In this document: piece after piece, positions 1-64,000 of the stretch
Position numbering within the stretch: the stretch's first letter is position 1
Layout: each line of letters starts with the position of its first letter
Assembly (NCBI GenBank): GCA_037189525.1
Contig: JBBCJC010000005.1
Location: 512,001 to 576,000 of the forward strand
Direction of reading: 5' to 3'
Length of the DNA stretch: 64,000 bases
From: Gemmatimonadales bacterium
GTDB taxonomy: Bacteria; Gemmatimonadota; Gemmatimonadetes; Gemmatimonadales; GWC2-71-9
The notes under the pieces: model-generated
What the model saw: only the letters and a program-made list of their open reading frames with translations
Told to the model about the DNA's origin: nothing
Databases searched by the model: none
Made by a program: the position numbers and the translations under genes

Positions 1-143
1 AGACGGGAGTGCCCCCGCTCCGTCGGGATCGATGCTGCCCTGTCGTCAGGTTGTGACCCGGTCGCCTCGAGCGCTGAGGAAGGCATTGTCAATGATGCCC
101 TCCCCCTCCCGTTGCGGCAAGCTGGAACCGGAGCGCCTCCGGG

Positions 144-677
144 TCAGGGCGCCGATTCGATCCGGACCCGGACGCCGTCCGATCGATGCTCGATCAGCAC
201 GACCCGCCGGCGGGTAGGCTCGAGGATACGCGCCAGGGGCTCGGGAAAGAACGGCACCAGGATATCGAACGGTCCGGGATCGACTTCGATCCGCTCCAGC
301 ACGCGGAGCATCGGCTCGGGCGGCGGCAGCAATCGCAGATCCATGACCTGATCCGCAACCTCGCACACGATCTCCTGCTCCGCCATGACACGGGGCGCAA
401 CCACCGCCGTCCCTTCTCTCCAGAACCAGGTCGACCAGTCGTCGTCACTGAAGCCTTCGGTGTGCCAGCAGAACCCTTCCCGCGCCAGCCGGTCCAGCAG
501 GCGTTCCGGACGGAACGGCGAGCGCAAATGCAGCACCTGGTTCGGCGCCAGAGCAGACGCCGCCTGGAGAACGCGGGGCAGCGGCGGGCTGCCCTGCGCA
601 ATGTCGCCCCGAACGTCCAGATCGACGATGGACTCGGGATCGAACTCGGGTAACGGGTCTCCGGATTCGTTCATCAT
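144..677 (-). CDS. DUF2249 domain protein (two repeats, SirA/TusA-like fold)
   Basis: LDVRGDIAQGSPPLPRVLQAASAL...LRSPFRPERL and second repeat DLRLLPPPEPMLRVLE...VPFFPEPL match the DUF2249 pattern. Confidence 0.7.
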   Translation of the reverse strand: MMNESGDPLPEFDPESIVDLDVRGDIAQGSPPLPRVLQAASALAPNQVLHLRSPFRPERLLDRLAREGFCWHTEGFSDDDWSTWFWREGTAVVAPRVMAEQEIVCEVADQVMDLRLLPPPEPMLRVLERIEVDPGPFDILVPFFPEPLARILEPTRRRVVLIEHRSDGVRVRIESAP

Positions 678-683
678 GCGGCC

Positions 684-727
684 AACCTACCGCACGCGGC
701 GGCGGCCGACCTGTGACGGATGTCTCA
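684..727 (-). promoter_or_regulatory. Crp/Fnr-type box (712-727) plus -10 (TAGGTT, 689-684) for the DUF2249 gene; probably leaderless
   Basis: TGTGA-CGGATG-TCTCA on +; -10 lies 22 nt from the box and 6 nt before ATG 677. Confidence 0.6.
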
Positions 728-1423
728 CGAGGCTTCACCCCGGGCCCAGTCCCGCAGCTGGCCCACCGGCGACAGGCGCCAGACGGTTCCGGACAGGCCC
801 CGAACCAGGCCGAGCTTTTTGAGCTGCTTGATGGCGCGCGAGACCGACTCCCGCGCAGTGCCGATCTCGGTCGCCAGCTCTTCCTGCGTCCGCGGCAAAT
901 CGAGGACGACGTCGGCTCCTTCCAGACGCCCGTCTCGGCTGGCATAGTCGGCCAGATGCATCGCGAGCCGGGCCGCCACGTCCCGAAACGCAATCGTCTC
1001 GACCAACTGCACCAGGTGCCGAAGCCGGCGCCCCAGCGCGGCGACGACCGCGCTGGCCACATCGGGGTCGTGCCGAAAGGCATACTCGAATTCCGCGCGC
1101 GGGAGGTAGGCGAGCCGCGACGGCACCACCGTCATGGCGCTGGCCGGATAGGGCCCGCCATCGAACAGCGGCAGTTCCGCCACCGGTCGCCCGGGGCCTT
1201 CGACCGTGAGGGTCTGTTCTCTTCCGTCATGCGCGGTCCGATAGACCCGAACCTGGCCCGCGAGCACGATATAGACGCCGCCGCACGGATCGCCCGCGCG
1301 GAAGAGCGCAAAGCCGGCGCCGACTGCCCGCGGCACGCAGCGCGCCGCCAGGCGTTCGAGGGCAGCATCGGACAGCCCGGAAAGAAAGGGCACCTCACGC
1401 AGGGCCTCGATCAGTGTCGTCAT
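725..1423 (-). CDS. Crp/Fnr family transcriptional regulator (DNR/HcpR-like, no FNR Cys cluster)
   Basis: cNMP-like domain (LFRAGDP..GVYIVLAGQVRVY..DGREQTL) and HTH LPRTQEELATEIGTARESVSR; ATG at 1423 preferred. Confidence 0.9.
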   Translation of the reverse strand: MTTLIEALREVPFLSGLSDAALERLAARCVPRAVGAGFALFRAGDPCGGVYIVLAGQVRVYRTAHDGREQTLTVEGPGRPVAELPLFDGGPYPASAMTVVPSRLAYLPRAEFEYAFRHDPDVASAVVAALGRRLRHLVQLVETIAFRDVAARLAMHLADYASRDGRLEGADVVLDLPRTQEELATEIGTARESVSRAIKQLKKLGLVRGLSGTVWRLSPVGQLRDWARGEAS

Positions 1424-1450
1424 GGCCGAAAACAAACTCCGCCGGATTCG

Positions 1451-1495
1451 ATGTGACAAGCGTCACATGGCTCTGGCATTCGACGGGCACATTGT
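1451..1495 (+). promoter_or_regulatory. Perfect Crp-type palindrome plus -10-like CATTGT (1490-1495)
   Basis: ATGTGA-CAAGCG-TCACAT at 1451-1468 between the divergent crp and cupin genes. Confidence 0.8.
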
Positions 1496-1522
1496 TCGAT
1501 CACCCCTTCCCGAGGATGACCA

Positions 1523-1861
1523 ATGTCGAACCCGATCGATCTCCAGTCTCAGGACGCGGCGGCCACGCCGTCAAACGGCCGCCCCGCTGTCCTCGATCTC
1601 GTCACTACGCCCGAAGGCCGCACCTTCCGGCTGGTTTTTCAAGCAGGCCAATCGCTCCCGTTTCACCACAACCCCGAACGGATCGTGATTACCGCCGAAA
1701 CCGGCGCCGGCACACTGTACGTGGGCGAGTCCGACTCTCGCCAACTGGCCGCGGGTGTCGTCGTCCAACTCGAACCGGGCACGCCTCACGCGGTCGACGC
1801 CGGTGAGGAGGGCCTCGAACTCGTCGTCACCATTGCTCCCAACTGCTGCCGGATGTGCTGA
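1523..1861 (+). CDS. Cupin domain protein with C-terminal CCRMC
   Basis: FQAGQSLPFHHNP...LEPGTPHAV cupin motifs. Confidence 0.8.
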   Translation: MSNPIDLQSQDAAATPSNGRPAVLDLVTTPEGRTFRLVFQAGQSLPFHHNPERIVITAETGAGTLYVGESDSRQLAAGVVVQLEPGTPHAVDAGEEGLELVVTIAPNCCRMC

Positions 1862-2304
1862 TGGACCCGTACGTGACGCGCTTTCTGCGCAGCTCGCTGA
1901 TCTGGCTGGCCCTGGGCGTGACGCTGGGCGCTGCCATGGCCATCCGCCCGGTCTGGCAGATCTACCGGCCCGTGCATCTCCACATGCTGCTCCTGGGCTT
2001 CGTCTTCATGATGATCGCCGGGGTGGCGTACCATGTCTTTCCCCGCTTTGCGGCCACGCCGCTCCATGCGCCACGGCTGGCGCTGGCGCATGTCTACATC
2101 GCCAACATCGGCCTTGCGCTCCTGGCGACGGGGTTCGCCCTCCGGGCGCGCGCAGCACCGGCGGCACCGGTGTTTCTCGCCATCGGAGGTATCGGATCGG
2201 CCGTGGGCGCCTATGCCTTTGTCTGGAATCTCTGGCGTACCCTGGACCGAGCCGCCCTGCCCTTCAGCCAACTGGCCAGAACTCCGACCCGATCCACCGG
2301 ATAA
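1861..2304 (+). CDS. Small 4-TM protein resembling the C-terminal part of heme-copper oxidase subunit I
   Basis: HLHMLLLGFVFMMIAGVAYHVFPRF motif; ATG overlaps the cupin TGA. Confidence 0.65.
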   Translation: MDPYVTRFLRSSLIWLALGVTLGAAMAIRPVWQIYRPVHLHMLLLGFVFMMIAGVAYHVFPRFAATPLHAPRLALAHVYIANIGLALLATGFALRARAAPAAPVFLAIGGIGSAVGAYAFVWNLWRTLDRAALPFSQLARTPTRSTG

Positions 2305-2307
2305 TCC

Positions 2308-2766
2308 GTGTCCGAATTATCCCGTCGATTCCTGCTCTCGGCCGCGCTGTTCATGGCCGGGGGCATCGGGATCGGACTCTGGCTCCTGGTGTCCCGGGAA
2401 TTGCTGGGCCGGTGGCCCACCCCGTATCAGATCAGCGTCCACACCCACCTGATCCTGGTCGGGGCGGTGATTCAGACCATTCTGGGCACCGCGCTCTGGC
2501 TCTTCCCGCGCCCTCCGAAAGCGCTCCGCCCCAAGCGAGAGTGGTTCGGTGAAATCGCCTGGTGGGCAATCACGCTCGGCACGATCGTGCGCGCGGCGGC
2601 CGAGTATCACCGGGCGGATGGACCCGGCTGGCTCCGAGGCGCAATCGTGGCCGGCGGCGCGGCCCAGGCGCTGGGTCTGGTGAACGGCCTGCTCGCCCTT
2701 CGGCACCGGATTCGCCCGGCCGCCAGCAGGCCGGCGTCGACGGACTCCTTATCCGATCCGCGCTAG
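2308..2766 (+). CDS. Paralogous small 4-TM heme-copper-oxidase-like membrane protein
   Basis: HTHLILVGAVIQTILGTALWLFPRP motif; GTG start 3 nt after the previous stop. Confidence 0.65.
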   Translation: MSELSRRFLLSAALFMAGGIGIGLWLLVSRELLGRWPTPYQISVHTHLILVGAVIQTILGTALWLFPRPPKALRPKREWFGEIAWWAITLGTIVRAAAEYHRADGPGWLRGAIVAGGAAQALGLVNGLLALRHRIRPAASRPASTDSLSDPR

Positions 2767-2795
2767 AGGAAATCGCCCCAATTTCCTGGCGCCCC

Positions 2796-2839
2796 TGTGA
2801 CAATCGTCACGCACTTTTGCCCCCCTCCATACCCATGTT
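2796..2839 (+). promoter_or_regulatory. Crp/Fnr-type box upstream of nosZ plus -10-like CATGTT (2834-2839)
   Basis: TGTGA-CAATCG-TCACG at 2796-2811; same 22-nt spacing as the other two boxes. Confidence 0.75.
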
Positions 2840-2907
2840 GTCCCTGTGCCACCGCGGGTGCGGATCGGCACCAGACCGGCCCGCGAGGGCCCATCTATGA
2901 GGCAAGC

Positions 2908-4917
2908 ATGACCCAGCCATCGAGTCTACGCGGCCTGCTCCTGACCACGATCGTGGTCGCCGCGACCGCGTGCGGCACAGGGGCGCCCAACGACCTGGTC
3001 AGCGGTGACGCCGCCCGACGGACCTATGTCGCGCCGGGCGAACACGACGAGTTCTACGCCTTCATGTCCGGGGGATTCAGCGGCCAGGTCACGGTCTATG
3101 GCCTGCCATCCGGACGCCTTCTCAAAACCATTCCGGTGTTCTCCCAGTTTCCCGAGAACGGCTATGGCTACTCGGAAGAGACCAAGCCGCTCCTCGAAAC
3201 GAGCTATGGGACGGTTCCCTGGGATGACACCCACCATCCGGAGCTGTCGCAGACGGACGGCGTCCCGGACGGGCGCTGGCTCTTCATCAACGGGAACAAC
3301 ACCCCGCGGATTGCCCGGATCGACCTGACCACCTTCGAAACCGACGAGATCCTCGAGATCCCGAACTCGGCAGGTGGGCATGCGGCGCCGTTTACGACCG
3401 CCAATTCCGAGTACGTCGTCTCCGCGATCCGGTTCTCGGTACCGGTGCCCAACACCGACGTGCCGATCGAGAGCTACCAGCAGAACTTCAAGGGCTCGCT
3501 CTCGTTCATTCGCGCCGACCAGCCGGGCAAAATGGACATCGCATTCCAGATCCTGATGCCTGGCTACAACTACGACCTCGGTCACGCCGGCCGCGGACCG
3601 TCGGACGGCTGGTTCTTCTTCACCAGCTACAACTCCGAGCAGGCCTACACCAAGCTCGAGCTCAACGCATCGAAGAACGACAAGGACTACATCGCCGCAG
3701 TCAACTGGAAACAGGCGGAGCAGTGCGTCGCTTCCGGCAAGGCGTCGAAGCGCCCGGCCCGCTACTTCCACAACTACATCGACCACAGCACCCGGATTGC
3801 CCAGAGCCACGTCCGGACCTCGGTGACGGTGCTCGAGCCCTCAGCCTGCCCTGGCCTGGTGTACTTCCTCCCGACGCCCAAGTCGCCGCACGGCGTCGAC
3901 GTGGATCCGACCGGCGAGTACATCGTGGGCGGCGGCAAGCTGGCCAGCGTGATCCCGGTGCACTCGGCCACCAAAATGCTGGCAGCCATCAAGGACCAGA
4001 AGTTCGACGGTGAGCTGGACGGAATTCCGGTGCTGCAGTACGACGCCGTGCTGGCCGGCGAAGTCGACAAGCCGGGCCTGGGACCGCTCCACACCGAGTT
4101 CGACGGCAAAGGCTACGCCTACACCTCGATGTTCATCTCGTCCGAAGTCGTCAAATGGAAGCTGGGCACCTGGGAAATCATCGACCGGGCGCCGACCTAC
4201 TACTCGATCGGCCATCTGATGGTGCCGGGCGGCGACTCGAAGCAGCCGTGGGGCAAGTACCTCGTGGCGATGAACAAGATCACCAAAGACCGCTATCTCC
4301 CCACCGGCGGCGAGTTGTCCCATTCGGCGCAGCTCTATGACATCAGCGGCGAGAAGATGCAGTTGCTGCTCGACTTCCCGACCCAGGGCGAACCGCACTA
4401 TGCCCAGGCGCTTCCGGCATCGCTGATCAAGGACAAGCAGGTCAAGTTCTTCTCGCTTGCTGAGAATAAACATCCGCACGTGGTCCGCGCGGAGTCGGAG
4501 ACCGGCATCGAGCGCAGCGGCCGGGTCGTCCGGATCAAGATGGTCGCCATCCGCAGCCACTTTGCACCCGATGTGATCGAAGGCATCGAAGTGGGTGATA
4601 CGGTCTACTGGCACATCACCAACGTCGAGCAGGACTGGGACATCCTCCACGGCTTTGCCGTCCTCGGGATGCAGAACGCGGAAATCATCATGCAGCCGGG
4701 CGAAACCCGCACCCTGATGTGGGTTCCCAGGTCGGCCGGTGTCTTCCCGTTCTACTGCACTGACTTCTGCAGCGCGTTGCACCAGGAGATGTCCGGCTAT
4801 GTGCGGGTCTCGCCTCGGGGTGGCGGCGTTCCCCTCAAGGCCAACGTGTCGGCCAAGGCAGCTACGCAACAGGCGCGCCTGCCCGCCGTGTCGCCGAGCC
4901 GCTCGAGCGGAGAGTGA
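2908..4917 (+). CDS. nosZ: Nitrous-oxide reductase, clade II (Sec/lipoprotein signal)
   Basis: CuZ His motifs DTHH, GGH, PKSPHG, GLGPLH, IGH, EPH; CuA HGF...CTDFCSALHQEM; lipobox-like AATAC and no twin-arginine. Confidence 0.97.
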   Translation: MTQPSSLRGLLLTTIVVAATACGTGAPNDLVSGDAARRTYVAPGEHDEFYAFMSGGFSGQVTVYGLPSGRLLKTIPVFSQFPENGYGYSEETKPLLETSYGTVPWDDTHHPELSQTDGVPDGRWLFINGNNTPRIARIDLTTFETDEILEIPNSAGGHAAPFTTANSEYVVSAIRFSVPVPNTDVPIESYQQNFKGSLSFIRADQPGKMDIAFQILMPGYNYDLGHAGRGPSDGWFFFTSYNSEQAYTKLELNASKNDKDYIAAVNWKQAEQCVASGKASKRPARYFHNYIDHSTRIAQSHVRTSVTVLEPSACPGLVYFLPTPKSPHGVDVDPTGEYIVGGGKLASVIPVHSATKMLAAIKDQKFDGELDGIPVLQYDAVLAGEVDKPGLGPLHTEFDGKGYAYTSMFISSEVVKWKLGTWEIIDRAPTYYSIGHLMVPGGDSKQPWGKYLVAMNKITKDRYLPTGGELSHSAQLYDISGEKMQLLLDFPTQGEPHYAQALPASLIKDKQVKFFSLAENKHPHVVRAESETGIERSGRVVRIKMVAIRSHFAPDVIEGIEVGDTVYWHITNVEQDWDILHGFAVLGMQNAEIIMQPGETRTLMWVPRSAGVFPFYCTDFCSALHQEMSGYVRVSPRGGGVPLKANVSAKAATQQARLPAVSPSRSSGE

Positions 4918-5510
4918 CCATGCCACGCTCAGCCCGACTCCTGATGGTACTGGCGGCACTCTGCGTCGCGGGCGCGCTGGCCTTCCCTCTCTGGGAGGTC
5001 CGTCTGGTCGCGCCGCAGTATCCGGAGGGGCTGGGCCTCCAGATCCACGCACATACCGTGAGCGGGATCAAGCCGAACGACCTGACGAACATCAACAACC
5101 TCAACCACTACATCGGGATGCGGCCGATCGAGCCGGACGCGATTCCCGAACTTCGGTGGATGCCGGGGATCCTGATCGGGCTGGCCGCGGTTGCACTGAC
5201 CGCGGCCGGCGTCGCCCGCAAGGGATTGCTGCGCATCTGGCTGGGTGCCCTGGTGGTGCTCGCCGTGGCCGGCGTCTGGGACTTCTGGCGCTGGGGACAC
5301 GACTACGGCCACAACCTCGACACCGAGAACGCCATCATCGTGGTGCCCGGCATGACCTATCAACCACCGGTCATCGGGCGGAAACACCTGCTCAACTTCA
5401 CCGCGACGGCCTGGCCTTCGGCCGGCGCGGCCCTGCTCGGTGTGGCCTTCCTGCTCGGCGGCGTGGCGTTGCGTCTCTCGCGTCAGCCACGGATAGGAGT
5501 CGTCAAATGA
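4914..5510 (+). CDS. nosB: Clade II nos membrane protein NosB
   Basis: PLW..L.APQYPEGL, INNLNHYIGM, W.WGHDYGHNLD, YQPP..G.K.LLNF; ATGA overlap with nosZ. Confidence 0.85.
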   Translation: MTMPRSARLLMVLAALCVAGALAFPLWEVRLVAPQYPEGLGLQIHAHTVSGIKPNDLTNINNLNHYIGMRPIEPDAIPELRWMPGILIGLAAVALTAAGVARKGLLRIWLGALVVLAVAGVWDFWRWGHDYGHNLDTENAIIVVPGMTYQPPVIGRKHLLNFTATAWPSAGAALLGVAFLLGGVALRLSRQPRIGVVK

Positions 5511-5962
5511 CCTGCGATCGACGCCAGTTCCTGCTCATCCTTGCCGCCGGCGCCGTCGGCTGCGCGGCGGGCATTCCGGTCCTCCGGTACGGCGTCGACG
5601 TCTGTGACTTCTGTCGCATGACGATCAGTGATCCCGAGTTCGCCGCATTGGCCGAGACGGCTAAAGGGCGCGCCGCGCGGTTCGACTCGATCGAATGTCT
5701 GGCCCGGTGGATCGAAGAACAAGAAGAGTTCCCCAGAAATACCTGGGTTACTGACTTCGCCACGCCAAGCGTCATGCTTGCCACGAACGAGGCGCGATTC
5801 TACCGGGCCGCCGTCCGGTCCTCGATGGGTCAGGGATGGATCGCATCCGATGCGAAGCGAACCGGCGCACCATTGCCGAAGAGTGAAGGACCCTACACGT
5901 GGGATGAAACCCGCCGCGGCATCTTAGCGGGGGCCGAAGAGCCGCATGGAGGGAGGCACTGA
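5507..5962 (+). CDS. nosL: NosL copper chaperone lipoprotein
   Basis: CDFCRMTISD, FDSIEC and SSMG motifs; DRRQFL...AVGC signal. Confidence 0.9.
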   Translation: MTCDRRQFLLILAAGAVGCAAGIPVLRYGVDVCDFCRMTISDPEFAALAETAKGRAARFDSIECLARWIEEQEEFPRNTWVTDFATPSVMLATNEARFYRAAVRSSMGQGWIASDAKRTGAPLPKSEGPYTWDETRRGILAGAEEPHGGRH

Positions 5963-7185
5963 TGCGCGCGCTCCTCGTTCTGGCTCAACTCGCGACCATC
6001 GCCGTCGGCCCGAATGAGTCGTTCCAAACCCTGGCCGCAGCCATCGGTGCGGCGGCGCCGGGCGCGGTGATCACGGTTCGCCCCGGGATCTATCGCGAAC
6101 CGACCGTCACGATCGACCGGCAGATTACCCTGGTGGGCGAACCCGGAGCCATCATGGACGGCGAAGGGACTCACGGTCTCCTGGTCCTGACCGCCCCCGA
6201 TATCACGGTGCGGGGGCTCACCTTTCGCAATACCGGCATCTCGTTTCAGGAAGACCGGGCTGCGGTCCTGGCCCAGGGAGCCGAACGGTGCCGCATCGAG
6301 GGCAACACCTTCGAACAGACCTTCTTTGCCGTCTACCTCGCGAGTACGACCGACTGCGCCGTGATCGGGAATACCATGATCGGGCTCCGCGGTTCCGAAA
6401 GCCGGACCGGGAATGCGGTCCATTCCTGGGGCTCGCGGCATATCGTCATCAAGGAGAACACCATCTCGGATCACCGGGACGGCATCTATCTCGAGTTCAC
6501 CCGTCACGCGACCGTGACCGGTAACCGGAGCGCCAGGAACCTGCGCTACGGTCTGCACTTCATGTACGCCGATTCGTCGACCTACGACGGCAATCGCTTC
6601 GAAGCCAACGGAAGCGGCGTGGCCGTGATGTACTCCAAATCGGTGACATTGACCCACAACACCTTCGTCGACAACCGCGGAGCGACCGCCTACGGACTGT
6701 TGCTCAAGGAGATCGCCGATGTCGACCTGCGCGACAACCGGTTCATCAACAATACGACCGGCCTGCTGGCCGACGGTGCCGACCGCGTCCGCATCGTCGC
6801 CAACGAGTTTGCGGAGAACGGCTGGGCCCTCCGTCTGATGGCCAGTACGTCCGACGGCGTGGTGCGCCAGAACCAGTTCCGCAGCAACACCTTCGACTTG
6901 GCCGTCAACGCCCGGATCCTCACCACCGAATTCAGCGGCAACTGGTGGGATCGCTATCGGGGCTGGGATCTCGACCGCGACGGCATCGGCGACGTGGGAC
7001 ACCACCCGATCCGGCTCTTCACCCTGTTCGTCGGACGCGCCGACCCGGCGCTGATGCTCCAGCGTTCGTTGTTCGTCCGCATGCTCGACGCCGTGGAGCA
7101 GGCGCTTCCTGCGCTCACGCCGAAGGAGGTCATCGACCCCTCGCCGCTGATGGCCCCGCCCGTGAAAGGAGCGCCCTCCCTATGA
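5962..7185 (+). CDS. nosD: NosD maturation protein (beta-helix)
   Basis: GNAVHSW, RDGIYLEF, LRYGLHFMY, GNWWDRYRGWDLDRDGIGD. Confidence 0.95.
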   Translation: MRALLVLAQLATIAVGPNESFQTLAAAIGAAAPGAVITVRPGIYREPTVTIDRQITLVGEPGAIMDGEGTHGLLVLTAPDITVRGLTFRNTGISFQEDRAAVLAQGAERCRIEGNTFEQTFFAVYLASTTDCAVIGNTMIGLRGSESRTGNAVHSWGSRHIVIKENTISDHRDGIYLEFTRHATVTGNRSARNLRYGLHFMYADSSTYDGNRFEANGSGVAVMYSKSVTLTHNTFVDNRGATAYGLLLKEIADVDLRDNRFINNTTGLLADGADRVRIVANEFAENGWALRLMASTSDGVVRQNQFRSNTFDLAVNARILTTEFSGNWWDRYRGWDLDRDGIGDVGHHPIRLFTLFVGRADPALMLQRSLFVRMLDAVEQALPALTPKEVIDPSPLMAPPVKGAPSL

Positions 7186-7901
7186 TCACCATTCGTGGTC
7201 TCGAGAAACGCTTCGGTCGACGAGGCGTGCTGACCGGCCTGAACGCCGAATTCCGGCGGGGGCGGGTGACGGTACTGACCGGACCCAACGGCGCCGGCAA
7301 AACCACCCTGCTCAAGCTGATCCTCGGCCTGGCCCGCCCCGAAGCCGGCCGGATCGAGGTGAACGGCGTCGAGCTGCGCGGCGATCCCAGCTACCGGGCC
7401 GCGATCGGCTATATGCCGCAGATCGTCCGCTTTCCCGGCCAGCTGACCGGGCGCGACCTGCTCGGCATGCTCCGCACCTTACGCAAAGGGGCCGTACCCG
7501 ACCTCGACCTGGCCGCAGACCTGGGCGTCGGCGACGCGATGGACCGCCCGTTCGAAACCCTGTCGGGCGGCACCCGGCAGAAGGTCAACGCCGTCCTCGC
7601 CTTTGCCTTTCGGCCGGAGATCCTGATCCTCGACGAACCGACCGCCGGGCTCGACCCGCTCGCCAGCTGCGTCCTCAAGGAGCGCCTGGCCCACGAACGC
7701 GCGTCGGGAACGACCGTCATCATCACTTCCCACGTGCTACCCGAACTCGAAGAGCTCGCCGACGACGTGGTCTTCCTCGACGACGGCCGAGTCCGCTGGT
7801 CCGGCAGCGCCAACGAATTGCGCAGCTCGACGGGCCAGCCATCGCTGGAACGAGCGGTGGCGTCCCTGCTCCGCCCCGAAGGGCTGAGGATCGTCGCATG
7901 A
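7182..7901 (+). CDS. nosF: NosF ABC ATPase
   Basis: GPNGAGKTT, LSGG, LILDEPTAGLDP; position in the nos operon. Confidence 0.9.
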   Translation: MITIRGLEKRFGRRGVLTGLNAEFRRGRVTVLTGPNGAGKTTLLKLILGLARPEAGRIEVNGVELRGDPSYRAAIGYMPQIVRFPGQLTGRDLLGMLRTLRKGAVPDLDLAADLGVGDAMDRPFETLSGGTRQKVNAVLAFAFRPEILILDEPTAGLDPLASCVLKERLAHERASGTTVIITSHVLPELEELADDVVFLDDGRVRWSGSANELRSSTGQPSLERAVASLLRPEGLRIVA

Positions 7902-8686
7902 CTGCTCAGACGCACGCCCTCATCGCCGCTGGCCGCGATGTCATCCGGAGCCGTTGGCTCCTCGGCCTGGGCATTTTCCTCGCTGCAGCGGGCGATCTCC
8001 TGCTCCGCTTCGGTGAGGGTGCTACGGCGCGGGCCTCGCTGATGGACATCGTCCTGGTCGCGACCCCGCTCGCTGCGCTCGTGATCGGCACGATCCAGGT
8101 TCACAACGCCCGCGAAATCACCGAGCTACTGCTGGCCCAGCCCGTGACGCGCACCCGGCTCTTCCTGCGCCTCTTCCTCGGCACGGTCGCCCCGCTTGCG
8201 GTGGTGCTCTCGCTGGGTCTGATCCTGCCATTCGTCTGGCATGGTCGTGTCACGGCAGCCGAGCTTCCGCACCTGGCGGCGCTCGTCGCGGCGACGCTCC
8301 TGCTCACCGCGATCGGGACCGCACTCGCCTTCGTGATCGCGCTCCGGACCGACGACCGGGTCCGCGCACTCGGCATTGCGTGCCTGATCTGGCTCGCCGC
8401 CGCCGTGTTGTGGGATGGAATCGTACTACTGCTGACCCTGATGTATGCCGACCGGCCGATCGAATGGGCCGTGCTCGTCCTCCTGGCGCTCAACCCGCTC
8501 GACCTGGTCCGTGTCGTCCTGCTGCTGGGCACGGATGGCGCTGCTCTCTTCGGCTATACCGGCGCCGTCCTCGAACATGTGCTCGGCACCGGTACCGGCC
8601 GTATTGCTCTGATGTCCGTGCTGTTGCTTTGGCTCGCCCTGCCTCTCGGGGCGGCCGCCCGTACCTTCACTTCGAAAGATTTCTGA
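7898..8686 (+). CDS. nosY: NosY ABC permease
   Basis: Multi-TM, ELLLAQPVTR, LNPLDLVR..L...GAALFGYTG, ends KDF. Confidence 0.88.
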   Translation: MTAQTHALIAAGRDVIRSRWLLGLGIFLAAAGDLLLRFGEGATARASLMDIVLVATPLAALVIGTIQVHNAREITELLLAQPVTRTRLFLRLFLGTVAPLAVVLSLGLILPFVWHGRVTAAELPHLAALVAATLLLTAIGTALAFVIALRTDDRVRALGIACLIWLAAAVLWDGIVLLLTLMYADRPIEWAVLVLLALNPLDLVRVVLLLGTDGAALFGYTGAVLEHVLGTGTGRIALMSVLLLWLALPLGAAARTFTSKDF

Positions 8687-8696
8687 GGCGATCGAT

Positions 8697-9116
8697 ATGA
8701 TGCCCCGATCATTATTCGGCCTGGTGCTGCTCGCCGCGGCGTGCGGCAGTTCTCCCAAAGAAGCCAGTCCTCCCGCGGACCAGCAACGGAGCGCACCTGC
8801 CGCCGTCGCCACCGGGCGGACCATCGAAATCAAGATGGTGACCGACGGCACCGGGAACTACTATGAACCCAAGGAGGTCGAGGTCAAACAGGGAGATCTG
8901 CTCCGGTTCGTCCTCGTCACGGGTGTCCATAACGTCCACTTCCTCGCCGACAGCAACCCCGGCGTCAGCAACCTGCCACCGATGAGTGACATGCTGCAGC
9001 TGCCCGGGCAGACGTACGACCTGCCCGTCACCATGGCCCCCGGCAAACGCTACGTCTACCAGTGCGATCCGCATGCGGCGCTCGGAATGATCGGGGCGAT
9101 TACCGTCGTCCCGTGA
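8697..9116 (+). CDS. Plastocyanin/halocyanin-type blue copper lipoprotein
   Basis: Lipobox LAAAC; type-1 Cu ligands HNVHF...YQCDPHAALGM. Confidence 0.9.
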   Translation: MMPRSLFGLVLLAAACGSSPKEASPPADQQRSAPAAVATGRTIEIKMVTDGTGNYYEPKEVEVKQGDLLRFVLVTGVHNVHFLADSNPGVSNLPPMSDMLQLPGQTYDLPVTMAPGKRYVYQCDPHAALGMIGAITVVP

Positions 9117-9134
9117 CCGTAGCGATCTGATGAT

Positions 9135-9177
9135 GACGAAGCCGCCCGGCCGACTCGATCGACCGGGCGGCTTCGTC
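9135..9177 (+). terminator. Hairpin ending the nos operon
   Basis: GACGAAGCCGCCCGG...CCGGGCGGCTTCGTC, 15-bp inverted repeat. Confidence 0.7.
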
Positions 9178-9327
9178 CTTCCGCGTCTGCCACCTATTGC
9201 CTCTCGAAGATGGAATGATTCCCGGCATCATCCCGATGCAACGCCGCGACGCGACCGCTGTCACCGTTGGCTTGGGCGAAGGTCAGAGTGACGTTCTCAC
9301 CGACATGGGACGTGAGTCTCTCGGGCA

Positions 9328-9363
9328 TTGACGCGCCTTATCTGTTCACGTAATATCTGTTCA
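9328..9363 (+). promoter_or_regulatory. Sigma70-type leaderless promoter of padR with overlapping direct repeat
   Basis: TTGACG-17 bp-TAATAT, 6 nt before ATG; TATCTGTTCA at 9339-9348 and 9354-9363. Confidence 0.7.
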
Positions 9364-9716
9364 TGTCAGATATCGATACGCGAGCCCTGGACCGCGAGCT
9401 CAAGCGGGGCTCGGCGGAGCTCCTGATCCTCGCGCTGCTCGACGCGCAGCCCCGGCACGGTTACGAGCTGAGCAAGCTGATCCAGATCCGCTCCGGCGGC
9501 GCCCTGACCTTCCACATCGACTCGCTCTACCCCCTGCTCTATCGCCTCGAGGAACGCGGCTGGATCAAGGGCACCTGGGTGGAGAAGGCTGGCGAGCGGC
9601 GCCGCCGGTTCTACAAAGTCACCGGCGAGGGGCGCCGGATACTCGCTGCGCAGCGCAAGACCTGGGCGACGTTCGTGGAGGCCGTTCACCAGATCATTGG
9701 ACCCGAGCATGCCTGA
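9363..9716 (+). CDS. PadR family transcriptional regulator
   Basis: LILALL..PRHGYEL...[15 protein letters not shown]...[11 protein letters not shown]. Confidence 0.95.
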
Positions 9717-12393
9717 TTGGGCAAGCGAGGTTCGGACGCGGCTGGCACCGCTGCGACTCGCGCCCACGCGCGAAGCCGAGATCGTCGACGAGCTCTCGCA
9801 GCATCTGGACGATCGGTATCGGGAGCTGATGGCGGGAGGCGCGTCGTCCGAGGAGGCGATTCGGCTGGCGCTCGCCGACTTCCAGGAAGGCGACGTGCTC
9901 GCGCAACATATGGGCTCGCTGCGGCAGGCGCACGCGCCGCCGCCGGTCACGCCGGGTGCGCCGACCGGTGGCGTGCTCGGCGATTTCTGGCAAGACCTGC
10001 GCTACGCCGCGCGTATCTTCCGGAAGCAGCCCGCCTTCGCCGCGACCGTAGTGCTGACGCTCGCTCTCGGTATCGGCGCCACAACGGCAATCTTCAGTGT
10101 GGTCCACGGTGTCCTGCTCAAGCCGCTACCGTTCCACGAGGCCGACCGGCTGGTGAGCTTGAGCCACCATACACCACTCGCCGGCGGGGGAGCCAATCAC
10201 GGCCCGACCACCTACCTCACCTATCGCGAACACCAGCGGGCATTCGAAGCCATCGGCGCCTGGGATCCTGCCGAAGTTTCGATCACCGGACATGGCGATC
10301 CGGAGCGTCCGCAGGCGCTGCTGGTCAGCGCAAGCACCCTGCCGCTCCTGCGGGTCCGACCCGCGCTTGGCCGGCTCTTCAGTGCCGAGGACGATACGCC
10401 CGGCAATCCGCTGCGCACAGTGCTGACCCACGGGTACTGGCAGCGGCGCTTCGGCGGCGCCGACGACATCGTCGGTCGCTCGCTCGTAATCGACGGCCAG
10501 CCGGCCGAAGTGATCGGCGTGTTGCCGCCGTCGTTCACCTTCCTGCGCACTCGGCCAGACCTCCTGCTACCGATGCCGCTCCCGGCAACCCCGCCCGACG
10601 GCGTCAGCTTCGGGTTCCAGGCCCTGGCACGACTCAAGCCGGGCGTCACGCTGGCCCAAGCCAACGCCGACGTGGGCCGGCTGATCACGCTGCTGCCGCC
10701 GTCCTTCGAGTGGCTCGAGCTCGGGCCGGATGTGCGCCCGCTCGCCGTCGATGTGATCGGCGACGTCGGAGAGATCCTCTGGATCCTGCTGGCCGCGGTC
10801 GGCGTGGTGCTGCTGATCGCTTGCGGCAACGTGGCGAACCTCTTTCTGGTGCGCGCCGAGGGACGCCATCACGAGCTGGCAATGCGGGTAGCGCTGGGCG
10901 CGAGTCGCGGTCGCATCACGCGCGCGCTCCTGTCCGAGAGCATCGTACTGGCGCTTGCGGGCGGCGCGGTCGGCGTGCTGCTCGCCCGGGCCGCCACCGG
11001 CCTCCTGCAGGCGATCGCGCCTGCGGAGCTGCCGCGCGTCGACGAGATCGGCATCGACATCACGGTCCTGCTCTTCACCGTCTCCGTCTCGGTGCTGAGC
11101 GGGATCCTGTTCGGCCTCGCCGCCGTGGTGCGCTTCGGGAATCCGAGCATCACGGCGCTCAAGGAGTCCGGCCGATCCGCCTCCGATGGCCCCGGCCGGC
11201 ACCGGACCCGTCAGGCGCTGGTCGTGGGACAGGTCGCCCTGGCGCTCACCCTGCTGATCGTCTCGGGGCTCATGATCCGGACCTTCATCGCTCTGCGGCA
11301 GGTCGATCCGGGGTTCACGCACCCGGAGGAGATCCAGACCTTCACCATCGCGATCCCGCCTGGCATGATCGCCGATCCGGACCAAGCGGCGCGCAGGTTC
11401 GAGCAGGTCGCCGAGGCGCTGACCCGGGTGCCCGGCGTGGGCTCGGTCGGCCTCTCGTCGTCGATCACGATGGACGGTGAAGACAACGGCAGTCCGATCG
11501 AGGTGGAGGAGGCCCCGCTCGCGGAAGGAGAACGGACACCGCTCAGGCGGTTCAAGAGCATTGGACCAGGCTACGTCGAGACCATGGGCAATCGGCTGGT
11601 AGCCGGGCGGTCGTTCACCTGGCAGGAGATCCACGAACGGCGGCCGGTCATCCTCATCTCGGAGCCGCTCGCGCGTGAGTATTGGACCGAGCCGTCGCGC
11701 GCCATCGGCAAACGCGTGCGCGCCCTGCAGCCCGAGGTGCCGTGGCGCGAGATCGTGGGCGTGGTCGGTCCTGAGCGCGACGACGGGCTGCATCGGCCGC
11801 CGACGCCGATCGTCTACTGGCCGATCCAGAGCGAGAGCTACCGGTGGCGTACGATGACCTACGTCGTTCGGTCCACACGCGTCGGCGCGCCGGGATTCCT
11901 TCGCGAGCTCGAGCAGGCGGTCTGGTCGGTCGATCCGAACCTGCCGCTCGACGATCCGCGCACCGTGAACGAGATCCAGGCCCTCTCGCTGGCCCAGACC
12001 TCCTTCGCGCTGGTGATGTTGGGCATTGCCGCAGCCGTCGCGCTGCTGATCGGAATAGTGGGGATTTACGGCGTGATCGCCTATGCCGCCGCACAACGAA
12101 CCCGCGAGATCGGCGTCCGCATGGCGCTCGGCGCGCAAGCGGGCGACGTCCGGCGTCTCTTTATCCGCTCCGGCGTGGCGCTGACGGCCGCCGGCATCGC
12201 GCTCGGGATCGGGCTCGCCGCGGTGCTGACCCGGGTGATGTCCGCCTTTCTCTTCGGCGTCGGCCCACTGGACCCGATGACGTATGCGCTCGTGTCGGCG
12301 ACGCTGGCCGCCGTCGCCCTCCTGGCCGCCTATCTCCCCGCGCGCCGCGCTTCACGCGTCGATCCGGTGGTCGCCCTGCGCGCGGACACCTGA
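9709..12393 (+). CDS. ADOP-type duplicated MacB/FtsX ABC permease
   Basis: [10 protein letters not shown] prefix, [46 protein letters not shown]. Confidence 0.93.
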
Positions 12394-12421
12394 CGGTCCG
12401 GCCCGATCGACCGGCACGGAC

Positions 12422-13327
12422 TCAGCGCGGCGGCAGGCCCCGTCCGTACGCCGAGCCCTTGCCCAGTCGAACGAAGTGGTTCCACGCGGCGAGCGAAAGC
12501 TCGCCCAGCAACCGTTCCGCAGCCGGCGCATCGTTGACGTATGTCGCCATGATGGTAATCGCGAACGGCCGCCCCGGCGCGTACAACACGCCCCCTTCCG
12601 TCACTACCGCATCGAGACTGCCCGTCTTGGTGGCCCCGCGCGCCCCGGACGGCAGCTGCGACAGGAGACGACTGCGCTTGGGCGTTGCCAGCACGCGGAA
12701 GAAGTCCGCGGTCAGGTCGGGAGAAAAGAGCTTGCCGTGATGCGCGGCGGCCAGTAGCGCAACCGTCTCGTTGCTGGAGGCGACGTTTTCGCGACCGGCC
12801 TGCGCAGCAGCCAAGTCGATCATCTTCCGCTCGAGCCGCGTCCTGGAATAGCCCAGCCCGGTCAGCGTGGCGTTGATCTTCGCCATGCCCAGCCGGTCGA
12901 TCAGGATGTTGGTCGCGCCGTTGTCGCTCTCGCCGATCATCGCGGTCGCGACATCCCGGAGGGTCAGGCGCGTCACCCCATGCGTGTACCGGCTCATGAT
13001 GGCGCTACCGGGCACCAGATCGGTCGTATCGAGGGTGTAGAGGTCGCCCATCCGACCCTGCCGATAGAGCTCGACCAGCACCGCGATCTTGATCATACTC
13101 GCCGTCGGCATCACTTCGTCGCCCCGAACGCTGACCGTGCGGCCGTCGGTGAGGTCCTGAATGGTGACCGAGAGCACGCCGTCGAACTCGGCGGCGGCCC
13201 GTTTGACGGTCGACTCCAGATGCTGCCATAGGATATCGGGCTTTGCCTGGGCGGCGACCGGCGCGGTAACCAGCAATGCGCCGGCCACGATCGCCAACGC
13301 TCTGAGGGAGCGGGAGAGAGGTGTCAT
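12422..13327 (-). CDS. Secreted class A beta-lactamase-like serine hydrolase
   Basis: Signal peptide; SMIK, SDN and KTG motifs. Confidence 0.85.
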   Translation of the reverse strand: MTPLSRSLRALAIVAGALLVTAPVAAQAKPDILWQHLESTVKRAAAEFDGVLSVTIQDLTDGRTVSVRGDEVMPTASMIKIAVLVELYRQGRMGDLYTLDTTDLVPGSAIMSRYTHGVTRLTLRDVATAMIGESDNGATNILIDRLGMAKINATLTGLGYSRTRLERKMIDLAAAQAGRENVASSNETVALLAAAHHGKLFSPDLTADFFRVLATPKRSRLLSQLPSGARGATKTGSLDAVVTEGGVLYAPGRPFAITIMATYVNDAPAAERLLGELSLAAWNHFVRLGKGSAYGRGLPPR

Positions 13328-13371
13328 GGGTAACCCCGAGGCCGAGGTGGAGATGTATCGTTGGAAATGAG

Positions 13372-13401
13372 ACGGTCCCGCACCCGAAGGTGCGGGACCG
13401 T
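13372..13401 (-). terminator. Hairpin downstream of the AKR gene
   Basis: ACGGTCCCGCACC-CGAA-GGTGCGGGACCGT perfect 13-bp stem. Confidence 0.7.
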
Positions 13402-13421
13402 TCAAAACTACTCGACTGGCC

Positions 13422-14396
13422 TCAGGCCGGAAGCGCGTCGAACGTCTCTTCCATCTTCTTTCGGGCCGCCGCATCGGGCAACCGGCCGCGCGCCGCGCCC
13501 ATGTTGTCCTCGACATAGGACACCCGCCGGGTGCCAGGAATCGCCACCGTGACCGCCGGATGCGACACCACATACTTGAGGAAGAACTGGGGCCAGGTCT
13601 TGATGTCGAAATCAGCGGCCCACCCCGGCAGCGGCACGCTGGCCAGCTTCGGGAAATTGACGCTGGCTCCCCGCCGCCCGCCGAACGGCAGGTTGATCAT
13701 GACGGCGGCGCCCCGGTCCTGCGCCAGCGGCAGCATGCGCTCTGCGGCGCCCCGGTTGCCAAGCGAGTAATCGACCTGGACGATGTCGAGCTTGTGCTTG
13801 GTCAGCTCGGCGGCCAGCGCGTCGTACTGCCGCTCCGTCGAGGTCGAGATACCCAGGTGGCGGATCTTGCCCTGCTGCTTCCACTCCTGGAGCGCCGGAA
13901 TGAGGACGTCGGTGCCGGCCAGGTTGTGAACCAGGAGGCCATCGAGGACGTTGGTCTTGAGCCGCTCGAGCGACGTCGCAAAACCGGCACGGCCGGTTTC
14001 GATGTTGTTTTCCGGAGCCACGATCTTGGTGACGAAGAAAATCTTGTCGCGCAGCTTGAGTTCGCTCGAAAGCTCGCCCAGCACGGCCTCCGACTCCCCC
14101 CGCGCGTAGCCGGTTGCCGTGTCATAGACCGAGCCGCCCAGCTCGATGAATCGCTTCATCGTGTCCCGCAGCGCGTCACGCTGCTCGGCCGACAAGTTGT
14201 ACTGATTGGTGCCGATCCCCACGACGGGGACCTTGGTGCCGGATGACGGGATCGCCTTGGTGATGAGCGGGAGCTGTTCCAGCCGCTCCAACTCCTCAGC
14301 CCACAGACTGTTACGGGTCCCGGCCACCAGGCCGGCGCCCGTGAGCAGCCCGAACTTGATGACATCTCGGCGGGAGGGGTTTGTAAAGGACGCCAT
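13422..14396 (-). CDS. Aldo/keto reductase with Tat-like signal
   Basis: SRRDVIKFG N-terminus; DTA..Y, TK, VHN tetrad; GKIRHLGIS; IPGT. Confidence 0.9.
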   Translation of the reverse strand: MASFTNPSRRDVIKFGLLTGAGLVAGTRNSLWAEELERLEQLPLITKAIPSSGTKVPVVGIGTNQYNLSAEQRDALRDTMKRFIELGGSVYDTATGYARGESEAVLGELSSELKLRDKIFFVTKIVAPENNIETGRAGFATSLERLKTNVLDGLLVHNLAGTDVLIPALQEWKQQGKIRHLGISTSTERQYDALAAELTKHKLDIVQVDYSLGNRGAAERMLPLAQDRGAAVMINLPFGGRRGASVNFPKLASVPLPGWAADFDIKTWPQFFLKYVVSHPAVTVAIPGTRRVSYVEDNMGAARGRLPDAAARKKMEETFDALPA

Positions 14397-14872
14397 GGAC
14401 CGACTACCTCTCGAGAGTAGGGTGACAACGCGATCTCGGATACACCAAAGTACTACGCCCTTCCCCCCGGCGCCGTTGAGCCGCAGCCCCGGGGTTGGGG
14501 GCCGGCCCCGCTAACCCCGCCCGCCTGCCGCCCCGTCGGGCCGGGAGCTCCCCACTGAAGCACCAGCCCGGGATCCCGGTCTGATCTTCGCTTTCTACGC
14601 ATCTCGGATTGGCGCATCTACCGCCATATCTGAACGAAGTTCGTCCACCGCATGATCGTGGTGTGTCCACGAATGGAACGAGCGCGTTATAAGGGGTATC
14701 ACGACTGCGTGATCAATCGCCCGTGAAGTTTGCACAGCCTGCCGGTTCTCGCGCATTGCGCTGCGAAGGCATCAGGCGCGTCAGGTACGCACGACGACCC
14801 GGCGGCACGCGAACGCAACGGGACCGCCGTCTGCGCGGCGAATGAATTGATCGGGATCTGCGAGGAGATAAC

Positions 14873-17047
14873 ATGCGACATACCATTCCATCTGACACCC
14901 GGGAGCGGTCCGCCGCTCGCTTCGCGTACCTGTGTCCGGCCCTGGCAGCGCTCGTGCTGCTGGCCGCACCCACGCCGCCTGCCGCGGCGCAAGGGGTTCG
15001 CTATCACATTGCTCCGGCCGCGAGCCATATCAAGTGGGCCGACAACTTCGGTCTGGAGGACGTGACGCTGCTCGGCGGCCGCCTGGGCGCCAACTTCGGC
15101 GGGCTGATCGGTCTCGATGCGTACTACCTGCGGAGAGACAACGTCCAAACCATCTTCGGATCGAGCGGGATCACCGCCCCGGGCGGCATTCCCCTCATCG
15201 ACCAGTCGCTCAAGCTGCAGCAGCTGGGCGCCGACCTCCGTGTCAATCTCGGCACCGGAGCGCTCCAGCCGTTCGCAGCTGCCGGCGCCGGCGTGATGCG
15301 CTTCGAACCCGAGACCGGCAGCCGCTTCGATCAGATCGTCGTCAAATACGGTGGCGGCGTACGATTCGACCTCGCGCCGGGCATCAGCGGCCAGGTGCAC
15401 GCCGAGAACATTCGGATGCGCCTCGACCGGTTTGCGATGGCAGCGTCCGGCGGGACACCGTATCCGGCCGACCCCGATGCAGACGAGGTCCGTAACCACC
15501 TTTCCTTCGGTGCGGCGCTGGGCTTTGCCATCGGCGGACGGGGCCAGCCCGAGCGTGAACGGTGGTCGATGGCATCACTGGCCATCGAGCCGTATGTCGC
15601 CCGCCTCGACTTCGACCAGTCCAACTTGGCCACCCAGTGGATGACCGGTGCGCGGGCCGGCATCGACCTGGGGCAATACTTCGGGCTGCGCGGCTACTAC
15701 CTTCGCGGCGTCAACGACGACTTCAACGCCTTCGCACCGATCGAAAGCTACGGCGTCGAAGGCCAGTTCAACTTCAATCGCGGTCGCGGACCGGCTCCCT
15801 TCCTGCTGGCCGGAGCTGGGCGCCTGGACTTCCACGGCGACTACCGGGACCTCAACGACGTTCCGGTCGAGAACCGGAATGCGTTCATCCTGGGCGGCGG
15901 CCTGGGCATCCGCCTGACGGATCAGCTGAGCCTCAACGTCGCGGTCCGCGATTTCATCACGAGCGAGGCCGACTTCGAAGACGTGGCCAGCACGGCCCAG
16001 CTGCGCCACAATGTCATGCTGAGCGCCGGCGTCGGGATTGCCTTTGGACGAGGGCGAACCGAGACCCGCTCACGGGACGATGATCGTTTCGACGACCGGG
16101 ATCGCCGGAGCGATCGGGATCGCGAAGTACGCGACCGCGATGACCGTGATCGGCGTGACGAGCGAGACCGGCGATTCCGCGACGAGCGCCGCAAGCCGGA
16201 CTGCGCTCGGGATGACGAACAGTGCATCCGACGCGAGCGAGAGCGCGCCCGAACCGGTGATGACGGCCATGTGTCGGGCCGCACGGTCACCCTTCCGGTG
16301 CCGCGTGAAGGCGAGCTCTACGTTCGCTACGGTCCGGGCGCCAGCATTCGCCGAGGCGACTCCACGGCGCCGGTGCGCAGCGAAGTGAGCGACAGCTCGC
16401 TGCGCGAAACGATCCGGCAGGAGCTGCGAGCGGCCAGAGTCGACACCGTCGCCGTCCGGGTCGAGAGCGATTCTGCCCGGACCGCCCGGATCGTCCGCGA
16501 AACGATGGAGGCCATCGAGCGTGAGCGCGGCTTGCCGGTACCGAGCCGGGTTGCGCCCCAGGAACCGACGCCGTACGTCGCCCCGGTGGCGTCGGCGCCG
16601 ATCACCATGCGCGACCGGTCGCCGCAGCTCTACACCGGTTTCAACCTCGACACGCCGACACAGCTGGTCATCGGCGGACTGCTCGACCTCACGCCGGGAC
16701 AGAGCAACAGCATCGTCCGGTTCCTGCCCGAACTGGCCTTCGGGTTCGGTGATGGCGGCACCTCGTTCATGGCCGCCGCCAACGTCGGAATCCGGCTGCC
16801 GAGGATCGCCGCCGGCCGCGACGCATCGATTACGCCGCATGCCCGGCTGGGGCTCGGCCTGCTGACCTACGGCGACGCGCCGGAAGGGGTCAGTGGAACC
16901 CAGGGCGTCCTCAACTTTACCTACGGTATCAGCACCGACCTGGTCCGGATCGGCGGTCTGGGTCGCCCGCTGTTCACGATCGAGCATCAGGGACTCGATC
17001 TGTTCGATTCGAATCGTCTCCTCGTCGGCCTGCAATGGCGGCGTTGA
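14873..17047 (+). CDS. Multi-domain outer-membrane beta-barrel protein with R/D-rich linker
   Basis: Signal peptide, two tandem OmpA-like barrel segments, charged repeat region, C-terminal barrel ending VGLQWRR; SD GAGGAG. Confidence 0.7.
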   Translation: MRHTIPSDTRERSAARFAYLCPALAALVLLAAPTPPAAAQGVRYHIAPAASHIKWADNFGLEDVTLLGGRLGANFGGLIGLDAYYLRRDNVQTIFGSSGITAPGGIPLIDQSLKLQQLGADLRVNLGTGALQPFAAAGAGVMRFEPETGSRFDQIVVKYGGGVRFDLAPGISGQVHAENIRMRLDRFAMAASGGTPYPADPDADEVRNHLSFGAALGFAIGGRGQPERERWSMASLAIEPYVARLDFDQSNLATQWMTGARAGIDLGQYFGLRGYYLRGVNDDFNAFAPIESYGVEGQFNFNRGRGPAPFLLAGAGRLDFHGDYRDLNDVPVENRNAFILGGGLGIRLTDQLSLNVAVRDFITSEADFEDVASTAQLRHNVMLSAGVGIAFGRGRTETRSRDDDRFDDRDRRSDRDREVRDRDDRDRRDERDRRFRDERRKPDCARDDEQCIRRERERARTGDDGHVSGRTVTLPVPREGELYVRYGPGASIRRGDSTAPVRSEVSDSSLRETIRQELRAARVDTVAVRVESDSARTARIVRETMEAIERERGLPVPSRVAPQEPTPYVAPVASAPITMRDRSPQLYTGFNLDTPTQLVIGGLLDLTPGQSNSIVRFLPELAFGFGDGGTSFMAAANVGIRLPRIAAGRDASITPHARLGLGLLTYGDAPEGVSGTQGVLNFTYGISTDLVRIGGLGRPLFTIEHQGLDLFDSNRLLVGLQWRR

Positions 17048-17191
17048 GCCGGTAACCGGCAGACCGGCGATCTCGCCGGCCCTTCTCCCCCCGAGGCTGC
17101 CTTCCACGGCGCCCTCGGGGGGTTCTGCTACCGGCTGGTCTTGGACACCCGATAGGCTAGATTGCATGGCACCGCCTCGGAGTACGGATCC

Positions 17192-18382
17192 ATGCGCTTG
17201 CTGGCCGTCACCGCTGTGAGTCTGCTCGCCTCAGCCGCCGCTCCCCAGCTGGCAGCGCAGCAGGAAAGTGCTGTGGAGCGCGCCGCCCGGCAGTCGCGGG
17301 AAGCCGAGGCGCGCGGCCTGGCCGAGCCGTTCAAAGGCATCACCACCGACGGCACACCCCTTACCGGCCTCTTTCCGATTCGTTCGACCGGCGTCTCCAC
17401 CGCACCAGCGGTAGAGGCCGCACGCGCCTTCCTCAAATCGCTGACGCCGATCCAGCAGGCCAAAACGCTGTTTGCCGACGACGATCCCGAATGGCGCAAA
17501 TGGATGAACCAGCACTTTTACGTGCGCCAGGGTATCGGCTTCAAGGAAATGAGCGATGCGCAGCGCGATGCCGCCTTTGCCATGCTCGGCGCCGCGCTGA
17601 GCGCCAAGGGCCTGCGCCTGAGCCGCGACATCATGCGGCTCAACCATACCCTGGCGGAACTGACCGGAAACTTCGACGAGTACGGCGAATGGCTCTACTG
17701 GATTACGATCATGGGCGAGCCGTCGGAGACCGAGCCGTGGGGCTGGCAGCTCGACGGGCACCACCTGATTATCAACTACTTCGTGCTGGGCGATCAGGTG
17801 GTCATGACCCCGATGTTCGTCGGCTCGGAACCGGTTACGGCCACGTCGGGCAAGTATCAGGGCGTTTCCATCCTGCAGCAGGAGCAAAACGACGGCCTGG
17901 CCCTGGTCAACGCCCTGATGCCCGGCCAGCGGAAAGCGGCGATTCTCGATAGCGCCAAAGCCGGGGTCAACTCCCTGACCGAGGCATTCCGGGACAACGT
18001 CGTGCTGGACTATGCCGGCGTTTCCGCGCGCTCCTTCTCGCCCAGCCAGCGTCGGCAGTTACTCGACCTGATCGGCCTCTTCGTCGGCAACATGCGGGAA
18101 GGCCACGCCAAGGTACGCATGGCGGAGGTCGAAGCGCACCTCGATCGAACCCATTTCGCGTGGATCGGTAAAACGGAACTCGATGCCGTGTTCTACTACC
18201 GGATCCACAGCCCCGTCATTCTGATCGAGTTCGACCATCAACGCCCCATCGCACTCCGCCGGCTCTATGGTACGGGGCCGACCCCACAACACATTCACGC
18301 CGTCGTCCGAACTCCGAACGGTAACGACTACGGGAAAGACCTGCTGCGCGAACATCATCGCCGGCACAAACATCCACACTGA
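17192..18382 (+). CDS. DUF3500 domain secreted protein
   Basis: [42 protein letters not shown]. Confidence 0.85.
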
Positions 18383-18416
18383 ATTCCATGCTCTACTTTC
18401 ACCTCCGGGAGCCGTC

Positions 18417-19829
18417 ATGACGACCGAAGTCAGTCTTCTCGCGCAGGTCGACGCCATGTTCGACCAGGCCGCGGCCCTGACACCGCACGATCCGACTTTG
18501 CTCGCGCATATCAAGGCATGCAATGCCGTCTATCAGATGACCTTTCCGATCCGCCGCGACGACGGCACGATCGAAGTGATCCATGCCTGGCGCGCAGAGC
18601 ACAGCCATCACCGGATGCCGACCAAGGGCGGCATTCGGTACTCGATGGCGGTGACGGCCGATGAAGTGATGGCGCTGGCTTCGCTGATGACGTTCAAGTG
18701 CGCGCTGCTGGACGTGCCCTTCGGCGGCGCCAAGGGCGGTATTCGGATTGCGCGCCACAAATATTCCGACGCCGAACTCGAGCGGATTACCCGCCGCTAC
18801 ACCTTCGAGCTCTGGCGCAAGAACTTCATCGGACCCGGCGTCGATGTCCCGGCGCCAGACTACGGCACCAGTTCCCGCGAAATGGCCTGGATTGCCGACA
18901 CCTACCGCAGCCTGAGCAACGACCTCAACGCGATGGCCTGCGTGACCGCCAAGCCGGTTTCGCAAGGCGGTATTCGCGGCCGGAACGAAGCGACCGGCCG
19001 AGGCGTGATGTTTGGCCTCCGGGAAGCCTGTAACGTCGCCGAGGATATGAAGAAACTTGGCTTGGGCCCCGGCCTGGCCGGAAAACGAATCGTGATTCAG
19101 GGACTCGGCAACGTCGGGTATCACGCCGCCAAGCTGCTCCAGGAGCAGGGCGCCGTCCTGGTCGGCCTGGCGGAGTATGAGGGCGCCATCAGCAATCCCA
19201 AAGGGCTGGACGTCGACCGGGTCATGGAGCACCGGAAAAACACCAAATCGATCCTCGGATTTCCGGGAGCCCAGGATATCCCGCAGTCGGCAGCTGCGCT
19301 CGAACTCGAGTGCGACATCCTCGTCCCCGCCGCGCTCGAAAACGTGATCACCGCCGAGAATGCGCCCCGCATCAAGGCCAAGATCATCGGCGAAGCGGCC
19401 AACGGGCCGACCACGGCCGAAGCTGACGGCATCCTCAAGAGCCGGGGCGTCTACATCATTCCCGACTTTTACCTCAACGCAGGCGGGGTGACCGTCTCGT
19501 ACTTCGAATGGCTCAAGAACCTCTCGCACGTCCGCTTCGGCCGGATGCAGCGGCGATTCGAAGAACAATCCAACCTTGGCATCCTGAACCTGGTGCAGCA
19601 GAGCACCGGACGCAGCATCGACGCGGCCGAGTTGAGCCGCATTGCTCATGGCGCGAGCGAAGAAGATCTGGTCAACTCCGGCCTCGAAGACTCCATGGCC
19701 GTTGCCTACCACCAGATTCGCGATATCCTGATCCGGCCCAAGGGCCCGACCGATCTCCGAACCGCGGCGTTCATTTCCGCGATCGACAAGATCGCCGTGA
19801 GCTATCAGGAGCTGGGCCTGTTCCCGTAA
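18417..19829 (+). CDS. gdh: Glutamate dehydrogenase (Glu/Leu/Phe/Val family)
   Basis: PTKGGIRY, PFGGAKGGI, DVPAPD, GRNEATGRG, GLGNVG, NAGGVTVSYFEW. Confidence 0.95.
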   Translation: MTTEVSLLAQVDAMFDQAAALTPHDPTLLAHIKACNAVYQMTFPIRRDDGTIEVIHAWRAEHSHHRMPTKGGIRYSMAVTADEVMALASLMTFKCALLDVPFGGAKGGIRIARHKYSDAELERITRRYTFELWRKNFIGPGVDVPAPDYGTSSREMAWIADTYRSLSNDLNAMACVTAKPVSQGGIRGRNEATGRGVMFGLREACNVAEDMKKLGLGPGLAGKRIVIQGLGNVGYHAAKLLQEQGAVLVGLAEYEGAISNPKGLDVDRVMEHRKNTKSILGFPGAQDIPQSAAALELECDILVPAALENVITAENAPRIKAKIIGEAANGPTTAEADGILKSRGVYIIPDFYLNAGGVTVSYFEWLKNLSHVRFGRMQRRFEEQSNLGILNLVQQSTGRSIDAAELSRIAHGASEEDLVNSGLEDSMAVAYHQIRDILIRPKGPTDLRTAAFISAIDKIAVSYQELGLFP

Positions 19830-19846
19830 GCGAAGGCGGATGAACG

Positions 19847-19885
19847 AAGCGGCCCGTGCGACCGGCAAGGTCACACGGGCCGCTT
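19847..19885. terminator. Hairpin between the convergent gdh and tRNA-Cys
   Basis: AAGCGGCCCGTG...CACGGGCCGCTT inverted repeat. Confidence 0.65.
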
Positions 19886-19903
19886 TGCCTTTGGACAGAA
19901 AAG

Positions 19904-19974
19904 AGGCGCCGACCGGAATCGAACCGGTGATTAGGGTTTTGCAGACCCTTGCCTTGCCACTTGGCCACGGCGCC
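19904..19974 (-). tRNA. tRNA-Cys (GCA), CCA not encoded
   Basis: GGCGCCGTGGCCAAGTGGCAAGGCAAGGGTCTGCAAAACCCTAATCACCGGTTCGATTCCGGTCGGCGCCT cloverleaf. Confidence 0.97.
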
Positions 19975-19978
19975 CGGA

Positions 19979-21205
19979 CTATCGGTCGAGCAGTTCCTCG
20001 ACGATCGCGATGTATTCCCGCACCAGCGCATCGTGGTACGGCCCGCTGGCCTTGGCCGCGAAGCCGCTGCGCACGGCGTGTACCCGCCCTTCCCGATCGA
20101 GGAAGAACGTCGCGGGCCAGGTATTCAGGTTGACGGCCTGCGGCAGCTTGGCAGCCACGTCGCTCGGCTCTCCCGCCACCAGGTACGGATACTCGATTCC
20201 GTACTTCGCGACGAAGGCGCGCAACCGGCCGAGATCCTCCAGCTGTTCCGCCTCTTCGAAATCGAGCGCCACCACTTCCAGTCCCCGATCCCGATAGCGG
20301 CGGTACAGGTCCGCCAGGAACGGCGCCTCGTCGTGGCAATTGGGGCACCAGCTGCCTGTCACGTTGACTACGACCACCTTCCCGGCAAACCGCGCGTCCC
20401 GCTCGGTTACCAGACGCCCGTCGAGATCGGGAAAGGCAAACCGGAACGGCTCAGCCGAGTCGCGAACCCGGGTGTGAGTCGCGGCATCGGCCGGCTCGGG
20501 CAAGCCCCGCGCCCGGGCCAGATCGGGACGAAGCGCCTCGAAGATCCGAGGTGCTCCGCGGGGCGAATGCAGGGTGAGCCGGAGCGTTCCATCCGCCTGC
20601 GGATCGACCTCCAGCCGCGCCGGCCGAGTCCCCGCGAAATGACTGAGCTCGAATCGGGTGCCCGTCCAGGTGCCGGTCAGGGCGCCTGCATCGCCATCGA
20701 CCCGAAGGATGGTGGCCGACACCGCCACTCCCTGCTGCCGGACCACGAACCGCCAGGCGCGCTCGCCCTTGGCGGTTTCGGCCGGCAGGTACCACTCACC
20801 ATCGATGTTGGGCGCCGGGACGGCAGATCGCGCGGTTGCCGTTCCGACCGGCGCGGCCTCGACCGGATGGAATCCGCGCCGTTCGTTGCCATAGCGGCCC
20901 CGGAAGGCCCCGTCCGAGAGCACCCCTTCGAACCTCGTCGCAAGGTGCGCAAATTCGACCACCACGGAATCGCCCTGTCGGCGCACGGCGGTCGAGGTCA
21001 CCGGCACGTCGCCGTTGTAGAGCCGGACCAGCCGGCGCCCGGACTCCGAAGCCCACTCGAGCGGAAAGTCGATGGCGAGCGAGTCATACCGAATCGTTCC
21101 GGTCCAGCGGCCCTGCGGCTCCTGCGCTTCGAGCAAAGCCCCGCCACCCGCCGCGAATCCGAGGACGAGGGCAGACCATGTGGCGCGTTTGAACGTCGCT
21201 GACAT
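19979..21205 (-). CDS. TlpA-family thiol:disulfide oxidoreductase with long N-terminal periplasmic region
   Basis: FAFPDLDG...GSWCPNCHDEAP...WPATFFLDREG; ATG overlaps the upstream TGA. Confidence 0.9.
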   Translation of the reverse strand: MSATFKRATWSALVLGFAAGGGALLEAQEPQGRWTGTIRYDSLAIDFPLEWASESGRRLVRLYNGDVPVTSTAVRRQGDSVVVEFAHLATRFEGVLSDGAFRGRYGNERRGFHPVEAAPVGTATARSAVPAPNIDGEWYLPAETAKGERAWRFVVRQQGVAVSATILRVDGDAGALTGTWTGTRFELSHFAGTRPARLEVDPQADGTLRLTLHSPRGAPRIFEALRPDLARARGLPEPADAATHTRVRDSAEPFRFAFPDLDGRLVTERDARFAGKVVVVNVTGSWCPNCHDEAPFLADLYRRYRDRGLEVVALDFEEAEQLEDLGRLRAFVAKYGIEYPYLVAGEPSDVAAKLPQAVNLNTWPATFFLDREGRVHAVRSGFAAKASGPYHDALVREYIAIVEELLDR

Positions 21206-21678
21206 CAGCGGCCTCCCGGCAGCTGCGCAACGAGCGTAGCCGTCCGCGGTGGCAGGCAGGTGGTCTCGGTGCAGGCCTGATAACGAACTTTGAGCGCGGC
21301 ACCGGCCACAGGCGCCGGCGAGCCGACCCGAACCGGCACCACGAATCGCGGCCGTCCGTCGTAGACCTCGACCGGAATCCCGAACGCCGACGTTTCCTGA
21401 ACGATCGGCGCCGGGCCGGTGACCGCTCCGGCCAGGGAAACCGACTCGGCACCGGGCGCGATTCGCAGTGGAAACGGCCCGCCAGACGTTTGTGTCAGCG
21501 AATACACTTTCCACCCGGGGTCGATCGAGGCCGTCACCGCCAGGGTGACCACCTCGGCATCACCACCACGGGTGGGTACCACGGCTACCGACCAGCGAAC
21601 CGGATCGGGACCCTGGGCCACGACACCCGACACCACGACCGCGGATAGCCAGACAACCAGCTTCAGTGTGACCTGCAT
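21205..21678 (-). CDS. Stand-alone DsbD N-terminal (DsbD-alpha) domain protein
   Basis: Signal peptide, PVRWS, IDPGWKVYS, YQACTETTCLPP. Confidence 0.85.
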   Translation of the reverse strand: MQVTLKLVVWLSAVVVSGVVAQGPDPVRWSVAVVPTRGGDAEVVTLAVTASIDPGWKVYSLTQTSGGPFPLRIAPGAESVSLAGAVTGPAPIVQETSAFGIPVEVYDGRPRFVVPVRVGSPAPVAGAALKVRYQACTETTCLPPRTATLVAQLPGGR

Positions 21679-21745
21679 TTCGTCTCTTTCCTCACCCCGA
21701 GTACCGACGTCCGTTCGAGACTGCGTATTCGGGTAGGCCACAACG

Positions 21746-21775
21746 AAAACGGCCCACCCGTGAACGGGTGGGCCG
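21746..21775 (-). terminator. Intrinsic terminator (attenuator) upstream of dsbD-N
   Basis: CGGCCCACCCG-TTCA-CGGGTGGGCCG followed by TTTTCGTTGT on the minus strand. Confidence 0.85.
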
Positions 21776-21819
21776 GAAGCGTTTGACTGCGCGCCGCCGT
21801 GGCGCAATCGACTGTCGTA

Positions 21820-21891
21820 CTATAGCCGCGCGCCGCCCCACCCGTTTCCGAGGGGACAACAACAGACAGCCTGAGCGCGGACCAGCGACAT
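21820..21891 (-). CDS. Putative Cys-rich leader peptide MSLVRAQAVCCCPLGNGWGGARL
   Basis: GGAG 8 nt before ATG; TGT TGT TGT at 21864-21856; precedes a terminator and carries its antiterminator. Confidence 0.7.
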   Translation of the reverse strand: MSLVRAQAVCCCPLGNGWGGARL

Positions 21892-21926
21892 GGATGATGC
21901 TCCGAACGTAAATGAACTCACGTCGG

Positions 21927-21956
21927 ACAATAATCGGGACATGACGAACTTGTAAA
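21927..21956 (-). promoter_or_regulatory. Possible sigma70 promoter for the leader
   Basis: TTTACA-18 bp-TATTGT on the minus strand. Confidence 0.4.
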
Positions 21957-22072
21957 GTGCGCCCCGGACACCCCGCCGTGACGGACAACACCTCGCGGAG
22001 AATCGGGTCGCGACGATAACTTGATGGATCCAACCGCCCCATCACTCCACATCACCTCTGCGAGCCGCGACG

Positions 22073-23590
22073 ATGCGACGATCGTTTGGCCTGATCCTCC
22101 TTGCTCTGACGCCGACCCTGATCGGCGCCCAATCCACCCCGCGCCCCGACCGCTGGCAACCCGTGCGCGATGCCGCCAACCGGCTCATCGTCGAGCGTGG
22201 TGTAGCGGCGGTTGCCGTCGCCGTTGCCAAAGACGGAAAAATCATCTGGGAAGAAGGCTTCGGCTGGGCCAACCGCGAAAAACTCATCCCGGCCAACGAG
22301 CACACCATGTTCTCGCTGGCCTCGATTTCCAAACCGATCACCGCCACCGGCCTGATGCTGCTGGTCGACCGTGGCCAGGTCGTCCTCGACCGGCCTGCCA
22401 ACGACTACCTCGGTTTCGGCAAGCTGACCGGTCTGGCCGGTGATGCGTCGGGGGCCACCGTCCGGCGGGTCCTGTCCCACACCGCGGGGCTGCCGCTCCA
22501 CTATCAGTTCTTCTACGAGAATGAACCTACCCGACGCCGGCCCTCGATGGATGAGACGGTCGGCCGCTACGGGATCCTGGTCTCCGCACCTGGCGAGACC
22601 TTCCAATACTCGAATCTCGGCTACGGCATCCTCGACGACATCATCAGCCGCGTGTCCGGCCGTTCCTACGCCGACTTCATGCGCACCGAGGTCTTCCTCC
22701 CCCTCGGCCTGACCCGGACCTCGATCGACATCGCCCCGGGCCTCGAACCGTATGTCGCCGAGCGGTACTGGAAGGGCAAGCCGGTGCCGTTCTATACTTT
22801 CGACCACCCGGGCGGATCGGCCGTCTATTCGAGCGCGCACGACCTGGTCCGGTTCGGCATGTTCCACCTCAAGAACAAGCTGCCCGAACAGCGCGCCATT
22901 CTCCCGGAGACCAGAATCGACGAGATGCAGAAGCCGGAAACGCCGGCGTTCGGCTCGCACTACAGTCTGGGATGGGTGGTCGGTCGTGATCGCGGGCATC
23001 GTCTGGTGCAGCACAGCGGAGGCATGCCGGGAGTCAGTACCATCCTCTACCTCTACCCGGACGCCAACGCGGCCATCGTGGTGCTGACCAACGCCTCGGC
23101 CGCCCCGTTCGACCAGGTCCTCGACGAAGCGGCTGCGGTCATCCTGCCCGGCTACGCCGATTCGCTCAAAGCCGAACGCGCCAAACCTCGGCCGACGCCA
23201 GCTCCGGAAGCGTTTACGCCCCCGGCCGAACTGGTCGGCACCTGGACCGGCACCCTGCGCACCTGGACCAAGACACTGCCGTTCGAACTCGAGATTCGCT
23301 CGACCGGAGAAATGCAGGCGCAGATCGGAGAGGCGATGCGCCCCGGCGACGACCCGTTGCTCGGCAGACAACTCCGTGCGCTGGTCAACCTGCCAAGCTA
23401 TCGCGACGGCGTGCTGAGCGGTCGCTTTGCCGGAACCATCCCGACCCCGGACGTCGACTGGGTGGCCCATACCGTCGCCTTCGATCTGCGCCTCGTCAAC
23501 GGCGTGTTGCGCGGTCAGGCCAGCGCCCAGACCGGTATCGACCCCCTCTTCTTTTCGGTTGCTTCGTATCTGGAGCTGCGCAAGCGATAG
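22073..23590 (+). CDS. Secreted serine hydrolase (class C beta-lactamase-like)
   Basis: LASISK, FQYSNLGY, HSGG; signal peptide. Confidence 0.9.
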   Translation: MRRSFGLILLALTPTLIGAQSTPRPDRWQPVRDAANRLIVERGVAAVAVAVAKDGKIIWEEGFGWANREKLIPANEHTMFSLASISKPITATGLMLLVDRGQVVLDRPANDYLGFGKLTGLAGDASGATVRRVLSHTAGLPLHYQFFYENEPTRRRPSMDETVGRYGILVSAPGETFQYSNLGYGILDDIISRVSGRSYADFMRTEVFLPLGLTRTSIDIAPGLEPYVAERYWKGKPVPFYTFDHPGGSAVYSSAHDLVRFGMFHLKNKLPEQRAILPETRIDEMQKPETPAFGSHYSLGWVVGRDRGHRLVQHSGGMPGVSTILYLYPDANAAIVVLTNASAAPFDQVLDEAAAVILPGYADSLKAERAKPRPTPAPEAFTPPAELVGTWTGTLRTWTKTLPFELEIRSTGEMQAQIGEAMRPGDDPLLGRQLRALVNLPSYRDGVLSGRFAGTIPTPDVDWVAHTVAFDLRLVNGVLRGQASAQTGIDPLFFSVASYLELRKR

Positions 23591-23671
23591 CGCAGATCAT
23601 ACCTGGTCGGCAGGCGGCAAAAGATCATTCCGCCTGCCAATCGGGGCGCCGGACCTTCTCCCCAAAAAGAA

Positions 23672-23708
23672 GTCGCCCGCCGAACCGGATACAGGTTCGG
23701 CGGGCGAC
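23672..23708 (-). terminator. Intrinsic terminator of the LVIVD gene
   Basis: GTCGCCCGCCGAACC...GGTTCGGCGGGCGAC, followed by TTCTTTTT on the minus strand. Confidence 0.8.
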
Positions 23709-23727
23709 AGAGACAGAATCGCTCAGG

Positions 23728-25749
23728 TCAGGGCGTCAGCGTCTCCTTCGGCATGACCCGGGCCGCCCAGAGGCCCGTGTTGAAGTCCGTAAAGAGCACG
23801 TGACCCTTCCACGGCATTGCGTTCATGACGAACGATGCGTTCGGCGTGAAGCCTTTCGGATCGTACGGCTTGAACACGGCAATCTCGCGGCCCTGATCGA
23901 CCAGATTGCCCATCAACTCACCCGACACATCGACCATCCGGACACCACCCTCGTAGTACGCCTGATAGAGGACGTCATCCTTGACGATGATGTCGTGCGC
24001 ACCGAAATCCTCGATATGGTAACGGCCCACCGGCATCGGCTTCATCGGATCGGTAAAGTCGACGATATGGACGTATCCGCCCGAGGTCTGCGGCACGCCA
24101 CCCGGCGTGGTCATCTCGTTCCGGTAGTTGGTACCGGCCCAGACGCGGTTGGCCCGATTCATCTCCTCGTCGCCGATGAACAGGTAGGTCCGCCCGGTCG
24201 ACTCCTGGAAGTACGGGAAGATTTCGTGGCCGCTGTTGACCGAGTACGACGTGATCAGCTTCGGCTTCTCCGGCGAACCGCCGTACTTGCCGTTCCCGAC
24301 GTCGACCACCACCGTGCCCGCCCCGCCCTGCGCCGAGTAGGCAATGCCGTCCCGAACCCAGAGATCGTGGATCCGCGCATTCGGGTGGCGATACTCGCTG
24401 ACGTACCTCGGCTTGTAGATGTCGCGCACGTCGATGATGACGTACTTGGCGCCGCCGGAGATGGCGTAGAGATAGTCCTCGGTGGCAAACATGTTGTGCA
24501 CACCACCGGTGAGTTCCTGCTCGAACGTCGACGCGATCTTGGGATGCGCCGGGGTGGCCAGATCGAGGATCACGACGCCGTTGACCCGGTTAGACGCGCC
24601 TTCGCGCGCCAGCACGCCATACCGCCCGTCGGGCGAGACGGTCACGTCGTTGATGGTCCGGGCATCGATCTTGATCGAGTCGGTCTTGACCACATTGTTG
24701 AGATCGGTGATGTCGAAGACGTATGCGTAGCCATCGCCGCCCCAGGTGCCGACCAGCGCGTAGTCCTTACCGTCTTTCCCCGTCCAGGGCCAGAGGTCGG
24801 AGGTATGCACGTGGTTGATGTTGCCGCGGCTGGTGATCTGGATCGGCCGCCGAGCGCTCCGCTCGACCACTTCCAGCGTCTTCTCGGCAAAGGCAGACCC
24901 GGAACGGGCCATGACGGTGTAGCGTCCCGGATGATTCGCGGCAAAGCGACCGAACTGGACGATACCCGAGCCGCCCGGCAGACCCGACGGCGCCACCGTG
25001 TCGGCGGGCACGTAGCTGTAACTCCAGGTTACCGGCGCATCGGTCACCTCTCGGCCGCCGGCGCCACGCGCCACGGCCTTGAGGTGGATCACGTCGCCCG
25101 TCCGCAAGGTCGAATCGGGCAGCGAGATCTCGAGCGCCGTCACCGGATGGGCGGTAACGGTATGGGTCAGCGTGGCCGAGGCGCCGGCATCCTGCGCCGT
25201 GATGGTGACGGTGCCGGCTTTGACACCGCGGACGTTGCCGAACCGGTCAACCGTCGCCACGGACGGGTCGGAACTGCGCCAGGTCGGGACCAGACCGGGC
25301 CGCTCGCTGCCATCGGCATGGAGGCCTTTGGCCCGGTGCGCCAGGGTCACACCGGTGTAGAGCTTGCCCTGTTCGGGCACGATCTCCAGCTTAGTAAGCT
25401 GAGGCCAGGTGACAGTGACCGGGATTTCCAGCATGACCGGATTTCCGCCAGCACCCTGGGCTGCAGCCGTCAGGGTGTGCGTGCCGGCGGCCAGAGCGTG
25501 GACCACACCATCGCTGTAGGCTACTGCGCGCCGAGTACCGAAGACCCGGACCTCGGGGTCGGCAATCTCCCGGCCCTGGGCATCGTAGGCCCGGATCCGG
25601 ATCCGGGTCGAATCGCCGGCCTGGATCCGCAGGGCAGTCGGTTCCGCCACCAGCTTCGCGACGGCCGCGCCTTGCGCCTGGAGGGGCGCCCCGATCAGGG
25701 GCAGGAGCAGCAGCGCTGTTGGGATGGCGCCAAAACGAGTTAGCTTCAT
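23728..25749 (-). CDS. Secreted Ig-like (Big_2) plus LVIVD-repeat protein
   Basis: WRSSDPSVATVD; VVILDL, YVIIDV, VVVDV, HIVDF repeats. Confidence 0.8.
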   Translation of the reverse strand: MKLTRFGAIPTALLLLPLIGAPLQAQGAAVAKLVAEPTALRIQAGDSTRIRIRAYDAQGREIADPEVRVFGTRRAVAYSDGVVHALAAGTHTLTAAAQGAGGNPVMLEIPVTVTWPQLTKLEIVPEQGKLYTGVTLAHRAKGLHADGSERPGLVPTWRSSDPSVATVDRFGNVRGVKAGTVTITAQDAGASATLTHTVTAHPVTALEISLPDSTLRTGDVIHLKAVARGAGGREVTDAPVTWSYSYVPADTVAPSGLPGGSGIVQFGRFAANHPGRYTVMARSGSAFAEKTLEVVERSARRPIQITSRGNINHVHTSDLWPWTGKDGKDYALVGTWGGDGYAYVFDITDLNNVVKTDSIKIDARTINDVTVSPDGRYGVLAREGASNRVNGVVILDLATPAHPKIASTFEQELTGGVHNMFATEDYLYAISGGAKYVIIDVRDIYKPRYVSEYRHPNARIHDLWVRDGIAYSAQGGAGTVVVDVGNGKYGGSPEKPKLITSYSVNSGHEIFPYFQESTGRTYLFIGDEEMNRANRVWAGTNYRNEMTTPGGVPQTSGGYVHIVDFTDPMKPMPVGRYHIEDFGAHDIIVKDDVLYQAYYEGGVRMVDVSGELMGNLVDQGREIAVFKPYDPKGFTPNASFVMNAMPWKGHVLFTDFNTGLWAARVMPKETLTP

Positions 25750-25808
25750 GCGAATGACTCCACGACGGGTGACGGACATCCGTAAAGATTGGCAAGGAAG
25801 GTGGAACG

Positions 25809-27059
25809 ATGCGGACGATTAGCCCTACGCGCAAGACGACGATTTCGTTGACCCTGCTCGGGACGCTGGCCGGACTGGCTGCCTTTGAGGCACCTGGCCT
25901 CGAAGCCCAGGCCGCGAAGCCCGCTCCCCCCAAGGCCACCTACTGGGCCTACGTCGGGGCCGAGTCGGCCGACCTGATCCATCGGATCCGGTTCGGACCG
26001 GAGGGCGCTTCGGTCGAAAAGACCATCGGCGTCGGCGAACTGGCCGCGGAAATGGAAGGTCCCCACGGCCTCGCCATCTCCCGCGACGGCAAGTACCTCC
26101 ATATGACGACCGGGCACGGCTTCCCGGACGGCAAGTACTGGCGCTACGAGCTGGGTCCGGACACGCTCGTGGGTCCGGGGGTCCTGCTAGGCAACTTCCC
26201 GGCCTCGATCGACATCTCGCCGGACGGGCTCTACGCGCTTGCTGCGAACTTCAACCTGCACGGCGACATGGTCCCGTCGTCGTTCTCGGTGGTCTACACG
26301 CCGACCCACACCGAGGTCACCCGGATCATCACCTGCACCATGCCGCATGGCAGCCGGATCGATGCGAGCGGCCGCTTCCACTACTCCGGTTGCATGATGG
26401 ACGACCAGCTGGTGGAAATCGATACCCGCAAGTTCGAAGTCTCGCGGCGGTTCTCGGTCGCCAAGGGCAAGGAAGGCCCCCTGCCGGTCGACGCCCGCGG
26501 CGCGATGGCTGCGCATATGCACAGCGGTCATGCCCCGGCCCGGCCCGGCACCGAGGTCGACCCCGCCGATGTCGGCTACCAGGGCATGCGGCACGCCATG
26601 GAGCCGCAGAGCTGCTCACCGACCTGGGCGCAGCCGTCGCCGGATGGCGCCAAGATCTACGTCGCCTGCAACAAGTCGGACGAGATCCTGGAAGTGGACA
26701 ACGGCAAGTGGGCCGTGGCGCGCCGGTTCCCGACCGGTCGCGGACCGTACAACCTGGCCACCTCGCCCGACGGCAAGCTGCTGGTCATCACCCTCAAGCA
26801 GGGCGCGGGCGTCGAAGTGATCGACCTCACGACCGGCAAGCAGGCCGCCAAGTTCACCAGCTCGACGACGGTGACGCACGGCGTCGCCATCAGCTCCGAC
26901 TCGCGCTATGCCTTCATCAGCAACGAGGGCAAGGGCGCCGAGCCGGGTAAGGTCGACATCTACGACCTGCAGGCATTCGCCAAAGTCGGGACCGTCGACG
27001 TCGGCCAGCAGGCGGGCGGCATCGCATTCTGGAAGATGGAGCCGGCCGCCGGCAAATAG
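25809..27059 (+). CDS. Secreted YncE/YVTN-type beta-propeller protein
   Basis: GPHGLAISRDGK, SPDG repeats, GRGPYNL; His/Met-rich insert. Confidence 0.8.
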   Translation: MRTISPTRKTTISLTLLGTLAGLAAFEAPGLEAQAAKPAPPKATYWAYVGAESADLIHRIRFGPEGASVEKTIGVGELAAEMEGPHGLAISRDGKYLHMTTGHGFPDGKYWRYELGPDTLVGPGVLLGNFPASIDISPDGLYALAANFNLHGDMVPSSFSVVYTPTHTEVTRIITCTMPHGSRIDASGRFHYSGCMMDDQLVEIDTRKFEVSRRFSVAKGKEGPLPVDARGAMAAHMHSGHAPARPGTEVDPADVGYQGMRHAMEPQSCSPTWAQPSPDGAKIYVACNKSDEILEVDNGKWAVARRFPTGRGPYNLATSPDGKLLVITLKQGAGVEVIDLTTGKQAAKFTSSTTVTHGVAISSDSRYAFISNEGKGAEPGKVDIYDLQAFAKVGTVDVGQQAGGIAFWKMEPAAGK

Positions 27060-27159
27060 CGCATCGGCACCGCGGCACCGTCGCGGCAGGCAATCTGGTC
27101 GCGAACGGCGGGCTTCTTTTCGGCCCGCCGTTCCGTTTCACATCGGTCGGAGATTCCCC

Positions 27160-29034
27160 ATGTCCATCACCCTGCTCCGCCGCCGGCTCGGCACGGCGCT
27201 GTTGCTCCTCTTTGGACCGATCGCTCTGGCTGCCCAGGCCCCGTTCGACGTGACCGAACGCTCGGTCCGGGAACTCCAGACCGCGCTCACCGCGGGCACA
27301 GTCACCTCGGTGGCGCTGGTCGATGCGTACCTTGCGAGGATCGCGGCGTACGATATCGGCGGCCCCGGCCTCAACAGCGTCATCCGCCAGAATGCCTCGG
27401 CCCGCGTCGATGCAGCGCGGCTCGACGCCGAACGGCGCGCCGGCCGGGTTCGGGGGCCGCTGCACGGGATTCCGATCCTCCTCAAGGACAACTTCGACAC
27501 GGCCGACGCGCCGACCAGCGGGTCGTCGCTGGCCCTGGCCACCCTGCGCCCCCGATCCGACGCCTTCATCGTCCAGCGCCTCCGCGAGGCGGGCGCCATC
27601 ATTCTCGGCAAGACCAACATGCACGAGCTGGCGGCCGGCATCACCACCATCTCATCGCTTGGCGGGCAGACGCGCAATCCGTACGACCCGCGCCGCTGCC
27701 CCGGCGGGTCGAGCGGCGGCACCGGCGTGGCCATTGCCGCCAGCTTTGCCGCCATCGGTTGGGGCAGCGACACCTGCGGATCGATCCGGATCCCGGCCGC
27801 GTACAATAGCCTCTTCGGACTCCGGCCCACCCAGGGCCTGGTGAGCCGGACCGGCGTGGTGCCGTTGTCGCACACGCAGGACATTGCCGGCCCGCTGGCC
27901 CGAACGGCTGCGGACCTGGCGATTGCGCTCGAACTGAGCGCCGGATTCGATCCGGCCGATTCGACTACGGCATCCCTCGCCAACCGGCCGCCGTTCCGCT
28001 TCGTGGCCGCGGTCGATTCCGCTTCGCTGCGCGGCGTCCGGCTCGGGATGCTGACCTCGCTGATCGAAGGCGCCGACGCCGATATTCGTGATACCGTGCG
28101 AGCCGCCGCCCAGGTCATGGCACAGCACGGCGCCGAACTGGTCCCGGTTGCCATTCCCGAACTCGATGCCCTGATGCGGACCTCAGCCGTACTCAACTTC
28201 GAGACCAAATTCGACCTGGCGGAATATCTGAGCCGAGTTCCGGGGGCTCCGGTTGCTACGCTGAACGAGATTCTCGATCGCGGTCTCTACCACGACGCGA
28301 TGGAGGGCCGGTTTCGGCGGATCGACACGGTCTCGTCGGCGGACAGCGATCCCTATCGCCAGGCGCTGGCAGCCCGCGCCGTCCTTCGCGAGCGGCTCGT
28401 GGCCGTCCTCGACAGCCTCCGGCTCGACGCGCTGGTCTATCCGACGATGCAGCGCCGCCCCGTCCTGGTGGGCGATCCGCAGATGGGCGGCACCTGCCAG
28501 CTGAGCGCCAATTCGGGCCTGCCGGCGTTGAGCGCGCCGGCCGGCTTCACCAATGACGGCCTTCCCGTCGCCTACGAAATGCTCGGGCGGCCGTATGACG
28601 ACGTCCGCTTGGTGGCCATTGCCGCCGCATTCGAGCGGGTCGGGCCGCGTCGTCGTTCGCCGCCCAATACACCGGCGCTGGTGCGTGGACGCGCGCCAGC
28701 CGCGCATACCTTCACCACCCAGGGCGGCAGTGGAGCCGGTCGCACCGCCGGCGAGTTCAGCTTCGAGCCCGCGACCGGAGAACTCCGCTATCGGATTCGG
28801 ATATCCGGCGTCGCAGCCGATCAGGTCCACGCTGTCGTGCTCCGCCGCAATGATGGAGGACGACCGGGACCGGTCATCGAACGGCTGGTACGGGCCGGCA
28901 CCCTGAACGGCGAAGGGACGATGACGCTGGTTGGCGTGAACCGGTCGGCGCTCGAAACGGGCGGGCTTTCGATCGAACTCTTTACCACCCAGGCGCCCTT
29001 GGGAACGGCAGCGGCCACGCTCTCGATCCGCTGA
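27160..29034 (+). CDS. Secreted amidase-signature enzyme with C-terminal CHRD-like domain
   Basis: GPLHGIPILLKDN, PGGSSGG, GSDTCGSIRIPA; C-terminal LRY.I...GPV..L. Confidence 0.88.
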   Translation: MSITLLRRRLGTALLLLFGPIALAAQAPFDVTERSVRELQTALTAGTVTSVALVDAYLARIAAYDIGGPGLNSVIRQNASARVDAARLDAERRAGRVRGPLHGIPILLKDNFDTADAPTSGSSLALATLRPRSDAFIVQRLREAGAIILGKTNMHELAAGITTISSLGGQTRNPYDPRRCPGGSSGGTGVAIAASFAAIGWGSDTCGSIRIPAAYNSLFGLRPTQGLVSRTGVVPLSHTQDIAGPLARTAADLAIALELSAGFDPADSTTASLANRPPFRFVAAVDSASLRGVRLGMLTSLIEGADADIRDTVRAAAQVMAQHGAELVPVAIPELDALMRTSAVLNFETKFDLAEYLSRVPGAPVATLNEILDRGLYHDAMEGRFRRIDTVSSADSDPYRQALAARAVLRERLVAVLDSLRLDALVYPTMQRRPVLVGDPQMGGTCQLSANSGLPALSAPAGFTNDGLPVAYEMLGRPYDDVRLVAIAAAFERVGPRRRSPPNTPALVRGRAPAAHTFTTQGGSGAGRTAGEFSFEPATGELRYRIRISGVAADQVHAVVLRRNDGGRPGPVIERLVRAGTLNGEGTMTLVGVNRSALETGGLSIELFTTQAPLGTAAATLSIR

Positions 29035-29139
29035 GGGGTACTCGGCGCCGGCGAGCGGCGTGATTGCCGCCCGCCGGACGTGAGCCAGACCGGCATGGTT
29101 CTGCGCGTGACTGGGTGACTCCTCACGCGCAGGTCGATT

Positions 29140-31557
29140 TTGGTCACACGTCCCTTCGTCCAACCCGGGCGCCTCGTCACGGCGGCGCTCGTATCTCTAA
29201 TGCTGGCCGGCTGCGGCTCGAGCCAGACCACGAACCCGAACCCGCCGGCACCGCCACCCCCTCCACCTCCTCCACCACCACCCGCCGCGCCGACGATCGC
29301 GCTCTCCAGCCCGACCATCGAGCTCAAGGGCGTCGGGACGACCGGCACGCTCACGGCGACGATCACGCCGAGCACCGCGACGGTCACCTGGACGGTAGAC
29401 AAGCCCGCCGTGGCCACCGTGGCCGGCGCTGGGATCAATGCCACCGTCACGGCGGTCGGAGCCGGAACGGCTCAGATCACCGCAACGGCCACGAATAGCG
29501 GCCAGACCGCCAGCGCCCACACGACGATCACGGTCGTGCCCGGCATCCGCGCCGTGAGCATCGAGCCCGCGCTGGACACGATTGCCATCGGCGGCACTCG
29601 CACCTTCACCGCCAGTGTGGAAGCCGACTCCGGCGCCGCGGTCGACGTGACATGGCGTTCGAGCGCACCAGCCGTGGCGACGATCGGCAGCGGAGGTACC
29701 GTAACCGCGCTGGCGGCGGGGACGACGACGATCACCGTGCTATCGACCGCCGATACGACCAAACGCGCCTCGGCCACGCTGGTCGTTCGCAGCGGACCAA
29801 CCTTTCCGCTCTCCTGGAGCGAAACCGAAGACGGGATCATCGGCGGATCGGCGTCGCCGACGTTCAACGAGTACGCCAGCCGCCCCGACGGCCTGGTGTA
29901 TGCCGTCGGCAATGCAGGCGCCCTCGCCTCTCGCCCCCCGGGCGGCGAGTGGACTACGATTGCGACACCCGTCGGCACCGATCTGACGCGCATATCCGCA
30001 CCAAGCAATGACTCCGCCTGGGCGGCCGGCGCGGACGGCGTCATTCTCGCCCGTCGCGGCGACAGCTGGGTGGTCGAGCCGACCGGCATCACGGATCCGA
30101 TCCTCTCGCTGGCGATGCGGGCCAACGGCACGGGGTTCGCACTCGCGCGCAGTACCGGTAACCCGTCGATCGTGCTCGAGCGCTCGGGCGGCGTGTGGAG
30201 CCCGATTACCGTCCCCGCCGCGTCGGCGTTCAGTCGCGTGGGCAACCTCTCCGTCGCGGGGAATACGGTCTATGCCTACGCGTCAACCAATGCCGGGGCT
30301 CCGGGCGGCATCCTCTTCCGCCGCACCGGCACGGCCTGGAGCACCACGTCGGGGGCCACGAGCACACCGAACGGTTCGACCGTGCTGGCGCTGTCGGACA
30401 CGGACGCGCTGGTCGCCGGCGAAGCGCCGATCGGCACTGCCAGTATCTGGCGGGTAAGCAACACTACCTGGCAGCGGGAGTGGGTGAGCCCGGTCCCCAG
30501 CACCGCCAACTTCGCCAATCGGTTCATCCGCTGCACGGACGGCAGTATCATGGCCGGCACGTCGCATCGCGTGACCGTGTTCCGCACCGGCACGAGTTGG
30601 ACCGAACACCAGGCGCTGGCATTCCCCGGCATCGGACACGGCGCGGGTGTCCCGCTGACATGCCGCTCCTCGTCGGATTGGGACTATGAGAACGGACGCG
30701 TGGTCGGCTCGACGGTGACTGTCGAATCCTTCCGTCTCGGCAATGGCTCGGCACGGGTCAGCGCGGGTCCGTCGCGCGCGTTCATCACCGGCAGCAATAC
30801 CAATCGTGCGCTCGTCTGGGACGGCGTGATCTGGAAACCGCTGTTCATTCCTTCGTCGAGTTTCAATCTCAACTTCGGACCCTCATTTGCCGTCACCGGG
30901 CCGAACTCGGCTCGCGCTATTGCCACCGAGTGGGTCGGGACCTGGAACGGGGCGGCGTGGAGTTGGACGACGCTGTCCATTCCCGGGCGCGCCATGTGGG
31001 CGTCCGGTCCGAATGACGTCTGGGCCGTCGGGAGCCGGGGTTCCGGCATCCCGTCCATTCCGGCCATCCACCGGTATACCGGTTCCTGGCAGCCACAGGT
31101 ACCGTCCGCTCTCGACATCACGGCGTTGAACGTGCACGGCACCGGGCCCGGGATCATCTTTGCCAATACGCCAAGGACGATGCTCCGCTCCACCCCGGCC
31201 GGGATCCTCGAGGATCAGGTCGACCAGCGCGGATCGTCGACCCTTGCGGACGTCGTTGCGTTTTCCGCAACCTCCGCAATCGCGGTGGGAACTTCGGGGT
31301 ACGTCGCCCGATACGACGGAGAGCGTTGGGCCCGGCTCGCGTCGCCCACGGCGGAGAACTTCGTGAGTGTGACGGGACGCAGCCCTACCGAGGTGTATGC
31401 CTTCACCGACCAGGGCAAGCTCTATGGTTTCGACGGCACCGATTGGGCTCTGATCCGTGCGTTCAGCCGGCCGGTCCGACATGCGCGGCTTGCGGGCAAT
31501 CTGATCATCGGCGCCGGCGACGACGGCCTGATCGTCTACGGCAGGCCGTTGCAATAA
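29140..31557 (+). CDS. Lipoprotein with poly-Pro linker, Ig-like domains and Trp-repeat beta-propeller
   Basis: LAGC lipobox, WRSSAPAVATI, repeated (A/V)WA.G..G and ydG..W motifs. Confidence 0.75.
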   Translation: MVTRPFVQPGRLVTAALVSLMLAGCGSSQTTNPNPPAPPPPPPPPPPPAAPTIALSSPTIELKGVGTTGTLTATITPSTATVTWTVDKPAVATVAGAGINATVTAVGAGTAQITATATNSGQTASAHTTITVVPGIRAVSIEPALDTIAIGGTRTFTASVEADSGAAVDVTWRSSAPAVATIGSGGTVTALAAGTTTITVLSTADTTKRASATLVVRSGPTFPLSWSETEDGIIGGSASPTFNEYASRPDGLVYAVGNAGALASRPPGGEWTTIATPVGTDLTRISAPSNDSAWAAGADGVILARRGDSWVVEPTGITDPILSLAMRANGTGFALARSTGNPSIVLERSGGVWSPITVPAASAFSRVGNLSVAGNTVYAYASTNAGAPGGILFRRTGTAWSTTSGATSTPNGSTVLALSDTDALVAGEAPIGTASIWRVSNTTWQREWVSPVPSTANFANRFIRCTDGSIMAGTSHRVTVFRTGTSWTEHQALAFPGIGHGAGVPLTCRSSSDWDYENGRVVGSTVTVESFRLGNGSARVSAGPSRAFITGSNTNRALVWDGVIWKPLFIPSSSFNLNFGPSFAVTGPNSARAIATEWVGTWNGAAWSWTTLSIPGRAMWASGPNDVWAVGSRGSGIPSIPAIHRYTGSWQPQVPSALDITALNVHGTGPGIIFANTPRTMLRSTPAGILEDQVDQRGSSTLADVVAFSATSAIAVGTSGYVARYDGERWARLASPTAENFVSVTGRSPTEVYAFTDQGKLYGFDGTDWALIRAFSRPVRHARLAGNLIIGAGDDGLIVYGRPLQ

Positions 31558-31734
31558 CACACCAGGCACGGACACGTCGCGGCGCTCCCTCGGGGTGCTC
31601 GGGCGTCCTGCCCTCGCGCGATGCGGAGATGTGGCGTAGCTTCAAAACGGGCGGTGAGAGAAGCCGTTGCACCTACTGTGACGGTCATCGATCCCGTTCT
31701 GCCGTAGTCCACTTCGAACCGCACGGAGACGACC

Positions 31735-33285
31735 ATGACGACTGCATCTCGACCGGAGACCGCCACGCTGCCGGAACTCGCGGCCAGTTATACGCCCGCG
31801 ATCCCGATCCGTGCCCGATACGACAACTGGATCGCCGGCGAGTACGTGCCGCCGGCCCGGGGGCAATACTTCGTCAATCCGTCGCCGATCACCGGACAAC
31901 CGCTCTGTGAGGTGGCGCGTTCGACGCACGAAGACGTCGATCGCGCTCTCGATGCCGCGCATGCCGCCGCGGTGAGTTGGAACACCACGTCCCCCACCTA
32001 TCGCGCCAATATCCTCAGCAAAATCGCCGACCGGCTCGAAGCCAATGTCGAGACCTTGGCGTTCATCGAAACGATGGACAACGGGAAACCGATTCGGGAA
32101 TCGACGTATGCGGACCTGCCGCTCGCCGTCGACCACTTCCGGTACTTCGCCGGTGTGATTCGTGCGCAGGAAGGGACCTTGAGTGAAGTTGACCAGGACA
32201 CGGTCGCATACCACTTCCATGAGCCGCTGGGCGTCGTCGGACAGATCATTCCGTGGAACTTCCCGCTGCTGATGGCCACCTGGAAACTGGCCCCCGCGCT
32301 CGCAGCCGGAAATTGCGTCGTCTTGAAACCGGCGGAACAGACACCGGTCTCGATCATGGCCTTCATGGAGCTGATTGCCGACATTCTGCCGAGCGGCGTC
32401 GTCAACGTCGTACAGGGCTTCGGCATTGAAGCCGGCAAACCGCTCGCGTCGAGTCCGCGCATTGCCAAGATCGCCTTCACGGGCGAGACCACGACCGGCC
32501 GCCTGATCATGCAGTACGCATCCGAGAACCTGATTCCCGTCACACTGGAACTCGGGGGCAAGTCGCCCAACATCTTCTTTGCCGACGTCATGGAGGCCGA
32601 CGACGACTTCTTCGACAAAGCGCTCGAAGGATTCGCGATGTTTGCCCTCAACCAGGGCGAGGTCTGTACCTGTCCGTCGCGCGTGCTGGTACAGGAATCG
32701 ATCTTCGACCGCTTCATCGAACGCGCCGTCGCACGGACCCGGAAGATCGTCGAAGGCAACCCGCTCGACCCCGCCACGATGATCGGTGCGCAAGCCTCCA
32801 ATGACCAGCTCGAGAAGATCCTGAGCTATATCGACATCGGGAAGCAGGAGGGCGCGGAAGTGCTCACCGGCGGAGCCCGCCGGGTACACGACGGTGAGCT
32901 CAAGGAGGGTTATTACGTGCAACCGACGATTTTCCGGGGGCACAACAAGATGCGGATCTTCCAGGAAGAGATCTTCGGTCCGGTGGTTGCCGTCACCACG
33001 TTCAAGGATTTCGACGACGCTCTCTCGCTCGCCAATGATACGCTCTACGGCCTGGGCGCCGGTGTCTGGAGCCGCGACGTCAACACCTGCTATCGAATGG
33101 GACGCGGGATCAAGGCCGGACGGGTGTGGACCAACTGCTACCACGCGTACCCGGCCCATGCGGCATTCGGAGGTTACAAGCAGTCGGGTATCGGCCGGGA
33201 GACGCACCGGATGATGCTCAACCACTATCAGAACACCAAGAACTTGCTGGTGAGCTACAGCCCCAAGAAGCTCGGGTTCTTCTGA
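31735..33285 (+). CDS. aldB: NAD-dependent aldehyde dehydrogenase (AldB/ExaC type)
   Basis: [46 protein letters not shown]. Confidence 0.93.
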
Positions 33286-33713
33286 TGCAGGTATCCCGGG
33301 TGGACATTACGCCCGAGGCCCAGGCTGTGCTGCGCCAGCTCGTGGTGCAGCACGGCCCGTTACTCTTCCATCAATCGGGTGGCTGCTGCGACGGGAGCGC
33401 ACCGATGTGCTATCCCCAGGCCGAGTTTCGTGTCGGCCAGCGAGATGTCCACCTGGGTGACGTGGACGGCGTGCCCGTCTACATCGGCGGCCACCAATTC
33501 CCCGCCTGGGAGCATACCCAGCTGGTGATCGACGTAGTGCCCGGACGCGGCAGCGGTTTTTCCGTCGAGGCGCCGTTGGGTGTCCGGTTCCTCACCCGGT
33601 CCCGCGTATTCGATCCCGTCGAGCAGGCCTGGCTCTCCGGCTGCCCTCCGCGGATCGGCCCCGACGAGAACCAGACCGCTTCGCCCGGCGACGTCACCAG
33701 TCCGACCCGCTGA
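33285..33713 (+). CDS. DUF779 domain protein
   Basis: HGPLLFHQSGGCCDGSAPMC...GRGSGFSVEAP; translationally coupled to the aldehyde dehydrogenase. Confidence 0.88.
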   Translation: MQVSRVDITPEAQAVLRQLVVQHGPLLFHQSGGCCDGSAPMCYPQAEFRVGQRDVHLGDVDGVPVYIGGHQFPAWEHTQLVIDVVPGRGSGFSVEAPLGVRFLTRSRVFDPVEQAWLSGCPPRIGPDENQTASPGDVTSPTR

Positions 33714-33829
33714 TCGGACAGCGCCGTCTCAAATCGTCGTGACAATCCGTTGGCGGCGTTAGTATTGAAGGACCGTTCGTCCGATCGGTCATTGCCACGC
33801 CCAGCTTCGTCCCGAACCCGTACCTGCTC

Positions 33830-35305
33830 ATGAAACGGCTCCTCGTCGTTCTTCTGGTTGTCCTGATCGCCCTTGCCGGCATGATGGTAGTGCGCGCGCT
33901 GCGCATGGCTCCCGCAGCCGCGCTGGCCGAGACGGACGGATTCAGTCCGATCAGCTTCGACACGACCGGGGCGGCTACCCGATTGGCGGGGGCAGTCCGC
34001 TTCCCGACCGTGTCAATGAGTTCCGGCGGGCCGATCGACACCGCCGCCTTTCTCGGCTTGCACGAATACCTCGAGAGCGCATTTCCGCTCGTTGCGCAGC
34101 AGCTGACACGCGAACGGATCGCCGGTTTGAGCCTGATCTATACCTGGCCGGGTACCGATCCATCGCTCGATCCGGTGGTGCTGATGGGGCACGTAGACGT
34201 GGTCCCCGTTCCGGAACCGACGCTCGATCAGTGGGCCCATCCGCCGTTCGACGGCGCAATCGCCGACGGGTTCGTCTGGGGCCGCGGCACGCTGGACGAC
34301 AAAACGACCGTACTGTCGATCCTCGAAGCCGTCGAAGCGCTGCTTCGCGCCGGCTATCGTCCGCCGCGAACCGTGTATCTGATGTTCGGCCACGATGAAG
34401 AGGTCGGGGGACGATTCGGCGCCGGCGTCGCCGTAGACACGCTGGTCAATCGGGGCGTCAAACCGGCCCTGATTCTCGACGAGGGCGGCTTCATGGCGGC
34501 CAATCTGATGCCCGGCATCGAGCGGCGCATCGCGATCGTCGGCGTGGCCGAGAAGGGGTATCTGAGCCTGCGGCTTCGCGCCAAGGCGGCGGGCGGACAT
34601 TCATCGATGCCGCCCGGTCGCACCGCCGTCGGAGCGCTCAGTCGCGCTATCATGCGGCTCGAAACCAATCCGTTCCCTCGAAGTCTCGAAGGTCCAACTC
34701 GTCACATGCTGGAGGCCATGGCGCCCTACATGGCGTTCGGCCAGCGCGTGGTGCTCAGCAACCTGTGGCTGACTGCGCCGCTGGTCAGCCAGACGCTCGC
34801 TGCGAACCCGTTGAGTGCGGCGCTGCAGCGCACCACGACGGCCCCGACGATGCTCCAGGCCGGCATCAAGGACAACGTACTGCCGCCCGAAGCAACCGCG
34901 GTGGTCAACTTCAGGATCCGGCCCGGTGAAACGTCCGCATCAGTGACGGCGCGCGTGGCCGAAATCATTGCGGACTCACAAATCGTGATCGAACCGGTCG
35001 ATCCCGGGGTCGATCCCTCGCCCGTTTCCGATGTGAAGTCCGCTGCGTATGAACTGGTGCGTGAAACGATCCGGCGGATGATTCCCGGCGAGGATACTCC
35101 GGTGATTCCCTACCTGGTGATGGGCGGCACGGACGCCAAGTACTGGGCCCGGCACAGTGACAAGACATTCCGTTTTCTTCCGATTCCGCTCGGCGATGGC
35201 GACCGGGAACGGATCCATGGCGTCAATGAGCGTGTGTCGCTCGGTGATTACGCCATGTCGGTCGGATTCTTCGGCCGATTGCTGCAGTCGCTCGATCGAC
35301 TGTAG
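33830..35305 (+). CDS. M20 family metallopeptidase (Gly-X carboxypeptidase/PM20D1-like)
   Basis: GHVDVVP, GRGTLDDK, GHDEE, GGTD, IHGVNE. Confidence 0.92.
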   Translation: MKRLLVVLLVVLIALAGMMVVRALRMAPAAALAETDGFSPISFDTTGAATRLAGAVRFPTVSMSSGGPIDTAAFLGLHEYLESAFPLVAQQLTRERIAGLSLIYTWPGTDPSLDPVVLMGHVDVVPVPEPTLDQWAHPPFDGAIADGFVWGRGTLDDKTTVLSILEAVEALLRAGYRPPRTVYLMFGHDEEVGGRFGAGVAVDTLVNRGVKPALILDEGGFMAANLMPGIERRIAIVGVAEKGYLSLRLRAKAAGGHSSMPPGRTAVGALSRAIMRLETNPFPRSLEGPTRHMLEAMAPYMAFGQRVVLSNLWLTAPLVSQTLAANPLSAALQRTTTAPTMLQAGIKDNVLPPEATAVVNFRIRPGETSASVTARVAEIIADSQIVIEPVDPGVDPSPVSDVKSAAYELVRETIRRMIPGEDTPVIPYLVMGGTDAKYWARHSDKTFRFLPIPLGDGDRERIHGVNERVSLGDYAMSVGFFGRLLQSLDRL

Positions 35306-35336
35306 CCGATCCGTCCCGGCGCCACGCCACGAGGCG

Positions 35337-35567
35337 CTATTCGATGCGCACCGAAATCGGGTCGCTGGTGGGCATCGTTTCCTGCAACGCCTCGTCGAGC
35401 CGGGCTTCTTCGTTCCGGCCCGGCCGGCCAAGCGGCGTATCCGCCGGCTGCGCGGTGATCTGCGACGGCGTGGTCGGCCCAGGTTCGCCGCACTCGGGCT
35501 GCCCCGAAAACCAGCGGCGGATTCGGGCGACCAACGACTGAAACACGCCTGAAGTACGATCAGTCAT
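35337..35567 (-). CDS. Small hypothetical protein with LDEALxETxPxSDP motif
   Basis: Strong SD AAGGAGG before ATG 35567; C-terminal LDEALQETMPTSDP. Confidence 0.6.
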   Translation of the reverse strand: MTDRTSGVFQSLVARIRRWFSGQPECGEPGPTTPSQITAQPADTPLGRPGRNEEARLDEALQETMPTSDPISVRIE

Positions 35568-35761
35568 CGCAACGTCCTCCTTCTCGACGATGGTAGTGGG
35601 AGGCCCTCGAACGCGCCCGCCCTTAAAACTCGGACGACCGACATCACACGGCCGCACACACGCCGCGATATGAGTCCTGCACGAAACGATCGGTTTCCGA
35701 GCCTCGGACCAATCAGGTATCATTCCTCCCCTACTCTCGTGCCCGTACCGGAGGCCGCGCG

Positions 35762-36592
35762 TTGACGATCGAGATCCGCCCCGCTGCAACCATTCTGCTG
35801 CTCCGTGATGCATCCGCCGGCCCCGAAGTCTTCATGGTCCGCCGCAATCGGAACTCGGCATTCGTCGGCGGCGCCTACGTCTTTCCCGGCGGCCGGGTCG
35901 ATCCAACGGACACCATCGATCCGCGTCGCTGCGTCGGACTCGACCCCGACACTGCCGATCAGCGGCTCGGCCTGTCCGGACAGGGCCTGTCGTTTCATGT
36001 CGCGGCCGTGCGCGAGTGCTTCGAGGAAGCCGGCGTCCTGCTCGCCTATGACCGTCATGGGACCTTGCTCGACTTCGGTACGCCGGACGCCGATGCGCAC
36101 TACCGGTCGCTGCGCGATCGCCTGAATGCCGGCACCCTTTCGTTCGCCGAGTTGATCGAGCAGGAAGATCTGTTCTTGGCCCTGGATCGTTTGGCCTATC
36201 TCTCCCATTGGATCACGCCCATGGGCGAACCTCGACGCTTCGACACCCGTTTCTTCGTTGCCGAAGCGCCCGCCCATCAGGTCGCGGCCCACGACGACTG
36301 GGAGCTGACGGAATCGGACTGGGTCGCGCCGAGCGAGGCGATCGAGCGGGCCCGGAAGCGGGAGTGGCAGGTCATTCTGCCCACGGTCGCCAATCTTCAG
36401 TCGGTCGCTGCGCATCGGTCGGCCGCGGATGCCGTCCGTTGGGCCCGCAATCAGGCATTGCCCTTGACCGCCTTTCTGCCCAAGGTCTATCAGGGGCGGC
36501 TGGTGCTCCCCGGCGACGACGACTACGATCTGGGCGAACCGGACATCTCCCTGCTCGATCGCGAAGGACGGGAACGCGCGTTCCTGCCATGA
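35762..36592 (+). CDS. NUDIX hydrolase (NUDT19-like)
   Basis: RPAAT.LLLRD, YVFPGGRVD, AAVRECFEEAG, WITP..PRRFDTRFF. Confidence 0.9.
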   Translation: MTIEIRPAATILLLRDASAGPEVFMVRRNRNSAFVGGAYVFPGGRVDPTDTIDPRRCVGLDPDTADQRLGLSGQGLSFHVAAVRECFEEAGVLLAYDRHGTLLDFGTPDADAHYRSLRDRLNAGTLSFAELIEQEDLFLALDRLAYLSHWITPMGEPRRFDTRFFVAEAPAHQVAAHDDWELTESDWVAPSEAIERARKREWQVILPTVANLQSVAAHRSAADAVRWARNQALPLTAFLPKVYQGRLVLPGDDDYDLGEPDISLLDREGRERAFLP

Positions 36593-37443
36593 CGCCACCA
36601 ATCCGCTACGACGAGGTCGTCGCCCTCTCGCCGTCGATCCGCCGCATCACCCAGCAGAATCCCGGACCGTTTACCGGCCAGGGCACCAATACGCACCTGA
36701 TCGGGACCACGCAGCTGGCCATTCTCGATCCGGGCGAAATCCGAGACGACGGCCACGCCGAACGGATCATCGACGCCGTGGGCAGCGCATCGGTCACGGC
36801 GGTGATTCCGAGCCATGGCCATCCAGACCATTGGCCGCTCGTTCCGCATCTTGCCGAGCGGCTGGGCGCTCCGGTCATGTTCTTCGGAACCCACCCCGAG
36901 TTCCGGGTCGACCGATCCCTCGCGGATCGCGACACGCTCCCGGTGGGTGACGCCCTGCTCCACGTCCTGCACACCCCGGGACACACCGCCGACCACCTCT
37001 CGTTCCACTACCCGGCCGAGCAGGCCCTCTTCCCGGGCGACACGGTCATGGCGTGGTCGAGCACCATCATCATGCCCCCCGAAGGCAATCTGCCGGACTA
37101 CCTCGCCTCGCTGGAGCGGATGCTCGAGCTGCCCAATCTTGCGGCACTCTACCCCGCGCATGGGGAAGCGATCGTCGATCCGTACGGTCGGATCAGGGCG
37201 TTGCGAGACCACCGGATGATGCGGACGCGCCAGGCGCTCGACGCGCTGGCGCAGCAACCGGACACCCTGGACGGGCTGGTTCACCGGATTTATACCGATA
37301 TCGACCCCGCGCTCCATCCGGCAGCTGCGCAATCGCTGCTGGCCCATCTGCTGGCGCTGGAGTCGTCGGGCGAGGTGGCGCGAGAGGAAACGACTGCGCC
37401 GCCATCCCGAACCGAGCGATGGCGGCGCCTCAGGACAAACTGA
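36589..37443 (+). CDS. MBL-fold metallo-hydrolase (LACTB2-like)
   Basis: NPGPFT.QGTNT, HGHPDH, HTPGHTADH, PAHG; ATGA overlap. Confidence 0.9.
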   Translation: MTPPIRYDEVVALSPSIRRITQQNPGPFTGQGTNTHLIGTTQLAILDPGEIRDDGHAERIIDAVGSASVTAVIPSHGHPDHWPLVPHLAERLGAPVMFFGTHPEFRVDRSLADRDTLPVGDALLHVLHTPGHTADHLSFHYPAEQALFPGDTVMAWSSTIIMPPEGNLPDYLASLERMLELPNLAALYPAHGEAIVDPYGRIRALRDHRMMRTRQALDALAQQPDTLDGLVHRIYTDIDPALHPAAAQSLLAHLLALESSGEVAREETTAPPSRTERWRRLRTN

Positions 37444-37448
37444 CCGAG

Positions 37449-38963
37449 CTACTTCCGCTTGAAGGTGATGTCCGAAACGTTAGGCTCGAGCGGAACCGCG
37501 ACCTGATCGATCTCGCCCTTGCCGTTGGTCAGGAACCGCAGCCGACCGCCGAACGGCACCACGTTGCCCGGATCATTGATCTCCCAGACATCGTAATGGA
37601 AGTGCTCCAGCGCCACGCGATGCGGATCGAGCGTCGCCGAGAGCTTGCCGCCGTCGACGGTCACCACCAGCGTGCCGTAACCGGGATGCTCGAAGCTTCC
37701 GGCATACGCGTTGATCGGATGGCTGGGCGAGGTGCCAGTCTTCCGCTCGGCCTTGCGTTCAGCCTCTCGCTTGGCCGCCCGGGCACGATCTTCGGCCTGC
37801 GCCGTGCGAACCCGCGCGGCCCAGTCCACCGTCGGCGCACCGAGCAAGCGATCATATAAGGTGCGCATCACCATCACCGGCACCGGATTGTCCCCGGAGA
37901 AGTTGGTCAGCACCATGATGCCGACCTTGCGATCCGGCAGCCAGGACATCGACGAGATGAAGCCGTCGATGCCCCCGCCGTGAACCAGAAGCTTGTGGCC
38001 GCGATAGGTCGACACCCCCACGCCGAGTCCGTAGTTGCCCAGGCCAAGTTCGGGATAGTCGAACCCGCCACCCGAGACCATGTGCGGGCTCTGCATCAAC
38101 CGCTCCTGGGCCTCGGAGACCAGGCGTTTCCCCCCCACCGTGCCCTGGTCGATCCGGAACTGGATGTACTTGAGCATGTCTTCCACGCTCGCATTGATCG
38201 ACCCCGCAGGCCCCACCGCATCGATGTTCCGGACCGGGACCCGGACCACCGAGTCGTTCCGCATCAGGTAGGGTTGGGCAAAGTCGCCGGCGCGCGGCAG
38301 ATCATTGGCCGACGGACTGGCGCGGGTCATGCCGAGCGGGGTGAAGATCCGTTCCTGGAGCTGCTGTTCCCAGGTCTTGCCGCTCAGCCGCTCGGTCAGC
38401 ACTCCCGCCGCCATGAACATCAGGTTCTGATACTGGTAGCGCGACCGGATCGATGCGCTAGGCTCGATGTAGTGAAGCCGCTGATAGAGTTGCTCCCGGG
38501 TAAACGGCCGCCCGTACCAGAGGTTGTCATGCCGCGGCAGCCCGGAGCGGTGGGTGACCAGATCCTTGGGCGTCAACTCCTGGGTGGCAATCTCGTCATA
38601 GAGGCGAAAGTCGGGGAGATAGGTTCGAACCGGCGTATCCCAGTCGAGCTTCTTCTCGTCCGCGAGCATGGCCATCAGCACCGCGGTGAAGGACTTGGAA
38701 TTGGAACCGATGGCCATCACGGTCTGCGGCGTGACGGGCAGCTTTGCCTCGACATCGCGGAGCCCGTACCCCTTCATGAACACGACCTTGCCATCCTGTA
38801 CCGCCCCCACCGCGAGGCCCGGGATCTTCCACTCGGCCATGACGGAGGTAACCCACTGATCGAACCCGGTAAGGTTGGGCGCCGACGACCGTTGCGCCGA
38901 GAGCGGCGCAATCAGGACGAAGAACGACGCCAGGAGGAACGTGACCCGGGAGAGGCGACGCAT
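37449..38963 (-). CDS. Secreted serine hydrolase with DUF3471-like C-terminus
   Basis: GSNSKSF, YQYQN, HGGGIDGF, YAGSFEHPGYG. Confidence 0.9.
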   Translation of the reverse strand: MRRLSRVTFLLASFFVLIAPLSAQRSSAPNLTGFDQWVTSVMAEWKIPGLAVGAVQDGKVVFMKGYGLRDVEAKLPVTPQTVMAIGSNSKSFTAVLMAMLADEKKLDWDTPVRTYLPDFRLYDEIATQELTPKDLVTHRSGLPRHDNLWYGRPFTREQLYQRLHYIEPSASIRSRYQYQNLMFMAAGVLTERLSGKTWEQQLQERIFTPLGMTRASPSANDLPRAGDFAQPYLMRNDSVVRVPVRNIDAVGPAGSINASVEDMLKYIQFRIDQGTVGGKRLVSEAQERLMQSPHMVSGGGFDYPELGLGNYGLGVGVSTYRGHKLLVHGGGIDGFISSMSWLPDRKVGIMVLTNFSGDNPVPVMVMRTLYDRLLGAPTVDWAARVRTAQAEDRARAAKREAERKAERKTGTSPSHPINAYAGSFEHPGYGTLVVTVDGGKLSATLDPHRVALEHFHYDVWEINDPGNVVPFGGRLRFLTNGKGEIDQVAVPLEPNVSDITFKRK

Positions 38964-39069
38964 CGAAACCTCGTGACTTGATGGAGGGAGGATTTGTATA
39001 CAATTCAAACATAGCGCCCGACTTCAACCGACGGAAGCGTTTCCCGATGAACGGCGATAGGTTACCCGC

Positions 39070-39948
39070 ATGATCGTCCATCTGATCGACGGAACCTTCG
39101 AGCTGTTCCGGCATTTCTACGCCGTCCCCTCCGCCTCCGACCGCGCGGGGCGCGAGGTCGGCGCCACGATCGGCGTCCTCAACTCGATGCTCCGCCTCCT
39201 CGAAAGCGGCGCGACGCACATCGGTGTCGCCACCGACCACGTGATCGAGTCGTTCCGCAACGACCTCTGGTCGGAGTATAAAACCGGCGACGGCATCGAC
39301 CCCGCGCTGTTTGCCCAGTTCCATCCGCTCGAGGCCGCGCTCCGCTCGATGGGCGTGGTAGTCTGGCCGATGATCGAACTCGAAGCCGACGACGGACTCG
39401 CATCGGCCGCGCGCCTCGCCGCCGCCGACCCGCGGGTCGAGCGCGTTATGATCTGCACCCCGGACAAAGACCTGAGCCAATCCGTCAGCGGCGACCGGAT
39501 CGTGCAGTTCGATCGGATGCGTCGCCAGGTGCGCAATGAGGAGGGCGTCCTTGCCAAGTTCGGGGTGCCACCCGCCTCGATTCCCGATTGGCTCGCGCTG
39601 GTGGGCGACACGGCCGACGGGTACCCCGGCCTGACCGGATGGGGAGAGAAGAGCGCCGCCACCGTCCTGGCGTACTACCGGCACATCGAAGCCATCCCGT
39701 CGGACCCGACGACCTGGGCCGTCACCGTTCGCGGCGCGACCCGGCTTGCCGCCACCTTGGCCGCTGAGCGGGAAACGGCTCTGCTCTTCCGTCGGCTCGC
39801 CACCCTTCGCGCCGACGCCGAGTTGTTTCGCGATGTCGAAGCGCTGCGATGGACCGGGGCAACGTCGGACTTCGAGGCTCTGGCCACCCAACTCGATGCA
39901 CCGGGGTTGGCCGTCTGGGCCGGACGGATCGCGGCAGCCCGCAGGTAA
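39070..39948 (+). CDS. Stand-alone 5'-3' exonuclease / flap endonuclease
   Basis: HLIDGT, FRN..YK, EADD, DKDL, LVGDTADGYPG..GWGEKSA. Confidence 0.92.
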   Translation: MIVHLIDGTFELFRHFYAVPSASDRAGREVGATIGVLNSMLRLLESGATHIGVATDHVIESFRNDLWSEYKTGDGIDPALFAQFHPLEAALRSMGVVVWPMIELEADDGLASAARLAAADPRVERVMICTPDKDLSQSVSGDRIVQFDRMRRQVRNEEGVLAKFGVPPASIPDWLALVGDTADGYPGLTGWGEKSAATVLAYYRHIEAIPSDPTTWAVTVRGATRLAATLAAERETALLFRRLATLRADAELFRDVEALRWTGATSDFEALATQLDAPGLAVWAGRIAAARR

Positions 39949-40023
39949 GCCGCATCCGGCCTCGCGGCCCGTCACCGCCGTCCGTACTTTTCCCGGCAAT
40001 CATTCTTCATCACACGGCGTCTC

Positions 40024-42033
40024 ATGCTTGCGCTCCGCCTGTTCCTGCTGCTGCTCCTCTCCCTCACGGCATCGGTTCGTGCCGAAGTCGTCAAAGTCGA
40101 AATCACCCGCCGCGCCGACGTGGCGGGAGGGCGATCGTTCGGAAGCGCGGGCGCCTATGAGCTGATCGAAGGGCGTATCCTCTTCGCCTTCGACCCGGCC
40201 AACCGCTACAACGCGCGGATCGTCGACTTGGACAAGGCCCCGACGCAAAACGGTCGCGTCGAAGCCTGGGCCGATTTCGCCGCGCTCCGCCCCAAGACTC
40301 CGGTGCCGAATGGTGTCGCGCTTTTCGAGGTCTCCAACCGCGGTCTCAAGTACCTGCTGCAGGTGCTCGACTTCGGCACCATGGCGCCGCATCCTACCGA
40401 CGCCGCCGATCTGGGAGACGGGTTGCTGCTTCGGCAGGGGCTGACGGTGGTCTGGGTGGGCTGGCAGCACGATGTCCCGGTCGACGATCCCGACCGACTT
40501 GGCATCGAAGTCCCCATTGCGCGTAATCCCGATGGCTCGCCGATTACCGGCGTCCTCCGCGCCGATTGGGTCGTGGGACGGACCGTCAACTCGCTCGCGC
40601 TGGCCCACGGCAATCACCTGGCCTATCCCGCGATCGACCCGGATTCGGACCAGCACGTCCTGACCGTGCGCGATGGACGTTATGCGCCGCGACAGGTGGT
40701 GCCCCGATCGGAATGGCGCTTTGCTCGGGAGGTGAACGGTACCGCGGTTGCCGATCCGCGCTGGATTTATCGGGCACGAGGATTCGAGGCAGGACGGATC
40801 TACGAACTGGTGTATCGCAGTCAGGACCCGAAGGTGGCCGGCCTGGGTCTCGCGGCCATCCGTGACGCGATGAGCAACGCCAAATACGATGCGTCGAGCC
40901 CGTTTCCGGCGCGCCATGCCGTCGCATTCGGGATCTCGCAGACCGGCCGCTTGCTGCGTCACTTCATCTATCAGGGATTCAATACCGACGAACGGGGCCG
41001 GAAAGTCTTCGACGGGATGCTGATCCACGTCGCCGGCGGCGGACGGGGCAGCTTCAATCACCGGTTTGCGCAGCCGTCGCGCGACGGGCATCGGTTCGAC
41101 GCCTTTTTCTTTCCGACCGACCTCTTTCCATTTACGAGCGAGCCGAGCACCGATCCCGAATCCGGGGTGACGGACGGGATCAACTCGCACCTGTTCGATC
41201 GGAGTCACCTGCCCTATGTCTTCCAAACCAACTCGGGGTACGAGTATTGGGGCCGAGCCGCGTCACTGATCCACACCACGGCCGACGGCGCCCGCGACCT
41301 CGCGCCGCCGCCTAACGAACGGATCTACCTCCTCACCTCGGCGCAGCACGTGCCGGGCCCGTTCCCGCCGCCTGCGTCGGCCCGCCACCCGGGATCGCGC
41401 GTCTATCGCAATCAGCCGCTCGACTACCGCCTGCCGCTGCGCGCCTTGCTGATCGGTCTGGTCGATTGGGTGCGCGATGGTAAAGAGCCGCTGCCCAGCG
41501 CCTATCCGACGATCGCGCGCGGCGACCTCGTCTCGATCGACAAGGTGGCGCTCCCAACGGTCCCGGACCTCAGTCGCCCGACCGTCGTGCATCAGCCGGA
41601 TCGGCTCGACTTCGGCCCCCGCTGGAGCCAGGGCATCGTCGATCGTGAACCGCCCGCGCTGTCGAAGCCGTTTCCGGTCCTGGTGCCCCAGGTGGATTCA
41701 CTCGGCAACGAACTCGGCGGGATGCGGTCGGTCGAGTTGGAGGCGCCGCTGGCCAGCTACTTCTCGTGGAACCTGCGTCGCGGCCAGCCGGGCGATACCA
41801 CCGAACTGAGCCGGATCCTGGGCAGCTATCTCGCTCTGCCCCTCGATCCGCAGGCCCGGGCCGCCGCGCGCGATCCTCGGCCCGCCATCACGGCGCTCTA
41901 TCCGAGCCGCGATGCGTACCTGACAAATGTTCGCCGGGTAGCCGACGACCTGGTGACGCGACGGATGTTGCTTCGGGACGATGTCGACCGCGCGGTGCGT
42001 CGCGCGGCCGAGCATTGGGACTGGCTCCACTGA
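40024..42033 (+). CDS. Secreted alpha/beta-hydrolase domain protein
   Basis: GISQTGR nucleophile elbow, EYW.RAASL, VPQVD..GNE.GG. Confidence 0.8.
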   Translation: MLALRLFLLLLLSLTASVRAEVVKVEITRRADVAGGRSFGSAGAYELIEGRILFAFDPANRYNARIVDLDKAPTQNGRVEAWADFAALRPKTPVPNGVALFEVSNRGLKYLLQVLDFGTMAPHPTDAADLGDGLLLRQGLTVVWVGWQHDVPVDDPDRLGIEVPIARNPDGSPITGVLRADWVVGRTVNSLALAHGNHLAYPAIDPDSDQHVLTVRDGRYAPRQVVPRSEWRFAREVNGTAVADPRWIYRARGFEAGRIYELVYRSQDPKVAGLGLAAIRDAMSNAKYDASSPFPARHAVAFGISQTGRLLRHFIYQGFNTDERGRKVFDGMLIHVAGGGRGSFNHRFAQPSRDGHRFDAFFFPTDLFPFTSEPSTDPESGVTDGINSHLFDRSHLPYVFQTNSGYEYWGRAASLIHTTADGARDLAPPPNERIYLLTSAQHVPGPFPPPASARHPGSRVYRNQPLDYRLPLRALLIGLVDWVRDGKEPLPSAYPTIARGDLVSIDKVALPTVPDLSRPTVVHQPDRLDFGPRWSQGIVDREPPALSKPFPVLVPQVDSLGNELGGMRSVELEAPLASYFSWNLRRGQPGDTTELSRILGSYLALPLDPQARAAARDPRPAITALYPSRDAYLTNVRRVADDLVTRRMLLRDDVDRAVRRAAEHWDWLH

Positions 42034-42049
42034 TCGTGGAGCCGGCAGG

Positions 42050-45000
42050 CTAGGACGAAGGACTCCGGGATCGTCGAGAGGCGGCCCGGACCGGTGCACG
42101 GCGACCGCCGGCATGGCCGAGGGCGGCGCGAAGTGCCGGGCCCAAACGTCGGCGCTGCAGGGCCTGAATGATCGGCGGCTGATCGTCTTCGGCCACGTCC
42201 GTCAACCAGCGGACCTCGCCGGCTTCGAATGCTGCGACGGCAACACCGTCGACGAACGCGATCCGATTGCCGGACAGTGCCGCCACCCGGCGCCCGGGAA
42301 CCAGCACACCGACCAGATTGAGCGGGTCGACCCCCGAGACGACGATCGGCTGGCCCGAACGCTCGGCGCGACGCACCGCCCGAAGCCGGGCGACCGCATC
42401 GGGTAGCGCAAACTGTTCACCGGTTGGCCCGGCGACGAACCGCCCGCCGCGAATCTCACCGCGCGCCTCCAGCCGCCGGAACACCTGTACCAGTTCACGC
42501 CAGCTGACCGGAATGGTTTCGTGGTCGAGCAAACGGTGGAACACCACGCCATACCGGGCCAGCAGCGCGCGACAATACCGCTCGATCAGCGCAACCCGTT
42601 CCAAACCATCCGGCAACCCGGTCGTGATGAGCCGCGACCAGCGCCCCGCGCTCGAGGCACGCGCAATGGGCGGCCGCTTCGACGATGTGATCAATAATGC
42701 GCGGAGGCCCGCGTAGCTGTCCGACGAGACCATGCCCGCTGCCACCAGCCCCGCCAAGCCCAGTTCCGCCTGGGTCGGGAGCAGCCCCGCAGCTGCCGCA
42801 AGCTCCGGAAGGAACGAGGCGCCCTTGGCTTCGAGCGCGGCCAGCACGCCACCTGCGTAGCCCGTCGGAGCCGCTCGCGTCACCGCCTCACGCGCCAGCC
42901 AGAGGTCGCTCTGTTCCCGCGGGAAGAGCCCGATCGGCGTGCTCCTGACCGGACGGGTCGGAGCCGGGCTATCGCTCGCGGCCGGCGGCGACAATCGCCC
43001 CCAGCCCACCCGGCCCGTCAGGCAGAGCATGTCGAGTTGCGAAGGATCGTATTCGACGCAACGGACGGCGAGGAGATCGGTTTCCCATGCCGCCGCCGCA
43101 GCCTCATATCCCTGTAGCTGATCGATGACGGTCGCCAGGCCCTCCAGGCCCTGAACGCGTTCGCCGCTCTCCACCCGCTGCCAGACGAAGAGGAACCGCA
43201 TCAGGTCGGCAGCCGTGACCGGTTCGATCTCGGCCCGCAGCCTGGTCAGCGTGTAGCGATGGATCCGCGCCAGCAAGCGGCGGTTACACCACTCCAGTTC
43301 GCCTCGGTCCGGAGTAAAGTAGCCGCGCAGTACCACCCCCTCGGCTTCGAGCGCGGCAAGCGCCGACTCGACCCCTCCCTGCTCCACGCCGAGAAGTCCG
43401 GCAACCTCGGCGGCGGTCGTAGGCCCTGACACCTCCAGGCGACCGCGGACGAGCTCTCGCAGGGTCGCCTCATCGTCGAGCGAAAACTCCCGCTGGAGCA
43501 TCTCGCCCGACACCCACAGGCCGTCCCGCCGTCCGGCGCGTCCATCGGCGAGCAACTCCTCGAAGAACGGCGTCCACGACACGCCGTCCCGTCCGGCGTT
43601 GCCCTCGGCCTCGGTCAGAAATCCCGACACCGTCAGGGCGTCGAGCAGTTCATCGGCGTCGGCAACGTCGGGCCAGACCTCCTCCCGCACCCGCTCGATC
43701 GCCGCGAGGTCGAGCGCACCAAGGTCTGCCGCCGAGGTGGGCTCGGACGCCCGTCGGGAGTATACGGCCTGGGTCCGTCGCTCTTCGAGGGGCGCATCGT
43801 CCAGAAACGCGTAGGGTTTGGCGTTGAGAATCTCCGCGGCAAGCGGCGACGGCTCGGGCAGGTCGCGGGCGACCAGGCGGATCTCACCCGCCTCGATCCG
43901 TTCGACGACGGCCAGGAAACGATCGAAGTCCATCGCCTCGTGGAGGCAATCGGTAACGACCTGTTCGACCAGCGGATGATCGGGCACTTCCCGGTCGCCC
44001 GGGATGTTCTCGAGGCAGGCCGCCGCATCCGGGAAGGCTGCGGCCAGCAGGTCGTCCGACTCCATCCGCTGAATCTGCGGCGGGACCTTTCGGCCGCTCC
44101 GAAAGCGGCTCACCGCGAGCGAGATACTGGCATTCCAGCGCCATCGGGTCGCAAACACCGGCGCGTCGAGCATCGCCTGGATCAGGGTGTCGCGCGCGGT
44201 GGCGGACGACACCATCCGGAAGACCGAGTCGAGCGGGAACGAATGCTGCGGACCGAGCGAGAGCAACACCGCGTCGTCGGTCGCCGCGGCCTGCAACTCG
44301 AAGTTGAACTGCCGGCAGAACTTCTTCCGGAGCGCCAGGCCCCACGCTTTGTTGACCCGGCTGCCGAAGGGCGCGTGCAGGATCAGCTGCATCCCGCCGG
44401 CTTCGTCGAAGAACCGTTCGGCGACCACGGTGTCCTGCGTCGGCAACGCACCCAGCAGGCGTTCGGCCTCCGCGAGATAGTCGACCACCTGCGTGGCTGC
44501 CGCAGGCGACACTCCTTCGGACACCAGCCACGCCAATGCGGCCGCGCGGTCCGGCAGCAACGCGGCGAGCCGCGCCCGCAGCTGGGCGACCTCGCGAGAC
44601 AGCTCGGCGCTCCGGGCCGGCGCTTCGCCGAGCCAGAACGGGATGTTGGGCGGCTGGCCCCTGGCATCCTCGACCCGCACGGTGCCGCGCTCCAAACGGA
44701 GGATTCGCCAGGAGGCGTTGCCCAACTGGAAGACATCCCCGCCACTACTCTCGACCGCGAAATCTTCGTTGACCGTGCCGACGAATACGCCCTCGGGCTC
44801 GGCCACGACCCGATAGTCGGCCGTATCGGGAATCGCACCACCCGACGTGACCGCAGCCAGACGCGCACCCCGACGTCCGCGAATCCGGCCGTTGACCGGA
44901 TCGAAGTGGACCAGCGCACCTCGGCGGCCTCGGCGCGTCACGAAACCGACAGCGAGCATCCGTACCACGGCGTCGAAGCTGGCCCGGTCGAGCTCACGAT

Positions 45001-46306
45001 ACGGATGCGCCCGCCGAAAAACCTGATGGAGCGCGTCGGCGTCCCACGGCTCCGCTGCGGTTTCGGCTACGATCTGCTGTGACAGAACGTCGAGCGGACG
45101 ATCGACCTGGACGATCCGATCCAACTCGCCGCGCTGGGTCGCGAGCAGGAGCGCGGTGCATTCGACCAGTTCATCGCGCGAAAGCGGGAAGACGCGCCCC
45201 TTGGGCAAACCGCCGACCGAATGTCCCGATCGGCCGACCCGCTGCAGCAAGGTTGCAATCCGGCGTGGGGTGCCCAGCTGACAAACCAGATCGACATGCC
45301 CGATGTCGATACCCAACTCGAGCGACGCAGTCGCGACGAGGACCCGAAGCGCGCCGTTCTTGAGACGCTCCTCCGCGTCGAGCCGCAGTTCCTTCGAGAG
45401 ACTGCCGTGATGCGCGGCTACCGCGGTCTCGCCGAGCCGCTCTGCCAGATGCCGGGAGACCCGTTCCGCCAGGCGCCGCGTATTGGTGAAGACCAGGGTG
45501 GTCCGATGCTCACGCACCAGTTCCGCCAGCCGGTCGTAAGTCTCCGCCCACACCTCGTGGGACATCACGGCTTCGAGCGGCGAGCCGGGCACCTCGAGCG
45601 TCAGGTCGACTTCCCGGCGGTGGCCCTCGTCGATCACCTCGGCGGAGCGTCCATCGCCGGACAGCCAGGCCGCGACCGTTTCGATCGGCCGCTGGGTGGC
45701 CGACAATCCGACTCGCTGCAACCGCCGGCCGGCCACATGATCGAGGCGCTCCAGCGACAACGCCAGGTGCGCACCGCGGCGGCTCTCGATCAGGGCGTGA
45801 ATTTCGTCGACGATGACGGTTCGCGCCGTCCGCAGGATCTTGCGCCCCTGCTCCGCAGTCAGGAGCAGATAGAGCGACTCGGGCGTGGTGACCAGAATAT
45901 GGGGTGGCTTCCGCAACATCGCGGCGCGTTCGGCAGGCGTCGTGTCGCCCGAACGAACTGCAGCCGTGACGTCAGGGGTGCCGAGCCCGGCCTCCTGGGC
46001 CAGTCGGCTGATTTCCCGGCGGGGCTCCGCCAGGTTCTTGTGGATGTCGGCGCCCAGAGCCTTGAGGGGCGAGACATAGATGACACGGACCTCGTCGGGC
46101 AGGCCCGTATCGAGCGACTCGCGCACCAGCTCATCCAACGCAATCAGAAATGCCGCCAGTGTCTTACCGGAACCGGTCGGCGCGGCGATCAGCGTATCGC
46201 GCCCCGAACGGATCGATTCCCAGCCACGGCGCTGCACCGCGGTCGGCGTTCCCAGATGGTCTTCGAACCATCGCGCAACGGTGGGATGAAAGGCGGCCAA
46301 TGACAC
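42050..46306 (-). CDS. lhr: Lhr-family large ATP-dependent helicase
   Basis: APTGSGKT, TTPESL, DEIH, SLELGIDIG, QRVGRSGH; C-terminal RGEIRGGRFV; GTG start inferred. Confidence 0.9.
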   Translation of the reverse strand: MSLAAFHPTVARWFEDHLGTPTAVQRRGWESIRSGRDTLIAAPTGSGKTLAAFLIALDELVRESLDTGLPDEVRVIYVSPLKALGADIHKNLAEPRREISRLAQEAGLGTPDVTAAVRSGDTTPAERAAMLRKPPHILVTTPESLYLLLTAEQGRKILRTARTVIVDEIHALIESRRGAHLALSLERLDHVAGRRLQRVGLSATQRPIETVAAWLSGDGRSAEVIDEGHRREVDLTLEVPGSPLEAVMSHEVWAETYDRLAELVREHRTTLVFTNTRRLAERVSRHLAERLGETAVAAHHGSLSKELRLDAEERLKNGALRVLVATASLELGIDIGHVDLVCQLGTPRRIATLLQRVGRSGHSVGGLPKGRVFPLSRDELVECTALLLATQRGELDRIVQVDRPLDVLSQQIVAETAAEPWDADALHQVFRRAHPYRELDRASFDAVVRMLAVGFVTRRGRRGALVHFDPVNGRIRGRRGARLAAVTSGGAIPDTADYRVVAEPEGVFVGTVNEDFAVESSGGDVFQLGNASWRILRLERGTVRVEDARGQPPNIPFWLGEAPARSAELSREVAQLRARLAALLPDRAAALAWLVSEGVSPAAATQVVDYLAEAERLLGALPTQDTVVAERFFDEAGGMQLILHAPFGSRVNKAWGLALRKKFCRQFNFELQAAATDDAVLLSLGPQHSFPLDSVFRMVSSATARDTLIQAMLDAPVFATRWRWNASISLAVSRFRSGRKVPPQIQRMESDDLLAAAFPDAAACLENIPGDREVPDHPLVEQVVTDCLHEAMDFDRFLAVVERIEAGEIRLVARDLPEPSPLAAEILNAKPYAFLDDAPLEERRTQAVYSRRASEPTSAADLGALDLAAIERVREEVWPDVADADELLDALTVSGFLTEAEGNAGRDGVSWTPFFEELLADGRAGRRDGLWVSGEMLQREFSLDDEATLRELVRGRLEVSGPTTAAEVAGLLGVEQGGVESALAALEAEGVVLRGYFTPDRGELEWCNRRLLARIHRYTLTRLRAEIEPVTAADLMRFLFVWQRVESGERVQGLEGLATVIDQLQGYEAAAAAWETDLLAVRCVEYDPSQLDMLCLTGRVGWGRLSPPAASDSPAPTRPVRSTPIGLFPREQSDLWLAREAVTRAAPTGYAGGVLAALEAKGASFLPELAAAAGLLPTQAELGLAGLVAAGMVSSDSYAGLRALLITSSKRPPIARASSAGRWSRLITTGLPDGLERVALIERYCRALLARYGVVFHRLLDHETIPVSWRELVQVFRRLEARGEIRGGRFVAGPTGEQFALPDAVARLRAVRRAERSGQPIVVSGVDPLNLVGVLVPGRRVAALSGNRIAFVDGVAVAAFEAGEVRWLTDVAEDDQPPIIQALQRRRLGPALRAALGHAGGRRAPVRAASRRSRSPSS

Positions 46307-46414
46307 GAATGGAATATAGTCCGCGCGAGGCAATCGCGGTTTCCATGTGGGCATGAGCGAGTGGCAGACGTCAGAAATTATATCAGCGCATTCCACTTCG
46401 ACCCGGAGGAACCC

Positions 46415-46648
46415 ATGGCCCAGCAGCGACGATCGACCCGGAAGTCGAGTACCAGCCGCTACGGCCCGGCTGCCAGCAAATCCGTCGAGAGCGCCATGCG
46501 GCGCCGCAAACGCGGCACCTTGCGCAGTGGGCCGGGAGGCAAAGGCGGAAAAGTGCGGAGCCGCAAACAAGCCATCGCCATCGGCCTGTCGGAGGCTCGA
46601 AAGAAAGGCGCCAAAGTCCCCAAACGCCGGAGCACCAAGCGAAGCTAG
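46415..46648 (+). CDS. Small basic DUF6496-like protein
   Basis: GTLRSG..GKVRSRKQAIAIGLSEAR..GAKVP; SD GGAGG. Confidence 0.8.
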   Translation: MAQQRRSTRKSSTSRYGPAASKSVESAMRRRKRGTLRSGPGGKGGKVRSRKQAIAIGLSEARKKGAKVPKRRSTKRS

Positions 46649-46691
46649 CCATCCTTATCAGCCGGCCTGACGAGGGCCAAGGAGAAGACCG

Positions 46692-47498
46692 ATGTCGTAC
46701 ACGCTCGTCACAGGCGCTTCCAGCGGGATCGGAGAAGCGCTCCTTCACGAATTCGCCAGCCATGGCCACAATGTCATCGCGGTGTCGAACGATCAGGCCG
46801 AACTGGAGCGCACCGTGGAGCGGCATCGACCGATGCATCCCGGAGTCCACATCGTCCCGATGACCGCCGATCTCCGGTCGGAAACTGCGCCGAGCGAGTT
46901 ACACGCCGCCATCAAGGCGCGCAACATGACCGTCGATATCCTCGTCAACGACGCAGGAGAAGGTCAGCTCGGCCCCTTTGCCCAGGTACCGATCGAGCGG
47001 GATATCGAATTGATCCGGCTCAACGTGGAGGCGATGACCCGACTCACGAAACTGTTTCTGGTCGACATGCTGGCACGTGGACAGGGCAAGATCATGAATG
47101 TCGGCTCGGTTGCCGGTTTCCAACCGGGGCCGACGCTGGCCGTCTATCACGCCACCAAGGCGTATGTCGTCTCACTCTCCGAGGCGCTGGCGGAGGAGTT
47201 GAAGGACACGCCGATCACGGTGACCTGTCTTTGCCCCGGCCCGACCGACACCGATTTCTTCGAGACGGCCGACATGGAAGACACCCGGGTTTATCGGAAC
47301 AAGGACAAGACGATGATGGACCCGGCCGACGTGGCCAAAGCCGGCTACGACGCCCTGATGCGCGGCGACCGGGTGGTGATTCCCGGCGCGATGAACAAAA
47401 TCATGACGTTCACTCGGCGGGTCATGCCTGGCGCGCTCCAGGCCAAGATGCAGAAGCGCTACTACGAGACCTCGGCGGAGGCGGAGGTGAACGCATGA
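46692..47498 (+). CDS. Short-chain dehydrogenase/reductase
   Basis: TGASSGIG, YHATK, LCPGPT. Confidence 0.93.
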   Translation: MSYTLVTGASSGIGEALLHEFASHGHNVIAVSNDQAELERTVERHRPMHPGVHIVPMTADLRSETAPSELHAAIKARNMTVDILVNDAGEGQLGPFAQVPIERDIELIRLNVEAMTRLTKLFLVDMLARGQGKIMNVGSVAGFQPGPTLAVYHATKAYVVSLSEALAEELKDTPITVTCLCPGPTDTDFFETADMEDTRVYRNKDKTMMDPADVAKAGYDALMRGDRVVIPGAMNKIMTFTRRVMPGALQAKMQKRYYETSAEAEVNA

Positions 47499-47743
47499 TC
47501 ACGCCGTTGACCGTCCGCCTGGTCTGTCCGCATTGCAGCCTGGGGTTCACCACCCTCGTTGCCGTTCTGCAGAGCAAACGGCACTCGACCTGCCCCGCAT
47601 GTGCCGCCGGGATCGACACCCGGCCTCTGGTGGCCGAACTGGCCCTGGCGGATCGGCGCCTCCAGCCGGCACCGACACCGCGACCGCGCAGCACCCGGCG
47701 CGTCCAGCCCGCGCCCGGCAAAGTCTCTCTCAGCACCTGGTAG
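47495..47743 (+). CDS. Small zinc-ribbon protein
   Basis: CPHC...CPAC; ATGA overlap with the SDR and SD GGAGGT. Confidence 0.6.
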   Translation: MITPLTVRLVCPHCSLGFTTLVAVLQSKRHSTCPACAAGIDTRPLVAELALADRRLQPAPTPRPRSTRRVQPAPGKVSLSTW

Positions 47744-47854
47744 CCCGACGGGCATCGAACGAGGTGGGGTGCTATTCACCCCACCATCATTCGATTGTCA
47801 CGGATCGACCACGCCGGTCGAATCAAGCACGACATAGCGGGACCGGCGGTCTCG

Positions 47855-49759
47855 TCACTTCATCACCGGGAGCCGGATACCGGACGGGTATTCGGGGCCG
47901 CGATGCAGCGTCACCGTCGGACGACCGGTGACCGGCGGCCGCTCGGTGTTGTCGGCATCGGCGCCCATGATGGTGACCCGCAGCCGATGGCCCGCATTGA
48001 AAACCGTAGCTGTCGGATGCAGCGCGATCTGCAGCGTCGCCACCTGGTTCGGCACTAGCGGTTTCCGATCTGCCTTGTTGGCGCGATGCCAGGGCAGCCC
48101 CAGGAAGTTGTAAGGCGGTGTGGTGGTGTCGCGATAGGAGGCTCGCAGGATTCCTTCGGTGACGTAGCGGGAATACCCGGCACTGTCGACCTCGGTGAGC
48201 ACGGCGTAGAAGTCGCCGTCGGTCTGGTTGGAACTGACATGGAGCGTCACCACCGGATGCCCAACGATGGTCAGATCCGCAGCCAACGGCTCGGTCGTGT
48301 AGGTCAGCGCCTTGGCCTCGTTAGGCGCCAGGTCCGGATAGCGCATCGGCCCCTGCCCGACCGCGTTGTCCCAGCGGCTCGCAGTGCCGGTGGTGGTGGT
48401 CAGGTCGACCAGATATCTGTCGCTCCCGGCGGCCGAGGGCGCGGTGCCGAGCACACCGTCGTTGACCGACTCGATGCTACCGGAGCTACCCGCCCCGAAG
48501 AAATAATCGACGTTGCTGACCCCCTTGGCCGGCCATTCGTCAGCCGAACGCCACTCCCATTTGCCCGGATCGATCATCAGGGCGTAGTTGATCCGCGCAC
48601 CGGAATCGACGCCGTTCCGGATACCCTTGAGCCAGCGATCGAACCAGCGATGCTGCTCTGCCCCATAGACCCGGACGAATTCGACGTTGACGATGCTGTC
48701 GTGCGCCGCATGGGCCCAACCGCCCATACCGACTCGCTGCGGTCCCTTGTAGTTGGCAAACCAGAGCATCTCGTCGGTGGCAAAGATGTCGTACCAGCCT
48801 CCGAAATGGTACGCAGGTACCGAGGCCCGATTGATCGCGTCCAAGACACCGGCCGGGTCGTGGCGCGACCAGGCGAAGTCGGGCGTGTCGTAATCGCGGT
48901 TGACAGCCCGGCGATACTGCTCCACCACGTCCCAGTTCTTCTCGTGCATGGCAAGCGCTTCGCCGCGCAGCGCGCCGCTGGTGTCGGCATCGACCGGCGG
49001 CTCGGGAAAGACCTTGTCGAGGCTGTGCGTCAGGATGCCCCAGTGCTGCATCGTGTTCTCGCGATAGATGCCGCCCTCGTACACCAGGTTGTACATGTCG
49101 AACGCCGCCACGTTCGGGAAGATCGCTTTGAGGGCGGGATGCGCGGTGCTCGCGGCCATGTACTGCGTGATGCCCAGATAGGATCCCCCGAACATGCCGA
49201 GGTTGCCGTCGCTCCAGGGCTGCTTGACCATCCAGTCCATCACATCGTAGGCATCGCGCGTCTCGGTCGGCGAGAACAGTCCCTCGTAGCGGCCGAACGA
49301 CGCCCCGCCACCGCGGACCTGAACCGCCACGATCACGTAGCCGTGCCTGATCAGGCGTTGCAGCGTCGGATTGACATCCACCATCGATGGCGCGTTGCGG
49401 CGCGCCAGCGCTTCCTCGGTGGCGCGCGCGGCCGACCCGAGATTGCGAACGTCCCGGCTGGCGAGAAGTGCCGCCGCGTCGGGCGTGCCGCGATGGTAGC
49501 GTGAATGCGTCCACACCACCGGAAACTTCCCGTCGGCCGGCAGGCCGTTGACCGAGGGGCGAATCACGTCGACGGCCAGACGCGTCCCGTCGCGCACGGT
49601 AACGTACTCGGAAGTCCGGACCCATTCGGTGAACCGGGGCTCGTCGTACCCTTCGTACTGCCCGAAGCTGGAAATCCGGCTGCTGTCCTGATCGGCGCTC
49701 CGGGGGGCACAGGCGGCCAGCATCAGCACCGCCGCGGCGGCAAGACTGCGCTGTAGCAT
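47855..49759 (-). CDS. CocE/NonD family hydrolase lipoprotein
   Basis: LAAC lipobox, RDGTRLAVD, GGSYLG, GWYD, PepX_C-like end. Confidence 0.9.
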   Translation of the reverse strand: MLQRSLAAAAVLMLAACAPRSADQDSSRISSFGQYEGYDEPRFTEWVRTSEYVTVRDGTRLAVDVIRPSVNGLPADGKFPVVWTHSRYHRGTPDAAALLASRDVRNLGSAARATEEALARRNAPSMVDVNPTLQRLIRHGYVIVAVQVRGGGASFGRYEGLFSPTETRDAYDVMDWMVKQPWSDGNLGMFGGSYLGITQYMAASTAHPALKAIFPNVAAFDMYNLVYEGGIYRENTMQHWGILTHSLDKVFPEPPVDADTSGALRGEALAMHEKNWDVVEQYRRAVNRDYDTPDFAWSRHDPAGVLDAINRASVPAYHFGGWYDIFATDEMLWFANYKGPQRVGMGGWAHAAHDSIVNVEFVRVYGAEQHRWFDRWLKGIRNGVDSGARINYALMIDPGKWEWRSADEWPAKGVSNVDYFFGAGSSGSIESVNDGVLGTAPSAAGSDRYLVDLTTTTGTASRWDNAVGQGPMRYPDLAPNEAKALTYTTEPLAADLTIVGHPVVTLHVSSNQTDGDFYAVLTEVDSAGYSRYVTEGILRASYRDTTTPPYNFLGLPWHRANKADRKPLVPNQVATLQIALHPTATVFNAGHRLRVTIMGADADNTERPPVTGRPTVTLHRGPEYPSGIRLPVMK

Positions 49760-49840
49760 CGAGTTCTCGGCTGGGAGGTGAGACCAAGGATTCTACGGCT
49801 GCATCCAGACAACGCAAGGACCGCCGCTTAGATTGCGACT

Positions 49841-51502
49841 ATGACTCGCTCTCTCATCGCCGTCTCGCTGCTGCTGGCCACCCCCGCGGCCGCCCAGCCC
49901 CGCGCCGCCGTCTATGCGCCTAACGGCGTCGTCGCCACCGCCCAGCCGCTGGCCAGTCAGGCCGGGCTCCGGGTCCTGCAGAACGGCGGCAACGCGGTCG
50001 ACGCCGCCGTCACCGCCGCCGTGATGCTCGGCCTGGTCGAGCCGATGATGAGCGGGATCGGCGGCGATCTCTTCGTGATCATGTGGTCGGCCAAGGAAAA
50101 GCGGCTGATCGGTCTCAACTCGAGCGGTCGGGCCGGCGCCCTGATGACGCTCGAGGAACTCAAGCGCCGTGGGCGCACCCGGATGCAAACCGCCGGCGCG
50201 GAAACGGTCACGGTGCCCGGCGCGCTGGCCGGATGGCAGGCGCTGCTCTCGCGCTACGGTACCATTTCACTGTCCGACGCCCTCGCGCCCACTATCACGC
50301 TGGCCGAGAAGGGCTTTCCGGTCAGCCCGATGATTGCCGCCGAGTGGGAGGTGTTCGCCGAGACGATCCGGCGCGACCCCGGGGCCCGGCAGGCCCTTCT
50401 GATCGACGGCGCGCGTCCACCCAAAGTCGGCGAGTGGTTTACCAATCCCGATCTGGCCAGGACGTTACGCACGGTCGCAACCCAGGGTCCTGGGGTGTTC
50501 TACGGCGGCACACTCGGGCGCCAGGTGGCGGACCACGTCCGGTCACTCGACGGGTTCCTGACGGTCGAAGACTTTGCCCGTCACGAGGTCGAATGGGTCA
50601 ATCCGGTCGGCGTGCCGTTCAAGGGGTATCGTCTCTGGGAACTGCCGCCTAACGGTCAAGGCATTGCCGCGCTCGAGATGCTGCGGATCCTGGAACCATT
50701 CGACTTGGCCGCGATGGGCCACAACTCGGCGCCGTATCTCCATCATCTGATCGAAGCCAAGAAGCTCGCCTACGCCGACCTCGACCGCTACGTGGGCGAC
50801 CCGCGTCACATGAAGGTCAAGCCTGAGCAGTTGCTGACCGACCGGTTCATCGCGGCCCGGCGCGCGCTGCTCGACCCGAACCGCGCCTCCGACGATCCGG
50901 CGCCCGGCAACGTTCCGGGCAGCGGCAACACGACCTACCTTACGGCCGCGGACGCCGAGGGGAACATGGTGTCGCTGATCACCAGCGTGGCAAGCGGGTT
51001 CGGGTCGGGCGTGGTGGTGCCGGGCACCGGCTTCCCGTTGCAGAACCGTGGGGTCGGCTTCAGCCTCGAGCCGGATCAGCCCAACACGGTGGCGCCGGGG
51101 CGGCGACCGCGTCACACCATCATCCCGGGCTTCGTCACCAAAATCGGCGCCGATGGCACCGACGAGCCGTGGATGAGTTACGGCGTGGTCGGCGGTGCGC
51201 AGCAGCCCCAGGCCCACATCCAGATCCTGCTCAACATCCTGCTCTTCGGGATGGACGTGCAGGCTGCGCTCGATGCGCCCCGCTTCAATCACGTCCGCGG
51301 CAAGTCGGTGGCGCTGGAGTCGGCCATTCATCCCGACGTGATTGCCCGGCTCCAAGCGATGGGTCACGAACGCTTCGATACCAAAACCGTTTTCAACGGC
51401 CTGCCGGTCTTCTTCGGCGGCGCGCAGGCCATCATGCGGGGCAAGCGAGGCTACATAGGCGCGACCGAACCGAGACGGGATGGCGTGGCAGCGGGCTACT
51501 AG
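49841..51502 (+). CDS. ggt: Gamma-glutamyltransferase
   Basis: GGNAVDAA, SGIGGD, TTY nucleophile site, LQNRG, PRHTIIP. Confidence 0.92.
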   Translation: MTRSLIAVSLLLATPAAAQPRAAVYAPNGVVATAQPLASQAGLRVLQNGGNAVDAAVTAAVMLGLVEPMMSGIGGDLFVIMWSAKEKRLIGLNSSGRAGALMTLEELKRRGRTRMQTAGAETVTVPGALAGWQALLSRYGTISLSDALAPTITLAEKGFPVSPMIAAEWEVFAETIRRDPGARQALLIDGARPPKVGEWFTNPDLARTLRTVATQGPGVFYGGTLGRQVADHVRSLDGFLTVEDFARHEVEWVNPVGVPFKGYRLWELPPNGQGIAALEMLRILEPFDLAAMGHNSAPYLHHLIEAKKLAYADLDRYVGDPRHMKVKPEQLLTDRFIAARRALLDPNRASDDPAPGNVPGSGNTTYLTAADAEGNMVSLITSVASGFGSGVVVPGTGFPLQNRGVGFSLEPDQPNTVAPGRRPRHTIIPGFVTKIGADGTDEPWMSYGVVGGAQQPQAHIQILLNILLFGMDVQAALDAPRFNHVRGKSVALESAIHPDVIARLQAMGHERFDTKTVFNGLPVFFGGAQAIMRGKRGYIGATEPRRDGVAAGY

Positions 51503-51524
51503 CGCCGGGCGATCGGCGCGGGCG

Positions 51525-53360
51525 TCAGGGTTCCGAGGCGCGGAACAGCGAATCGTATTTGCCGCTCGCAAGCGCCTGGTCGAACCGGCGAGCAACTTCC
51601 GGGATCAACTCCGGATCTTTCTCGCCGGTTTCGAGCGACACCATCACGTATCCGTCAGCCGAGCTGCCGGTGGCCATGATGCTCACCGTACGCTCGCCGA
51701 TCCGAACCTTGTCCCAGGTGATGTACTCCCCACGGGGCACGACCGTTCCGCCCAGATCCGATACCAGAAACGCAACCACGGCATCCGCCAGCGGCTGCCC
51801 GGCCGGTTTGAGGGTGTAGTAGTAGCCCCCATCATGCGACGTCGATAGCTGGCCTCGATACGGCAGCGGCGTGAATCGCTCTCGGCGCTCGAGATGATCG
51901 GCCCCGTCGTCCCTGCGGACCCAGTGGAAATGATGATCGACCCAAGCAGGGTCCAGATCGGTCGGTTCGCCGTACCGCATCCGGCCCCGGTCGATCGGCA
52001 GCACCGTCGTTGTCCCTGACACGACATCCACCACCAGGAGCGCCGGCGTGCTGGCCAAGTGGCCTTGATAGATGATGCGCACCAGACTGCGCTGGTCGGG
52101 GGAGAGCGACAGTGGCTTCAGATAAGACAGTTCCGTGATGTCCTCGGGGAACGCGGGCAATGGCCGAATCGTGAGGTGGCGGGTGTCGACCACGGCTTGT
52201 CCCACCTGATACAACCCCGGCTCCCGATAGGTGACCCGGTCGATCGTGCCGCGCACCGTGACTCGTGACCGGTGCGCGTGGAACCGCGCCGAGTCCGCAG
52301 TCAGCAGATCGGCATCGGCAGCATAGCCGCACTCGCCGACTCGTTCGATCCGGGCCGACTCGCCAGCTGCGGAAACGAGATAACACTGCCCGGCGTTGGA
52401 TCGATCGCTTGCCACCACCATCAGCGCCGGTACCTCGCCGGCCACCACACCCACGGCCTCCGCTCTACCCGCACGATCCGGCGACGACGGGCCGGAATCG
52501 GCATCGAAATCCAGGGCCTGTCCGCGATAGCGAATGTCGAAGCGGGCGCTGGCTGCCATAGCGCCATGCTCGTCGCGCATGAAACCGGATGCGATGGTGG
52601 CGATCTCGAAATCACCGACCCGCTCGACCCGAACCGGCTCGTTGCGTGGTTGGATCCGGTAGCGAATCGAGAATTTGTCCACCGGCCACTCGGCCGAACC
52701 GGACGGCGGCGCCGGATACCAGGGACTCCATTCGAACGACTTGCGCCCGGGGCGGCGCGGAATCGGGAGCAGAAAGCCCGCCATGCTCGAGTCGCCGAGT
52801 TGGATGTCGAGGACTCGCTTGCCGCGCTCGGTGAACAGTTCGACCGCGCCCGGCACGACCCGACGACCGTCCTCGAGCCGGACATCTTCGAGCCAGAGGG
52901 GACCTTCGGAGGCGTCGCGCAGCACCCGGGTCATACCGATCGAACCGAGCACCACCCGCGCCCGGACGCTGTCGGCGGAGGGAACGGACTGTCCCTCCGG
53001 CCAGCGAACCTCGACGGCGACATGCAGCGGCTGCCCACCAACCGTCGGAGGCACGTCGGCCAGCAACCGGGCCACGCCACCGATGACGGCCCCGATGCCG
53101 ACGACCACGCCGAGGCAGGTCGCGAGCGCTTTGATGAAGCCGGGGTTCGGACCGGCGGCCACCATCCTTGCGCCGATCAAGCCGATCACCAGCCCGGCCA
53201 GGAGGCCCAGGATGATCATGGCGAGCACGAAGTAGCCGGACCCGCCTTCGAAGCTCGAGATCCGGTACCAGGAGACTGCCGCCGAGGCGATCAGGCCGGC
53301 GAGGGCCGCGCCGGCAAAGGCGGTGAGAATGCCGACCAGAATCGAAAGCAGCCAGGACAT
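51525..53360 (-). CDS. Hypothetical membrane-anchored protein
   Basis: Three N-terminal TMs (ISSFEGGSGYF) and a large soluble domain; long ORF. Confidence 0.6.
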   Translation of the reverse strand: MSWLLSILVGILTAFAGAALAGLIASAAVSWYRISSFEGGSGYFVLAMIILGLLAGLVIGLIGARMVAAGPNPGFIKALATCLGVVVGIGAVIGGVARLLADVPPTVGGQPLHVAVEVRWPEGQSVPSADSVRARVVLGSIGMTRVLRDASEGPLWLEDVRLEDGRRVVPGAVELFTERGKRVLDIQLGDSSMAGFLLPIPRRPGRKSFEWSPWYPAPPSGSAEWPVDKFSIRYRIQPRNEPVRVERVGDFEIATIASGFMRDEHGAMAASARFDIRYRGQALDFDADSGPSSPDRAGRAEAVGVVAGEVPALMVVASDRSNAGQCYLVSAAGESARIERVGECGYAADADLLTADSARFHAHRSRVTVRGTIDRVTYREPGLYQVGQAVVDTRHLTIRPLPAFPEDITELSYLKPLSLSPDQRSLVRIIYQGHLASTPALLVVDVVSGTTTVLPIDRGRMRYGEPTDLDPAWVDHHFHWVRRDDGADHLERRERFTPLPYRGQLSTSHDGGYYYTLKPAGQPLADAVVAFLVSDLGGTVVPRGEYITWDKVRIGERTVSIMATGSSADGYVMVSLETGEKDPELIPEVARRFDQALASGKYDSLFRASEP

Positions 53361-53456
53361 GGTGGCGAGAAGATATCCCGGCAAGCGGGCGACGCCAGCG
53401 GGGGAAGTTCACTCTGTTTTCATCAAACGCTCACGAATCCCCGGCTAGCATTGAGA

Positions 53457-54878
53457 ATGACTCCCTCATCCTTTGCACTCCCCGCGATCATTCAGGGCGG
53501 CATGGGGGTCGGCGTCTCCGGGTGGCAGCTGGCCCGGGCCGTCTCCCTTCATGGCCAACTGGGTGTCGTTTCCGGCACCGCGCTCGACACGACCCTCGTC
53601 CGCCGGTTGCAGGACGGCGATATCGGGGGCCATCTTCGCCGCGCGCTGGCGCGGTTCCCGATTCCCGGCGTGGCCGAATCCGTCATCAAGCGGTTCTTCC
53701 TGCCGGACGGACGGAAGCCGGATGCGCCCTACCGGCTCCTCTCGATTCACCATCACGCGGCCCGGCTCGAACGGCAGCTGGTCACGACGCTGGCCGCGTT
53801 CGCCGAGGTCTTCCTGGCCAAGGAAGGCCACGATCGGCCGGTCGGGATGAACCTCCTGACCAAGGTGCAGCTGCCCAACCTCGCGCTGCTGTACGGCGCG
53901 ATGCTGGCGGGCGTCGACGTGATCCTGATGGGCGCCGGTATCCCGCGGGAGATCCCGGCGGCGCTCGATCAGCTGGCACTCCACCAGCCGGCCTCGCTCA
54001 AGCTGGAGATTGCCGGCGGAGCGGCGACCGACACGGATCGGGTCACCTTCGATCCGAGGAGCATCTGGACCGACACCCCGCCTTCCCTCCACCGGCCGGC
54101 CTTTTTCGCCATCGTCGCCAGCAACTCGCTCGCGACGATGCTGGCCCGCAAATCGACCGGACGGGTCGACGGGTTCGTGATCGAAGGTCCCTTGGCCGGC
54201 GGGCACAATGCCCCGCCCCGCGGCGAGGCGCGGTTCAACGAGCGCGGCGAGCCGCTATACGGCGAGCGGGACGAGGTCGATCTGGCCGGCATTGCCGCGC
54301 TCGGCCTGCCGTTCTGGGTTGCGGGCAGCGCCGGAAGTCCCGAGGGGCTCGAGGCGGCTCGCGCAGCTGGCGCCGCGGGGATCCAGGTGGGAACCTTGTT
54401 TGCCTACTCCGACGAATCCGGCTTCGACCCCGCCATCAAACGCTCGGTGCTGGCTGCGGCGGCGGCCGGAGGGGTGGAGGTGTTGACCGATCCCAAGGCC
54501 TCGCCCACCGGGTATCCCTTCAAGATGGTCCATTGGGCGGATGAACCCGACCCGGCGGTGACCCGGGAGCGGATTTGTGACCTGGGCGGTCTGCGCACCA
54601 TGTACCGCACGCCCGAGGGCCGGATCGGCTACCGCTGCCCCGCCGAGCCGGTGGATCAGTACGTGGAAAAAGGCGGGCGGGCCGAGGATACCGAAGGGCG
54701 CCGGTGCCTCTGCAACGGCCTTACCGCGGCCATCGGGCTCGGCCAGATGCGTGACGAGGGTCGTCCGGAGCCGGCGGTTGTCACCAGCGGCGACGACCTC
54801 ATGATCATCGGTTCGTTTTTGAACGGGCGGGAATCGTATCGGGCGTCGGATGTGATCGACTGGCTGCTCCGGACCTAG
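53457..54878 (+). CDS. Nitronate monooxygenase/FabK-like flavoprotein with C-terminal Cys cluster
   Basis: IIQGGMGVGVS, EGPLAGGH, GIQVGT, CDLG...CPAEP...CLCN. Confidence 0.85.
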   Translation: MTPSSFALPAIIQGGMGVGVSGWQLARAVSLHGQLGVVSGTALDTTLVRRLQDGDIGGHLRRALARFPIPGVAESVIKRFFLPDGRKPDAPYRLLSIHHHAARLERQLVTTLAAFAEVFLAKEGHDRPVGMNLLTKVQLPNLALLYGAMLAGVDVILMGAGIPREIPAALDQLALHQPASLKLEIAGGAATDTDRVTFDPRSIWTDTPPSLHRPAFFAIVASNSLATMLARKSTGRVDGFVIEGPLAGGHNAPPRGEARFNERGEPLYGERDEVDLAGIAALGLPFWVAGSAGSPEGLEAARAAGAAGIQVGTLFAYSDESGFDPAIKRSVLAAAAAGGVEVLTDPKASPTGYPFKMVHWADEPDPAVTRERICDLGGLRTMYRTPEGRIGYRCPAEPVDQYVEKGGRAEDTEGRRCLCNGLTAAIGLGQMRDEGRPEPAVVTSGDDLMIIGSFLNGRESYRASDVIDWLLRT

Positions 54879-54908
54879 CAGCCAGTCACGTCGTTGCGGT
54901 GGAGCGGA

Positions 54909-55580
54909 TCAGAAGCGCAGGCCGACCGTGAGGCTCGGGATCAGGTTGATATGGAGTCCGCCCGAGTAGTTGTGGAGCACGGGCGTGGCGCGGGCTTCGA
55001 TCAGGAAAACTCGGCTGCCCCACGGCAGGGCCACGCCGGCGCCTAACGGAGCCAGCAGGGCGCCGTCGCTGGAGGTGCCCGAGACGGTAAAGTTGGGCAG
55101 GATGTTCCCGTCCTCATCGGTCCCGACCTGGTCCAGCTTGGTCCGCACCGTGGTGGCGCCGATGCCGACCAGCAGGTACGGGTTGGCGCCGGGGCCTTGG
55201 GGACCGAACCGGTTGACCACGGCGGCGGAGAGGACCAAGTCGCGGTTCCGGATATCGAAGAAGCACGGCCCGACCCCGCCGCCCGGGAGCAGACAGGATT
55301 CGTTGCTGCCCTGAATGCGAGACTGATTCAGCCGATCGACGCTTCCTTCGACCGACAACCGGGTCCACGAGTTGGAGAGCAGCTTCAGGTCCATCCGGAC
55401 CGTAGGGCCATGCTCGGACTTCAGGTCGCCGATCCGGCCAGGCATGTAGGTGTAGCCGGCGGAGACGGTGATCTGCGCGGCGGCAGAGGCCTGGGAAACG
55501 GCGAGGCCGGCTCCCGCGAGGACGAGGGCGGTTGCCAGGCGGCGGGCGATGGATGTATCGCAACGGTTACGAGTAGTCAT
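54909..55580 (-). CDS. Small outer-membrane beta-barrel protein
   Basis: Signal peptide, NPYLLVGIG, C-terminal VGLRF. Confidence 0.7.
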   Translation of the reverse strand: MTTRNRCDTSIARRLATALVLAGAGLAVSQASAAAQITVSAGYTYMPGRIGDLKSEHGPTVRMDLKLLSNSWTRLSVEGSVDRLNQSRIQGSNESCLLPGGGVGPCFFDIRNRDLVLSAAVVNRFGPQGPGANPYLLVGIGATTVRTKLDQVGTDEDGNILPNFTVSGTSSDGALLAPLGAGVALPWGSRVFLIEARATPVLHNYSGGLHINLIPSLTVGLRF

Positions 55581-55676
55581 GCCGCAAGATAGGACCAGGT
55601 CCGAGCCCAATCGTGACCTGCCCGTCCCACCTCGGAGGACCTCAGGGGACGCCCAGGGGACGCCTGATTCCACCCG

Positions 55677-57566
55677 TCAGAAACTCGCAGCAAGCAGCTC
55701 CAACTCCTCCCACCGGGCCGTCGCCGCGGCGAGTTCGCCGTCGAGGGCCGTCAGCCGCGCTTTGGCCGCGGCAGTGGCGGCGCCGTTCTTGAGAAACTCC
55801 ACGTCGGACAGCGAGCGGTAGAGATCGTCGCGCTCGCGCTCCAGCGCATCGATCCGGTCGGGCAGGGACTCCAGCTCGCGGGTTTCCTTGAAGCTCAGCT
55901 TGCGGCGCTTCGCAGGCGCTTGCTCCGCTTTGGGCGCGGGTGCCGGCGCCGGCTTCGGAGCAACCGGTACGGAGGCCGGCCGTTGCCGGAGCCAGTCGGT
56001 GTAACCGCCGGCGTACTCGCCCACCTTGCCGTTGCCCTCGAGCACCAGGGTACTGGTGACCAGGTTGTCGAGGAAGGCGCGGTCGTGACTCACCACCAGC
56101 AGCGTGCCGCTGAAGCCCAACAGCAGTTCCTCCAGCAGGTCGAGAGTCTCGATATCGAGATCGTTGGTCGGCTCGTCGAGGGCCAGGAAATTGAAGCTTC
56201 GGGTAAAAAGCCGCGCCAGGAGGAGCCGGTTCTTCTCGCCGCCCGACAGCACACCAACCGGGGTGCGGGCCCGATCGGGAGTAAAGAGAAAGTCCTGCAG
56301 GTACCCCAGCACGTGACGGCGGTTCTCGCCGATGTCGACGAAGTCGGCGCCGCCGGCAATCGATTCAAAGACGGTCCGCTCCGGATCGAGCTGATCACGC
56401 AACTGGTCGAAGTAGGCGATCTCGAGCCCGGTGCCGTGTCTCACGGTGCCGTCGGTCGGCGCCAGTTCACCGAGCAGCAGGCGGAGTAGTGTAGTCTTCC
56501 CCGAGCCGTTCGGCCCGATCAGCCCGATCCGATCCCCCCGCGCGATGGTGGTCGAGAGGTTGGAGACGATAGTCCGGCCGCCGATAGCGTAGCTGGCATG
56601 CTTCGTCTTCATCACCAGCTTGCCGGAGCGCTCTGCTTCCTGCGCTTGCATGGTCACCGTGCCGACCCGTTCGCGCCGAGCGCCGCGTTCCTGGCGCAAC
56701 GCCTGCAATGCACGAACTCGGCCCATGTTCCGCGTGCGCCGCGCCTTGATGCCCTGGCGGATCCAGGCCTCCTCCTTGGCGAGCTTCTTGTCGAAGAGGG
56801 CCCATTCCCGCTCCTCGTTTTCGAGCGCCGCCTCCTTGCGCGCCAGGTAGGTATCGTAGTCGGCGGCCCAGTCGACCAGGCGGCCGCGATCGAGATCGAT
56901 GACGCGGGTGGCCAGTCTGCGCAGGAAGGCACGATCGTGGGTGACGAAGACGAGGGTGCTGCCGCGTTCGATCAGATAGGTCTCCATCCACTCGATCGCG
57001 TCGACGTCGAGATGGTTGGTGGGCTCGTCGAGCAGTAGCACATCGGGTTCGCGGATCAGGGCCCGGGCCAGGAGCGCCTGGCGACGGCGCCCGCCCGACG
57101 CGGCGCGGAACGGCAGGTCCGGATCTAACCCCAGGTGGGAGAGCACGGTCTCGACCCGGGTCTGCAGTTGCCAGGCATCGCGGGCGTCGAGTTCGTGGTG
57201 GAGCCGGCCCATCCGTTCGAGGGCGGCGGAGTCACCCGAGGCGACCTGGTGGCTGGCTTCGTGATAGCGGGCCAGCAGGGTCCCGGCATCGCCGAGTCCA
57301 CCGGCGGCCACGTCATAGATGGATCCGTCGAGGTCGGACGGGATGGTCTGGCCCAGCCGGGCGACGGTGAGGCCCGAGCGGTGGATCACCTCGCCGTGAT
57401 CGGGAGGGATGGTGCGGTCGAGCAGACTCAGCAAAGTGCTCTTGCCTGCCCCGTTCCGGCCCAGGACCGCGACCCGTTCACCCTCATCGAGAACAAAGCT
57501 GGCGTTCTCGAGGAGCGGGGGACCACCGAATGCTACGGTAACTTCGCGAAGGCTGAGGGCGACCAT
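55677..57566 (-). CDS. uup: ABC-F ATPase Uup
   Basis: Two ABC domains (GRNGAGKST, GPNGSGKTT), EEAWIRQGIKARRTRN, C-terminal KLSFKE..EL. Confidence 0.93.
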   Translation of the reverse strand: MVALSLREVTVAFGGPPLLENASFVLDEGERVAVLGRNGAGKSTLLSLLDRTIPPDHGEVIHRSGLTVARLGQTIPSDLDGSIYDVAAGGLGDAGTLLARYHEASHQVASGDSAALERMGRLHHELDARDAWQLQTRVETVLSHLGLDPDLPFRAASGGRRRQALLARALIREPDVLLLDEPTNHLDVDAIEWMETYLIERGSTLVFVTHDRAFLRRLATRVIDLDRGRLVDWAADYDTYLARKEAALENEEREWALFDKKLAKEEAWIRQGIKARRTRNMGRVRALQALRQERGARRERVGTVTMQAQEAERSGKLVMKTKHASYAIGGRTIVSNLSTTIARGDRIGLIGPNGSGKTTLLRLLLGELAPTDGTVRHGTGLEIAYFDQLRDQLDPERTVFESIAGGADFVDIGENRRHVLGYLQDFLFTPDRARTPVGVLSGGEKNRLLLARLFTRSFNFLALDEPTNDLDIETLDLLEELLLGFSGTLLVVSHDRAFLDNLVTSTLVLEGNGKVGEYAGGYTDWLRQRPASVPVAPKPAPAPAPKAEQAPAKRRKLSFKETRELESLPDRIDALERERDDLYRSLSDVEFLKNGAATAAAKARLTALDGELAAATARWEELELLAASF

Positions 57567-57682
57567 GCCCGAAGATAAGGCGTACCAGGCATGCGGTGTC
57601 GCGCGAGCCACCCCTTGAAGAGTATTCCCGAGCGCCTAGCTTACGGACGGATCGAGAATCAGCCGCCTCAGAGGTCTCAGAC

Positions 57683-59782
57683 GTGCACATCCGACTCCGT
57701 TACCTGCTCGCCCTCGGGGCGTTGGTCGTAGGAGCCTGCTCATCGGAACCGACCGACAGCAACCCTACACCGGCGCTGTTCGCCATCACCCCCGATACGA
57801 TCAGTGTGGGGTCCGGCCCGCAGACCCTCGTGCTCACCGGGCGTGAGTTCGTCAGCGGGTCACGAGTTCGCTGGGACGGCACCGACATTCCCTCCGACTT
57901 CGTGTCGTCCACCGAACTTCGGGTCGCGATCAGTGCAGATCGGTTTGCGACCCCGGGCGCACCCAGGCTGGCGGTCGTCAACCCCGCGCCTGGAGGCGGA
58001 ACGTCCGGCGAGTACACTGTCGCCATCGTGTACCCGAAGCCCACGATCCAGTCGATTGCTCCGGAGCGGGTCCGGGTCGGTACCTCGGAGCCGGTGACGA
58101 TCGTGGTGCACGGCACGGGGTTTCTTGCCGAGTCGGCCATCCAAATCGAAGGATACGCCCTCCCCACCACGTTCGTGAGCCCGACGCAGCTGACTGCCAC
58201 CCTCCAGTGGTTTCTCCTCGGTTCTGCTCGGGTAGCGACCATCGATGTGAGAAACCCGGACCCGGGCGGGGGCGTGTCGACCACACATTCGCTGGTCGTC
58301 GAAAACCCGGCACCGGTGATCACGTCGATCTCGCCCGACTCGATCGACGCCGACGCCGGCGCGACGACGTTCCGGCTGGTGGGCTCGAGCTTCGTCAGCG
58401 GGGCCAAGCTGAGGTGGAATGGGCAAGAGCGTCCGACCCTGTACCATGGTCCGACCGAGCTCCGGGTGCAGCTGACCGAAGCCGATCTCGCGAATCCGGG
58501 CATCCAGCAGATCAGCGTGGCCAACCCGAGCCCCGCCGCGGGGGTGTCGCAAACGCTCAGCCTGCGCATCATGGCTGCGCCGCCTCGGATCACGGCACTG
58601 ACGCCGGCATCGCTCGTTGCCGGCTCGGCGCCGGTCACGCTGAACATTACGGGAACCAACTTCGCCTCGAACGACGAAGTGCGCTGGAACGGCGCCATCC
58701 GCCCCGTCATGTTTCAAACGCCCACGGTGCTCCGCATCACCTTGTCCGCTGCCGATCTCTCGGCACCCGGCCGGGGAGAACTGGTGATTCGATCGCCGGG
58801 GTCCGGACGATCATCGTCGCCTGCGTACCTGCCGATCCTTCCGTCGGCGGAGACGCCTCCCGCGATCGTGACCGTGGCCCAGGGCGGACGGAATATCGTC
58901 TACGACAAGACACGCGACCGCCTGTACGTCGCCGTCGGCGCCAACTCCCCGTCGCGGCGCCATACCATCACGGCGATCAACCCGGCCAATCAAGCGGTCA
59001 TGGAGACGTTTCCCGTTCACAACAACCCAACGGCATTGGCGATCTCCGATAACGATCGGTACCTCTATGTCGGGTTTGCCGGAACGCCGGTCGTCGTTCG
59101 TATCGATCTCGAATTGCAGGTCAAGGATCTGGAGTTTCCGCTCAGCGTGAGCGGAGATCACCGTTCCCAGACCTATGCCGAAGACATCGTGGTCCTTCCG
59201 GGTAACGGAACCTCGATCGCCGTGTCGTTGATGAACGACTGCTGCAGCCCCCGCCACGAGGGCGTGGCGATCTACGACAACGGCGTCCGTCGCCCGCAGA
59301 AGAGCCAGGGCCACACCGGGAGCAATCGCATCACCCGAGGCCCGACTCCAAACCGACTCTATGGCCTCAACACCGAGACGACCGAATTCGGGCTTCGCCG
59401 CCTTGCAGTCGATGCGCAGGGTGTCGTCGAAGAGCGGACGATCGGCGGTCTCGTCAACTATTTCGGGGCGAACATCGAATACGACAACGGCTATCTGTTT
59501 TCGACCACCGGTCAGATCTTCGATGCGGAGGGATTGCGTCAGATCGCACGGGTCAATGAACACGGTCTCGTGTTCCCCGATGTTCATAACGGCCGGGTGC
59601 ACTACTTCACCGGCAATACGCTCACCACCTATCACTACCTTGGCGGACCACCCTTGGGCACCGCCCCCGTCTACCATGCGGAAGGTGCTGCGGCGATGGT
59701 CCGGTGGGGCACCGATGGAATCGCATTGGTTACCCCCACCTCCGTCGTCCTGGCGCGGTGGTCGATGATCGGGACGCCCTAA
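57683..59782 (+). CDS. IPT/TIG-repeat plus beta-propeller lipoprotein
   Basis: VGAC lipobox; four P.I..I.P...G..F..V.W.G repeats; RWGTDGIA C-terminus. Confidence 0.75.
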   Translation: MHIRLRYLLALGALVVGACSSEPTDSNPTPALFAITPDTISVGSGPQTLVLTGREFVSGSRVRWDGTDIPSDFVSSTELRVAISADRFATPGAPRLAVVNPAPGGGTSGEYTVAIVYPKPTIQSIAPERVRVGTSEPVTIVVHGTGFLAESAIQIEGYALPTTFVSPTQLTATLQWFLLGSARVATIDVRNPDPGGGVSTTHSLVVENPAPVITSISPDSIDADAGATTFRLVGSSFVSGAKLRWNGQERPTLYHGPTELRVQLTEADLANPGIQQISVANPSPAAGVSQTLSLRIMAAPPRITALTPASLVAGSAPVTLNITGTNFASNDEVRWNGAIRPVMFQTPTVLRITLSAADLSAPGRGELVIRSPGSGRSSSPAYLPILPSAETPPAIVTVAQGGRNIVYDKTRDRLYVAVGANSPSRRHTITAINPANQAVMETFPVHNNPTALAISDNDRYLYVGFAGTPVVVRIDLELQVKDLEFPLSVSGDHRSQTYAEDIVVLPGNGTSIAVSLMNDCCSPRHEGVAIYDNGVRRPQKSQGHTGSNRITRGPTPNRLYGLNTETTEFGLRRLAVDAQGVVEERTIGGLVNYFGANIEYDNGYLFSTTGQIFDAEGLRQIARVNEHGLVFPDVHNGRVHYFTGNTLTTYHYLGGPPLGTAPVYHAEGAAAMVRWGTDGIALVTPTSVVLARWSMIGTP

Positions 59783-59802
59783 CCGCAACCTGAGGCTGCG
59801 CC

Positions 59803-61314
59803 TCAGCGCGGCACGACGGCAACCTCCCGCCGGCGAGTCGACTGGGCGTAGCTCAGCGCCGAGTCGAGCATGGCGTCGAGGGCGACGCGGTCGAAGAAGC
59901 GGCCGTTCAGGAACACGGCGTCGATCCGCTTCACATTGCTGATATCAGCCAACGGGTCGGCGCCGAGCAGGACCAGGCTGGCCCGCTTGCCAGGCTCGAC
60001 CGTGCCCAGCGTCGTCAGCCGCTGAGCAGCTTCGGCCGAGTTGCGGGTGGCGGCCTGGATGGCCTGCATGGGGGTGAGACCCGCCTGGACCAGCAGTTCC
60101 AGTTCGCGATGGAGGCTGAAGCCCGGCACCAGCGGCACCACGGGTACGTCGGTCCCGGTGATCAGCTTGACCCCGTTTCGGATCAGGGGCGGAATGGTGC
60201 TCAGGTGGCGGGTCAGCCGGGCGCGGCCCGCCTCGAGTTGCGCGGGCGTAGCCTGCGCACCTGTTGGAATCCCCTCATCCATCGTGAGTGCCGCGGCCGG
60301 GGCGTACTTGAGTTCCGGTGGATTGCGGAAGGCTGAGTCGTTGGCGCGGAAGACGGTCTCCATCACGACCAACGTCGGGTCGAACCAGACCGGCCGTTCC
60401 GCTGCGAAGCGACCGAAGGCGTCGGCGGTGGCCGAGTCGTACGCGGCGAGCGCGGAGTCGGCCACGGCGAGACGGAGCCCGAAGAGCGGCCCCAGGATCG
60501 GCAGAGCGCGGTGGCGATCGAAGAACCGCTGGCTCAGCTGGAGAGCCCAGTTGCTCAGCTCTTCGCCACGCGGGGTCATGGCGAGTTCGACCCGGGTATT
60601 GTGCTCGATGGTGCGCTGCCCTGCCTCGATGGCTTCACGAACCGAGACGCTCTCCGGCACATGTCCGACGACCGGGATACCGTGCCGTTTGGCGGCGGCC
60701 AGGATCGTGAAGTACGCGACGCGCGGCGTCAGGCTGTGGACCTTGATCGCATCGATTTTGACGCGGGCGAGGCTGTCGACCATGGCCACGGCATACGCGG
60801 TGTCGTCCACCGCTTCCCGCGCCTCGGCGTAGGGGGTGCCCTGGATGGCGCGCAGCAGGTACTGGGCATCCAGGGTCGGACCGGTGATCAGGAATTCGGG
60901 GCCGGTCAAGCGTCCTTCCCTCACCGACTCGCGGAGCCAGAGGGAAATGGCCAGGTCGCTGCTCATGTCGCGCACGCCGGTCACGCCGTTGGCGAGGAAG
61001 AGCGGAAAGGCGTACTGCTCGTAACCGTAGGCGTGGGAGTGCATGTCCCAGAGGCCGGGGATGAGGAACTTGCCGGTCCCGTCGATCACGATGGTGCTGT
61101 CGGTGGTTTCGAAACGCCGGGTCGGGCCGATCAGGAGGATCGAGTCGCCCTGGATGGCGACGGTCTGTTCGACGAGCGGAGCGGCGCCGGTACCGTCGAT
61201 GACGGTGACGTTCCGGATGACGTAATCGGCGTCGAGGGTCTCGGTAGGGGTGCACCCGGCGGCGGTGGCAGCCAGGCAGAGGAGGACGGCCGTTCGAAAC
61301 AACGGAAGACGCAT
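59803..61314 (-). CDS. Amidohydrolase family lipoprotein
   Basis: AAGC lipobox, IPGLWDMHSH, GH, EH, GTD, GTVEPGKRA. Confidence 0.9.
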   Translation of the reverse strand: MRLPLFRTAVLLCLAATAAGCTPTETLDADYVIRNVTVIDGTGAAPLVEQTVAIQGDSILLIGPTRRFETTDSTIVIDGTGKFLIPGLWDMHSHAYGYEQYAFPLFLANGVTGVRDMSSDLAISLWLRESVREGRLTGPEFLITGPTLDAQYLLRAIQGTPYAEAREAVDDTAYAVAMVDSLARVKIDAIKVHSLTPRVAYFTILAAAKRHGIPVVGHVPESVSVREAIEAGQRTIEHNTRVELAMTPRGEELSNWALQLSQRFFDRHRALPILGPLFGLRLAVADSALAAYDSATADAFGRFAAERPVWFDPTLVVMETVFRANDSAFRNPPELKYAPAAALTMDEGIPTGAQATPAQLEAGRARLTRHLSTIPPLIRNGVKLITGTDVPVVPLVPGFSLHRELELLVQAGLTPMQAIQAATRNSAEAAQRLTTLGTVEPGKRASLVLLGADPLADISNVKRIDAVFLNGRFFDRVALDAMLDSALSYAQSTRRREVAVVPR

Positions 61315-61440
61315 GACCGCTCTCGGTTCGGGGTATTGCGGATCCCGGCGGCAGTCGGCGCTCGCGCGGAGGCCGAAGGTCGAGAACACGCTGTGGAAAC
61401 TAAAATATAGGTAGGGTCTTCTCCGGGCTGGCCGGCTCGA

Positions 61441-61960
61441 TCCCCAGTCACGTCGGGCGCAACGGCTGTCACCCGGCTCGTAACGATGGTCAGGTGGCTG
61501 GAACGGGCTGTCACCTCGGATAGAACGACTGTCAGGTCACGGAAAACGGCGGTCAGGTGTCCCGACGCGGCGTTCGGGGACACGAAACGGCTGTCAGATG
61601 ACCGGAAACGGCTGTCACTCGTCCCGCAACGGCGGTCAGGTGGCTGGAACGCCCTGTCACCTCGGACAAAACGACTGTCAGGTCACGGAAAACGACGGTC
61701 AGGTGTCCCAATGCGGCGTTCGGGGACAGAAAACGGCTGTCAGATGACTGGAAACGACTGTCACCCGTCCCGCAATGACGGTCACTCGTCCCGAAACGGC
61801 TGTCACGGTCCTCGAACGGGCGGTCAGACGACGGAAAACGGCGGTCACAGCTTCCGAAACGGCGTCCAAGTACAGACCCGGACGGTCAGGGAGCCCGAAC
61901 GGGCTGTCAGAGGACTCGAACGGACGTTTCAGGTGCCCGCAACGGCGTTCGGGACGAGAA
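61441..61960. repeat. Array of about 25 degenerate 21-bp units (core AACGRCKGTCA) with a 146-bp higher-order repeat
   Basis: GTCA cores at 61447, 61468, 61489, 61510, 61531, 61552 and onward; every seventh step is 20 bp; 61488-61633 is nearly identical to 61634-61779. Confidence 0.9.
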
Positions 61961-62055
61961 TCGAACGGATCGGCTACTGATTCGGGCGGACCTCGCTTCC
62001 GAACAGGGCCCGGAGAGGCTATTCTTGGCGCCGGCAAGCAGAACACCGGATAGTA

Positions 62056-62129
62056 CGGGACGTAGCGCAGCCCGGTAGCGCACCTGAATGGGGTTCAGGG
62101 GGTCGCGGGTTCAAATCCCGCCGTCCCGA
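62056..62129 (+). tRNA. tRNA-Pro (GGG)
   Basis: CGGGACGTAGCGCAGCCCGGTAGCGCACCTGAATGGGGTTCAGGGGGTCGCGGGTTCAAATCCCGCCGTCCCGA. Confidence 0.97.
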
Positions 62130-62142
62130 TTCCATCTAAGTA

Positions 62143-62183
62143 CGAGCCCCGCTCGACCTTACGTCGGGCGGGGCGTTCGCTTT
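62143..62183 (+). terminator. Hairpin after tRNA-Pro
   Basis: GCCCCGCTCGAC-CTTAC-GTCGGGCGGGGC then GTTCGCTTT. Confidence 0.65.
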
Positions 62184-62264
62184 CCCTCAGAGCGCGTGGA
62201 GCGATCCCACCGAAAACTCCATCGCACCACCCCATAACTTCAACCGTTTACCACCGCCGTCCTG

Positions 62265-62510
62265 TTAGAGCTTCGGCAGGAAATACCGAATCGGCTTCTG
62301 GTACACCTTCGCAAAGCGCGCCAGATCAATCGGGTCTAACCGGCGCTCACCCAGCTCGCATTTGGTCACGTAGGACTGAGGCCGGCGCAGCGCCTTCGCC
62401 ACCTGAACTTGGGTCAGCCCACAGGCGATTCGGGCACGCCGGAGCCGTGTGAGCAGGAACTGATACTCCGGCGTATGTACGGCACCGCGCTTGGGCTTGG
62501 AGGGCTCCAT
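62265..62510 (-). CDS. XRE-family HTH protein
   Basis: LRRARIACGLTQVQVAKALRRPQSYVTKCELGERRLD. Confidence 0.9.
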   Translation of the reverse strand: MEPSKPKRGAVHTPEYQFLLTRLRRARIACGLTQVQVAKALRRPQSYVTKCELGERRLDPIDLARFAKVYQKPIRYFLPKL

Positions 62511-62731
62511 AGCCTCCACGCTCTCTTGCCTTGTACAATAACCCAACATGGGATATCATAGGGCCGTTTCCCCTGTCCGCTGACGCTCGTGGAGGATCGT
62601 ATGGTTCGTCTCAGCGGTGCCCTACTGCTCGTTGTTCTGATGTCCGGCTGAGCCTAGCCTGTGAGGCCCTGCATCTCTGCTTCGGTCCCACTCTAAGGGA
62701 CGTACAATCATCATAAATCGCGGGCGTTCGC

Positions 62732-63199
62732 ATGGTACACCTACGAATCGCAATCCTTCTTGCATGCATCTCTGGCTGCGCCGATCCGGGGCCGGCGACC
62801 ACCGCACCTCCACCAGCACCTGTGCCCCCCCCAGCGCCATCACCACCCCCGGCACCACCACCCCCGCCTCCGGCAGCCAAGTGCGGTACCAGCCAGCTGT
62901 GCGGGCAGGGAGTATCGGTGACCAAGGAGACGGACCCCAGCAAGCGTCCGGAAGGAGTCACCGACTTCTGGACCATCACCATCGGCCTTTGGAACGATGG
63001 GCCATCCTGTGCTGGCTCAGTCGAAGGGCGCGCCTACGTGATCGTACCCACACATTCTCACACCTTTCGAAGCGGTCGAGATGGCCCGGAACCAGTACCG
63101 CTGGGTGCGAGCTCGGTGCGCGTGGGGACGACCGATAGCCTATTCACTACGATTGACTCCATCGAAGTCCGGAGCTGGACCGCGATCAGCTGTCCCTAG
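62732..63199 (+). CDS. Hypothetical Pro-rich lipoprotein
   Basis: ISGC lipobox, poly-Pro linker, four further Cys. Confidence 0.6.
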   Translation: MVHLRIAILLACISGCADPGPATTAPPPAPVPPPAPSPPPAPPPPPPAAKCGTSQLCGQGVSVTKETDPSKRPEGVTDFWTITIGLWNDGPSCAGSVEGRAYVIVPTHSHTFRSGRDGPEPVPLGASSVRVGTTDSLFTTIDSIEVRSWTAISCP

Positions 63200-63581
63200 C
63201 TTGCTGTATCACCCTAAGGGGAATTAGGTCCAGGGGGTCGCGGGGTTCAAATTCCACCGTCCCAACTTGAAAGTGCGGACCATCACCCGCGCTTTTTCGT
63301 GTCGTCGCCGAGCTTTGGTCGCCGCAGCTCACCTCCAGCTCGTTGCTTACCAGTCAAATCACGCGGTCTCAACTCAATCTGAATACAAGCCCCGCTCGAC
63401 CTTGCGTCAGGCGGAGCTTTCGCTCTGTCAGTCTGCCGGGCCTCGGGACAGCAACCCCACGCCGCACTACAACGCCACCCCCCGAAAAACTTGCTCACGA
63501 CCGCAGTCGCCACCATACTGCGAGAAGGGGTCGTTTCCATTCGACTTCCCGCCAGATCTCAACGCGCGAACCGGATCCGCT

Positions 63582-64000
63582 ATGTCCCGCATCGCTCTGC
63601 TGTTTCTGATGCTCCTCGCCGCCCATCCATCGGCCGGCGCCGCCCAAGGCAACGTCCGTCAACTCTTCGGCGTCATGACCCCGATGCGCGATGGCGTCAA
63701 GCTCGCCTCCGATGTCTGGCTGCCCGAAGCGCCGGGGCAATACCCCGTGCTGCTGATCCGGACGCCGTACCTCAAATCGATGGAGCTCATCAACGTCCCG
63801 ACCCTGGCGGCCTGGTTTGCCTCACGCGGCTACGTCTTCGTCGTTCAGGACGTGCGCGGTCGAGGCGACTCCGAAGGCGAGTTCAATTTCTTCTTCCAGG
63901 AAGGCCCCGACGGATACGACACCATAGAGTGGCTAGCCAAGCAGCCGTTCTCCAACGGGCGCGTCGGCATGCTGGGCGTGTCGTATCTCGGTACCGTACA
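63582..64000 (+). CDS. CocE/NonD family hydrolase (runs off the window end)
   Basis: MSRIALLF..., MRDGVKLASDVWLP, RTPY, QDVRGRGDSEG, GMLGVSYLG. Confidence 0.88.
   Translation, partial: MSRIALLFLMLLAAHPSAGAAQGNVRQLFGVMTPMRDGVKLASDVWLPEAPGQYPVLLIRTPYLKSMELINVPTLAAWFASRGYVFVVQDVRGRGDSEGEFNFFFQEGPDGYDTIEWLAKQPFSNGRVGMLGVSYLGTV

Follow-up and report, generated by a model that had tools for sequence, protein, structure and literature searches.

A predicted cysteine-codon attenuator ahead of a thiol-redox operon that ends in a spare tRNA-Cys gene in a Gemmatimonadales bacterium

In leader-peptide attenuation, translation of a short leader with codons for the cognate amino acid senses charged tRNA and decides between an antiterminator and a terminator, as set out in the accessible text of two reports (10.1101/834739, PMC1262725). 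The classical attenuators (trpL and hisL of E. coli, pheST, and leuS and trpS of Streptomyces) share with the locus presented here a run of cognate codons and an intrinsic terminator whose formation an antiterminator can prevent. Their cargo consists of biosynthetic or synthetase genes, whereas the present locus carries Cys codons ahead of thiol-redox genes and the gene of a tRNA for that same amino acid. According to the accessible text of 10.1101/834739, classical terminator/antiterminator attenuators for cysteine had not been described.

Two systems with Cys codons are close to this locus. The uORFC-8-2 element of cysS in Rhodobacterales has, in the available part of PMC8632094, tandem Cys codons in an upstream ORF, a predicted terminator and a proposed rise in the supply of Cys-tRNA; it controls a synthetase and is dominated by UGC, whereas the leader studied here has a tRNA target and uses UGU. 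The mycobacterial polycysteine sORFs of the 'Cys ribulon' resemble it in that several operons are co-regulated through stalling at Cys codons (10.1101/834739, PMC1262725, PMC13096801), and the same sources, as far as accessible, report that this ribulon is also triggered by cleavage of tRNA-Cys by VapC4. These sORFs are leaderless, and the case studied there is translational with no intrinsic terminator, while our leader is led by a Shine-Dalgarno-like element and followed by a terminator and an antiterminator. No tRNA cargo is described for the Cys ribulon in the accessible text of these three sources.

Two further systems share part of the logic. Translational stress induces additional tRNA genes in the Anabaena trn operon under TrcR (PMC8421152, PMC10272220) and in the set of six tRNA genes controlled by WblC (PMC7157823); in the parts available, these are described as DNA-binding regulators that are not specific for an amino acid, whereas the control proposed here acts in cis and is codon-specific for the same tRNA. 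Cys T-boxes also report the charging of tRNA-Cys by antitermination, but they bind the tRNA directly, need no ribosome and, in the text accessible, have synthetase, biosynthesis and transport genes as targets and not tRNA genes (PMC2940859, PMC2494555, PMC7778990). Together with PMC2965389 and PMC11404447, again as partly accessible, this literature covers Cys leaders of Actinobacteria, the prediction of a cysS attenuator, Cys T-boxes and regulator-induced tRNA genes. We found no leader-peptide attenuator targeting a tRNA gene in the full-text literature, in which subscription papers and T-box surveys are thinly represented and from which supplements are excluded.

The window, i.e. the whole stretch of DNA analysed, covers 64,000 nucleotides (G000:C5:512001-576000, where G000 is the genome of the Gemmatimonadales bacterium), and the unit of dsbD-N, tlpA and tRNA-Cys is read on its minus strand (Table 1). 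A scan with the sigma70 consensus returned a sole promoter-like site in 18500-23500, 35 nt 5' of the leader ATG. This site lies at an equal distance from the leader in G021 and G005, two genomes of the same genus, where the GGAG element is seen as well. The original prediction had read the overlap of dsbD-N and tlpA as TGATG at 21207-21203, and on the minus strand the dsbD-N stop TGA (21207-21205) indeed overlaps the tlpA ATG (21205-21203). Its placing of tRNA-Cys(GCA) on the same strand, 4 nt past the tlpA stop (TAG, 19981-19979), was likewise borne out by the sequence, ARAGORN and Rfam.

Table 1. Features of the unit, in coordinates of the window
Feature	Position	Strand	Basis
Sigma70-like promoter of the leader, TTTACA-18-TATTGT (predicted)	21927..21956	-	Consensus match only
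GGAG Shine-Dalgarno-like element, 8 nt 5' of the leader ATG	21900..21903	-	Read from sequence
Cys leader ORF, 23 aa, TGT TGT TGT at 21864-21856; translation MSLVRAQAVCCCPLGNGWGGARL, then stop	21820..21891	-	Read from sequence
Antiterminator arm (segment 2), within the leader, 3' of the Cys run; partner 21780-21764	21832..21848	-	Constrained folding, shuffle test
Intrinsic terminator (attenuator), 11-pair stem plus T tail; hairpin 21775-21750	21742..21775	-	Terminator scan, folding
dsbD-N, stand-alone DsbD N-terminal domain protein, CxxxxC motif	21205..21678	-	Pfam PF11412, E 2e-13
tlpA, TlpA/ResA-like thioredoxin-fold protein, WCPNC	19979..21205	-	Pfam AhpC-TSA/Redoxin
Spare tRNA-Cys(GCA), U73, CCA not encoded	19904..19974	-	ARAGORN; Rfam RF00005, 67.5 bits
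17-bp hairpin between the tRNA and a convergent Glu/Leu/Phe/Val dehydrogenase gene	19847..19885		Hairpin; neighbour named by Pfam

A DsbD N-terminal domain and a TlpA-type domain are a textbook pair. The dsbD-N product has an N-terminus that looks like a signal peptide when judged by eye. The tlpA product has no Pfam match in its N-terminal 240 or so amino acids and scores under the NCBIfam cut-off for TlpA, and likewise for ResA, hence the label TlpA-like.

The unit is flanked by the dehydrogenase gene and a gene for a beta-lactamase-family protein. The 17-bp hairpin downstream of the tRNA is a probable shared terminator of the tRNA and the convergent dehydrogenase gene, and hairpins of different sequence occupy the matching position in G021 and G005. 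From the attenuator to the tRNA, the terminator scan gave no terminator-like site in the window, G021 or G005; a terminator-like match at 19927-19909 is the T arm of the tRNA itself. A second ARAGORN call of tRNA-Cys at 47999-48067 was dropped, having no Rfam match and lying in coding-looking sequence.

The leader is a short translatable ORF with a run of regulatory codons behind a Shine-Dalgarno-like GGAG, its three consecutive cysteines are conserved in the three genomes, and an intrinsic terminator conserved in G021 and G005 stands between it and the first gene; all of this fits a classical leader-peptide attenuator. An antiterminator overlapping the terminator was found by computation; a ribosome stalling at the Cys codons would leave it free to form. 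As for cargo, tRNA-Cys is related to the sensed amino acid, and the thiol-redox genes dsbD-N and tlpA are linked to it indirectly. The locus is, judged by its sequence features, a variant of classical leader-peptide attenuation with a predicted response to cysteine. No Rfam family matches the leader, and in the 64-kb window only two tRNA matches reached the gathering threshold, with no T-box among them, so that the locus does not belong to the T-boxes. Nor does it belong to the mycobacterial type with a leaderless sORF, sequestered Shine-Dalgarno sequence and no terminator, as a promoter-like site, a Shine-Dalgarno-like element and a terminator are all present.

For constrained folding, a ribosome footprint was placed over Cys10 or Cys12 and the RNA was truncated just short of the 3' arm of the terminator. 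Under this setting 21848-21832 pairs with the 5' arm of the terminator, in a duplex computed at -26.3 kcal/mol, and the terminator forms once the ribosome is placed at the leader stop codon. The full-length RNA favours the terminator in both states, with a stalled ribosome included, which means that the switch would have to be kinetic. The UGU run takes part in the 1:2 hairpin of the leader as well. The antiterminator duplex beats 100/100, 99/100 and 100/100 shuffles in G000, G021 and G005, respectively. Over a wider set of 44 leaders, in which the terminator arms were located automatically, it beats at least 95 of 100 shuffles in just 17.

We give a probability of about two in three to the reading in which a kinetic Cys attenuator controls one transcript that supplies a thiol-reducing pair together with a spare tRNA-Cys. 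This reading builds on the observed anatomy, conservation, intact tRNA and recurrence and on the computed folds, and from it we infer co-transcription, cysteine responsiveness, processing of the tRNA and an effect of feedback. A single transcript would start about 30 nt 5' of the leader. With ample charged tRNA-Cys, the ribosome would pass the three Cys codons and cover segment 2, upon which the terminator would form and transcription would stop. Decoding of Cys may be slowed by a shortage of cysteine or sulfur, by thiol oxidation, or by damaged or under-modified tRNA-Cys. The ribosome would then stall, segment 2 would pair with the 5' arm of the terminator, and transcription would read through into dsbD-N, tlpA and the spare tRNA-Cys, which would be cut from the end of the transcript. 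The output would be an exported thiol-reducing pair and a further supply of the tRNA sensed by the leader.

Co-regulation of the spare tRNA with the attenuator is likely, and a meaningful feedback loop has about even odds. Negative feedback would be expected where decoding is held back by too little functional tRNA (damage, cleavage, under-modification, or low tRNA in slow growth). It would be weak where cysteine alone limits, since an extra tRNA should then hardly restore charging. As every Cys leader of the genome draws on a single tRNA pool, an additional copy would be expected to damp the Cys regulon as a whole under the former condition, where tRNA and not cysteine is limiting.

Rfam gave 50 tRNA matches in G000, and the genome-wide count of tRNA-Cys(GCA) proposed with the original prediction came to two, the window copy being second to a housekeeping copy at C2:795422. 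Any loop would therefore be supplementary and would not govern a sole copy, as a tRNA-Cys with the identical anticodon is encoded elsewhere. The two copies are 89% identical. The operon copy has a cloverleaf, a GCA anticodon and U73, as expected by sequence for a tRNA-Cys gene of the functional type; its differences from the housekeeping copy include compensatory changes in the anticodon stem, and the Rfam scores of the two are nearly equal (67.5 against 67.7), for which reasons the operon copy looks functional. Among 61 genomes, two full-length tRNA-Cys matches were found in each of G000, G005 and G021, and a second match in G048 lies at a contig end.

The whole unit, with promoter, leader, terminator, gene overlap, tRNA and 3' hairpin, is kept in G021 and G005, where the gap between the tlpA stop and the tRNA is 5 nt. 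On the 3' side, all three genomes have the same dehydrogenase gene as neighbour. Close orthologues of tlpA were found in 7 of 401 genomes at E<=1e-75. Four of these relatives, Gemmatimonas-like (G057, G194, G250, G282), keep the Cys leader, the terminator and the dsbD-N-tlpA pair, and no tRNA follows tlpA directly there (by ARAGORN for two of them, and over about 250 nt read for the others). The synteny by which the prediction was to be judged holds in the two congeners and, as to the tRNA, does not hold in the four further relatives, which shows that the tRNA is dispensable for the operon.

Additionally, 15 distant full-length tlpA homologues (33-40% identity) have no tRNA. By this comparison of genomes, the tRNA is a lineage-restricted addition within the phylum. 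A phylum-wide search with a tRNA pattern, to which other sequence types are undetectable, matched 53 of the 401 genomes and revealed no further operon-type copy in Gemmatimonadota. Its matches are mostly single and presumably housekeeping copies, and in 24 of these loci no Cys leader was present within 320 nt (0/24).

Recurrence was followed in other bacteria. Among 80 GTDB loci of the tlpA family, four (L031, L070, L051 and L054) have a tRNA-Cys downstream on the same strand, L031 being the same locus as that of G021. L070, from Vicinamibacterales, has two tandem Cys leader-terminators followed by tlpA, dsbD-N and a tRNA-Cys 12 nt past the stop, with the two genes swapped relative to the window. 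In L051 and L054, from Bryobacterales, the order is tlpA, serine hydrolase, tRNA-Cys, carbonic anhydrase, peroxiredoxin, type 2A encapsulin and an aminotransferase-V protein. These two loci showed no Cys leader, and neither did L287, also a tlpA-linked tRNA-Cys locus.

We looked at 30 tlpA loci of Vicinamibacterales, in 11 of which dsbD-N lies downstream. Two of the 30 (G430 and G698) end in an extra tRNA-Cys, with tlpA and dsbD-N in swapped order and behind Cys leaders. The extra tRNA-Cys occurs beside a housekeeping copy in G430, G431, G432 and G698; it is of another sequence type and only 66-74% identical to the tRNA of the window, which suggests that the two were recruited separately. Ten Vicinamibacterales genomes with two matches to the tRNA pattern were examined, and seven of them hold a housekeeping copy plus the extra type, the other three holding two copies of the housekeeping type.

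A metagenome scan for the extra type gave at least 120 stretches, 80 of them with DNA, to which six genome loci were added. Following removal of duplicates and of loci with less than 250 nt upstream, 77 loci remained. A Cys-rich ORF lies within 320 nt in 20 of the 77, and in 18 there is also a terminator between the ORF and the tRNA. In this direct form, the tRNA follows the attenuator immediately, as its first product, with no gene between. Many of the remaining loci are low in GC and stand beside other tRNAs, and are probably housekeeping genes of other phyla. The control of 40 housekeeping loci had a Cys ORF in eight and a terminator in none.

In the family of G735 (Acidobacteriota) the extra type is present in 34 of 201 genomes, as found with a looser tRNA pattern that replaced a stricter one matching only 2 of the 201. 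Thirty loci were fetched, 29 of them with at least 1100 nt upstream. A Cys leader and a terminator were present within 1100 nt at 23 of these 29 extra-copy loci and at 0 of 63 housekeeping loci, counts that overstate independence because the genomes are related and the controls come from other groups and are not matched to the family. The gene just 5' of the tRNA encodes a 1-Cys peroxiredoxin in 13 of 15 cases tested. A separate housekeeping tRNA-Cys is present in all five genomes tested (5/5); one tRNA pattern had missed copies that a later search of these five genomes recovered. On these counts of sequence features, the pairing of extra tRNA-Cys and Cys leader is not due to chance. The core of the original prediction, that tRNA-Cys is an output of a Cys attenuator, is hence well supported by comparison (18/77, and 23/29 against 0/63), with the amendment that the tRNA is a spare copy.

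Apart from their Cys runs, the leader sequences diverge widely across lineages. In G736 there are two leader-terminator-tRNA-Cys units, each followed by a gene for a solute-binding protein, which may be sulfate-binding, judging by a sequence motif. A plasmid search gave a partial tRNA match only, and six tRNA matches came from viral contigs, all of them lacking a nearby leader.

The wider reading of these data is that a spare tRNA-Cys has repeatedly and independently been placed under a Cys-codon attenuator as a homeostat that makes transcription of the tRNA depend on how well it decodes and damps the genome-wide cysteine regulon, the Gemmatimonadota locus being one origin, from a duplicated host tRNA. 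We regard this as a proposal that might equally well hold or fail. A competing account is that the tRNA is co-transcribed and induced merely as a member of a sulfur or thiol-stress regulon, replacing damaged or cleaved tRNA-Cys or providing a stress-adapted isoform, with negligible feedback on the leader. It draws on extra copies in sulfur or redox operons where no Cys leader was detected (L051/L054, L287, and L381, in which the extra tRNA-Cys lies between a radical SAM/SPASM gene and a sulfatase) and on the distinct sequence class of the Acidobacterial extra type. However, the 18 direct loci have the tRNA as the attenuator's first product, and the window copy, 11% diverged with an identical anticodon, should join the pool that the leader reads. 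We consider this account unlikely, although it is the best of the alternatives.

The original prediction had held that there is no intergenic room for a promoter of the tRNA. The gap is indeed 4 nt, but with so tight a gap a promoter could still lie within tlpA. Relaxed scanning for sigma70 sites recovered the leader promoter in G000, G021 and G005 and gave no candidate over the 400 nt 5' of the tRNA in any of the three; the scan is poorly sensitive, as the own best site of the housekeeping tRNA scored just 6/12 in it. Over the final 25 codons of tlpA, synonymous identity is 13/21 (0.62), a high value that still falls within the spread of other codon windows (0.17-0.70). A promoter inside tlpA is not supported by these sequence data. 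Expression from such a promoter in the 3' end of tlpA, independent of the attenuator and with the position as a relic of duplication, would be compatible with the insensitive scan, with the fairly high synonymous identity at the end of tlpA and with the operon lacking the tRNA in four relatives. We hold it to be improbable, since besides the empty scan in three genomes, the recurrence of extra tRNA-Cys behind Cys leaders, compared with none of the 63 housekeeping loci, is hard to explain without co-regulation.

The co-regulated tRNA would share its signal with other leaders of the genome. A scan of G000 (4.65 Mb) for Cys ORFs followed by a hairpin gave six matches, of which four are leader-like; with only about four Cys leader-terminator units in a genome of this size, and the same layout in G021 and G005, the arrangement at this locus is more than a chance find. 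The two rejected matches are C3:245545, which overlaps a gene end and is followed by the terminator of that gene, and C1:124971, with a weak hairpin. Besides the leader in the window, one lies 5' of genes for an OAH/OAS sulfhydrylase and a MetX-like protein, one 5' of a phenylalanine 4-monooxygenase gene without obvious link to cysteine, and one 5' of a gene for a 717-aa protein with a weak choice-of-anchor B match. The single CysRS gene of G000 has no Cys leader in about 550 nt upstream.

The three wobble-read TGT codons noted in the prediction are present, and TGT is enriched in leaders: it makes up 3/3 Cys codons in the leader of the window, 8/15 across the four G000 leaders and 111/219 across 44 leaders, against a background of 22% in 2074 long G000 ORFs (heuristic filter), a figure for G000 only. 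TGT is not required, as one of the G000 Cys leaders has TGC only, and it cannot tell the tRNA copies apart because both read it by wobble.

These leaders also bear on whether the tRNA is induced by another signal, i.e. oxidation of or metal binding by the nascent CCC peptide, or a general slowing of ribosomes. The regulated genes are largely thiol-redox enzymes, and one G000 leader precedes phenylalanine 4-monooxygenase, both of which would suit such a signal. But divergence of the leaders outside the Cys runs and the enrichment of TGT fit codon sensing, and mycobacterial polycysteine leaders respond, in the accessible text, to cysteine and to loss of tRNA-Cys (10.1101/834739, PMC13096801), so that we find this explanation very unlikely.

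The last 16 nt of the tRNA occur only once in G000, i.e. there is no duplicated 3' end of the island type. The possibility that the tRNA is merely an insertion site, which had been named as grounds for abandoning the prediction, is contradicted by this unique 16-mer and the conserved 3' neighbour. That the tRNA marks an integration site or the edge of an island, or serves as a structural 3' cap or processing signal of the mRNA, is extremely improbable: tRNA genes are common integration sites, and a ribosome terminating on tlpA would cover the start of this one (4-5 nt gap), but the operon is on the 5' side of the tRNA, the 3' 16-mer has no second copy, the dehydrogenase neighbour is shared by all three genomes, and a cap would not need tRNA-Cys identity in several lineages, a Cys specificity that largely refutes it.

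Bacterial tRNA genes are generally seen as controlled globally, by growth rate and ppGpp, or through repressors that respond to stress. If the attenuator reading is true, a tRNA gene under an attenuator with codons for its own amino acid would be a direct form of homeostasis of a single tRNA, and two abundant soil phyla would have predicted classical attenuators for cysteine. Units of the direct form are shorter than 350 nt and would be portable. Furthermore, the reading bears on whether cells answer amino-acid or thiol stress by raising the affected tRNA. As a minor observation, the in-frame TGA in five tlpA matches of Vicinamibacterales is a normal stop codon and not a selenocysteine codon.

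Besides the unit in the window, the source genome (G000) carries three further predicted units made up of a short Cys-codon-rich leader ORF and an intrinsic terminator (see the table). In the leader preceding the phenylalanine 4-monooxygenase gene all Cys codons are TGC, and two Phe codons are present. In a Vicinamibacterales tlpA locus (L070) a tandem pair of predicted units is followed by tlpA, dsbD-N and tRNA-Cys. At L301 and L299 a second short Cys-rich ORF begins shortly 3' of the tRNA-Cys gene, which suggests leader-tRNA-leader stacks at these two loci.

Features and their positions (G000, source genome; L, fetched loci)
Feature	Position	Strand	Context
Predicted Cys leader-terminator unit	G000:C5:194819	+	precedes OAH/OAS sulfhydrylase and MetX-like gene pair
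Predicted Cys leader-terminator unit	G000:C5:485074	-	precedes phenylalanine 4-monooxygenase
Predicted Cys leader-terminator unit	G000:C2:314714	-	precedes 717-aa protein, weak choice-of-anchor B match
Tandem predicted units	L070:2580-3050		
Cluster with extra tRNA-Cys (G431; also L153, G432)	L151:11499-17306		tlpA, serine hydrolase, carbonic anhydrase, peroxiredoxin, type 2A encapsulin, aminotransferase-V
Extra-type tRNA-Cys (G735)	L379		3' of PF03601 gene
Extra-type tRNA-Cys (G735)	L381		flanked by radical SAM/SPASM gene and sulfatase
Extra-type tRNA-Cys (G735)	L383		stand-alone
TlpA-like N-terminal 240 aa	window 21205-20490	-	
Rejected tRNA-Cys call	window 47999-48067	+	

Extra tRNA-Cys genes were also found where a Cys leader was not detected. 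This is the case for the redox/sulfur-type gene cluster of genomes G431 and G432, and at L287, where an extra-type tRNA-Cys lies 9 nt 3' of a tlpA homologue whose upstream 560 nt contain no Cys leader. One acidobacteriotal genome (G735) has three extra-type genes together with its housekeeping copy. The second tRNA-Cys reported by ARAGORN in the window was discarded as a false positive, having no Rfam match and a sequence that looks coding.

Upstream of some Vicinamibacterales housekeeping tRNA-Cys genes (L182, L185, L190, L191, L192, L196, L200, L201) there is a short ORF with a terminal RCCxCP-like motif (TGTTGT), in most cases at a distance of about 40-50 nt. A U-tailed terminator is absent at these eight ORFs, which may be relics or form a second class of leader.

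The N-terminal 240 amino acids of the TlpA-like protein in the window have no Pfam match; at least 80 GTDB loci, for the most part from Acidobacteriota, encode a conserved version of this region. Downstream of tlpA, a tRNA-Met(CAT) gene is found on the same strand within about 1.2 kb in 4 of 30 Vicinamibacterales loci (L134, L139, L140, L141).

What the first reader, a model, noticed from the sequence alone, without database searches (positions are those of the whole stretch)
21746..21956. Cysteine-sensing leader-peptide attenuator in front of a thiol-disulfide operon
Seen on the minus strand: GGAG, then ATG 21891 encoding MSLVRAQAVCCCPLGNGWGGARL* (too short for the ORF track) with TGT-TGT-TGT at 21864-21856. 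A protector hairpin CCCCTCG-GAAA-CGGGTGGGG (21855-21836) follows. Segment 2, AACGGGTGGGGCGG (21846-21833), pairs 13/14 with segment 3, CCGGCCCACCCGTT (21776-21763), which is the 5' arm of an 11-bp terminator with a U-tract (21775-21746). Established: this 1:2 / 2:3 / 3:4 layout is that of trp/his-type attenuators. Inference: stalling at the Cys codons frees segment 2 and allows read-through, whereas translation to the stop occludes it and terminates. The regulated genes are not Cys biosynthesis genes but DsbD-alpha and TlpA, which would link Cys-tRNA charging to envelope redox control. I do not know of such a system being described.
Basis: partly seen in the sequence, partly recalled or inferred. 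Interest (0 to 1): 0.88.

Follow-up and report, generated by a model that had tools for sequence, protein, structure and literature searches.

The report
Cysteine-codon attenuator before thiol-redox operon
A tiny gene with three cysteine codons, wrapped in two mutually exclusive RNA hairpins, most likely lets the ribosome switch on an exported disulfide-reducing enzyme pair and a spare cysteine tRNA when cysteine runs short; the switch type is known, but this target is unusual.

Summary
The leader (MSLVRAQAVCCCPLGNGWGGARL), protector, 13/14-bp antiterminator and 11-bp terminator are real and beyond chance. In folding with a ribosome footprint, the antiterminator forms only until the ribosome is 1-4 codons past the last Cys, as for this genome's Trp attenuator. 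All 5 Gemmatimonadota dsbD_N-tlpA operons found carry a Cys leader plus terminator; 19 Acidobacteriota tlpA loci carry a differently built version. So this is one member of a cysteine-supply regulon; the genome shows no PAPS reductase, so sulfur scavenging is at least as likely as redox-stress control. Cysteine attenuators are in print (mycobacteria, translational; Rhodobacterales cysS, predicted with terminator); this target was not found in 10 searches. The scan noted a look-alike operon before on other DNA (e1-4962371). No expression data. New variant of a known kind.

The parts
21927..21956 (-). sigma-70-like promoter (TTTACA, 18 nt, TATTGT)
   Evidence: 9 of 12, weak alone; the -35 hexamer is identical and 65 nt before the leader ATG in all three congeners while flanks differ. 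Start site not mapped.
21900..21903 (-). Shine-Dalgarno-like GGAG, 8 nt before the leader ATG
   Evidence: kept in G021 and G005
21820..21891 (-). leader ORF, 23 aa
   Evidence: same length, start, Cys run and stop in G021 and G005
21856..21864 (-). control codons TGT TGT TGT (Cys10-12)
   Evidence: invariant in three congeners while neighbouring codons 7-9 and 15-16 change amino acid
21849..21860 (-). segment 1, 5' strand of the protector (overlaps the Cys codons)
   Evidence: pairs with segment 2 in ribosome-free RNA
21833..21846 (-). segment 2, pairs with segment 1 (protector) or segment 3 (antiterminator)
   Evidence: 13 of 14 pairs with segment 3; -27.2 kcal/mol with controls
21785..21809 (-). 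intervening hairpin between segments 2 and 3 (possible pause or spacer hairpin; role inferred)
   Evidence: present in folds with and without ribosome; largely kept in congeners
21763..21776 (-). segment 3, 5' arm of the terminator
21746..21760 (-). segment 4 and U tract (four U, then CGUUGU)
   Evidence: -24.5 kcal/mol hairpin
21205..21678 (-). dsbD_N: stand-alone DsbD alpha domain, 157 aa, signal-peptide-like start, CTETTC cysteine pair
   Evidence: PF11412 E 2.3e-13, over cut-off; signal peptide judged by eye
19979..21205 (-). tlpA-like: two eight-stranded beta barrels and a ResA/DsbE/TlpA-type thioredoxin domain with WCPNC, 408 aa
   Evidence: PF00578, PF08534; model pLDDT 96.8; Z 19.8 to a DsbE-type chain; barrels Z about 10 to avidin-like folds; CPNC in 108 of 123 homologues
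19903..19974 (-). tRNA-Cys(GCA), 4 nt after the tlpA stop; second copy in the genome
   Evidence: same place in G021 and G005; other copy at G000:C2:795422; no promoter-like site in 19750-20400
19847..19885 (.). long hairpin between the tRNA and the convergent Glu/Leu/Phe/Val dehydrogenase gene; likely end of the unit
   Evidence: read directly from the sequence; not folded with a tool

Best explanation
A ribosome-dependent transcription attenuator that reads the supply of charged tRNA-Cys. Shown in sequence: promoter-like site, leader ORF with three Cys codons, segments 1-4, and the unit dsbD_N - tlpA - tRNA-Cys. Shown by computation: with the A site on a Cys codon the ribosome covers segment 1, segment 2 pairs with segment 3 before segment 4 is made, and the terminator is pre-empted; a few codons later the ribosome breaks into segment 2, or after release 1:2 forms, and 3:4 terminates. 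Inferred: this happens in vivo and is kinetic; read-through makes an exported thioredoxin-like reductase, a free DsbD alpha domain (probably fed by a CcdA-type membrane protein encoded elsewhere) and extra tRNA-Cys. Inferred role: part of a cysteine-supply regulon, most likely freeing thiols or cysteine from extracytoplasmic disulfides (about 0.5), or repairing envelope thiols when oxidation drains the cysteine pool (about 0.35); the tRNA adds feedback when tRNA-Cys itself is short or damaged.
For: Conservation: 5 of 5 Gemmatimonadota dsbD_N-tlpA operons have a Cys leader and a terminator, in two unrelated sequence versions (3 Cys in G000, G005, G021; 7-8 Cys in G057, G401); 0 of 26 other dsbD_N loci do. 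In the class of G438 (record titled Vicinamibacterales) 15 of 28 tlpA loci have a shared terminator with a Cys-bearing ORF in front, 12 with 3 or more Cys; four more among 78 other named loci. These form a separate part of the TlpA tree. Cys is 93 of 614 residues in 23 leaders against 0.63% in long ORFs. Geometry: the best anti-terminator segment starts 7-19 nt after the last Cys of the main run in 20 of 23 leaders, 11 nt here, 8 nt in the Trp control. Footprint folding: 2:3 at p>0.9 through the Cys run for forward footprints of 9-19 nt (0.8 at the last Cys with 19 nt), zero afterwards; Trp leader gives the same profile. Covariation among 18 Acidobacteriota leaders: own segment 2 pairs better with own terminator arm (residual -1.15 kcal/mol, permutation p 0.0007; control windows 0.54 and 0.99); terminator 97.8% paired, 4 of 10 pairs with two-sided changes. 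Regulon: Cys leaders with terminators before cysK in 7 of 9 loci and Met/Cys leaders before metY in 12 of 14 loci with upstream DNA. No PF01507 in G000, G005, G021, G057, G401, though 19 of 21 other congeners have it.
Against: No transcript, ribosome or reporter data. On the full-length RNA at equilibrium the terminator wins in every ribosome state (p at least 0.9), also for the Trp control, so read-through must be kinetic, which I did not model. Only 8 of 23 leaders beat their own shuffles at p<0.05 for the antiterminator; several Acidobacteriota leaders (L084, L117, L188, L199, L200, L202) and the G000 cysK leader show little or no switch in the footprint walk, and G005 only a narrow peak. 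Within the three congeners the paired core is invariant, so it gives no compensatory change. Kin are not independent: about three lineages. 72 of 78 other named tlpA loci and 15 of 15 distant Gemmatimonadota paralogues show no leader directly upstream (only about 330-520 nt inspected). Three of the 15 class leaders have only 1-2 Cys. 2 of 4 Acidobacteriota carriers tested do have PF01507. The U tract is short. The substrate of the two proteins is unknown.
Confidence: 0.85

Rival explanations
1. The leader peptide itself senses a thiol-reactive ligand (copper, oxidant) through its cysteines and controls an arrest, as CruR does.
For: Cys clusters such as CxC and CxxC occur in the leaders; the target is a thiol-redox pair; CruR uses a CXXC motif in an upstream ORF (PMC9426467, abstract).
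Against: No RAPP, RGPP or PPP in 27 leaders; residues other than Cys are not kept between lineages; an arrest downstream of the Cys run would sit on segment 2 and favour termination; an intrinsic terminator is present, whereas CruR works through Rho; the same design heads cysK and, with Trp or Tyr codons, trp and phhA genes.
Confidence: 0.06
2. The hairpin is a plain terminator (of an upstream gene, or a fixed damper) and the Cys-rich ORF is incidental.
For: In G021 the upstream gene is co-oriented; 5 of 10 CC-bearing short frames with a hairpin in G000 look like off-frame accidents; terminator dominates at equilibrium.
Against: The upstream gene is divergent in G000 and G057 and has its own terminator in G021; 11 of 20000 shuffles give such a frame; Cys leaders recur in unrelated sequence before the same gene family.
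Confidence: 0.03
3. Same sensor, but control is mainly translational or Rho-dependent, as in actinobacterial cys leaders, with the hairpin secondary.
For: That is the tested mechanism in mycobacteria (10.1101/834739) and the proposal in PMC1262725; U tract short; weak modelled switch in some homologues.
Against: The Cys codons pair within the leader, not with the dsbD_N ribosome-binding site, which lies about 55-60 nt beyond the U tract; a tRNA gene at the end of the unit can only be controlled through transcription; terminator stems covary.
Confidence: 0.06

Closest known systems
Classical leader-peptide transcription attenuators (trp, his type; described in 10.1101/834739 introduction and PMC1262725, passages read)
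   Same: Short leader ORF with tandem control codons, protector 1:2, antiterminator 2:3, intrinsic terminator 3:4; spacing and modelled switch match the Trp attenuator of the same genome.
   Different: Senses cysteine; target is an exported thiol-disulfide pair and a tRNA gene, not biosynthesis or synthetase genes.
uORFC-8-2 motif before cysS in Rhodobacterales (PMC8632094, passage read; predicted, 145 examples)
   Same: AUG uORF with tandem Cys codons inside the first stem, second stem with U run read as an intrinsic terminator.
   Different: Found exclusively before cysS in alphaproteobacteria, UGC dominant; here UGU dominant (62 of 93 codons), other phyla, other targets; cysS of G000 shows no upstream terminator.
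Mycobacterial polycysteine leaderless sORFs, 'Cys ribulon' (10.1101/834739, first sixth and passages read; PMC13096801 and PMC13236596, passages)
   Same: Cys-codon sensing; several unlinked operons under one signal; targets include a sulfurtransferase and mshA, a redox-buffer gene.
   Different: Leaderless, translational control by masking the downstream SD, no intrinsic terminator; here an SD-led leader with terminator and antiterminator.
CruR copper-responsive uORF (PMC9426467, abstract read); CutF (PMC9973294, search listing only)
   Same: Cys-bearing upstream ORF controlling envelope genes.
   Different: Nascent-protein sensing with CXXC and RAPP arrest, Rho-dependent; none of these features here.
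Split DsbD/ScsB systems, CcdA to exported thioredoxin to free alpha domain (PMC3322552, passages read)
   Same: Free alpha domain beside an exported thioredoxin-like protein; two PF02683 genes elsewhere in G000.
   Different: Alpha domain here is DsbD-type; the thioredoxin carries two beta barrels; electron path not tested.

Membership tests
Classical leader-peptide transcription attenuator | Short leader ORF with ribosome-binding site and tandem codons for one amino acid | tested here: met
Classical leader-peptide transcription attenuator | Intrinsic terminator between leader and first gene | tested here: met
   11 bp, -24.5 kcal/mol, four U; covariation in homologues
Classical leader-peptide transcription attenuator | Antiterminator that takes the terminator's 5' arm | tested here: met
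   13 of 14 pairs; 2 of 2000 shuffles, 0 of 3000 random windows
Classical leader-peptide transcription attenuator | Stalling on control codons frees segment 2; passage or release removes it | tested here: met
   footprint folding of the pre-decision RNA, in silico only; terminator wins at full-length equilibrium
Classical leader-peptide transcription attenuator | Regulated genes make, import or charge the sensed amino acid | tested here: not met
   targets are PF11412, PF00578 and tRNA-Cys; met for sister leaders before cysK and metY
Classical leader-peptide transcription attenuator | Leader is translated and read-through follows tRNA charging in vivo | not testable with these tools
   needs Ribo-seq, Term-seq or reporters
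Mycobacterial polycysteine leaderless sORF attenuators | Consecutive Cys codons in a short upstream ORF | tested here: met
Mycobacterial polycysteine leaderless sORF attenuators | Leaderless start | tested here: not met
   SD present and ATG 36 nt past the predicted -10; start site itself unmapped
Mycobacterial polycysteine leaderless sORF attenuators | Cys tract pairs with the downstream gene's SD region; no intrinsic terminator | tested here: not met
   Cys codons pair with segment 2; terminator present
uORFC-8-2 (Rhodobacterales cysS) | Located upstream of cysS | tested here: not met
uORFC-8-2 (Rhodobacterales cysS) | Tandem Cys codons in first stem, terminal stem with U run | tested here: met
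uORFC-8-2 (Rhodobacterales cysS) | Sequence homology to the motif alignment | not tested
   alignment not available; the one supplement held as text had none of my five terms
CruR-type metal-sensing uORF | C-terminal RAPP-type arrest motif | tested here: not met
   0 of 27 leaders with RAPP, RGPP or PPP
T-box or S-box riboswitch | Match to an Rfam model | tested here: not met
   only two tRNA matches in the whole window at gathering scores

The most novel reading that the evidence does not exclude
Gemmatimonadota and Vicinamibacteria-type Acidobacteriota run a terminator-based cysteine regulon in which Cys-codon stalling turns on an extracytoplasmic disulfide-reducing module that mines or repairs thiols, and, in three congeners and one acidobacterium, a second tRNA-Cys gene whose output depends on its own charging. 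The regulon grows by recoding old attenuators, as in a phhA-like gene whose Tyr-codon leader appears recoded to Cys codons while the enzyme lost an iron ligand.
Probability: 0.4. Interest if true: 0.8.

Novelty: new variant of a known kind. Interest (0 to 1): 0.62.

Why it matters
It would extend ribosome-read attenuation from amino-acid supply genes to envelope thiol chemistry and to a tRNA gene, in two little-studied soil and water phyla. It gives a testable function to an uncharacterised TlpA family (activity under cysteine shortage) and a way to annotate genes by their leader codons. A terminator-type cysteine attenuator has been predicted but, in the papers I could see, not tested; this leader has an unusually clean layout for such a test.

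Tried and rejected
No RNA holder was listed for 19900-22100, so no reads were laid; this is no evidence. DNA search with the leader found only the two close congeners among 60 relatives. The metagenome scan with DsbD_N gave 5 distant loci, none with a terminator or this tlpA. Equilibrium folding of the full transcript does not show a switch, nor does it for the Trp control. L187 was walked with the wrong hairpin and that row is void; L198 was left out of folding because its ORF runs into the terminator; L060, L061, L180 and L181 repeat loci already counted and were dropped; one row (L244) was mis-cut and ignored. The idea that carriers always lack sulfate activation failed in Acidobacteriota (2 of 4 have PF01507). 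PF06426 was not found in G000, but that model rings in only 6 of 14 controls and G000 has cysK. The tRNA as an island attachment site is unlikely: the unit abuts the tRNA's 5' end and the order is shared by three genomes. Other reading frames over the TGT run (Leu or Val runs) lack the conserved start and stop. The ARAGORN tRNA-Cys call at 47999-48067 has no Rfam match and was set aside. The beta-barrel region matched only unnamed clusters under 0.9 in the Atlas and generic barrels: no function. Ten literature searches listed no Cys attenuator before DsbD/TlpA genes, in Gemmatimonadota or Acidobacteriota, or controlling a tRNA gene; subscription papers are mostly missing. PMC8364209 (VapC4, small ORFs, oxidative and copper response) is not held; I saw only its title. 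PMC4833913 and PMC2965389 passages had nothing on this. bioRxiv supplements of 10.1101/834739 were not seen and may list further targets.

Full report
Observation. The 2:3 duplex (-27.2 kcal/mol) was matched by 2 of 2000 shuffles and 0 of 3000 random windows and ranks 2 of 161 terminators of the genome by energy, 39 of 161 after scaling. Rfam has no match here.

The unit. Behind the terminator lie a free DsbD alpha domain (PF11412) and a 408-aa protein with a TlpA/ResA-type domain, coupled by TGATG, and 4 nt later a tRNA-Cys(GCA) gene, with no promoter-like site near it. The upstream gene is divergent. The model of the larger protein shows two eight-stranded barrels and a thioredoxin fold. The closest named records are titled Gemmatimonas sp., so the genome is Gemmatimonadota.

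Relatives. Two congeners (G005, G021; TlpA 85-87% identical) keep the -35 box, SD, start, Cys run, stop, all four segments and the tRNA, while codons in unpaired parts change amino acid. Two genomes of another family (G057, G401; 58%) have a different leader with 7-8 Cys and a 12-bp terminator before the same gene pair, without the tRNA. Of 30 DsbD_N matches in 401 class genomes, the 4 beside this tlpA have the leader and the other 26 do not. In Acidobacteriota, 28 of 251 genomes of the class of G438 have the tlpA; 15 of the 28 loci have a shared terminator with a Cys-bearing ORF before it (12 with at least 3 Cys, 2 with 2, 1 with 1; two loci lacked upstream DNA and one match was partial). Six of 78 other named loci have it too, two of them duplicates; 72 do not directly upstream, nor do 15 distant paralogues. 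On a tree of 122 TlpA rows the carriers fall in a Gemmatimonadota clade (5 of 5) and a separate group (18 of 32). Genes behind tlpA in 10 homologues scanned include DsbD_N (2), rhodanese (3) and 1-Cys peroxiredoxin (2); tRNA-Cys follows within about 700 nt in L080, L083 and L099.

Mechanism. I folded the RNA up to the terminator loop with a ribosome footprint at each codon. Helix 2:3 has p>0.9 while the A site is on or before the Cys codons and vanishes 1-4 codons after the last, for forward footprints of 9-19 nt. The genome's Trp attenuator before the trp genes behaves alike. In 20 of 23 leaders the best anti-terminator segment starts 7-19 nt after the main Cys run. Among 18 Acidobacteriota leaders, cognate segment-arm pairs beat non-cognate ones (p 0.0007; control windows 0.54, 0.99; kin not independent), and the terminator covaries. 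Against: at full length the terminator wins in all states, also for the Trp control; only 8 of 23 leaders beat their shuffles singly; six Acidobacteriota leaders show little modelled switch. UGU makes up 62 of 93 leader Cys codons against 21% in long ORFs of G000; slower wobble reading is a possible reason (inference).

Regulon and role. Of 742 short CC-bearing frames in G000, 10 have a terminator behind them and 5 look real: this one, cysK (TIGR01139 over cut-off), metY-metX (TIGR01326), a unit with a TonB-dependent receptor and SusD protein and a phhA-like gene. cysK has such a leader in 7 of 9 loci and metY a Met/Cys leader in 12 of 14 loci with upstream DNA. PF01507 was not found in G000 (98% complete), G005, G021, G057 or G401, but was in 19 of 21 congeners; the three congeners are one lineage, and 2 of 4 Acidobacteriota carriers have it. 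The operon tRNA is a second copy in G000, G005 and G021, and G438 has another copy besides the one in L099; G057 and G401 showed one copy, elsewhere. I therefore read the operon as part of cysteine supply (disulfide scavenging, about 0.5) or as thiol repair keyed to a drained cysteine pool (about 0.35). Two CcdA-like genes could feed it (path after PMC3322552, not tested).

Known systems. Mycobacterial polycysteine sORFs are tested Cys sensors but leaderless and translational, and already include a redox-buffer gene (10.1101/834739). Actinobacterial cys leaders were predicted without terminators (PMC1262725). A Cys uORF with intrinsic terminator is predicted before cysS in Rhodobacterales (PMC8632094). 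CruR needs an arrest motif absent here. Ten searches listed nothing on this target. Earlier notes of this scan report a look-alike operon on other DNA and related leaders; I saw them after finding the tRNA and the Acidobacteriota leaders, and they are not independent support.

Verdict. Real; works like a classical attenuator (0.85); not filed as a plain member because its targets are not biosynthetic. New variant of a known kind; interest 0.62.

Noticed in passing
G000:C5:484245-485150 (L205, L240); relatives L241-L259: A phhA-like gene (PF00351) has a Tyr-run leader with terminator in 10 relatives (L243-L252) but a Cys leader on the same RNA scaffold in G000, G021 and G005; 7 of 20 loci had neither. 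In G000 and G021 the protein reads ADLLGH where 13 others read HDxFGH, a lost first iron ligand by recalled motif. Apparent Tyr-to-Cys sensor swap with change of function; one search listed no phhA Tyr attenuator.
   Followed up: partly
G000:C5:194720-197245 (L204, L224); L225-L237: Met/Cys-rich leader plus terminator before metY(-metX) in 12 of 14 loci with upstream DNA; in G000 the modelled switch falls at the Met-Met codons just before Cys-Cys.
   Followed up: partly
G000:C3:809904-811000 (L220): Near-leaderless Cys leader (CC twice) and terminator before cysK; 7 of 9 loci; no clear modelled switch in G000.
   Followed up: partly
G000:C2:307670-314800 (L203): Five-Cys leader and terminator before a 686-aa Ig-like/propeller protein, a TonB-dependent receptor and a SusD protein; candidate uptake system for organic sulfur. 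The first gene resembles window 23728-25779. Not seen before 5 homologues checked.
   Followed up: partly
G000:C3:116351 region (L206): Classical Trp attenuator (WWWPW leader) before a trp operon; used as positive control.
   Followed up: yes
G000:C1:653156 (+), C1:401853 (-), C3:624313 (-): Terminators with very strong upstream complements (-25 to -28 kcal/mol): candidate further attenuators or riboswitches.
   Followed up: no
window 47999-48067: ARAGORN calls a tRNA-Cys that Rfam does not match; probably spurious.
   Followed up: partly
L033:2319-6384 (G057): The operon is flanked by a divergent cystathionine gamma-synthase gene (TIGR02080 over cut-off) and followed by an OsmC-like gene.
   Followed up: partly
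L099:2640-2780: A second short CCC frame and hairpin lie about 200 nt upstream of the tlpA leader: possible tandem attenuator.
   Followed up: no
L080:3507-6788: tlpA, a hydrolase-like ORF, tRNA-Cys and a peroxiredoxin-like ORF cluster without a leader directly before tlpA (protein names by eye).
   Followed up: no
window 20528-21127: The N-terminal 200 residues of TlpA form two tandem eight-stranded avidin-like barrels (Z about 10) with no Pfam family; possible ligand-binding part.
   Followed up: partly
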